This document shows positions 1-64,000 of a stretch of DNA of 64,000 nucleotides, in pieces. A program made the position numbers and the translations under genes. Each line of letters opens with the position of its first letter. Position 1 is the stretch's first letter. This DNA is from Octopus sinensis (lineage: Eukaryota): positions 72,974,001 to 73,038,000 of the forward strand of contig NC_043005.1 of the NCBI RefSeq assembly GCF_006345805.1, given 5' to 3'. The notes under the pieces were generated by a model that worked only from the letters and a program-made list of their open reading frames with translations, made no database searches and was not told the DNA's origin.

Positions 1-11650: not shown

Positions 11651-12594
11651 ACGAGGGAGAGTCAAAAATTATATGCCCTTTTGTTTTCTTAATCTATTTA
11701 CCCCCAAAATAAGGGGATGAACAAGCAAGTCATTTCTCTATGTAGTCTACTTCCTTTTTGATGCACTTGGTCCAGTGGCCCACAAGCTATCGTATTCTCT
11801 CCGAGATGAAGGTTTTCTGTTGGTCATAGTTAAGTTAAGTCAAGTTAATATTTTGGTTCAAAAAGCAAAAAGCAAGGCCATGTAGGGGGACATGGAGTTA
11901 TGTACAGGGTGGTGATCATGCAAAGAGTTCAGCCCATTTCTGGTCAAAAGAGACTTTGAACCGAGCGGTCGTCGGCATCTTCACTATCTCGTCCGGCAGC
12001 TTATTCCACGGATATGCAACCCGGGCGGAGAAAGCTCCTCTCCTTCGATTGAGATGAAATCGTCGCAGATAGAGCTTTTCGGAGTGAGACCAAGAACCAT
12101 GCGGGTAGCCAGCTTCTGGACTCTTTCGAGATGATGTATGTCTTTGAGGAGATAAGGAGAAGAGGCTTACCATTTATGTATCGCTTCCTTCACATCTTCA
12201 TGTGTAGGAAATCGACGATCTCGTAAACAATCTTTGTTGATCGTACAATACTTTTCCTGCTAATCTTCAAGTATAGTCCCTTTTGAGGATTTTTCAGCGG
12301 AAGACTGAGCCTTGAATTTCTTCGTCGCTGGCGAGCCAGGATTTTTTCCAATTCAGCACCCGACACATCTTCCGACCAGAGAAGTCGAATCACTGGTTTT
12401 TGCTCTTCTTTTGTACACATTGCGAGTGGAGCGGCCATACATACGCAGAAAGTAAAATGGCGCACTCAGGGTCAAACTTCGATCACGTGACCACCATTGC
12501 ACCAACTATAAGCACGCATGCCCTGAAGGCAGTGCGACAATAATAGAGATATATTATGGCGAATGAGCGGATAATTTTTGTATTTCCCCATGTA
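11651..12594 (-). mobile_element. Internally deleted mariner element interrupted by a CR1 fragment
   Basis: TIR-like ends acgagggagagtcaaaaattat / ataatttttgtatttccccatgta; N-term MAAPLAMCTKEEQKPVIRLLWSE; C-term LVGHWTKCIKKEVDYIEK. Confidence 0.7.
11829..12090 (-). mobile_element. CR1-like LINE 3' end
   Basis: HSEKLYLRRFHLNRRRGAFSARVAYPWNKLPDEIVKMPTTARFK, then a short (cttaa)n-type tail. Confidence 0.8.
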
Positions 12595-12681
12595 TATATA
12601 TGTATAAAATAGACATTACCATATATAAAAGGATAATAGTTATAGTATATATATATATATATATGTAAATATAATATGCAG

Positions 12682-12860
12682 CAATTATTCGGTAGCCATG
12701 GTAAAACTCCTAATTTATGATGTCGAGACGGAAAACCACGCTGGCATCTCTTCAGTTATCGGACTATCAAAAAAATGGCTCAAATACTGAAGAGATGTCG
12801 GTGTGGGTTTCCGCCACGACATCCGAAACTCGGAGTTTCATCATGGCTGCCGGATAATTG
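12682..12860. ncRNA. Imperfect palindrome made of two divergent, decayed HHR-like motifs
   Basis: Plus arm: CTGAAGA(12787)-GATGTCG..CGACATC-C-GAAA-CTCGGAG-TT; the minus arm is a more decayed mirror copy. Confidence 0.45.
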
Positions 12861-12939
12861 TCACATATAATAATTACAGATGAATTCTTCTATTTACATA
12901 ATATCGAGGTCTCCTTCATTCTTTTATTGTCTTACCATT

Positions 12940-12997
<58 letters not shown>

Positions 12998-13157
12998 CCC
13001 CTATCTCAATTTACAAACCCTATCTCAATTTGCAACTATATGTAAATATATATATACATACATATATATATATTTATGTATATATATATGTATATACATA
13101 TACATACATGTACATATATATATATAGGTATACATATGCATATATATATACATATAC

Positions 13158-13190
<33 letters not shown>

Positions 13191-13239
13191 CATACATATA
13201 TATATGTATATGTATATATATATGTATATATATATATAT

Positions 13240-13291
<52 letters not shown>

Positions 13292-13339
13292 CATACATAC
13301 ATAGGCAGATATGTAGGTAGCCAGATAAATAGATAGATA

Positions 13340-13545
13340 GTTGGAAGCTTCAGTGATGGAATTCTTCCATTCGAAGGGCAAGAACTGGTATCAGTATGGG
13401 ATCAAAGAACTAGTGGAAAGATGGCTGCCGATGGTGCAACACTATAGACTCTATTTCGAATGCTAGGCTGCTTTTTTTGGGAGCTTGGCGAATAAGGCAA
13501 ATACGTCATCGAAATATTGCAAAACTTTTCAATTAGCACAATGTT
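13340..13545 (+). mobile_element. Mariner transposase C-terminal fragment
   Basis: [40 protein letters not shown]. Confidence 0.7.
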
Positions 13546-13722
13546 ATTTTATTATTTCTCTGCTTTTGTTCTTAAACCACCTGTCCCATCCACTCTCTGT
13601 TAATTATTCAAATCCTATCTTATGTAAGCTGTGTTCGTATCTTATTTACGTTACTTACATTTGTAGTGATTAAGAGCGCGGGCTACTAACCTTAATATTT
13701 CGAACTCGATTCCAAGCAGTGT

Positions 13723-13726
<4 letters not shown>

Positions 13727-13781
<55 letters not shown>

Positions 13782-13872
13782 GTAATAATAATAATAATAA
13801 TATGATAATAATAATAATATAATAATATAATAATAATAATAATAATAATAGTAATAATAATAATAATATAAT

Positions 13873-13903
<31 letters not shown>

Positions 13904-13919
13904 TAAAAATAATAGTAAT

Positions 13920-13992
<73 letters not shown>
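13727..13992. repeat. (AAT)n microsatellite
   Basis: Directly visible. Confidence 0.95.
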
Positions 13993-14811
13993 GTTATCAC
14001 CATACTAATATGGTAGTCTATAAATATAAGACTAAAGCTGTCGCTGATTAGCTCCAAGAGGCCGTCGCCTCTAGCTAGCTATATGACACACGAACCTGCG
14101 TCCAGTGGAGGAATGAAAACAGACGTGAGATACGTAAGGATATTGTATCTGCAGTTCCATTATTTAAGCAGAATGTTGTATATATAATGTTCCTGTGCCA
14201 TATGTGTGAGTTACAATAGTGTTTTTAATTGGTCATTCCAAGCATAGTCTTATAAATGGTGTTATTCGATCGAGGTTTTTTTTAAGTGATTTAAAACTTG
14301 GGAATGTGTTCGTAAGGTCAAATCAAAAACAGGAAGAGAAAATAGGGAGAGACATAATTAACAAGTGAAGAAAGAGGTGAGAGGGAGAAAGAGGAAGAGA
14401 TGAGAGGGTTAAGAATAAAAGAGTGTGAGGTATGTTAGCAGGGGTGTTGTGACGGAGCTACATTAAGGGATGTGTATATAAAGTGTACAGAGAAGATAAG
14501 GGTAATAAAATTGAGGTAGAATGAAGAATGGAAAATATTAGTCAAGTTGCTTAAATGGACAGTTTAGTTGTGAGTAACAGAAGAAATAAAGAATTTATAT
14601 ATGTGAAAATATGTGCACACATTCCTATCCACACCTGTGTATAAACATTTGCATACATCAACACATATATACGCACACAAACACTTGTATGTTAACACGC
14701 ATTCACACATATACATACTCATTTGTATATATTTTTGCATACATAAATGCATGCATGCAGACTCAGACACGCGCATAAATGTGTGCAAGTGTATATATAC
14801 ACACACACACA

Positions 14812-14842
<31 letters not shown>

Positions 14843-15030
14843 TAGAGGCGGGTATGCGTACATATATATACCTACACATACTCATATATAAATCCATTCT
14901 TATATGAAGTATCTATACCTATAATCATATATACTCACATGTACCCGCTTGCATGTTCATATATGTATACATATACACGTATATACAAACATACATATAT
15001 ACACGTACATATATACATAGACATACATAT

Positions 15031-15073
<43 letters not shown>

Positions 15074-15154
15074 AATATATACATATATAATACATATACA
15101 CACACATATTATATATGTATTATATATATAATATATATTAAATATATATTTGCA

Positions 15155-15203
<49 letters not shown>

Positions 15204-15369
15204 ATATATATTTATATATATACTATGTATATTATTTATATAATACATTTATATAATATATATATTATATGTTGTATATATATAATATATTATTTATATA
15301 TATATATATGTGTGTCTATATGTATATACATACATACACCTTCCGTCCTTCTTTGACATGTCTTATTTT

Positions 15370-15930
15370 TCGTCCTGCAGAGTGTCCAACAATCACCATC
15401 CTCACCAAGGAAGCTTGGTGTGGTAGCCAGTTTAGTCGCCGTCGACCCGACCATGCGACATGTTGTACTGGGTTACATGTTACCAGTAGCGCTCAAGTAC
15501 GACTTGACATAAGCGACCACAACACAAGCCGAGGAAAAGGTATAAAGACTGTGTGAAGGAAAACCTGAAGAAGCGCGATGTTCCAGATTAGAACAATTAG
15601 ATGGGTGCTGTTAGGAATGGTTGCAATGCTTGGGAGGACAAGAGAATTCAGCACTCTGGACTTAAAAAAGCCTGTCGCAAAGGAACAACTGGAACTAAAA
15701 TCAACAGTGAACATTGGATATGTATTATATGTGACCGTGTTCTGTTGTCAAAAGCAGGATACGTGAACTATATGAAGTCACTTGAAAATCGTAATGCCCA
15801 GATGGGTGACGATCTTGGACACCAACCACCTCTTACTACTTGTGTCGTATGTCAAAATCTTTTGAGACAATATCTGGACTAAAAAGGCATATGCTAGTTC
15901 ACAAAAACATCCTCCAGAATCCGATTCCTA
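15370..15930 (+). mobile_element. Degenerate RTE-like LINE 3' fragment with zinc-finger remnants
   Basis: WICIICDRVLLSKAGYVNYMKS and TCVVCQN, similar to the element at 37145-37940. Confidence 0.55.
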
Positions 15931-16146
15931 AGGGCAAAGATACAGAATAAACTTTAATAATATCTGTCATTTGTGTTTTAAACCCTGTCAGCCAGCAACT
16001 GGTCTGAAAATCGTCTAAGGGCTCATCAATGGAGTGATTGTACTGTGCGATGGGTGTGGCGTTTGTTGATGGGACGGCTGTCATCTCTCAAGATGAAACA
16101 ATCATCACATACATGCGTATATTGTTCCACTATATATAAGATAATA

Positions 16147-16375
16147 AGGCGGCGAGCTGGCAGAAACGTTAGCACGCCGGGCGAAATGCGTAGCCGTATT
16201 TCGTCTGCCGTTACGTTCTGAGTTCAAATTCCGCCGAGGTCGACTTTGCCTTTCATCCTCTCGGGGTCGATAAATAAAGTACCAGTTACTCACTGGGTCG
16301 ATGTAATCGACTTATCCCTTTGTCTCTCCTTATTTGTCCCCTCTATGTTTAGCCCCTTGTGGGTAGTAAAGAAAT
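16147..16375 (+). mobile_element. SINE family A
   Basis: Full copy; TSD tatatataagataataag. Confidence 0.85.
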
Positions 16376-16530
16376 ATATATATAAGATAATAAGTTTGCG
16401 ATTAATCTGGAATGTTGCCCGTAAACACACAAACTGACAAGCAATTAAGTTTATGATTAAAATATCCTTAATTAACGAAATGATAAAAATACAACTATGA
16501 TGTAGTGTACAAGTGAGATAGCGAGATGAT

Positions 16531-17160
16531 AGGATTGTCATCATGTGACCTTGTGTGATAAGGTTCTGATGTGGTGGTCACGTAATATGGAGATGACCCG
16601 AGTTATTTGAAGGTCACCAGAGATGAGATAACCTGCTATGGAGGTGACACCATAGAGGTGTATTGCTGTGAGTGGTTTAAAATTGGCCGGTGATTATGTT
16701 TCCAATGTTCTGTGTTAGCCGGTGGTATTTGTTCTATTACCAGCTAGTTAGCGCTTATACCAGAGCTTCTCAGGTTCATGTGACCTTGGAGGGTCCGTAT
16801 AAGAATTTCCTGTTAAAATTTATGTGCAATAAGTTGGTTGTTTCTATATTACACAAAATATTCTAATTTTAATGCAGTTCCTAAAAATATTTAATAATGT
16901 AAATAAGATAAAAAAAAAAAAATTCAATAGCTATATGGGTCCACCCAAGTAAAATAGGAATCAAACAGGCCCATAGGTGAAAAGTGTTTGAGAAGCACTT
17001 CTTTAGACCATGTGTATCTAGGATTACATTATATAATGTATAATATAGATATTAGTACCTGGTATACTCGTTGATGTTGGTTAGATTTCATGTCAACTTC
17101 GATTGAGAAGAGTCGTAGAAAAGAGCAAGTGGTAAGCATTCCATTAATGACCATCTCTCC
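16531..17160 (-). other. 3'UTR of paralog B, homologous to gene A 3'UTR (~5150-5510)
   Basis: Colinear blocks shared by both copies, e.g. ctgatgtggtg.tcacgtaata, aattggccggtgatt, tacattatataatgtataatata, cttcgattgag. Confidence 0.8.
16761..17000. mobile_element. hAT-Charlie/MER5-like MITE inserted in paralog B 3'UTR
   Basis: TIR-like ends cagagcttctca ... tgagaagcactt; 8-bp flanks gcttatac/ctttagac; absent from the gene A UTR. Confidence 0.6.
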
Positions 17161-17167
17161 AGTTGTT

Positions 17168-17400
17168 TCAGCTACTTCCAGGTGGCGTTAAAGTTGTTTT
17201 ATTTACTGGCAGCTTCATTCTTGGTATAACAGTTTTATTCGTTGCGAGAATAGAGTTGAGTTTCGTACTCGGAGTCAGATGACAGAAATTCCCTCTGGGT
17301 ACAAACCCATCAGGGCAATCACAGTAGTTGGACCCAGGTGTATTGACACACTTGAGATGGGAAGGACATCCACCGTTGTTGCACCTACACTCGTCGATGT
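17168..17400 (-). CDS. Terminal cbEGF exon of tandem paralog B
   Basis: Acceptor tctctccttattttcAG, phase 1. [40 protein letters not shown] aligns residue-for-residue with the gene A EGF exon; TGA stop. Confidence 0.82.
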
Positions 17401-17798
17401 CTGAAAATAAGGAGAGAGAAAAAATAATATAAATAAAATACAATAGTGAGGAAAATAAACAAAAATATAAGATATATATATCCCTTTTGTTTGGTTGTCA
17501 CTTTTCGATTTCTTTGATTTTATTCCAATTGATTTCAAATTTTGTGTATTGATGTAGTAATGTATGCTAATTATTGACAGGAAATTCATTTTCGCCCTAA
17601 AACAATAAATAAACGATTAATAACTTTTAATGTTTACAACTTTTGGGTAATTCTAACCAATCGAAACCCTGTACGCTGTGTTTTCCTGCTTGTACGCATC
17701 TGTTGCCGTTTTGGTTATTTTGTGTTGCATTTTCGATAAACTACAAAAGTATTCATCAAGGCATCTTTTTACGTCCTCCAAGAAGTTGAAATTCTTAC

Positions 17799-17961
17799 CA
17801 TTAAGACTATTCTGCAGAGACCTGAATCAATGACCATTGATTTTTTGTTGAGCCTGTAGATCAAGATAACTTCTTTGATACGAAGTGTTCCTGTATTCCT
17901 CTACGAGGCTGGTCTGGAGGCGTCTATCTCTTTGGCAGTGTTGCCGCATTTGCTTAAGTGT
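17799..17961 (-). other. Candidate upstream exon of paralog B (possibly disrupted)
   Basis: Strong acceptor ttttccttccgcAG and donor AATG|GTAAGA (same AATG|GTAAG as gene A exon 3), phase 1 out. That frame has one internal TGA, so the exact structure is unresolved. Confidence 0.3.
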
Positions 17962-18424
17962 CTGCGGAAGGAAAATTCATCGTTGTTAGGTGTTCCTTAA
18001 TTCGGACTTGGAATGGACGGACTGTGCTTCAGATGTAATAGTTATAGCATTTGCTGCACTGTATCAGGGATGCCACGTATATACGTAGGCAAATATACGT
18101 GTAACGAATAAAGCAGTTCGCTAGTATGCAGGGCTGTTGTTCTGCACGTGACCATCTCGTTGATAAGTGCACACATAGAGATGGTCTCGAAACGGCCTGT
18201 AGTATGTTGAAGGCTTCCCTGCGGATGGCCTTTGTGATCAAAATATAAAGGTATGATTTTTGTAAAACTTTCTGCACATATGTGTGCAAATATGTATATA
18301 ATATATGTATATATATATATATATATATTATATATACATATATATATATATGTATATATATATACATATATATATACATACATACATATACATACATAAT
18401 ATACATACATACATACATACATAC

Positions 18425-18474
<50 letters not shown>

Positions 18475-18480
18475 GTATGT

Positions 18481-18511
<31 letters not shown>

Positions 18512-18519
18512 TATTTCAA

Positions 18520-18720
18520 AATGTTACCACATGTGAATTGTTGGCAAACTGTTTCCTCCGTCTTCCCTTCTGTTGGAATTTCCTCTCTCTCCGAAGATGA
18601 GCGTCTGCTCGAAACGTTAAACTACCTTTATTTCCTTCCCTTAGCGTCTGCTAATATTTTACATGTACCACGTCCTCGCGTTGTGTTGTTTTTGTGTTGT
18701 TCTTCTTTTTGAGATTTACT
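18520..18720 (+). mobile_element. (TA)n-embedded Penelope-pLTR-like element with decayed HHR-like motif
   Basis: CCGAAGA-T-GAGC-GTCT-GCTC-GAAA-CGTT at 18591-18618. Confidence 0.4.
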
Positions 18721-19299
18721 ATATATATATATATATATGAAAGAAGGTTTGAAAATGCAATTTTAGACGATGTTTATTTCCTTGATCGGTTTTACTTTTT
18801 AAGAAAAAGATTGTCAAAAGTAACATTTAAAAACTTTGTTGTGTTAGGTACTGGTTGTCACAAAATATTACAATACATATGTACATTCTTTGATAATAAT
18901 AAGAACATGTTAAAAACAGTTTACAAAGAAAATAATGGGAAAATATAAAAAAATTAAAAAGTTCTTTAAAATATTAGGCACAAAATATTACAATACATAT
19001 ATACATTCTTTGATAAAAATATGAAAATGTTAAAAACAGTTTATATAAAAAATTATTAAAAAGTTCATAAAGAAAATTGGGATTTCATTAAAAATCATGT
19101 TTGTTTGGAAGTATCTATATATATATAACAGAAAATTATAAGTTCAAAAAGGTCATATTTTGTTAGTATATATATGTACAACGAAGGAGACAGACATATT
19201 CAGTTTACAAAGAATTTGAGATGAACTGACCTGTTTCACCATTTTATCGTAAAAGACTATTTTCTATTTCAAGGGACAGTTTATATACATATACATAAA

Positions 19300-19603
19300 T
19301 ATCACGTGATCACGTGACCGACCAGACCATCAGATGCTGCTACATATCGCTGGTCACAATGCGTTCGCATTGTTTTTAGCCTTCGAATGACGCCACCCCG
19401 CTGGCTAAGCGAGCAGGCCAACAGAAGAAAGAGTGAAAGAGCGTGGTGAAAGAGTACAGCAGGGATCACCACCCCCTGCCGGAGCTTCGTGGAGCTTTTA
19501 GGTGTTTTCGCTCAATAAACACACACAACGCCCTGTCTGGGGATCGAAACCGCGATTCTACGACCGCGAGTCCGCTGCCTTAACCATGGGTCATTGCGCC
19601 TCA
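19300..19603 (-). mobile_element. tRNA-derived SINE family B
   Basis: Reverse complement of the gaggcgcaatg.cccagtggtta..gcagcggactcgcggtcg head. Confidence 0.8.
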
Positions 19604-19893
19604 CTATATACATAAATATTTACATATATATATATATATATATATATTATTATAATATATATATATATATATATTTGTATGATATATATATATATATATA
19701 TATGTATGTTTATATATAATATATTATATATATGTTGTGTGCGTGCATGTTGTCGAAGAAAGGGCACAGGGCAGTAAGTGAAGAGGAAGGTAGACAACAT
19801 TGATAGACCACATTAAGAGGTTGTTGGACAAGGGTGGTTGGCATTTGGAGCGCTCGTGCTCCATTGGCTAGGTTTTCATCATAATGTCATCAA

Positions 19894-19993
19894 NNNNNNN
19901 NNNNNNNNNNNNNNNNNNNNNNNNNNNNNNNNNNNNNNNNNNNNNNNNNNNNNNNNNNNNNNNNNNNNNNNNNNNNNNNNNNNNNNNNNNNNN
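19894..19993. other. Scaffold gap (100 N)
   Basis: Run of N. Confidence 1.
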
Positions 19994-21106
19994 GCAGTGG
20001 CTCTCATGGCTTCTGATCTTAACTGATTGGAATGTGTATCAGTACATTGTTTTGTCTGGTATAAAAGATGAGCTAACAGCAAATATTCTGCTCAATACCA
20101 CATATTTGCTTGTCAGTTGTTTGACCTTAACCCTTGAGCATGTCCCTTAGTGGCTGACGATATGTGCATCTCTGATCATGAGCAGAAGTAGTGGGGGAGT
20201 ATCATAGCCATGTGTTGAGAGGGATTCTTTGGGGTTTGAATGATTCACCTGTGGAAACATGGGAGTTTCATTCAACATCCTTAAACAACCCTTATTCAGG
20301 GACCTTTTGAGCGGGACGGGTTACTCGACTAGAAGAAAATTCTAACTGAGCCCCATCTGCAACGTCATGTACTGTTTATATTGATATGAGATCACCATGA
20401 TGCGCACGTATGGTTGTGATGCATGTATCTAGCGTACCCTCTTATCAAATGGGTAGTCATGATGGGTATATTGGGTTTCGTATGTTTTACTCCAGTGTCA
20501 CTTTGATGGCATGCACTGCTCTCTCACTCAATAATATAATAATAATAATAATAATAATGATGATGATGATGATGATAATAGCTCTCATGACCTGAGATCT
20601 TAACAGATTGGATATGTTATCACGGATATGTTTTGTCTTGGTATAAAAGATGGGCTACAGCAAATATTCTGCTCAGCACCACAGATTTGCTTGTCAGTTG
20701 CTTGACCCTAACCAATTCAGCTTGACCGTTGGTGGTTGACGATATGTGCATCTCTGATCACGAGCAGAGTTAATGGGGGAGCATCATAGCCATGTGTTGA
20801 GAGAGATTCTTTGGGGTTTGGATAATTCACCTCTTAAAACATGGGTGCTTCGTTCAAAATTCTTAAACAGCCCTTACTCACGGACTTTTTGAGCGGTAAG
20901 GGCTACGTGACGCGAAGAAAATTCTAACAGGGCCCCACCTGCAAGGTCATGTGCTGTTAATCTTAATATGAGATTATCATGTCGCGCAGATATTGTTGTG
21001 ATGCATGTGTCTGTTGTACACTAATCAGACGGGTAGTCATGATGGGTATATTGAGCTTCGTATATTTTACCCCAGTATCACTTTGATGGTAAGCATTATT
21101 CTCTCA
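19994..21106. mobile_element. Two more tandem copies of the (AAT)n-embedded repeat
   Basis: Homologous to 3360-3897. Confidence 0.8.
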
Positions 21107-21274
21107 ATAATAATAATAATACCATCACACAGAGACATGGTTCAACTTGTTGGGCTGTGACGTCATTAATACTTTAAGATATACTATTGCATATATAGTA
21201 CTTCAGTAAAGATACTGGTTCTGGTGCTATTTGTTGAGATACCTTTTCATACACTATTTATTAAGATAACAAAA

Positions 21275-21597
21275 GGCGCGTGGCTTACTGGTTAGGGCAT
21301 TCGACTCACGATTGTAAGGTAGTGAGTTTTTCCAATCCCAGGCGACGCGTTGTGTCCTTGAGCAAGACACTTTATTTCACGTTGCTCCAGTCCACTCAGC
21401 TGGCAAAAATGAGTTGTACCTGTATTTCAAAGGGCCGGTCTTGTCACACTCTGTGTCACGCGGAATCTCCTTGGGAATTACGTTAGGGATACACGTATCT
21501 GTGGATTGCTTAGCCACTTGCACGATAATTTCACGAGCAAGCTGTTCCGTTGATTGTATCAGCTGGGACTCTCGTCGTCGTAACCGACGGATTGCTT
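21275..21597 (+). mobile_element. SINE family B variant (CORE-like centre)
   Basis: tRNA-like head, ttgagcaagacacttt..ttgctccagtccactcagctg; TSD tattaagataaca. Confidence 0.8.
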
Positions 21598-22124
21598 CTA
21601 TTAAGATAACATTGGGTTGTGTCCTGAAAGAAATACCTCTGGAAACTCGAGACTTTTCAAAGTCTATGTTTTGGAATCTTTTATCTATCTTTAGGGGTCT
21701 GTTGCATAGAATTGAATCTGAATCTCTCATACTAACTTTCTAAGTTCATGAGATTTAAGTAACCATGACCGAATGCTTTATTAAATTCAGAAGGCTCATA
21801 AAAGTAATCGTCTGAAGAAACATGTGCCCCATAGAGATTCTCACCTCTTTTCTTTAATAGTGATAAATCAAGAATTCTATGTAATATTCATATTAGCTTC
21901 AACGACAATCTTAATTACAAGAAAAGTAGCTAGTTCTAAAATACTGATCCAGTCAAATCGCTCGATTTTAGGTGTTCGCTTCCCTAATCGCAATATATCG
22001 GACACAGGTTGCATCATTAATCAGCAGGTGGAATTTGTCTCTTGAGGTCAGAAAAGAGTAGTAACGTTGTTCTGTACGGAGCAGCCATGTTGAGGTGGCA
22101 AAACATTGCTTTTCAATTTTAAAT

Positions 22125-22450
22125 CATCATCGTTTAACGTCCAGTTTCCATGCTAGCATCGGTTGGACGGTTCGACCGGGGTCTGGGAAGCCAGGAAGCT
22201 GCACCAGGCTCCAGTCTAATCTGGCAGTGTTTCTACAGCTGGATGCCCTTCCTAACGCCAGCCACTCCGTGAGTGTAGTGGGTGCTTTTTATGTGCCACC
22301 GGCACAGGTGCCAGGGGAGGCTGGCAACGATCACGATCGGTTGGTGCTTTTTACGTGTCACCATCACGGAAGCCAGTCAAGGCGGCGCTGGCATCGGCCA
22401 CGTACGGATGGTGCTTTTTACGTGCCACCGGCAGAGGCGCCAGGGGAGAG
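22125..22450 (-). mobile_element. SINE-like repeat with internal tandem duplications
   Basis: Repeated ggtgctttttacgtgccaccggca modules; ctggatgcccttcctaacgcca. Confidence 0.55.
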
Positions 22451-23469
22451 TTGCACCAATAAAATTAATATCAATTAATTTGTTGTCTATTGAAGCCAAA
22501 TATTAAATAATAAATCGAATACAGTATTCTTTGCCTTACAGCAGTTCGCTTCTTTGCTGCATTAATCGACTCTTTGCAGAATATATGAACTGGTTTGTTT
22601 GCTTCAATATACCAACAACCTAAAAATTACAATGATTTAATAATAGCGTTGTAAACTATCTTTTAATTTCACTCATAAATGTATTGAATAAGGATGTAAC
22701 AAATTTACCTGAATAAATATCTATGAGAAGACTATATCTATAACCACACTAAGAAATTAGGAATGCCTTTGAAATATTACTTTCTATGCCGTTTATAACA
22801 TTTAGCCTTGGAATGTCATCAATTTCCATCGTCAAATGTTATGATGTGAGGACTATCTCTTACTACATCATCTCCATCTATTTAAATAGCCTTCAAGTTG
22901 ATCCCCAGCTCTCTAGTTTGATTGAATATAAATGTAAAAGGAAACAGCAGTTAATAACTTTCAGATTCTTGCATCTAAAATCAATTCCGTCATCAACATT
23001 ATGTGTTGAATGTTAGACTATAATTTCCTGTTTCTTCAACTGACTTTGTCCAGTATCGCTGTCTTTCAATTTAATCTGTTATAACCATTCTACAATTACC
23101 ATTTATTTCTTCCTTCATGAAGTGTCATATTCTTGGATGTGTATATAACACCAATACTACATTTGAACTATAAATCCTTTGCCTCTAATTTAAAAGCAAT
23201 AATGCTCATATCCACGGTGCCAAACGATGGCGTTTTATGAAGGTCGAAATCTTAGAAATATAAATCAAATTCACAGTTTAAAGGGGGAAAAAACAACACT
23301 CACATACAAGGATATACTTCCAGCTAAACTATTTTATATAAAATAAACTACATAAAAAGTAAAGTTAAGCGCCAATCTAAGTGGCTGCTCCATGATACTA
23401 CTATTTAACCACAGGCAAATCTTCCACCAACTGGTTATCGGTGCAGCACTGCACCCTGCATATATATAT

Positions 23470-23513
<44 letters not shown>

Positions 23514-23841
23514 ATATATATGGTATATATGTATGTATGTATGCATGTATGTATGTATATATCCTAAATCCTTAAAAATGTTTCAGCCCGAAAACTGTGG
23601 TCATGCTGGGGCACCACCGTTGAATGAGCTACACTAGTATGTGAAACCACCTCTGATACGTGGCACTTGGTCAACAGGGGAGTTCGACGCCGCTGCCCGC
23701 ATCTGTGTTTCCTGCCGAGAGGTAGGTTCATCTGGAACCCCTTGACAAGAAGAGAACACACACACAACTGATGTCTCATCCACGTGATCCCAATCGTCCT
23801 AATGATGACGATATGACGAGGACAACGACGACGACGACGAC

Positions 23842-24014
23842 GAAGAAGAAGAAGAAGAAGAAGAAGAAGAAGAAGAAGAAGAAGAAGAAGAAGGAGAAGG
23901 AGAAGGAGAAGTAGAAGGAGAAGAAGTAGAAGAAGAAGAAGAAGAAGTAGAAGAAGAAGGAGAAGAAGAAGAAGAAGAAGAGGAAGGAGAAGAAGAAGAA
24001 GAAGAAGAGGAAGG

Positions 24015-24045
<31 letters not shown>

Positions 24046-24303
24046 GAAGTAGAAGAAGAAGGAGAAGAAGAAGAAGAAGTAGAAGAAGAAGTAGAAGAAG
24101 AAGAGGAAGGAGAAGAGGAAGAAGGAGAGGAAGGAGAAGGAGAAAGAGAAGAAGAGGAAGAAGAGGAGAGAGAAGAAGAGAAAAGAAGAAGAAGACGAAG
24201 AAGAAGAAGAAGAAGACGAAGAAGAAGAAGAAGAAGAAGAAGAAGAAGAAGAAAAGAAGAAGAAGAAGAAGAAGAAGAAGAAGGAGAAGAAGAAGAAGAA
24301 GAA
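23842..24303. repeat. (GAA)n-type purine microsatellite
   Basis: Directly visible. Confidence 0.95.
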
Positions 24304-24474
24304 ACTAGTATAACAAATAGGCGCAGACAACCAGCTGGGCGAAAATTTTGCTTCTTAGTTGAGCGATTACAGAAAACATTAGAATCGAATTAAGCTGCGG
24401 AGTTTAGAAAGAAACTGTGCGTAAAAGCTGTTGCACATACATATATCACCTTGATCACTTTGACCGACCAGTCC

Positions 24475-24780
24475 GTCAGGCGTCCATTTGACACCGCTTG
24501 TCACAGCACGCTGTACACTCCTCTCTGGATCGCGCCTTTCTCATCCACGTGATCCCAATCGTCCTCCTGAAATCGTAACTCCACCGTCGTGGAGGTCTTC
24601 TGGGTGGTCTTTTCCGCTCACCACTCGACGACTGCGTGCGTCCACCGATTATCGGTGAGCCGGGCGACGTGTCCAGCGCATCTATACTTGCTGCGTGTAT
24701 ACTCTGCGATGACATCTCTCACGCCGGACTTCTTTCTGATGATCTTGCTACTTATGCGCTCTCTCAACGAGATACCAAGC
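24475..24780 (-). mobile_element. RTE LINE 3' fragment (related piece at 23640-23810)
   Basis: IIRKKSGVRDVIAEY...AGHVARLTDNRWTHAVVEW. Confidence 0.75.
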
Positions 24781-24819
24781 ATTTGGTATCTTGGTATGCT
24801 TGGTACATATATATATTAT

Positions 24820-24869
<50 letters not shown>

Positions 24870-24873
<4 letters not shown>

Positions 24874-25131
24874 CGTTCCTACATGAGCCACGCCTGTTTC
24901 CCGTTTTGCTTGGTGTATATGATTCCCCTCCTGTACGGGACGCTGGTCCGTCGCAGGTGAGCTGCAAGATGCAAGAGTGAGAGAAAGTTGTGGCGAAAGA
25001 GTCAGCAGAAGTTTCGAAATTACCTTCTGCCGGAGCCGCGTGGAGCTTAGGTGTTTCGCTCATAAACACACTCATCGAACCCGCGATCACTCGACCGCGA
25101 GTCCGCTGCTCTAACCACTAGGCCACGTGCC
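24870..25131 (-). mobile_element. SINE family B
   Basis: Head gtggcctagtggttagagcagcggactcgcggtcg on minus strand. Confidence 0.75.
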
Positions 25132-25154
25132 ACTCTCTCTCTCTCTCTCTCTCT

Positions 25155-25182
<28 letters not shown>

Positions 25183-25189
<7 letters not shown>

Positions 25190-28100
25190 CAACAATTGAG
25201 GGTAAAATTAATTAATTAATCAATTTCACCAAGTGTTCAGTATGCAAAGGGACCATTTAAGGCGAATTCAAATTATTACATTATATAAAAGGGCTTAGTA
25301 AAATAAATTACTTTGCCGCATACTGAACTCATTAGAAATTGCAGCTAAAAAAACATTTATAAAACTATTTCTAATACTTAAAGAAAACCTCTCTCATATA
25401 GTGTTTGCTCAATTCAACTCACGAAAGTATGGGGGGTAGAGACATTAAAAAATCAAATGCAAAGGTTATTTGAGAACGTAACGTCAAGATTAGTCAAACT
25501 CGACATTTCTATCATCAGCTCAGAACTCCCTGGTTGATTTGAAAACACTGAAAGTGGGAGCATACCCCTTCGGCCTCTTATGCTTCTTGAAGATCCGCTC
25601 GTAACTAACAGTGCCAACAAACTCAAATATGCAAGCGAAGAATTTTGCTCCCCCTTCCACCAGCGTGGGTTTAAATCATAGTAAAACACTATGCTTTTTT
25701 CGGTAAAATCCGAGGCATTTAAATAGAGAGAGATGAATATAATTTCAACAGTTGAGGGTAAAATTAATTAATTAATCAATTTCACCAAGTGTTCAGTATG
25801 CAAAGGGACATTTAAGGCGAATTCAAATTATACATTATATAAAAGGGCTTAGTAAAAAAATTACTTTGCCGCATACTGAACTCATTAGAAATAGCAGCCA
25901 AAAAAAAAAACATTATAAAACTATTTCTAATACTTAAAGAAAACCTCTCTCATATAGTGTTTGCTCAATTCAACTCACGAAAGTATGGGGGGAGGTAGAC
26001 ATTAGAATAAATCAAATGCAAAGGTTATTTGAGAACGTACGTTTCAAGATTAGTCAAACTCGACATTTCATCATCAGCTCAGAACTCCCTGGTTTGGATT
26101 TGAAAACACTGAAAGTGGGAGCATACCCCTTCGGCCTCTTATCGCTTCTGAAGATCCGCTCGTAACTAACAGTGCCAACAAACTCAATATGCAAGCGAAG
26201 AATTTCTGCTCTCCCCTTTCACCAGCGTGGGTTAAAATCAGTAAACACTATGCTTTTTTCGGTAAAATCCGAGGCATTTAAATAGAGAGAGATGAATTAT
26301 AATTTCAACAATTGAGGGGGTAAAATTAATTAATTAATCAATTTCACCAAGTGTTCAGTATGCAAAGGGACCATTAAGGCGAATTCAAATGATACATTAT
26401 ATAAAAGGGCTTAGTAAAATAAATTACTTTGCCGCATACTGAACTCATTAGAAATAGCAGCTAAAAAAACATTTATAAAACTATTTCTAATACTTAAGAA
26501 AACCTCTCTCATATAGTGTTTGATCAATTCAACTCACGAAAGTAGGGGGGTAGAGACATTAAAAAATCAAATGCAAAGGTTATTTGAGAACGTACGTTTC
26601 AAGATTAGTCAAACTCGACATTTCTATCATCAGCTCAGAACTCCCTGGTTTGGATTTGAAAACACTGAAAGTGGAGCATACCCCTTCGGCCTTTATCGCT
26701 TCTGAAGATCCGCTCGTAACTAACAGTGCCAACAAACTCAAATATGCAAGCGAAGAACTTTCTGCTCTCCCCTTTCCACCAGCGTGGGTTAAAATCAGTA
26801 AACACTATGCTTTTTTCGGTAAAATCCGAGGCATTTAAATAGAGAGAGATGAATTATAATTTCAACAGTTGAGGGTAAAATTAATTAATTAATCAATTTC
26901 ACCAAATGTTCAGTATGCAAAGGGACCATTTAAGGCGAATTCAAATTATTACATTATATAAAAGGGCTTAGTAAAATAAATTATTTGCCGCATACTGAAC
27001 TCATTAGAAATAGCAGCTAAAAAAAACATTTATAAAAATTTCTAATACTTAAAGAAAAAACTCTCTCATATAGTGTTTGCTCAATTCAACTCACGAAAGT
27101 ATGGGGGGTAGAGACATTAAAGAATCAAATGCAAAGGTTATTTGAGAACGTACGTTTCAAGATTAGTCACAACTCGACATTTCTATCATCAGCTCAGAAC
27201 TCCCTGGTTTGGATTTGAAAACACTGAAAGTGGGAGCATACCCCTTCGGCCTCTTATCGCTTCTGAAGATCCGCTCGTAACTAACAGTGCCAACAAACTC
27301 AAATATGCAAGCGAAGAATTCTGCTCTCCCCTTTCCACCAGCGTGGGTTAAAATCAGTAACACTATGCTTTTTTCGGTAAAATCCGAGGCATTTAAATAG
27401 AGAGAGATGAATTATAATTTCAACAATTGAGGGTAAAATAATTAATTAATCAATTTCACCAAGTGTTCAGTATGCAAAGGGACCATATTAAGGCGAATTC
27501 AAATGATTACATTATATTAAAAGGCCTTAGTAAAATAAATTACTTTGCCGCATACTGAACTCATTAGAAATAGCAGCTAAAAAAAACATTTATAAAACTA
27601 TTTCTAATACTTAAGAAAACCTCTCTCATATAGTGTTTGCTCAATTCAACTCACGAAAGTATGGGGGGTAGAGACATTAAAAAATCAAATGCAAAGGTTA
27701 TTTGAGAACGTACGTTTCAAGATTAGTCAAACTCGACATTTCTATCATCAGCTCAGAACTCCCTGGTTTGGATTTGAAAACACTGAAAGTGGGAGCATAC
27801 CCCTTCGGCCTCTTATCGCTTCTGAAGATCCGCTCGTAACTAACAGTGCCAACAAACTCAAATATGCAAGCGAAGAATTTCTGCTCTCCCCTTTCCACCA
27901 GCGTGGGTTAAAATCAGTAAACACTATGCTTTTTTCGGTAAAATCCGAGGCATTTAAATAGAGAGAGATGAATTATAATTTCAACAATTGAGGGTAAAAT
28001 TAATTAATTAATCAATTTCACCAAGTGTTCAGTATGCAAAGGGACCATTTAAGGCGAATTCAAATTATTAATTATATAAAAGGGCTTAGTAAAATAAATT

Positions 28101-31100
28101 ACTTGCCGCCATACTGAACTCATTAGAAATTGCAGCTAAAAAAACATTTATAAGACTATTTCTAATACTTAAAGAAAAACTCTCTCATATAGTGTTTGCT
28201 CAATTCAACTCACGAAAGTATGGGGGGTAGAGACATTAAAAAATCAAATGCAAAGGTTATTGAGAACGTACGTTTCAAGATAGTCAAACTCGACATTTCT
28301 ATCACCAGCTCAGAACTCCCTGGTTTGGATTTGAAAACACTGAAAGTGGGAGCATACCCCTTCGGCCTCTTATCGCTTCTGAAGATCCGCACGTACTAAC
28401 TGTGCCAACAAACTCAAATATGCAAGCGAAGAATTTCTCTCCCTTTCCACCAGCGTGGGTTAAAATCAGTAAACACTATGCTTTTTTCGGTAAAATCCGA
28501 GGCATTTAAATAGAGAGAGATGAATTATAATTTCAACAATTGGGGGTAAAATTAATTAATTAATCAATTTCACTTGCATATTTGAGTTTGTTGGCACTGT
28601 TAGTTATGAGCGGATCTTCAGAAGCGATAAGAGGCCGAAGGGGTATGCTCCCACTTTCAGTGTTTTCAAATCCAAACCAGGGAGTTCTGAGCTGATGATA
28701 GAAATGTCGAGTTTGACTAATCTTGAAACGTACGTTCTCAAATAACCTTTGCATTTGGTTTTTTAATGTCTCTACCCCCCATACTTTCGTGAGTTGAATT
28801 GAGCAAACACTATATGAGAGAGGTTTTCTTTAAGTATTAGAAATAGTTTTATAAATGTTTTTTTAGCTGCAATTTCTAATGATTTCAGTATGCGGCAAAG
28901 TAATTTATTTTACTAAGCCCTTTTATATAATGTAATAATTTGAATTCGCCTTAAATGGTCCCTTTGCATACTGAACACTTGGTGAAATTGATTAATTAAT
29001 TAATTTTACCCTCAATTGTTGAAATTATAATTCATCTCTCTCTATTTAAATGCCTCGGATGTTACCGAAAAAAGCATAGTGTTTACTGATTTTAACCCAC
29101 GCTGGTGGAAAGGGGAGAGCAGAAATTCTTCGCTTGCATATTTGAGTTTGTTGGCACTGTTAGTTACGAGCGGATCTTCAGAATCGATAAGAGGCCGAAG
29201 GGGTATGCTCCCACTTTCAGTGTTTTCAAATCCAAATCACGGAGTTCTGAGCTGATGATAGAAATGTCGAGTTTGACTAATCTTGAAACGTACGTTCTCA
29301 AATAACCTTTGCATTTGATTTTTAATGTCTCTACCCCCCATACTTTCGTGAGTTGAATTGAGCAAACACTATATGAGAGAGGTTTTCTTTAAGTATTAGA
29401 AATAGTTTTATAAATGTTTTTTTAGCTGCTATTTCTAATGAGTTCAGTATGCGGCAAAGTAATTTATTTTACTAAGCCCTTTTATATAATGTAACAATTT
29501 GAATTCGCCTTAAAGGGTCCCTTTGCATACTGAACACTTGGTGAAATTGATTAATTAATTAATTTTACCCTCAATTGTTGAAATTATAATTCATCTCTCT
29601 CTATTTAAATGCCTCGGATTTTACCGAAAAAAGCATAGTGTTACTGATTTTAACCACGCTGGTGGAAAGGGGAGAGCAGAAATTCTTCGCTTGCATTTTG
29701 AGTTTGTTGGCACTGTTAGTTACGAGCGGATCTTCAGAAGCGATAAGAGGCCGAAGGGGTATGCTCCCACTTTCAGTGTTTTCAAATCCAAACCAGGGAG
29801 TTCTTAGCTGATGATAGAAATGTCGAGTTTGACTAATCTTGAAACGTACGTTCTCAAATAACCTTTGCATTTGATTTTTAATGTCTCTACCCCCCGTACT
29901 TTCGTGAGTTGAATTGAGCAAACACTATATGAGAGAGGTTTTCTTTAAGTATTAGAAATAGTTTTATAAATGTTTTTTTAGCTGCTATTTCTAATGAGTT
30001 CAGTATGCGGCAAAGTATTTATTTTACTAAGCCCTTTTATATAATGTAATAATTTGAATTCGCCTTAAATGATCCCTTTGCATACTGAACACTTGGTGAA
30101 ATTGATTAATTAATTAATTTTACCCTCAATTGTTGAAATTATAATTCATCTCTCTCTATTAAATGCCTCGGATTTTACCGAAAAAAGCATAGTGTTTACT
30201 GATTTTAACCCACGCTGGTGGAAAAGGAGAGAGGGGAGAGCAGAAATTCTTCGCTTGCATATTTGAGTTTGTTGGCACTGTTAGTTACGAGCGGATCTTC
30301 AGAAGCGATAAGAGGCCGAAGGGGATGCTCCCACTTTCAGTGTTTTCAATCCAAATCACGGAGTTCTGAGCTGATGATAGAAATGTCGAGTTTGACTAAT
30401 CTTGAAACGTACGTTCTCAAATAACCTTTGCATTTGATTTTTAATGTCTCTACCCCCCATACTTTCGTGAGTTGAATTGAGCAAACACTATATGAGAGAG
30501 GTTTTCTTTAAGTATTAGAAATAGTTTTATAAATGTTTTTTTAGCTGCTATTTCTAATGAGTTCAGTATGCGGCAAAGTAATTATTTTACTAAGCCCTTT
30601 TATATAATGTAATAATTTGAATTCGCCTTAAATGGTCCTTTTGCATACTGAACACTTGGTGAAATTGATTAATTAATTAATTTTACCCTCAATTGTTGAA
30701 ATTATAATTCATCTCTCTCTATTAAATGCCTCGGATTTTACCGAAAAAAGCATAGTGTTTACTGATTTTAACCCATGCTGGTGGAAAGGGGAGAGCAGAA
30801 ATTCTTCGCTTGCATATTTGAGTTTGTTGGCACTGTTAGTTACGAGCGGATCTTCAGAAGCGATAAGAGGCCGAAGGGGATGCTCCCACTTTCAGTGTTT
30901 TCAAATCCAAACCAGGGAGTTCTGAGCTGATGATAGAAATGTCGAGTTTGACTAATCTTGAAACGTACGTTCTCAAATAACCTTTGCATTTGATTTTTTA
31001 ATGTCTCTACACCCCGTACTTTCGTGAGTTGAATTGAGCAAACACTATATGAGAGAGGTTTTCTTTAAGTATTAGAAATAGTTTTATAAATGTTTTTTTA

Positions 31101-31723
31101 GCTGCTATTTCTAATGAGTTCAGTATGCGGCAAAGTAATTTATTTTACTAAGCCCTTTTATATAATGTAATAATTTGAATTCGCCTTAAATGGTCCCTTT
31201 GCATACTGAACACTTGGTGAAATTGATTAATTAATTAATTTTACCCTCAATTGTTGAAATTATAATTCATCTCTCTCTATTTAAATGCCTCGGATTTTAC
31301 CGAAAAAAGCATAGTGTTTACTGATTTTAACCCACGCTGGTGGAAAGGGGAGAGCAGAAATTCTTCGCTTGCATATTTGAGTTTGTTGGCACTGTTAGTT
31401 ACGAGCGGATCTTCAGAAGCGATAAGAGGCCGAAGGGGTATGCTCCCACTTTCAGTGTTTTCAAATCCAAACCAGGGAGTTCTTAGCTGATGATAGAAAT
31501 GTCGAGTTTGACTAATCTTGAAACGTACGTTCTCAAATAACCTTTGCATTTGATTTTTAATGTCTGTACCCCCCATACTTTCGTGAGTTGAATTGAGCAA
31601 ACACTATATGAGAGAGGTTTTCTTTAAGTATTAGAAATAGTTTTATAAATGTTTTTTTAGCTGCTATTTCTAATGAGTTCAGTATGCGGCAAAGTAATTT
31701 ATTTTACTAAGCCCTTTTATATA

Positions 31724-31724
<1 letters not shown>
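25183..31724. repeat. Tandem array of a ~558-bp unit (~12 units) with orientation switch at ~28573, bounded by (TA)n
   Basis: Unit starts at ~25183, 25739, 26299, 26857, 27414, 27975, 28527; reverse-complement units thereafter. Confidence 0.97.
29226..29318 (+). ncRNA. Type I hammerhead-like motif of the 558-bp unit (representative copy)
   Basis: tgag-CTGATGA-t.aga.aat.gtcga.gt.ttgac.taa.tct.t-GAAA-CGTACG-T-T-ctca; distal stem I tcaaatccaaa/tttgcatttga. Confidence 0.65.
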
Positions 31725-31761
<37 letters not shown>

Positions 31762-32309
31762 TGTATGTGTGTGTGTTGTGGGTGTGTGTGTGGGGGGGGG
31801 TGCGTGCGTGTTTGTGTATGTTTGATTACGTATGTGTATTTGTTTCCATGGATATACACCGGTGTTTTAAGCAGCATTCTTTTATGACAAATGGTAACTC
31901 GGCCATTCGATATTTACAGATCAAAAAATTAATTACAAAACTGAAGTAATCCCATTATCTGCCAGGAATTTAATCTGGCAATTTACGATTTTACCATCGT
32001 CTATCTCATTATTTGGAATAATATTAATTTTTAATATTGGTAACGGAGTCAAACTTTTTTGCGGAGATTATAGTCATACCAAGCCGTCTGACACCGGCCC
32101 GTATTAGGATGCAAGCTTTCAATTTTAAAGTAATCAGAAATTTAAACATTGTATTAATATTTCATGTTAATTAATGATCCAAACACCAGCTTAATAACAG
32201 GGCATTTTTATTATTTGCAAAATTAATTGAAATATTGGTAGAGTATTCCAAAGTAAATGTAGCAAAAAGGTTATCGACTGCAGTACTGGACAATTAGATA
32301 TTTTTCTAC

Positions 32310-32912
32310 CTATTTCTTTACTACCCACAAGGGGCTAAACACAGAGGAGACAAACAAGGACGGACAAACGGATTAAGTCGATTACATCGACTCCAGTGCG
32401 TAACTGGTTCTTATTTAATCGACCCCGAAATAATGAAAGGCAAAGTCGACCTCGGCGGAATTTGAACTCAGAACGTAACGGCAGACGAAATACCTATTTC
32501 TTTACTACCCACAAAGGGCTAAATACAGAGAGGACAAACAAGGACGGACAAACAGATTAAGTCGATAACATCGACTTCAGTGTGTAACTGGTACTTAATT
32601 TATCGACTCCGAAATAATGAAAGGCAAAGTCGACCTCGGCGGAATTTGAACTTAGAACGTAACGGCAGACGGAATACCTATTTCTTTACTACCCACAAGG
32701 GGCTAAACACAGAGAGGACAAACAAGGACAGACAAACGGATTAAGTCGATAACATCGACTTCAGTGTGTAACTGGTACTTAATTTATCGACCCCGAAAAG
32801 ATGAAAGGCAAAGTCGACCTCGGCGGAATTTGAACTCAGAACATAGCGGTAGACGAACTACTGCTAAGCATTTCGCCCGACGTGCTAACGATTCTGCCAG
32901 CTCACCGCCTTT
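32310..32912 (-). mobile_element. SINE family A with internally triplicated body
   Basis: Three ~185-bp modules; TSD-like ttagatatttttctacct. Confidence 0.85.
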
Positions 32913-34346
32913 AAAAAGTAAAATCGACACTTAGATATTTTTCTACCTTCACAAACCGGAAGAAGGACTAGCAACTCCAATACTAGTCGAATATGAATTC
33001 AGAACATAAATGTTCGCAAAAGACAGAGACACTGGATGTTTTGTCTTTTATGCTACTGGATTTTATGAAACATTTTGAACGATTTTTTGTTAAAAGCATG
33101 AAGTCGCAAAAGAAAAAAATTGTGAGTATGACACAGTGATAGAATAATTAAGAAACTCACGTTTTAAAATCGCAGGATGGTATATTTGTAGAATACTCGT
33201 ACGCTGAAATGAAAGACAATCGGTAAATCATCTCATTATTTCATTAATAACTAGACCATCGAGGAGAGATTCTACACGATTTTTCGATCTGCTTGAAACA
33301 GAAGTCAACGATTCTGCCAACTCGCCGTCTTGTAATCACTGAATATTACAGAAAACAATCATTTATACGTCAGCAGATTCAGGATATTACAGGAAAAGCT
33401 CTACATATGCTTATAAATTTGTTTTAATTATAAAAATATTGAATCACGGGGAAAAGTGGGGATTAAGCAGTAGAAGATGCGGCGGTCGAGGAGGTCTCCG
33501 GCGGGACGTCAGATGTTCTCAGACCCTGTACTGCCGATTTCTTCTGAAATGAGCCCCCACGAGATGGAGTAGTTGCCGCAGCGAGTGTCGTTGGTCATCC
33601 TACGCGGCAACGTTGTAACGGTAACGTCCGTAGGGACGCGGTTAAATACGCTTATAATGTGAATAAAAATGTCAGCTGTGCAAAACAGTTTATCACTCGT
33701 ATTCAGAATTTCTTTTTACATTTGCTGAATTGACTATACTTATATATTAGTAATGAAGATAGTTTAGTTGTATATGCATTTATCTGCTCACTATTTAAGG
33801 TTTTAAAAGGAACGAAAACCGAGCAGGCGAGTGAGCGAGCGGGGAGGCTCCCGGGTCGCGTGGCGTAGAATAAAGACGATGTTAATTTTTCATGTCGTCA
33901 CGAATTTTGTCAATAAGCGTGGCTGTGTTTTTGAGAAACTGTGTGATAGGGGTCAGTCATACAGCGCAGCAGTTATGGCAAGTGTCTTCAACTATAACCT
34001 GGGGCAACCAAAGCCTGATGAGTGGATTTGGTTGGTGGAAGCAGGATGAAGCCTGTCGTGTATATATATATATGTGTGAGTGTGTGTGTATGCATGCATA
34101 TATGCATACATACATACATACATATATATATGTATATATATATATATATATATATAGCAATAATAATTCTCTAAATGAGATATAGACAGTAATATATATA
34201 TATATATATATATATATAAGTTCAGTAAAAATTTTGATTCAAATGAATATGGTACTTAATTTAGATGCACCAGAATTTTGTATGGTGTTATCCATAAAAA
34301 TCCGTGGGATGATTATAATCAAAATAAGCAACAAGAATGACTCCGG

Positions 34347-34439
34347 TAATTTGGTATGATCGTTTCGTACTACATCATTTTATTAAATGTTGTAAGTATT
34401 ACAACAGATTTAAGATGCTGAGTACTCATCAGCCAATTA
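34347..34439 (-). ncRNA. Type I hammerhead-like motif with long stem II, in a (TA)n-embedded element (~34220-34887)
   Basis: taattgg-CTGATGA-GTAC...GTAC-GAAA-CGATCA-T-A-ccaaatta. Confidence 0.65.
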
Positions 34440-34884
34440 TAGAGGTCTTCCATTAATACAAAAATGTTCAAATCAAGTGGCAACATTATAGAGAAGGTAT
34501 ATATATAGACAAAGATGAGGATTTAAATTTTAAGAACATATGAGGTAGTGGAGTCTCTCAACTGAATGACTAAGATTTGGTTGTTCCAGACTGCTGTAAG
34601 GTTGTGAGAGGGACAAATAAGTTGAAGGAAGCAATAAAGATTTTCTAATTATAGAAATGGGGTAGAGGGGGTTTCAGAACTCCATAAAAGGAATTCATGT
34701 GGAAGACAGCAATTTTCACTACTAAATGCCAGTTACTACTATTTGATGAGAGAACTAGGTCAATGTCAAGTGGTCACAATCACATTCACAGAGAGTGCAA
34801 TTTGGAGAAAAAAAAAAGGCTATCACTTATTACGAGTAGGCATAGTACTTTTTAACTGGGGGAAAACCTTACTAATCAGATGAA

Positions 34885-35261
<377 letters not shown>

Positions 35262-35262
35262 C

Positions 35263-35296
<34 letters not shown>

Positions 35297-35309
35297 GTAT
35301 ATATATATG

Positions 35310-35365
<56 letters not shown>

Positions 35366-36290
35366 GTGTGTGTTGTATTTGTCCCCCACCAACATTTGAC
35401 AACCGGTGTTGGTTTTTTACGTCCTCGTAACATAATGGTTCTGTAAAAGGTACCTAAAGACTAAGTACCACGCTTAAAATCAAGAGAAAGAAAAATGAGT
35501 ACCTGGGGGTCAATTTGTTCGACTGAACTTTTTTTAAGGCAGTGCCCCAGCATGGCCATACTGCAATGACCTGAAACAAGTAAAAGATAACGATATGAAA
35601 TTTCTGCACGTATTCAATACTTCTTGCTTTCATGCAATAATCCGGGCAATTTTATATGACAAAAATGGCGACGATGTTTAATTGAAATATATTTAGGAAT
35701 ACTTTAGCTGAAGGAAACTACACATAACAATTCCAGTTCATTAGCAGAGGATATTGTATCGTAAATGAAGTCCTTACATATTAATTTAACAAAGTATAAC
35801 TAGTTTAAGAGAATTACTATAATTAAGTGTCATGCTTATGGATATACTGCATATTAATGAGCAGTGGAGATGGTCGATTCATTCGGTAGCTGAAAACTTG
35901 GCAATAAGATCCTAACGCTTGAGAATAAACAATTAGATGGGAGAAACGGTTAGAGATATTTTGAAGTTTTCATCTCTCTTAATTCAAGACGTTAATCAAA
36001 TAAGTCCTTATTACCATAAATTAAGTTTCATTGCTGTTGATTTATATAGTCAAATGATTTAGTAAATTTTTGAAAGCGGATAGGAAATCACTGTTTGAGG
36101 TATGTACATACACGCATGCGTATATACATACATGTATACAAGTATACACAAATATATGTACATACATGTATATACACACACACACATACATACATATATA
36201 ACATATATACACATATATACAGACATCTTAGATAAATACATATATACACACACATATATGTTCATGCATACACATAAATACATATATACA

Positions 36291-36339
<49 letters not shown>

Positions 36340-37106
36340 TATATATATATTATATATATATATATATATAGCAGCGTACGTACATATTGGTCTCTTATAG
36401 GTAAGTATACATTTTTCTAAATTTTGTACGACTCTATTTCTGTCTATCAGCCCTTTCACGCTTATTCGTTCATTCCACTCTTCGTTCTTTCGTTCCCCCT
36501 CTCTCACATTTCTTTGCCTTCTCTTCTTACTCTCTTTCCCTCCACTTTTCACTTCACCGTGTCTCTGTCAATTTTTCTCGTCCCTCCTTAATTGTTCTGT
36601 CCCTCTGCTCCTACTTCTCTCTTTTTTCTTCCCACGTGACCGGCGTTCCACCAAGCCTGTTCTTTCTTTCTTAGTCTGCCCGTTGTCCGTGCAACATCGA
36701 TATTCCTCCCTGTGTTTGTGAAATCTTCTATCCCTACTGTAAGGCTTCATTTCCCCCCACATCAACTTAATTCAATTCGTCCTTAGTCGAAAGACACCTG
36801 TTGTTATGTCCTGTTATTATTTTTATTGTATTTGGGTATCGTCCGTTTTTTCCGTCGTTGTTTTTGTATAGATTCGCTGCTTTCTTCCAAGTAATCTAAT
36901 ACTCTTAGCTTAGTTTTTCCTAGGGACTGGCCAGATTGGAGCAATCTCAAGAATAATCAGTCGAAATTGCGAGGATAATCTGGTGCTTGACTGAGTAAAG
37001 AAAACTTCGAATGACCCGTCCTTGTTTTCTTTGTATCGTCTATCTGGATGTTTTGTTATCCCATTTTTGTATCACCTAGCTGTCCGGATGTTTTGCCTTC
37101 TTGTCC

Positions 37107-37144
<38 letters not shown>

Positions 37145-37145
<1 letters not shown>

Positions 37146-37934
37146 TCAGACGGATCTATGGCATTAAGTGGGAGGACCGCATCAGTCATCTTGAGATATT
37201 GGAAGGCTCTCGGTGTGAAAGTACAGAAGCTCTCGTGTTGAAGCAAAGGATTAGATAAAGTGGTCATCTGGTTAGGATGAAAGATTCAAGGATGCCAAAA
37301 CAACTCTTTTATGGAGAGTTAGCTAAAGGAGAACGACCTCCACATAAACCAAAAAAGAGGTATAAAGACTTGCTGAAGGCTTCATTAAGAGATGCTAGCA
37401 TCTCTCCTGACACATGGGAGAGCATAGCTATTGATCGTAGCAGGTGGAGAAGGATTGTGTACGAGGAGACAGCTACTTTTGAGAAATCTCGAGTTGCGCA
37501 TGTGAAAGTAAGGAGGGATGTCAGGAATGGCATCGCTGTTGCACTTCCAGATGGTAAGGGTCTTCCTATGATGCTGACATGCAATGTCTGTGCAAGACCC
37601 TGCCTCAGGAAAGCTGGACTCAAGAGTCATCTTCGCAGTCTTAAAGCGAGACAGATGAGTAACAGCCTGGCCACTGGTGGTGGTGTAACACACCATAATA
37701 ATCATATCTGTCGGGCATGTGGAAGAGAGTGTAATTCGGCGGGAGGACTTAAACGACATGCAAAAGTACACGTAACACAGTTACAACTACAGCCGGATAA
37801 TGCCGGTAAAGGTTTTTGCTGCCAATTCTGTACAAGACATTGTAGATCTTTAGCTGGGCTAAAGGGTCATATTTGATCACAGCACCGTGATCAGTTAAGC
37901 CTTGTGCAATAGGCATACGCGATTACAAAAGGCA

Positions 37935-37940
<6 letters not shown>
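37145..37940 (+). mobile_element. RTE (BovB-like) LINE 3' fragment with three C2H2 fingers
   Basis: LRRIYGIKWEDRISH, GHLVRMKDSRMPKQLFYGELAKGERP...KPKKRYKD; fingers CNVC..H, CRAC..HAKVH, CQFC..H; premature stops. Confidence 0.88.
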
Positions 37941-37979
<39 letters not shown>

Positions 37980-38205
37980 TGTGTGTACGTGTGTGTGTGT
38001 ATGTTTGTGAGTCCATATTTGTTCCCTAACCATCGCTTGACAACCGATGCTGGTGTGTTTCCGTCGCCGTAACTTAGCAGTATGACAACAGAGACCGATA
38101 GAAGTACTAGGCTTACAAAAGAATAAGTCCTGGGGTCGATTTGTTCGATTAAATTTCATGATCCAGCATGGCCGCAGTCAAATGATAGAAACCAATAAAA
38201 GAATA
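37980..38205 (+). mobile_element. SINE family C 3' part (others at 33935-34060, 35365-35590, 53040-53430, 62475-62630)
   Basis: cttgacaaccgatgctggtgtgttt...agcatggccgcagtcaaatga. Confidence 0.7.
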
Positions 38206-38306
38206 GAATAATATATATATACATGTATATATATATGCGTGTAAGTGTGTGTGTGCATGTATGTATATGTATGTATATATGTATATATATATATATACAT
38301 GTATAT

Positions 38307-38397
<91 letters not shown>

Positions 38398-39306
38398 TGT
38401 ATGTATATATGTATGTATGTATATGAGAGTGTTCGTGTATGTGTGTGTGTGTGTGTCTCGAACAAAAGCATACGGTGAAAACTGTTATTATTTCAAGGGG
38501 ATTTTGCAACTACTTAAAGAGGCCTAGAGCATTCGGAGGCTCCTCAATATTGGATAGAGTATAGATAGCAACGATAATTAGATCCTATTGTCATTACTTT
38601 ATAATTATGTTCATTATTTAATGTTTATTGTCACGATAACCATCTAAGAGGATCATTTGAACGTCAGGTCAAATTGCCATGCGGTATCTCTTCTGACTCC
38701 CTACGTTTCTATGTTGAAACCCCGCGGAGATTAACTTTCCTTTTCTTCTATTCAAGGTTTATAAGATGATGCACTAATGAAGTACTGATATCAAGAGTAC
38801 TGGCGAACCATCTCTCGCCAATTAAAAACCATTATTTAATGAATATCATGTTTATTATTTCATGCGTTGATGGCCATTAGTACACATAAGATGCAATATT
38901 TCTCGTTTAGGTTGTTCGCAGTTTTTGTGGAAAGATTCTGTTCCATAAACAGCACTATGCTACAGAACAGGTTACCAAATATATTATTTAAATCTTTCAT
39001 TTCCACTGATTTTCGTTAAAAAATTAAAATATTTTTCTGATTTCGGCTAATGAATTTATGAGTGTAAATTCATAGTTCTACGACATTGATAAAGAAGCCT
39101 AAACAAATGAAAATAAAAGAGGAATAGTAAATGGAAAAGATGCGCTTGTTGTAGGATATGTTTAACAGGAGAAAATTGAAACAGCATCGCCAAATAGTAA
39201 TTTTAAAACAAAAAATTCCAGACAATATTTCACTGCTTAATTGCAGATTGACCCGCACAAATCCCGTAACCTCTTGTAGCTCATGGGTTCGCTTCGTATC
39301 AATTGT

Positions 39307-39665
39307 GTGGAGGCGCAATGGCCCAGTGGTTAGGGCAGCGGACTCGCGGTCGTAGGATCGCGGTTTTGATTCCCAGAGCGAAAACACCTAAAAAGCTCCA
39401 CGAGGCTCCGGCAGGGATGCTGGTGATCCCTGCTGTACTCTTTCACCACAACTTTCTCTCACTCTTACTTCCGGTTTTTGTTGTACCTGTATTTCAAAGG
39501 GCCGGCCTTGTCACTCTCTGTGTCACGCTGAATATCCCCGAGAACTACGTTAAGGGTACACGTGTCTGTGGAGTGCTCAGCCACTTGCACGTTAATTTCA
39601 CTAGCAGGCTGTTCCGTTGATCCGATCAACCGGAAACCTCGTCGTCGTAACCGACGGAGTGCTTC
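39307..39665 (+). mobile_element. SINE family B
   Basis: A-box tggcccagtggtt; TSD tatcaattgt. Confidence 0.85.
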
Positions 39666-42600
39666 CCATCTATCAATTGTCTCAACAACGTTTAGTTAAT
39701 ATTCATAGAAAGCCCCTAAATATATGATTGAAGTATTGTTGTTAGAATTGTTCTGTTCAAATTCAGTTCAAATTCAGTTACTATTAATCCATGACGGAGT
39801 TACTGATGCACCCCAATCCTATTATTTCAGCCATTTACCTTCTGTTCTCAAGGCATTTATTTACCCATAAAATATTTCAGAGATCATTGGTCCAGTGTTT
39901 ATAATCAGAGATATTCTACTGAAAACATATCATTTGACATCTGAGCAAAAATCAATTCTTTCGTTTTCCAGTGGCATTACCAACATTTGAAAGAGCGCCC
40001 CCGTTTCAACGATGTAAACTCCGAGAGTTTGAAACGCCAAGTTTCAAACTCTCGAAGTACGAAAACCGAATATAAAAAAAGAAAAAGAGGCATGCGGTTA
40101 AGGGGACACTCACGTCGGGTCGCTGACTTGTGAGAAATACTTTTGTTATTGTCGTTGATCTCGTCGTTAACCCAAGACCAGCTTTGATCGGGCAAGCTAA
40201 GCGTTTCCAGCCGCGTCCTGCACGTCTTGGGTTTAGGAATAGTATATATAGGACTACATTATTCAATGTGCCTCCCTTTCGTTTTTTAAGATGGTGGTGT
40301 GTGATTTGGGCAGGTTTGGCTGTTTTTCTTGCAGAACAAGCGACTGCAAACAGTCTACCCCATTTTGTTATTTATAGTGTATATAAAGTGTTTACACTAC
40401 ACTATGTCCTGAAATATCGTTTTAAATGGAATACATCTCAACTACGTATTCAGTTAGGAATGTATTACGATCTCTGCAACATTTATTTAAAAATCTATAA
40501 AAGTTTATTATTTCAATCATTAGTGATGGAATTTAATTGAAAGCAGGGAAAAAAGCAATAATCGCATGGGAAAAGGTAGGTGATATGTGTGTAATATGGC
40601 TGCCATAAAGAGCATGTTGCAATCTTTAGCAACATAAACTTCTCGTATGCGAAAATACTGTTATATTGTTATTTACGTTAGTTAATAGCTTCTGAAAATT
40701 CTAATTAATTCGCTCGAAATTGCTGTTGTCAAGTTTTGTTTAAACACATCAGAGGAAACATTTAATCTGTGGGTATATAAAATAACAAACATCAGAATAC
40801 CCGAAAATAATAACACAAGGACATTCCCGTGTTTGTATTTTATAAGATGGAAACGACAAATATATTTGCATGTAAGAGAAATATTTTGTTTCCTGAATCA
40901 TTATTGCTTCACTCAGTATTTAGGCTTCTTTCCATAAAGTGATTATATCTAGGCATTATCTTAAAGCCACCATGCAATAAGCGATATATCTTATTTAAGT
41001 ATTATATCACACGCGTTATATTATAAGCATTAACGAAGTTATTATTAAACAGTTTAGATATTCTCTTCCTAAATATAAAATGCCGGGTTCATTTATTGTG
41101 CGCGACATCTTGAGCAAGAATATTTTTACCAAAATTCCATATCGGTCACAAAGGTGTAAGTAAAATTAAGAAAACGGAAAGAATGTTTGGAAGCTCATGA
41201 TATGGTGTGTTCTTGTAAATCAAAGAGCCAATCTCCTCACACAATGCATCATGCTGAATCTGCTAGAGAACTGAGTTAATTGTACAAGTGTCTGGGAAAT
41301 ACTCTGTTATTTACGCGCTCAATCAAAGACCAGGTAGTTCAGGTGATCGCACCATGGGAATACACATCGTCGAAACCAACAGAAATCCATTATTTTATTT
41401 CAAAGGTGTTATATGTCGGTAATGTAATACAGGTATCATATGCTGGTATTGTAATATAAGTATTATAAGCATTACATATATCGTTATTGTAATATAGAAA
41501 TTGTGTATTACAAACATTATGTGTCCGTATTGTGTATACAATATTAGTATGCAATTTTTATATTAGGTATTGCGTACTAGGTGTTAAGGTGGCAAGCTAA
41601 CAGAATCGTTAAAGCGTTGGACAATATTGTTTTGGCTCTTTACGTTCTGAGTTCAAATTTCCGCCGAACTTAACTTTGTCTTACATTCTTACGGGGCCGA
41701 CCTAATCGAGTAAATTCTTCCTCCTAAACTTTACTGGTCATGTGCTAAAATTTGAAACTATTCTATATTAGACATTACATTACAGATGTTTACGATATAA
41801 TTAAGTGCTGCTCTACTAACAATAGAAATGTTAACATATACACGATAGTCTGCAACCGTTGTTATTACAAATAGTTTGTAAGTCAGTTGACCTTTTAAGG
41901 AATTAAAACCTGCTTTACACTAACTTGATTTTCGGGTTATGTTTTGCTTCAATTTAATAAAATAATAATTGAATTCATCATTGTTATCGTCGAACACATA
42001 GAACCAATGTGATACTAACAGCTGCTGAAGATTTGCGTACCTTTAAGTATTAGAGGTTTATCTATATAGAATATAAGTCTTCATACGAAGAAACTAGTGA
42101 ATTTCGGCCTGAGGCAACTAACAAGCTCCATTTCCGAGTGAAAACTTAAAACTATTTCGAAATTATCCTTTAGTAAACTATCTACTATAACTTCGCCATA
42201 CCCACCAACCCCGCAAAATAAAGCAATTGACCACACAATTTCTTAATAGATACATACATCTGAAATTCTGCTTTCATAATACAGATTAACTGTATTATGG
42301 CTGATACATACGGGGACGAATTATTCGCAATTCATTGGTGACCAGAATATTTTCTGTTCGCGTACTACCCATTCTACAGGAAAACAACCCTCTTGATTTG
42401 GTGTCAGGCATTTAAAGGTTCATTTCTTAAAAAGAAAGTCATTATAGATATATCAGACCTATGGCTATTCTCTCCAGGTAGTAAATCCTACAGTAACCTT
42501 CAGTGAAAATTACTAGAGAGAAAACAAGTTGCCAACGGAAAAATATCACACCTCTTGTGTAGCTGAACCTCGTTTAAATGTATTTTTCCATGGGGAATGG

Positions 42601-44221
42601 GAATTTTCCGCTACGTGATCGAAAAAATCCCCGCATATTTTAGTTATTGTCTTTAAAGCTTTAAAGATGCGACAAATCCATTAATATAATGGTTTCAAAT
42701 TTTAACGCGGCCAACAGTTTTTTGAGGGCAAGGGCAAGTTGATTATCTGCCCTTGCTATTGCTTATCTTATCGACACTGAAAGGACGCAAGGCAGTTTTG
42801 ACCTCAGCAGAATTTAAGCTCAAAGCATTAAAATGGTCGAAGTGTCGCTGAGCATTTTGTCCGGTGTACTAATATGATATCATTAAGAGTGTCAAATTTT
42901 ACGAAATTCTTAAGCTGTTGTATTTTGCTTCTATGCCTGTAGCAGCTATAAATACGTTGTAACTTGCTAGCTCTGGATGTTTTGATAGTAGAAGTTACTT
43001 AAACATTTTAAACTGATTTGTCTCTGGCATTGCTCTTATTTTCACATGATAGTTTGCTCATATTATAAAACTATTATCTGGGTAATATAGTTATGTAAAG
43101 AGAATAAAATAAAGATAGATAATGTGAGCGGAACTATATCTTTTGCTTAGCGAAGTAAAAATGTATCCCATATTTGTTTAGCAGGCAGTTTATCTCATGT
43201 TTTATCCTATCAGCCACGTTTCATTATACATCTTAACACTTTATAGATACACTAAGTTTAATGGTTAATATCATGTCATTATTATAACAGCGGTGTACCT
43301 TAAATGTAGCGTAGGTGTAGATGCAAACACCGAGAAAGCCATTTTTATGACGCGGTTGTGATTTCACGTCGATCTGTTTGATGTACAACATATACTTATT
43401 GATCTCGACGATTCTCACTCGTAACATTTCCATCACATTTATTCGAAATTGAAAATTTTAACACCCAGTTTTTTGTAAAGTAATAATGTTTTAATATTGC
43501 TTCAAATATTACATTTAGAGACGAGACACTAAATGGTTCGGTTCTTATAGCTGTAAGTGCTATAGTCAGGGAACAACTCAAAGCAGCAATTAAATTTTCG
43601 TTACATCTACAAAATCTAGTGTTTCAAAGTGTTCAAAAATCTTTTTACGTGTAAAATATGCAATAAATATTACTTATATTCAGATCATTGAAGCTGTTTA
43701 TCTTCTCAACTCAAATCAGCTTCTGAGTTCTGCTTTAGACGTGAAGTAGCTAATGGTTCTGCTATGGTTAAAGGAAACTGGCCGCCAATGAGAGGGAAAT
43801 AAGGATAACTAAGTAGACAGTTTTGATTTTCTGCCAGTATCCAGCTGAGAGCGAAAAATGAATTACGTAGCAAAGGGCGTGAAAGAGTCCTTATGTAAAA
43901 GACAAAAATTAGAGTTTGTCACGTAGCAATCATTGTGTAAAAGGGATCTGACTCTACAGGCAAGCGTCGTGAATCTTATTATACAAGGTGATGCTTACAA
44001 AGTGATGACGTCTGCATGTGTTTTGTAGATAAAGACCGCGTTATAAATTGCTCGATCAAAATGTTCCTTACTCTGACAGAAAAAATAGATGCTCTAATAA
44101 TCACCTTTCAATAACATATTTATAAGCTTGAGAGCCTGTATAGAGTCAGTATATTTGTGAGAAATAGTAACCAATCTACCTCTCAAAACAATCACTCTGT
44201 CGTGCTTTATATGAAAACAAA

Positions 44222-44281
<60 letters not shown>

Positions 44282-44588
44282 CGATGCAATATACGAAAGT
44301 CCCGGTTTTCACACCATTGCTCGTAGGTCAAATCCTATCAGAACTGATATAAGCAGCAAAAGCCATAACTGAAAAATAGTCTTTTCATACAAGTTTAAAA
44401 ACCACCACTGCATATATGAAGCAAAAAATGTGATCGCTATGTGGTAGCCCAGCCTGCTACAATTACCATTGTTATTCATGCATGCTCGTTAATGTATTCA
44501 AAGTATGGTCTATATTATTCTTGTCAGCTATATATCCTACACTTAGAGAGCGAAACTTTACAATACACACACACACACAGACACACAG

Positions 44589-44624
<36 letters not shown>

Positions 44625-44740
44625 CAGCCCAACGGCAAGTTAAAAGCATGTTGAACTGTGAACGAAGAAACATGACATCTTTTTCTTTAACTATATATAT
44701 ATATATATAGGGGTGAAAAGGAACACACGAGTTGATATAT

Positions 44741-45581
44741 ATGAAAAAACAAGTAAAAAATAGAAAATGCTAAAGTAATTTTATAGTGAACATTTCAGTA
44801 CCGGTTTCGGTCATTTTGAGACCTTTTCAACTGTAACGATTAATAATTAAATTTAGAAAAATTAGAAGAAAAGTTTTTTTAAAAGAATATTTCTATAGTA
44901 GGTTCAGATTAAGTGGCATTCTGCCTTTCTCTGACTCCTTGTTTGCACTTGTGTGTTCGAGGTAGTTGTGAGCTCTTGGTAGGGTAGTAGAGAGAAGGCT
45001 GGTGAGGAAAGGGGGGTGGGAGAATCTGGGAGTGCCCTGATGGTCGTATTTTGAATGGTCAGTGGCGGCTGGCAGTCTCAGTTCAATTCAGGGGAATATT
45101 TATATTGACAGGCTTCTTTATAGAATTAGCGTAGGTGTTATACTAAAAAACATTAGTGACAAACTAAGGGGTAGGGGGTGGAGAAGAAGAAGAAGAAGAA
45201 GAAGAAGAGAGGAGAAGGAGAAGGAGAAGATGACGATGATGGTGATGGTGGTGATGATTATGACGACGATGATGATGATAACGATGATGATGAAGAAGAA
45301 GAAGAAGAAGAAGAAGGAGGAGAAGGAGAAGATGGTGGTGATGATGGTGGCGATGATGATGATGCCGATGATGATGATAACGATGATGATGAAGAAGAAG
45401 AGGAAGAAGAAGAAGAAGAAAAACAGAGAAGGGAGAATATGAATGGTGTAAATATAGCTATGAAGGGGCTGATTAGTAATGGATTCTATTGAGTGTAGTA
45501 TTTGTGTGTGTATATATATTTTTTTCTTTTATTCTAAAGTTGAGGTATATTAATTAATATACCTCAACTTTAGAATAAAAG

Positions 45582-45619
<38 letters not shown>

Positions 45620-46392
45620 TACACACACAAATACTACACTCAATAGAATCCATTACTAATCAGCCCCTTCATAGCTATATTTACACCCATTCATATTCTC
45701 CCTTCTCTGTTTTTTCTTCTTCTTCTTCCTCTCTTCTTCATCATCATCGTTATCATCATCATCGGCATCATCATCATCGCCACCATCATCACCACCATCT
45801 TCTCCTTCTCCTCCTCTTCTTCTTCTTCTTCTTCTTCATCATCATCGTTATCATCATCATCGTCGTCATAATCATCACCACCATCACCATCATCGTCATC
45901 TTCTCCTTCTCCTTCTCCTTCTTCTTCTTCTTCTTCTTCTTCTTCTTCTCCACCCCCTACCCCTTAAGTTTGTCACTAATGTTTTTTAGTATAACACCTA
46001 CGCTAATTCTATAAAGAAGCCTGTCAATATAAATATTCCCCTGAATTGAACTGAGACTGCCAGCCGCCACTGACCATTCAAAATACGACCATCAGGGCAC
46101 TCCAGATTCTCCCACCCCCCTTTCCTCACCAGCCTTCTCTCTACTACCCTACCAAGAGCTCACAACTACCTCGAACACACAAGTGCAAACAAGGAGTCAG
46201 AGAAAGGCAGAATGCACTTAAATCTGAACACTACTATAGAAATATTCTTTTAAAAAAACTTTTCTTCTAATTTTTCTAAATTTAATTATTTAATCGTTAC
46301 AGTTGAAAAGGTCTCAAAATGACCGAAACCGGTACTGAAATGTTCACTATAAAATTACTTTAGCATTTTCTATTTTTTACTTGTTTTTTCAT
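44741..46392. repeat. ~1.65-kb spacerless palindrome centred at 45553/45554, of a Penelope-like 3' region
   Basis: Centre tgaggtatattaa|ttaatatacctca; arms mirror each other including (GAA)/(GAT) tracts. A weak GIY-YIG C-terminus-like remnant KEACQYKYSPELN*DC lies at ~46013-46060. Confidence 0.9.
46297..46341 (+). ncRNA. Type I hammerhead-like motif, U3-A8 core variant (mirror copy at 44792-44838, minus)
   Basis: ttacag-TTGAAAA-GGTC-tcaaaat-GACC-GAAA-CCGG-T-A-ctgaaa. Confidence 0.65.
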
Positions 46393-46461
46393 TCATATAT
46401 ATATATATATATATATATATTAATATATATAATATATATTATATATATATATATTATATAT

Positions 46462-46544
<83 letters not shown>

Positions 46545-46577
46545 CGGGGTTGTGTTGACCGCGCGAGGAGAAATGAT

Positions 46578-46742
46578 GGGAGACGAAAAATTATAAAAAG
46601 GCAGAATAATAAAAATGGGTGTATGAAAAATTAAAAAATAATTTTAAAAAATAATAAAAAAATAATAATTAATTTCCATACACCCATTTATATTAAAATT
46701 TACCTTCAATTTAGCATTCTGCCTTTTTATAATTTTTCATCT

Positions 46743-46744
<2 letters not shown>
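46578..46744. repeat. Short fold-back (MITE-like) element in (TA)n
   Basis: ggagacgaaaaattataaaaaggcagaat / attctgcctttttataatttttcatctcc, plus inner aaatgggtgtatg / catacacccattt. Confidence 0.7.
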
Positions 46745-46786
<42 letters not shown>

Positions 46787-46968
46787 ATACAAAAAACGGA
46801 AAAAAGACAATAAAACAACATCAGCGGAAGGACGTAGCACACATACACGGATATATATTTTATTTGGTCCGCCTTACATCATTTTGTATCAAGGAGAATT
46901 GTCAAGACTCTATTTAAACATTGATTATTCAACACGCACGAAGATAAAATTTTTTACCTGCCCTTCTC

Positions 46969-47017
<49 letters not shown>

Positions 47018-47088
47018 ATATATATATATATATATATGCATACACACACTCACATACGCACACACACACATATATATGCATATACACT

Positions 47089-47200
47089 ATTAAAACTGCA
47101 AAAGCATCACAAAAACATTATAACTGACTGATGAACGGGGACGTGAAACTCTGAGTAGCAGTTTGTTCTGATATTTTTGTGATGTTGTTGCAGCTTTAAT
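47089..47200 (+). ncRNA. Type I hammerhead-like motif with long stem I
   Basis: aactga-CTGATGA(47128)-ACG-GGGA-CGT-GAAA-CTCTGAG-T-A-gcagtt; outer arms ctgcaaaagcatcacaaaaa / tttttgtgatgttgttgcag. Confidence 0.7.
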
Positions 47201-47299
47201 TAAAGAAAAAGGTTATTACCCTAATTCCGGTATTCGAGTACTATTTTCCGCCCCTTGTTTCCCATTTATATGCTTACTCTGGTATATGCATATTTATAT

Positions 47300-47410
47300 A
47301 AAGATCCCTTCACATTTAAACGGAATCTGAACAAATTTTTTCAAGGGATATCAGATAAACCACCTATGCCTGAATACAACTCACTCAACAAGAACTCCTT
47401 ATTTTAATGG
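47300..47410 (+). mobile_element. CR1/L2-like LINE 3' remnant
   Basis: FKRNLNKFFQGISDKPPMPEYNSLNKNSL. Confidence 0.55.
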
Positions 47411-47543
47411 TCCACGATACCACAAAATACCACAATACTTGTCTTAAGGATTTAGCAAATACTATCAGCTGGTGCTATCACGTTAGCCATGGCTTGGGTC
47501 GATCTTTGGTCGAAACATATCTAAGTTATGTATATGCACACAC

Positions 47544-47630
<87 letters not shown>

Positions 47631-47834
47631 GTGTGTGCATGTGTTTGTGTATATATATATAATACAGTGTACATTTAAACACATTAAGAGGTGTCCATCA
47701 TAGGAATGCCTTAGGCTAGAAGGAACAGCTAAAGTCCAAATCACTAATTAGGGATAAATTCTCGAAGGGAATGAAAAATAGAAACATTTACCATCTATTT
47801 CCTGGACCGGTTTCTGAATTTTTTTTAACAAGTA

Positions 47835-48052
47835 AAATAATTTACCAGGCGAAGTCTTCGTCAACAGGTACGCCAAGATTAAATATATAAACACGAAGCC
47901 AATCCACCATGTGCCTCTTGCTTATACATTATAATTTTTCTCAAATCCACTGCGCAAGCGCAGTTTTTTGTCGACAGCAGATTATACCGGCAATTTTATA
48001 TATTTAATCTTGGCGTACCTGTTGACGAAGACTTCGCCTGGCAAATTATTTT
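47835..48052. repeat. Fold-back element with ~55-bp near-perfect terminal inverted repeats
   Basis: aaaataatttaccaggcgaagtcttcgtcaacaggtacgccaagattaaatatataa and its reverse complement. Confidence 0.85.
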
Positions 48053-48061
48053 ATATACATA

Positions 48062-48115
<54 letters not shown>

Positions 48116-48929
48116 TACATATATACAAATATACATACATACATATGTATATATAGATATGTCTGATTATATATGTGTGTGTGTGTGTGTTTGTAGAATA
48201 GATTCCTGGATCGAACAATCATGGCCAGGACACTTCTAATTATGAATCAGTTGAATCTGGGCTGCTTCATGCTTAAAGGAAAACAGCAAGTATGAGAATC
48301 TAACAATGCTATTCATCGAAACACAAGCGACTATTGAATCAATAGTTGCTTTCCTACAGTGATTGTGTAGATTTAGATGAGACAAAATTAGTTGTTATCC
48401 ACAAAAGAAGTTATGTCGGGTTTCTTTTAAATTTAAAATAAATTGTTCTTAAACAAAACGAAATTAACTGAAATTGTTCACCGAATAGTGGAATGATCAA
48501 AACCGAAAAGGTATTGTCAATCAAAATGCTAAATTTAATATAGATTTTGAATAGCTATTTTCAATTGTTGGATACTACATTGTCTGTGTTTCGAGTGAAT
48601 AACCAATTTTACGTCTGAACATCGCATAGCTGATTAACTTATGCAAATAGTCATAAGTGTATTCTGACTTTTCGTACACTACCTGATGAGGAATATAGAA
48701 CTCGAAACACTACGTTTTGTAGTAGAAAACTTACTAAGAGGTATTACCACATATACCATGTTTATATCATGTCAGAACTTAACACTTTTCATTTTGTCTT
48801 TTTCTGTATAATAATTCATACCCGAAACGAACAGTTATCGTGCACTTGTGGTGACTAATGACTAAATATGATATATTCTGCGACGTATAATTCGTCACGT
48901 TATTGAGTGTAAATGCATTAACACATACA

Positions 48930-48993
<64 letters not shown>

Positions 48994-49590
48994 ACACACA
49001 ACACACACACACACACACATTTGGTTAATATACTAACCAAAGAACTAAAGTTATTTGCCAAGTCCTCATGTAATTTTCGAGTGAAAAAATAAATATTTCT
49101 TCAAACTTGCTTCTGGATATAAATGGCATTTAAGCAGGCAATCAAATTGCATTTTTTGTATTAGTTTGAGCGGTTTCCAGCATAAAGACACTACTTGATT
49201 TATTGAAATTAGTCACTTTCGATTCCACTATCTCTAACATCTTTATCTTCGGCACCATCATCACCACCATCACCACCGATACCATCCTCCCCACCTCCTC
49301 ATGAAGCTTGGTTACCGCTATCAACATGAACTGCACAAGCAACAGAAAGGGGGAAAAAAAGATGTAAAACATGTAGTTTCTCGTCACAAATTTCCTACCT
49401 CCTTGTGGTGCCTGAGAAAAAGCAAAGAAAAATATATAACAAAACCAAAACAAAAACAAGGAAGGGGGAAAAACACGCACACACACACACACTCAATCCC
49501 TGAAATGGCAGGACAAATCAAATATTTCATATTGGATTGTGAATTATTGAAGGAAATATTTAAATTCTACTACCATCAACGACGTCATCG

Positions 49591-49656
<66 letters not shown>

Positions 49657-50206
49657 CCAGCAACAGCATCTGTAGTAGTGAAAGCTAAAAGAGAGGCAGC
49701 AATGTTAATATCTCTTTGCAAATGTCCTTACCCCCACCCGCCCCCCACTGACTACCAGTTAAATGAATAACTCCAACTGTTACAGCTGAAATATTAGAAT
49801 ATCAGATTAAGAGATGGACACTCATTATTACATTATTATAAATTCCAGGACTTAAACTATATTACTGTATGTAGCACTGTATCCCCATTTTTGATACGTA
49901 TTACACAAGACTGCATTACTCTAATAATTCAGACTATTACTAAGATATATAGCATATAGAATTTTTTACGCCCCTAATTATGAAGAGAAGGTCAGTGATA
50001 ATAATTCATTTTTCGAAGGCTTCCGAATCTGGTTAGAGCAAGACTTGGAGTAGAACTTAAAGTAGAAACTTGTTCTGCAAGTTTATAACAGTATGATGTT
50101 CACTAAAGATATTAAAAAACGATGTTGCGGTGCTAAGTCTGGCTACGCATTAAATTTTCTTTGCAAGGACACAGAAAACACACACACACACACGCACACA
50201 CGCACG

Positions 50207-50239
<33 letters not shown>

Positions 50240-50379
50240 CACACACACACACACATGCACACAGAGAGGAGGGAAGACGTATTTGCAGAAACATTAGCGC
50301 GTGATATGTCGATGAATGGTCAAATGACCAATCCAAGATTCTTGCTAGTTCCTCAACTGTTACGATGGGATTTTGTTCC

Positions 50380-51870
50380 ACCAGAGATTGAAGGGTGTCT
50401 TCGTTGAGCTCTACAGATCTTCCAGAGCCTAGTCCTTGAAGACTGACCGCTCAGTACGCCAGGGATGTTCCCTGTCACCGATTTTGTATATATTGGCTCT
50501 TGTGCCATTGCTGTGGAAGTTGGAAGCGTTAGGGGGCATGCCAAATGATCTGTGATGTGGAAGGGGAGCCAATACGTATGCGGATGACATGTCCATCATC
50601 GTGTCCGAAGAAGAAAACGCCATTAAAGGATACGAGGCTGTGGCAGGTGCAAAGGTTAACCAGGACAAGTCGGTCGGCTTGCAACTCGACACCTGGAGGG
50701 GCAAGGCGGTGTCGTCCAATAACGTCGTGGGGCGTTGGACGGAATGTCCGGCTAAGTTGCCAGGGGTCTGGTTCGGTCCAGACCTCCAGATAGAGAAGAA
50801 TTGGAGCGAGGTCACGGGCAAGGTGACTGCTCTGACCTGGTCTGGGCGGACGTTATCTTTGCTAAGGAGGGCAGAGGTGACGCAGATATTCATAGCATGT
50901 CATCACCTACCGCCTGACCATTGTGCCTTGTTCCGATCTGTGGCTGAACAAGTTGGAAAGAATCCTTTTTCGCTTTTTGCAGAAGCGAGGAAAGCCACTT
51001 GTGAAGGAGTTCTGCTGCCAAAAACCGCTAGAGGGTGGGCTAGGGATGTCTTGGGTGAGGATGCGAAAATCCGCGTTAAGGTTGAGACACCTCTGGCTTT
51101 ACCTGGATGGGGAGCAAGGGTGGTCACCGCACATAGGGTTCTACTTTCCACAGATGGCGTCCTTAACGGACATTGGTCCATGGATCAACCGAAGACCTAA
51201 ACTAGGGGATTAGCAATCGGGGTGCCTGACGAAACTCCAGCTGTTCTCTCGAGCGGGCAATACCAGCAACAGGAGTTCCACTGCGGATTTCTATAGCGGG
51301 TTATTGGAATTTATGTCAGACTATATCCTAGGGGAGACTCTGGACTTCGATAGAAATCAGTTGATCAACCTGTTCAGGAGAACTTTCGGACCGGGTTATC
51401 TGGATAATCACCAGAAATCACTGACTTGGTAGTGCTACCGTTCGGCTTTGCCTCTTCGAGACAAGCTGTCAAGGCTCAGAAGTGCCGTCTCGCCGACTTG
51501 CCCTAAGTGAGGGCGGGATAGAGAAACTGTCTTGCACGCCTTCGTAGAGTGTCCGGAATTATCGGGACTGATAGCTTTCATCGAGCAACTGTTGTCAACG
51601 ATGGGAAGAGTGCAGCTATCGGCTGAGGCTATTGTGCCGTCTCCTTCCCTTAACAGGAAAAGGAAGGCTTGTTTTATTCTGTGTAGTAGCCATACTGAAA
51701 GAAATAGTATGGAAGACGTGCGTAAGAGATATAGTGACAGGTACCTTCGTGTCCGATCAGGGGTTGGTTAACTTCTTTCGGTACCACCTCGATAGCAAGA
51801 TCAGTTTAGAGAAGAGATACCTGTCGCAGAGCATGTTGGCAAAAAGATGGAAGCAAGTAGTGTACAAGCT
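50380..51870 (+). mobile_element. Tx1/L1-like LINE RT and C-terminal region, frameshifted
   Basis: VRQGCSLSPILYILAL, YADD, YEAVAGAKVNQDKS, EGGLGM, ETVLHAFVECP. Confidence 0.9.
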
Positions 51871-51934
51871 GTTGGCTCTTATCAGTGGACATGCACCCCA
51901 ATGGTGCTCAGATCGAGATCTGATCGCCATAGTG

Positions 51935-52382
51935 CTGCCTGTGGGCTCTTATCAGTGGTCATGCACCGCAATGGCACTCAAATCGAGATCTGATCGCCAT
52001 AGCGCTATTGCCAGGCAGAGAGGGACAATCGCCCCAACTCCGATCAGATCTTTCCTGCTCGGAATTTCGGGAGCCACCGTTGACACTGGCTTACGCTTAT
52101 TGTCCGATCCCCGTATAATGTATTCCCTTGCGTAGTTGCCTTTATTGATCTCATGAAGCAAAATATGCCGAATATACTCCTTTGTCGCTTCCATTATATA
52201 GCATTGAAAAATTACTGTTAAAATCGAAATGCACTCTTTAAATTTTGCACTAAGAATAAGTACAAGGTAAAATTGCTACCTGCTATTATAGCAAGTTAAT
52301 GCAGGTAGTTTATTCCGTACCCCTTCGGTTTTTAGTTCATGCAGTTGAAAAAACCGCATTATTAATGGGATGACCAAATATA
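51935..52382 (-). mobile_element. Mariner 5' end with TIR and deleted transposase
   Basis: MEATKEYIRHILLHEINKG; TIR-like tatttggtcatcccattaataatgcgg. Confidence 0.7.
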
Positions 52383-52534
52383 ATTTGAAAACAGAGCAAA
52401 ACAATGCTGTAATAACTTGAACTGTGATAGATACTACATTTGTATTTCACACACGGAAACTACAATAGAGTACAAATACGAAATAAGGTAGCTGTAGCTA
52501 AGATGCTCAGTCCTGCTATAACAACCAGCAATAA

Positions 52535-52948
52535 GGCGGCGAGCTGGCAGAAACGTTAGCACGCCGGGCGAAATGCTTAGCGGTATTTCATCTGTCGTTA
52601 TGTTCTGAGTTCAAATTCTGCCGAGGTCGACTTTACCCTCCATTCTTTCGAGGTCGATAAATGAAGTACCAGTTACGCACTGGGGTCGATGTAATAGACT
52701 TAATCTGTTTGTCTGTCCTCATTTGTTCTCCCTGTGTTTAGCTCCTTGTAGGTAGTAAAGAAATAGGTATTTCATCTGTCGTTACGTTCTGATTTCAAAT
52801 TCTGCCGAGGTCATCTTTGCCTTTCATCCTTTCGGGGTCGATAAATAAAGTACCAGTTTCGCACTGTGGTCGATGTAATCGACTTAATCCCTTTGTCTGT
52901 CCTTGTTTGTGCCCTCTATGTTTAGCTCCTTGTGGGTAGTAAAGAAAT
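52535..52948 (+). mobile_element. SINE family A, duplicated body
   Basis: TSD tataacaaccagcaataa. Confidence 0.85.
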
Positions 52949-52976
52949 ATATAACAACCAGCAATAAATTATAAAG

Positions 52977-53013
<37 letters not shown>

Positions 53014-53470
53014 ACAGATACCTACATACACGCATATGTGCAGGCATAGTAGTATAGCAAGAAGCTTGTTTCACGACCCAATGCTTTCGGGTTCAGTCTA
53101 CTGCGCAACATCTTGGACAAATGTATTATGCCATAACTCTGGGCTGATCAAAGCCTTGTGCGGGAATTTGATAGACGGAAACTGAAAGAAGCTCATATGT
53201 ATGTGTGTGTGTCCACGCGTATCATTGCGTTTGTCCTCCAACCGGAACCACTGGACAACAGGTGTTGGTTTGTTTACGTGACTTTATCCTAACGTTTCGG
53301 CAAACGAGACCCATAAATTAAGTAGTAGGCTTTAAAAATTACGGAGTGGGGTCCGCTAAAACCCTTCAAGGCGGTGCCTCATTATGGCCATAGACTGTAG
53401 CCCAATGAGTGAAACAAGTTAAAGATGAAAGGTACACCTACACACAAACACACACACATGTATATATAAA

Positions 53471-53552
<82 letters not shown>

Positions 53553-53686
53553 ACTCTTTATCTTTTATTAAACTTTTAACTCTTTTGATATATATTTAAA
53601 ATAATATAAATTAAATAAATTTTATGTATTGGCTTATGTTTTTCATTGTTTGATTTGCCTAATAGTGGTTTTATTTCTAATTTAAC

Positions 53687-53745
<59 letters not shown>

Positions 53746-54356
53746 GAAATATGTTACAAAAAGAAAATAGAAACTGCACGTGCAAATGTAAGGGGAAAGT
53801 AAGAAAAATCAACGAAAATGCACATTGTAAATAAAAAAAGAAAAGGTGTTTTATGAAATGTAACGACAGATATATACAATTAGATGAACTGAAGTAGCAA
53901 TAAAAGTCATAAAAGTCATTATTATGAGATTATTAAAGAGATTCAAGCATACCGCGGTTTCGTCAGACAATTCATTGCTTTGAATGAAACCGGCAATATA
54001 TATATATATATATATATATATAATGTGTGTGTAAAGGCACGTGACCCAATGGTTAAGGTGTTGCCATTTCGATAGTTTGATTGCGGGTCCAACAGCTTGA
54101 TCCCGGACCTAGCGATGCATGGTGTTCTTGAGCAAGACACTTCATTCGGCATTTCTCCAGCCCATTCAGCTGTAAATGGGTCACTCTGTGGCGGACTAGC
54201 CTCACGATGAGTGGGGAATACTGGCCGGCTCGTGAAATTCTTTTTCGCACGTGAGTTCCGGACTCAATTTATGAACTCATTTGCATACAGCCATTCAGAG
54301 CTCAACCATCAAACTAATTCATGCGCGCATAAGAAGCGATGAACGATAAGATATGA

Positions 54357-54586
54357 AGGCGGCGAGCTGGCAGAGACGTTAGCACGCCGGCCGAAGTGCT
54401 TCGCAGTATTTCGCCCGTCGCTAAGTTCTGAGTTCAAATTCCGCCGAGGTCGACTTTGCCTTTCATCCTTTCGGGGTCGATAAATTAAGTACCAGTTACG
54501 CACTGGGGTCGATGTAATCGACTTAATCCGTTTGTCTGTCCTTGTTTGTCCCCTCTATGTTTAGCACCTTGTGGGCAATAAAGAAA
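54357..54586 (+). mobile_element. SINE family A (others at 55397-55790+, 57657-57995+, 58450-58636-)
   Basis: Family consensus match. Confidence 0.85.
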
Positions 54587-56487
54587 CAGATAAGATAAAA
54601 CCACAAGGGTAAGGAATGACCATGCTTCTTTTCTTTTTTAAGAATGCTTGTTGTTCTTGTTCTTGTTTCAACCATGACTGCCTCTGCGTAGTTATGTGTG
54701 GTTTTGTTTACTTTGTAAAACAGTAAGGAGTGAGGGTCACTAGCACATCACCCTCTACCCACATTTTTCTCATCCACATCTTTACCATATGGGGCCCTAA
54801 CAAAATCCGATAATAAGTATAGATGCAAATCTATCTAATTACTTGTCTCCTTCTAAAATTAGGCATAACTTGGCCAATCGATCGATTTACTACACCGTTC
54901 TTCGTCTTGCGTTTACTTGGTAGAGTGTGTTTCTTAACTTTACAACAAGGTCAAGGTGAGCTCTGATTGGCTGTGTGCAAACAAGTTTATTACTGGGGTC
55001 CGGAACTGTCGTCCAAAAAAATTTCGCGGCCGGCTCGCCCCAGCCAACGAAGGTGGAATCAGGTGAAAGCTAAAACGTTGCAAAGCGCATTGTAACCAGC
55101 AATGTACAACAACATCCGATACTTTGATCGATCAAGTGATCACGTGATAATATAATGTAAATAGTTTTCTGTTAGTTTCACTGAACTCGAAACTCATTGA
55201 ATTTTAGCATAACTGGATGAAGTGGTTACAGATGCGGGAATTCTCAATGTAATCCTTAAACAAAGTTAGCAAGACAGTGTGTAACAAAGCTGAGTTGCTG
55301 AATTGCAATTACAGCCACACCTAAGACTGTGTCTTTTCAATTTTACTCATAAAGTATAAGTCGACAGAGAGCTACGGAAAAAAAATCTCTCCTTAAAGCG
55401 GCGAGCGCGGGGCGAAATGCTTAGCAGTATTTCGCCCGTCGCTACGTTCTGAGCTCAAATTCCGCTGAGGTCGACTTTGCCTTTCAAACTTTCGGGGTCG
55501 ATAAATTAAGTACCAGTTACGCACTGGGGTCGATATAATCGACTTAGCACGTTTGTCTGTCCTTGTTTGTCCTCTCTGTGTTTAGCCCCTTGTGGGTAGT
55601 AAAGAAATAGGTATTTCCCCCGTCGCTACGTTCTGCGTTCAAATTCCGCTGAGGTCGACTTTGCCTTTTATCCTTTCGGGGTCGACAAATTAAGTACCAG
55701 TTACGCACTGGGATCGATGTAATCGACTTAATCCGTTTATCTGTCCTTGTTTGTCCCCTCTGTTTAGCCCCTTGTGGCAATAAAGGAAAAAAATATATCC
55801 TCTCTTGTTGCCTCGATGTAGAATCGAATCCCAAACATTATAATTACTAAATAAATTGCTCTTTATGACTACAGCAATTTGTAGAAAACAACAAGAACAT
55901 GCGTGTATAAATATATAAATATTTAATATATATTCATTGAATATAAACAGAATATGGTGTTGTTTCTCCTTCTTTCCTCTTCGTTCTGTTTCTATCACTT
56001 TCATCTTTCCTTTTCATTCTGTTACTATCATTTCCATCTCTCCGCTATCAATAGCCATAATTTAGTAATCTCCGACCACAATATCTGCAGCTATCGAGAA
56101 TAGCAATATGTTATTTATTTATTGCCAAATATGTTTGTTTACTTTGTTCAGTGGATTATAATCGGTAGCTTCATTCATTTGCCAGAAAATGAAAGATAAA
56201 TTAGTTTTAAACACAGTTCAGTGGAAATATTTACTTTTACACGTGCCAATCAACAATATAGTTTAAACATTTACACATTTTATGTATTGGCAGTGATTTT
56301 TGTTCCAAGTCGACAAATATTTCTCTTCGTGATTGCATTTTAAGAGTCATTTTTTTTCTTCCATTGTGTTGCTATTGCTGTAATTGCGATCTTTGTTCTG
56401 CTCTGCTTTCAGGTCAGTCTAGATTGATACGACCTATTATCAAAGGTGTTACAGCCGTGACAATCCATTTATTATTATTATTATTAT

Positions 56488-56698
56488 TCAGTAGTTTTAT
56501 TTTTATAGCGTGCTTTCACTTCACGACCGAGCGCAGCTCTGTGTGTCTTGGGTATGTGCTGTGATTTGTTGTGATGCTCTGATGGTTACTGTACATGGCT
56601 GTACTCAGCTGTACATGGCTGTACTCAGCTGTACATGGCTGTACTCAGCTGTACATGGCTGTACTCAGCTGTACATGGCTGTACTCAGCTGTACATGG
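56488..56698 (-). mobile_element. Dong-like 3' terminus followed by 20-bp minisatellite (gtacatggctgtactcagct, ~5.5 copies)
   Basis: 56488-56588 is the reverse complement of 2390-2483 and abuts an (ATT)n tract. Confidence 0.75.
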
Positions 56699-58637
56699 GC
56701 TCCAGCAATAGCTGGAAAGTTAAACCTGCAACGGCCAGGCGTACCATTCTGGAGTGGGTACCTGTTGTCATCTTAGTCACTTACACACCTTGGAAACCGG
56801 GATTACCTCTGGCTTTATTAATCCTAGGTGTTATGATTGGCCTAAGACTGACCAGTCAGTGATTACTTGATATTCCTTGTTTGAAATTGCAGATTTGGTA
56901 TGAGGAGGATTTGATTGCTATTTCTAGCAGGCCGAACAACGTAGATGAAGGGCTTGCCCTTGTGTCTGTTGATAAGCCAAATCACATGCACAGACATCAT
57001 TCTTAATTAAATCTGTCATAGGCAGGCCCAAGACCGGGTTATGAAGGAGAAAGGTAGTAGTCATGGAATTAGAAGCCCTGCTCTATCAATTTGCCTATTG
57101 CTATTGGAACAAGAGAACATATGAAACCAATCTTGGTAAGGGGAGGTAATCATCAGAGACTAAAAATGAAGCAATGTAATGAAAGCTGAAAGAGAGCTAC
57201 GATGTGGAACAACCATTTCTCACCATGGACAACCACTCACCTGGGTACACCAAACTTCACGACCATGTTCGAAACCGGAAGTGTGGCAGGCCAAAAGAAC
57301 AACATGGGAAAGGTCCGCACGAATTGAAGCACTTGAAGGTGGCTACGCCTGGAGATAACCGCAATCCAGTGCTAGGCACCCTATGCTCCAAATGGAGTCA
57401 AAGGGATTAAGGAGAACAGTTTATCGAATTGGGTTCCGTTTAACCTATATAACAAAGTTTATCTTATGGGGTTTAATTTGTTAGAAATTATGAAGTTTAA
57501 TGTAACGTTTCAGAATCGGTGTTCCGCTAGATGTCGCTGGGTGTTCCGTGGGAAATAGCAATAAATATTATGAAAATGCACTTTGGTCATTTTTGTGCTG
57601 TATCTTTTCTTTCTAAATATATCTATTGTACACGTATGACTATTACCTAATTTTAAAGCGGTTAGCTAGCAGAATTGTTTGCACCCTGGGTGAAATGCTT
57701 TGCGATATTTCGTCTGCCACGTTCTGAGTTCAAATTACGCCGAGGTCGACTTTGCCTTTCATCCTTTCGGGGTCGAAAAATTAAGTACCAGTTATATACT
57801 GGGGTCGATATAATCGACTTAATACGCTTGTCTGTCCTTTTTGTCCTCTCTGTGTCTAGCCCCTTGTGGGTAGTAAAGAAATAGGTATTCCGCCCGTCTT
57901 TATGTACTGAGGTCAAATTCCGCCCAGGTCGACTTTGCTTTTCATCTTTCGATAAATTAAGTACCAATTGAGCACTAGGAGTGATTTAATCGACTTTACT
58001 CCAAACCGAAAATGCCAAAATCTGAAACCAATTGTACTTAACTTAGGGAAATTCTTGCATCTGTAGAAATTAATGAAACTCTACGACAATGAAAGATTTT
58101 AAAGCATTGTGGGAGAATTTGGTTTTAAAGGAGGTCTTGCTTTAAATAACATTTTTAAAACTTTCTTCGTGGCGTCACATAGTGTTAACAATGCAAAACA
58201 AGTGATAGACATTTTTATTGTGAATTATTTTTTTTTATTTCTTCAGGTGTTTTAATCATTTATATTTGAAACTCTTCGGCATTACAACATCACGTGGATG
58301 GCTTCTTTTAGAATTGAAAATGTATTTTCATCCTTAATATGGTATCATGAATAAAAATGATAAAAAATAAATGTTGTCTACTCCAGATATTTATATTGCA
58401 CATTGAGACTATAAAAAATTTCAATAAAATTACATAATAATGGCTTCAAAGTTTGACAAAACGCTAGCAGTTTTAGGGGAGGTAGATAAATCGATTATAT
58501 TGCCTGCAGTGATACATATTTTATCGACCCCGAGAGGATGAAAGGCAAACTCAGCCTTGGCGGAATTTGAAGTCAGAACGTAACAACGGACGAAATTTTG
58601 TCCGGTGTGCTAACGATCCTGCCAGCTCGCCGCCTTC

Positions 58638-58698
<61 letters not shown>

Positions 58699-58706
58699 TG
58701 ATGATG

Positions 58707-58770
<64 letters not shown>

Positions 58771-59135
58771 TGATGATAATAATAATAATAATAATTCTAA
58801 CTGGGCCCCACCTGCAAGGTCATGTGCTGTTTATCTTGATATGAGATCACCATGTCGCGCACATATGGTTGTGATGCATGTGCCTGGTGTACCCTTATCA
58901 GACGGGTAGTCATGATGGGTATACTGGGCTTCGTATATTTACCCCTATGTCACTTTGATGGCATGAACTACTCTCTCACTCAATAATAATAATAATAGTA
59001 ATAATAATCCTCTCTACTAAAGGCAAAAAGCCTGAAATTTGGGGAAAGGATAAGTCGATTATATTGACTCCAGTACTCAACTGGTACTTATTTTATCAAC
59101 CCCGAAAGGATGAAAGATAAAGTCAACTTTGACGT

Positions 59136-59166
<31 letters not shown>

Positions 59167-59177
59167 TAAAATAATAT

Positions 59178-59545
59178 GAGTGGCTGTGTGGTAAGTAGCT
59201 TGCTAACCAACCACATGGTTCCGGGTTCAGTCCCACTGCGTGGCATCTTGGGCAAGTGTCTTCTGCTATAGCCCCGGGCCGACCAATGCCTTGTGAGTGG
59301 ATTTGGTAGACGGAAACTGAAAGAAGCCTGTCGTATATATGTATATATATGTGTGTGTCTGTGTTTGTCTGTATATGGTGATGTGTTTACGTCCCCGTCA
59401 CTTAGCGGTTCGGCAAAAGAGACCGATAGAATAAGTACTGGGCTTACAAAGAATAAGTCCCGGGGTCGATTTGCTCGACTAAAGGCGGTGCCCGAGCATG
59501 GCCGCAGTCAAATGACTGAAACAAGTAAAAGAGTAAAAGAGTAAT
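59178..59545 (+). mobile_element. SINE family C, near full length
   Basis: gagtggctgtgtggtaag head, gggttcagtccc B-box, CORE-like ttgggcaagtgtc, (gtaaaaga)n tail. Confidence 0.85.
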
Positions 59546-59903
59546 TTATTACTAATAAAAACAGTAACGATAGTACATCGACCTAGTACTTGACTAGGAA
59601 TTATTTCATCGATCCCTTTAAAATTCAGAGGAAAAGTCGACTCTGCAATATCTGAACTCAGATTGTAACGAGCGGGAAAAAATACCGCAGTGCATTTTTT
59701 TTGACACTCAAATGACTCAACCAAAATCTAGAGAAACGCAAGTGAGAGCTTTTCTCTATTAATCAAAGTAAACGCATAAGATGGATTTATCTTTCACTAT
59801 ATATTGTTTTCCGAAATCTTCAATTAATTCGTGTCAAGTGTCAAATCATTGAATCCATTCTGCCATGACCCCAGCACGAATCAGCTATTTCCGTAAGAAT
59901 AAT

Positions 59904-60308
59904 CTTTTCTACTCTAGGCACAAGGCCCGAAATTTTGTGGGAAGGAGGTCAGTCGATTAGATTGACCCAAGTTCGTAACTGGTACTTAATTTATCGATCC
60001 TGAAAGGAAGAAAGGCAAAGTCGACCTCGGCGGAATTTGAACTTACAACGTAGCGGCAAACGAAATACCTATTTCTATTTCTATACTACCCACAAGGGGG
60101 CTAAACACAGAGGGGAAAAACAAGGACAGACACACGGATTAATCGATTACATCGACCCCAGTGCGTAACTGGTACTTATTTAATCGACCCTGAAAGGATG
60201 AAAGGCAAAGTCGACCTCGGCGGAATTTGAACTCAGAACGTAACTGCAGACGAAAAACCGCTTAGCATTTCGCCCGGCGTGCTAACGTTTCTGCCAGCTC
60301 ACCGCCTT
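59904..60308 (-). mobile_element. SINE family A dimer
   Basis: TSD tatttccgtaagaataat. Confidence 0.85.
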
Positions 60309-61247
60309 TATTTCCGTAAGAATAATAATTACTAACATAATTACAAAAACACATGTGTGCAGGAGGAGTTTATAGATTAAATCAAGCATTATTTTACTGT
60401 TACTTTATTTTATTGACCCCGAAAAGATGCAATGCAGAATTGGCTTCAGCAGAATTTGAACTCATAACTTAACAAATGCTTCAAAAGATTTTGATTAACG
60501 TTGTGCTTTTCAGTCAGATCCACTATTCTCCTAGTCCCGAAAATTACCAACTCCTATATAACACATTTAATCAGAATAAAAATAAATAATTTCTTCCCCA
60601 ATATCATCTAATTTTTATTGAAAATGTTGGAAAGACATAAAATATAAACAAGGCAATACGCTATACGGGGTCAAAGCAATTTTATTTCTGTAAAGTAATT
60701 TGCATAATGAAGCTTGCTACTCTACTGGGAAATCTATGTTTTCTTTAGTGCACAAATGCTGGATTCGGAATTGAGCGTTAGTTAAACACGCACGGTACTC
60801 GTCAGTAGAAATTCTTTACTTTGCCAAAGTAGAAATTCACATAATGCAATTTATAAAAATAAATTAAGTTAGAACAGTTCTATATTTTACTGGTATTTGT
60901 ATTTACTTTCCTTCTGCCCTGGAAGAGCAGAAACATGAAAAGTGAATTTAATCATTTAATTAAGTTTTTCATCAAGGGTACGCTTTTTTTCTTTTCAGGC
61001 CTAAAACTATTCGGTTAAACTTTTCAGGCCTAAAACTATTCGGTTAAACTTTTCAAAGCCTAAACAATCGCAAAAACTCTGTAGGTAATTAGGTTTATTT
61101 TATCTTTAGCTAATTAGTTGTTGGGTGGGGTAAAAAAATATGATAGGGTTGATCATGACTTCATTCCCCGTGTGACAAATAGATAGATATATAGACACAC
61201 AGAAACATACATACATACATACATACATACATACATACATACATACA

Positions 61248-61745
61248 TACAGGGTGGAGCAGAGAGGACGGCGTTTTTGAGAAAATTCACAAAATAATTA
61301 ATTTTAGCTGCAAACAAATTTTATTAACAGCAATGTGTTTGTATTGAATTAGCATTTGTCAAAATCAAGTGTGGAAAAAAACATCCATCATATGGTCTCC
61401 GTTTTTATCGATGCATTTCTTAAAGCTTGTTCTACACGTTTCACATTTTTCGGAGTCTGTATCATTCGTGGTGCCTCCACCGGTCTCCTATTCATTACTG
61501 TACCTCGTGTACGAAGTGCATTCACCCAACGTAAAATTGTGTTACGGGTGAGAACAGCCTGATTTCGATGAATGTTGAAGTAGCTGCTGTCACAGATTCG
61601 TTATTCTTCACGTAACTGTCGTAGGCAATCATGCAGTGTTCTATCGTCCACAACGCCATGGTTTCACCTGAAAAGTCAAAGAAATGCTAAGACACCACAG
61701 ACCTAAGGGTACCTGTCAGACATCTGTCCCCCCACCCACTGGAGC
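61248..61745 (-). mobile_element. Internally deleted Tc1/mariner-superfamily element (DUF4817-like N-terminus)
   Basis: tacagggtg terminus; MALWTIEHCMIAYDSYVKNNESVT..RNTILRWVNALRTRGTV; C-term CIDKNGDHMMDVFF. Confidence 0.65.
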
Positions 61746-62205
61746 TGAGTAATAGCCATTTCTCTGTCCCTACCTTGTAGATAGATAGATAGATAGATAA
61801 CTTTCTTTATTGGCCACACAGGGCTGAACACAGAGGGGACAAGTTCAAATGTAGAGTTTTTCTTTTCGGAGATGGAAGAAAAAGGAAACAAATGTAAAAT
61901 TTCGATCAAAAGGGATCGGAAGGAAAAGGCGATTAAAAGGGATCGTGTAACAAGTAAGAAACAAGATTAGGTTCATCCGTGCAAAGAAAAGCCTTCAGAA
62001 AAGACCACGGTAAACTCAGGCAGGGAGGAAATAAACACATGAGAGCCAAGTGCTCTCTCTCTTTTACGATTTACAGGATCATGCTCAAAGAGGTTTCGTC
62101 ACTCGCACGCACCATCTTTGCTACATTCACCCACCTTTTTTGAAACTTTCACGAGACAAAACCTGCCTCTCCATTCTCATCTTCCTTTTCAGAGAGGTAA
62201 GTGTT

Positions 62206-62252
<47 letters not shown>

Positions 62253-62541
62253 AGAGAGAGAGAGAGAGAGAGAGATGGATAGATAGATAAAGCGAATGCG
62301 AGAACGAGAGAAGAGAGAGAGTTATACTTCGGCTCACAAGCATTAAAGTTTAGGAAACGAATCCGCAAATCAGTCAGTGTGTTAATCCGGCTGGTTGGCA
62401 GATTAATGTGCACTCGCCTCAAGTTCAAATACAGATTATTATATATCAATACATACGATGGATTTAAACACACGGGCGTTGGTGTGTGACAATAAGCTAG
62501 TTTCCCAATCACATGGTTCCGGGAAAAGTCCCGCTGCGTGC

Positions 62542-62636
62542 CACATTGGGCAAGTGTCCTGTTCCACAGTCTCGGGCCGACCGAAGAATTATGATTTGGT
62601 TGACAAAACTGAAATAAGAAGTTGTGTATATGTGTG

Positions 62637-62672
<36 letters not shown>

Positions 62673-62686
62673 TGTATGTATGTATG

Positions 62687-62717
<31 letters not shown>

Positions 62718-63129
62718 GTATGTATGTATGTATGTATGTGTATATATATATGTATATATGTATATATGTGTATATGTATATATGTGTGTATATGTATATA
62801 TGTATATGTATATATGTATATATATATGTATATGTATATATATGTATATGTGTATACATGTATATGTATATATATGTTTATATATGTGTATATATGTATG
62901 TATGTATGTACGTATGTATGTATGTGTATATATATATGTATATATGTATATATGTGTATATGTATATATGTGTGTATATGTATATATGTATATGTATATG
63001 TATATCTGTATATATATATGTATATGTATATATATGTATATGTGTATACATGTATATGTATATATATATTTATATATGTGTATATATATATGCATATATA
63101 TATACATATATATATATATATGTATATAA

Positions 63130-63161
<32 letters not shown>

Positions 63162-63416
63162 GTGTATATATATATATACATATATATATATTTATATACA
63201 TATATATATATATATATGTATATATATGTATATATATATACACATATATAAACATATATATACATATACATGTATACACATATACATATATATACATATA
63301 CATATATATATACATATATACATATACATATATACATATACACACATATATACATATACACATATATACATATATACATATATATATACACATACATACA
63401 TACATACATACGTACA

Positions 63417-63450
<34 letters not shown>

Positions 63451-63637
63451 CACATATATAAACATATATATACATATACATGTATACACATATACATATA
63501 TATACATATACATATATATATACATATATACATATACATATATACATATACACATATACATATATATATACACATACATACATACATACATACATACATA
63601 CATACATACATACTACATACATACATACATACATACA

Positions 63638-63673
<36 letters not shown>

Positions 63674-63763
63674 CACACATATACACAACTTCTTATTTCA
63701 GTTTTGTCAACCAAATCATAATTCTTCGGTCGGCCCGAGACTGTGGAACAGGACACTTGCCCA

Positions 63764-63768
<5 letters not shown>
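62542..63768. repeat. ~1.2-kb palindrome of SINE C fragment + TA/TATG microsatellite
   Basis: 62542-62630 is the reverse complement of ~63680-63768, and the microsatellite variants also mirror around ~63150. Confidence 0.9.
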
Positions 63769-63804
<36 letters not shown>

Positions 63805-64000
63805 AAATGGATAAATGAATTATCTTGTTACGGATTATTCAAAAGATAACCGGTACCTGGGTAGCAAAAATCACAACAGAAAAATCACGGTTGAGGTTAC
63901 GACCATGGGGTCTCAAACCCGTGCCCTAATGCGGAAATTTGAAGTTTATATATTTAGTGTAGGAAGAAATGGAGCTGAACGAAGATTTAACAAAATTCCT

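Follow-up and report, generated by a model that had tools for sequence, protein, structure and literature searches.

How does a unit of about 558 bp that encodes no protein spread through a genome, and from what kind of template are its copies made? This question is raised by a locus in the window analysed here, a 64,000-nucleotide stretch of the Octopus sinensis genome, in which twelve hammerhead ribozyme motifs stand close together. In the literature consulted, the spread of animal retrozymes and the origin of inverted Penelope copies tailed at one end are described as open (bioRxiv 10.64898/2026.07.22.740005; 10.1101/2021.04.23.441226; PMC11167929), and for retrozymes the mechanism of mobilisation is expressly termed so (bioRxiv 10.64898/2026.07.22.740005).

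A first-pass annotation had described the region as a single tandem array. It is, instead, one head-to-head insertion inside a (TA)n microsatellite, and what the earlier description missed, two fixed ends, turned out to be the most informative feature. Six hammerhead-bearing units on the minus strand form the left arm (25182–28574, 3.39 kb), six units on the plus strand the right arm (28570–31725, 3.16 kb), so that the 3' ends face outward. With the cut site as the origin of unit numbering, the left arm is 5'-truncated at position ~246 and has its 3' end at position 293 (the long or 'B' end); the right arm is 5'-truncated at position ~393 and its 3' end lies at position 195 (the short or 'A' end). 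The two truncated 5' ends meet in a 5-base overlap with one mismatch (28570–28574). Both outer ends are joined directly to (TA)n, the left half of which (25157–25185) is preceded by a (CT)n run and the right half (31726–31744) followed by (TG)n; any target-site duplication would be masked by the (TA)n at either end. A script run on the sequence delimited ten complete monomers, five per arm, with a cut-to-cut size of 555–563 bp, in good agreement with the ~558 bp proposed before. Tandem Repeats Finder, whose period limit is 500, missed the array. No frame of 120 codons was found in the array, nor in a monomer such as the 560 nt at 30972–31531 on the plus strand; compared with shuffled sequences the monomer fold reaches a z-score of -5.3 in linear and -5.4 in circular form. 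The units of the window differ from each other by ~1% substitutions and by many one-base indels, which are probably in part long-read errors. Within the window arms, variants were also seen to recur with a period of two units, which points to later duplication or to assembly noise.

The twelve core coordinates given in the first-pass annotation were all recovered. On the minus strand the motifs 26627 (26589–26633), 27186 (27147–27192, with one additional base in loop II) and 27745 (27707–27751) are intact, motif 26071 (26034–26077) lacks one base at the foot of stem II, motif 25512 (25475–25518) has lost A13/A14 and stem III, and in motif 28302 (28265–28308) A6 is replaced by G. On the plus strand the motifs at 28692–28736, 29252–29296, 30371–30415 and 30927–30971 are intact, with predicted cuts after positions 28736, 29296, 30415 and 30971, and those at 29808–29852 and 31487–31531 each contain one stem I mismatch. 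This makes seven intact motifs, two with a stem I mismatch, one without the stem II foot base and two with a damaged core. The damage to the first copy and to the core of 28302 had been noticed earlier, the other three defects had not; some of the defects may be long-read errors. There are consecutive hammerhead units, three intact ones in a row on the left arm and two pairs on the right.

Ten of the twelve motifs possess the type I core (C3 U4 G5 A6 N7 G8 A9 ... G12 A13 A14, A15.1-U16.1 and an NUH cut site, here predicted to be GUU). Stem I (TGAG/CTCA), a distal stem I with 10 of 11 pairs, the U.U at the base of stem II and the palindrome ACGTACGT are present in the sequence as described before. 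Stem III consists of two pairs and the palindromic loop, with a predicted self-duplex energy of -9.8 kcal/mol; this form of stem III is said to act as a dimer (PMC4209133). At the base of stem II, U.U stands where a G10.1-C11.1 pair is expected, in other families of the genome A.A (several relatives) or G-C (two). The caveat that had been attached to this mismatch is weaker than feared, since the active axolotl retrozyme ribozyme HHR_Amex2 has U.U at the same place and within an hour reaches 22% cleavage as a monomer and more as a dimer (PMC7229834), and since U.U is reported as the best tolerated mispair at that position and occurs in natural hammerheads (PMC3088659). A comparison with the Rfam models, which the first-pass annotation had suggested as a check, found no hammerhead family, neither at E<=1 in 11 kb, nor at E<=10 with one motif, nor at the gathering score in the window. 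Furthermore, the predicted local hammerhead fold (-5.4 kcal/mol) lies 11 kcal/mol above the predicted minimum (-16.4 kcal/mol) and is absent from the predicted monomer circle. Activity of the motif is therefore not assured. Eight of nine Xenopus retrozyme dimers showed no cleavage in vitro (bioRxiv 10.64898/2026.07.22.740005).

In the genome of 2.7 billion bases, exact copies of the 45-bp core number 267, whereas its reversed control has none; the core is not a product of chance. When the loops were left variable, 915 matches were obtained; among the first 100 of these the differences are mostly in loop II, in a pattern which itself fixes much of the remainder. In an alignment of 13 motifs from the window family and its relatives, all of stem II (100%) and 98% of stem I are paired, two stem II pairs are altered on both sides, and stem III is invariant; slid controls reach 24–41% pairing. 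The two double changes in stem II both separate the same two families, hence each should be counted as about one event. N7 of the core is U, C or A across families and the remaining core positions are constant; in further families the letters of stem I differ and its pairing is kept. The distal stem I, 73% paired across relatives and without any double change, is not counted as conserved. The covariation that had been proposed as a test is thus seen in stem II as double changes and in stem I as pairing with other letters, but the distal part of stem I contributes no compensatory change. Taken as a comparison of sequences, this evidence favours the hammerhead as a selected structure.

A search with the unit yielded at least 202 matches, for which 39 of 1364 candidates were scored; the full units listed are 94–99% identical. 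For the analysis of insertions we sampled 37 regions containing the best DNA matches, 42 regions from the first 100 exact cores listed, and the window. Because these loci were picked for containing a complete unit or an undamaged core, the sample is biased towards long copies whose core is good. At >=90% identity, 81 insertions were called, 50 of them inverted, every one head-to-head, and 31 in a single orientation. With end A defined as unit positions 188–212 and end B as 283–296, the inverted insertions are distributed as follows: A/B in 44 cases, A/A and B/B in one case each, and another end in four. Under a free 50:50 choice, such a preference for one A and one B end has a binomial probability of 3e-11. 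The single-orientation copies end 18 times at B, 10 times at A and three times elsewhere. Six extra regions added two single B ends and four inverted arrays, each of the A/B kind. The commonest last identical base is 195 for A (28 of 57 ends) and 293 for B (39 of 66 ends), yielding a tail of ~98 bases. Directly after 98 of the 123 A or B ends a clean TA run begins. The ends overlap with TA by on average 2.4 and 3.3 bases, compared to 0.9–1.1 bases at random points, although the ends are not independent trials since the sites are fixed. The 5' ends spread evenly over the unit, only 5 of 131 being found 10 bases or less from the cut site, and the overlaps at the junctions of inverted insertions are mostly 0–7 bases long. 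In 24 of the 44 A/B insertions each arm is longer than one unit, and arm lengths are weakly correlated (Spearman 0.30, p 0.046).

The hammerhead family, with its young copies without ORF, is dispersed, multi-copy and recently mobile. This bears on the possibility that we are looking at an ordinary satellite, or at an assembly artefact of palindromic long reads, combined with a hammerhead-like motif arisen by chance. The silence of Rfam and the indel noise between units would suit such an origin, and among the contigs listed none bridges the window's own junction. Yet it is highly improbable in view of the dispersed occurrence, the fixed and unequal ends and differing flanks at 50 loci, and the covariation across families; moreover, head-to-head joints of like kind, at other points of the unit, were found in contigs of two public runs.

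On every feature that could be tested here, the family belongs to the metazoan non-LTR retrozymes. As in the elements of coral, mussel and axolotl, for which retrozyme circles are known (PMC7229834), and of vertebrates (bioRxiv 10.64898/2026.07.22.740005), the units are non-coding, arranged in tandem and a few hundred bases long, with a GC content below 50%, one type I hammerhead per unit, a high copy number and a structured monomer. The likeness to the axolotl HHR_Amex2 extends from the U.U that it has at the foot of helix II to helix III, which has two pairs and a tetraloop in HHR_Amex2 (PMC7229834). The absence of ORFs agrees with an element without protein and LTR organisation, an assignment made on open frames. 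There are also differences. The ~558-nt unit exceeds the 170–400-nt circles of invertebrate retrozymes, and for metazoan retrozymes cleavage and circles have been demonstrated (PMC7229834), whereas for the octopus family both are predicted. As far as consulted, the texts on retrozymes (PMC7229834; bioRxiv 10.64898/2026.07.22.740005) describe no head-to-head insertions, two fixed ends, (TA)n targeting or cephalopod. In the main texts of the papers searched, which included PMC7761336, we found no cephalopod retrozyme and no such retrozyme footprint.

The footprint itself is familiar from a different group of elements. Penelope insertions comprise inverted, 5'-truncated copies with a tail of 30–40 bases on one end and (TA)n targets (PMC3846280; 10.1101/2021.04.23.441226). 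The purified protein of the anole Poseidon Penelope-like element (PLE) cuts and extends both strands, and two internal start sites on its RNA define the tail (PMC11167929). Endonuclease-bearing PLEs such as Poseidon (PMC11167929), the rotifer Penelopes (PMC3846280) and Naiad/Neptune (10.1101/2021.04.23.441226) share with the retrozyme the 5'-truncated tandem and inverted arms, the tail on one end, the AT-rich or (TA)n target and starts a little downstream of the hammerhead. As judged by its ends, the two-ended, head-to-head pattern of the retrozyme insertions is the Penelope 'tail' footprint. Unlike PLEs, the retrozyme contains no ORF for a reverse transcriptase (RT) or GIY-YIG endonuclease, its tail measures ~98 nt instead of 30–40, and its arms are multimers of many units. 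The retrozyme starts overlap with TA by 2–4 bases, whereas the start site on the anole RNA is non-homologous to the cut DNA (PMC11167929). The retrozyme reading of the first-pass annotation is thus supported by the young ORF-less copies throughout the genome, by ribozyme covariation at the level of families and by the Penelope insertion footprint.

What kind of RNA served as the template? The substitution distance amounts to 0.9% within an arm, 0.8% between the arms of one insertion and 2.6% between insertions, and the partner arm ranked in the closest tenth for 36 of the 45 inverted insertions that could be tested. On the basis of 22 diagnostic sites, 28 haplotypes were distinguished among 70 insertions; unit pairs differing at no more than one of these sites made up 148 of 153 pairs within insertions and 392 of 6868 between them. 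Only one of 25 multi-unit insertions was mixed, i.e., contained two units differing at three or more diagnostic sites. Across the cut site, 218 of 230 joins are exact. In 10 of 42 insertions, rare variants are fixed in all units covering them.

Non-LTR reverse transcriptases are known to jump between templates, and cut monomers possess defined ends, so arms could have arisen by jumping between separate cut linear monomers. Since the haplotypes within an insertion are pure although 28 of them circulate, and since the joins at the cut site are exact, this route is rejected; nor do 5' ends pile up at the cut site, and we give it next to no credence. The second arm could also be a fold-back copy of the first, self-primed in the manner proposed for head-to-head PLE structures (PMC3846280). 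A single haplotype on both arms and the short overlaps at the junctions would be expected then. However, in 9 of the 44 A/B insertions each arm is too long to be a copy of its partner, which excludes fold-back as a general route. Variants shared at mirror positions are few (7 pairs versus 4.3 expected), and fold-back alone does not explain the A and B ends; overall it appears very unlikely. With jumping and fold-back rejected, two primings on one continuous RNA are left, this RNA being either a ligated circle or an uncut multimer.

For the uncut multimer, a Penelope-type enzyme would prime twice on a linear read-through transcript of an array, the hammerhead being slow or silent, and local duplication would restore the length. 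Several observations are in line with this. In vitro, the anole PLE protein worked mainly on uncut RNA and did not need hammerhead cleavage (PMC11167929). The predicted hammerhead fold is weak, and homogeneous arrays yield homogeneous transcripts. At locus L098, four variants lie at mirrored places in both arms, a pattern expected from a heterogeneous linear multimer or from subsequent gene conversion. Within one arm of 18 units variants recur with a period of four units, from which it follows that the length of this arm stems partly from later duplication, and the two-unit period in the window can be read alike. Against the linear template, however, new variants would not be expected to reach fixation on both arms, as they have in the 10 of 42 insertions, if there were no monomer bottleneck, each of the 28 haplotypes would require its own homogenised source array, 5'-truncated daughters could only get shorter, and the pairing of stem II has been retained through double changes. 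We therefore regard a linear template as doubtful. A circle, which has been proposed as the template before (PMC7229834; PMC4209133), accounts most simply for the fixed private variants together with the many pure haplotypes.

The RNA element on which an enzyme might act can be delimited as well. Unit positions ~95–293 recur, 67–86% alike, in other hammerhead families which have ribozymes of their own and the same paired ends. Every unit of the window has this structured 3' module, for example at 31063–31257 on the plus strand: a hairpin, a long stem around the A end and an AT-rich hairpin immediately 5' of the B end, an arrangement common to other retrozyme families. In the predicted fold, the A site is located in a mostly unpaired loop within the long stem and the B site comes right after the last hairpin. 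A search with the module pattern gave 13,650 matches in the genome and none with the control. Over 15 aligned rows the four helices are 94% paired, with four pairs altered on both sides, compared to 35–51% in slid controls, a count that leans to the window because the structure was drawn from its unit; RNAalifold returned a poor consensus for the module alignment. From this modelled structure we infer that the module is the putative enzyme-binding part of the RNA.

Taken together, we lean towards a non-LTR retrozyme that is mobilised by a Penelope-type enzyme priming twice on one RNA, probably a self-cut and religated monomer circle. An existing array would be transcribed by read-through, and the transcript cleaved after GUU, likely aided by pairing between two palindromic stems III. 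The monomer would be ligated into a circle of ~558 nt. A borrowed, dimeric PLE protein would then bind the structured module and cut both strands of a (TA)n tract; the starts of the two cDNAs would lie at ~293 and ~195, with a TA overlap of 2–4 bases in each case. Both cDNAs would go round the template up to several times, break off at random and be joined by microhomology, and some arms would lengthen later by local duplication. Going further, we tentatively suggest that the insertions are the fossil traces of a two-primer, rolling-circle mode of reverse transcription, in which a dimeric Penelope enzyme sits on the conserved, folded module of one ribozyme-made circle with its starts ~98 bases apart, and that a cephalopod retrozyme superfamily of more than 13,000 module copies may swap ribozyme variants, many of them with U.U or A.A, behind a single enzyme-binding module that is recognised by shape and is not homologous to the ends of the helper. 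If the two-primer rolling-circle reading is true, it would explain the life cycle of retrozymes together with the long-unexplained head-to-head-plus-tail form of Penelope insertions. As the class is already known, the value of the family lies not in a new system but in a clean test case for the copying of RNA by Penelope enzymes. Its predictions are exact to the base: cDNA would start at unit positions ~195 and ~293, once at each per event, the target would be (TA)n, and the folded module is a defined one.

Such an enzyme could be supplied by autonomous PLEs. The octopus genome contains families with frames of 811, 781 and 775 codons, encoding an RT together with a GIY-YIG domain at the C-terminus; the 781- and 775-codon frames match the RT and GIY-YIG models. 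The label 'Penelope pLTR array', which the first-pass annotation had also offered, is not supported as it stands, nor did the search that it suggested for a linked RT/GIY-YIG frame succeed: with an nhmmer module profile and tblastn for adjacency, no PLE ORF was found joined to the unit, or to the module at any of 418 hits in 143 loci. ORF pieces upstream of the module at loci L080 and L122 were discarded as they lie outside the TA-bounded insertions. By blastn with the unit, nhmmer and tblastn, no end matching the unit or module was detected in the PLE families sampled. The array is therefore not taken for an autonomous PLE or its pLTR, there being no linked RT/GIY-YIG ORF and no similarity to these families. 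In the GIY-YIG scan, the best 150 of 5029 candidates were scored, hence a helper with a matching end may exist among the others.

A control from the genome itself is the PLE family with open 811-codon frames. At 30 loci of this family, we found 15 short ends, 13 long ends and two that were unreadable, and all six readable head-to-head pairs combine one short with one long end. This family also inserts in (TA)n and, with 95–99% protein identity, is about as young as the retrozyme. Thus both elements have the (TA)n target, the head-to-head arrangement, a short and a long end and a similar age in common, whereas their end sequences are dissimilar and the tail of the PLE measures ~34 nt. At the end of the 811-codon PLE, a minimal variant that resembles a hammerhead in its sequence was the only such motif seen.

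The structured 3' module of the ~558-bp retrozyme unit (positions ~95-293, counted from the hammerhead cut site) is not the property of one family. At least five additional hammerhead families of the same genome carry this module together with the same paired ends, and they were found in the fetched regions L149-L177 and L180-L207 as well as at L136:5490-6690, L025:6630-7140, L142:7300-7880 and L150:1790-2490. The base of stem II is A.A in several of these families and G-C in two; for the A.A arrangement no precedent was found in the passages of the hammerhead literature consulted. At L192:2579-3111 a copy of the module ends at the A end (unit position ~195) and is joined directly, with no TA run in between, to a fragment of another reverse transcriptase frame of the type found in Penelope-like elements (PLEs).

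The short motif ACCCACG lies just beyond the ends, both in the ~558-bp unit (position ~350) and in related families, and it recurs in the tail of the autonomous young PLE family with an 811-codon frame. This motif could be a promoter element or could have arisen by chance. The same PLE family (L230, L238-L243) has a putative minimal hammerhead-like motif approximately 150-180 bases 3' of the stop codon, present in five out of six fetched loci. Its stem I consists of seven perfect pairs, stem II of two pairs, stem III is palindromic, and U-A takes the place of C3-G8. Another young PLE family has two overlapping frames of 479 and 781 codons (L092-L095, L104, L096:4900-5300). It ends at (TA)n and holds several repeats in its 3' region, with boxes that we take to be CCAAT- and CRE-like; a pattern search of this region found no canonical hammerhead.

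Another head-to-head array of the ~558-bp unit family, 11.4 kb in length, is located at G000:C1:157522784-157534226 (L244-L245). Its arms hold ~18 versus 2.8 units, a single haplotype is seen throughout, and the variants recur with a period of four units. Contigs of four organisms (A-D; runs X1, X5, X15, X16 and X17) match the unit at 90% or more, with subfamily variants in most. Therefore, the family is not restricted to assembly GCF_006345805.1.

Elsewhere in the window three solitary hammerhead-like motifs occur which are unrelated to the array. The one at 47128 on the plus strand has a complete core with stems I and II, that at 48683 (plus) is similar to it, and in the one at 34432 (minus) stem II is long whereas stem III is broken. 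All three are probably remnants left by other families, of either retrozymes or PLEs. The window also holds 184-bp tandem repeats at 32307-32861, 52582-52949 and 55427-55777, which presumably are similar to an octopus SINE.
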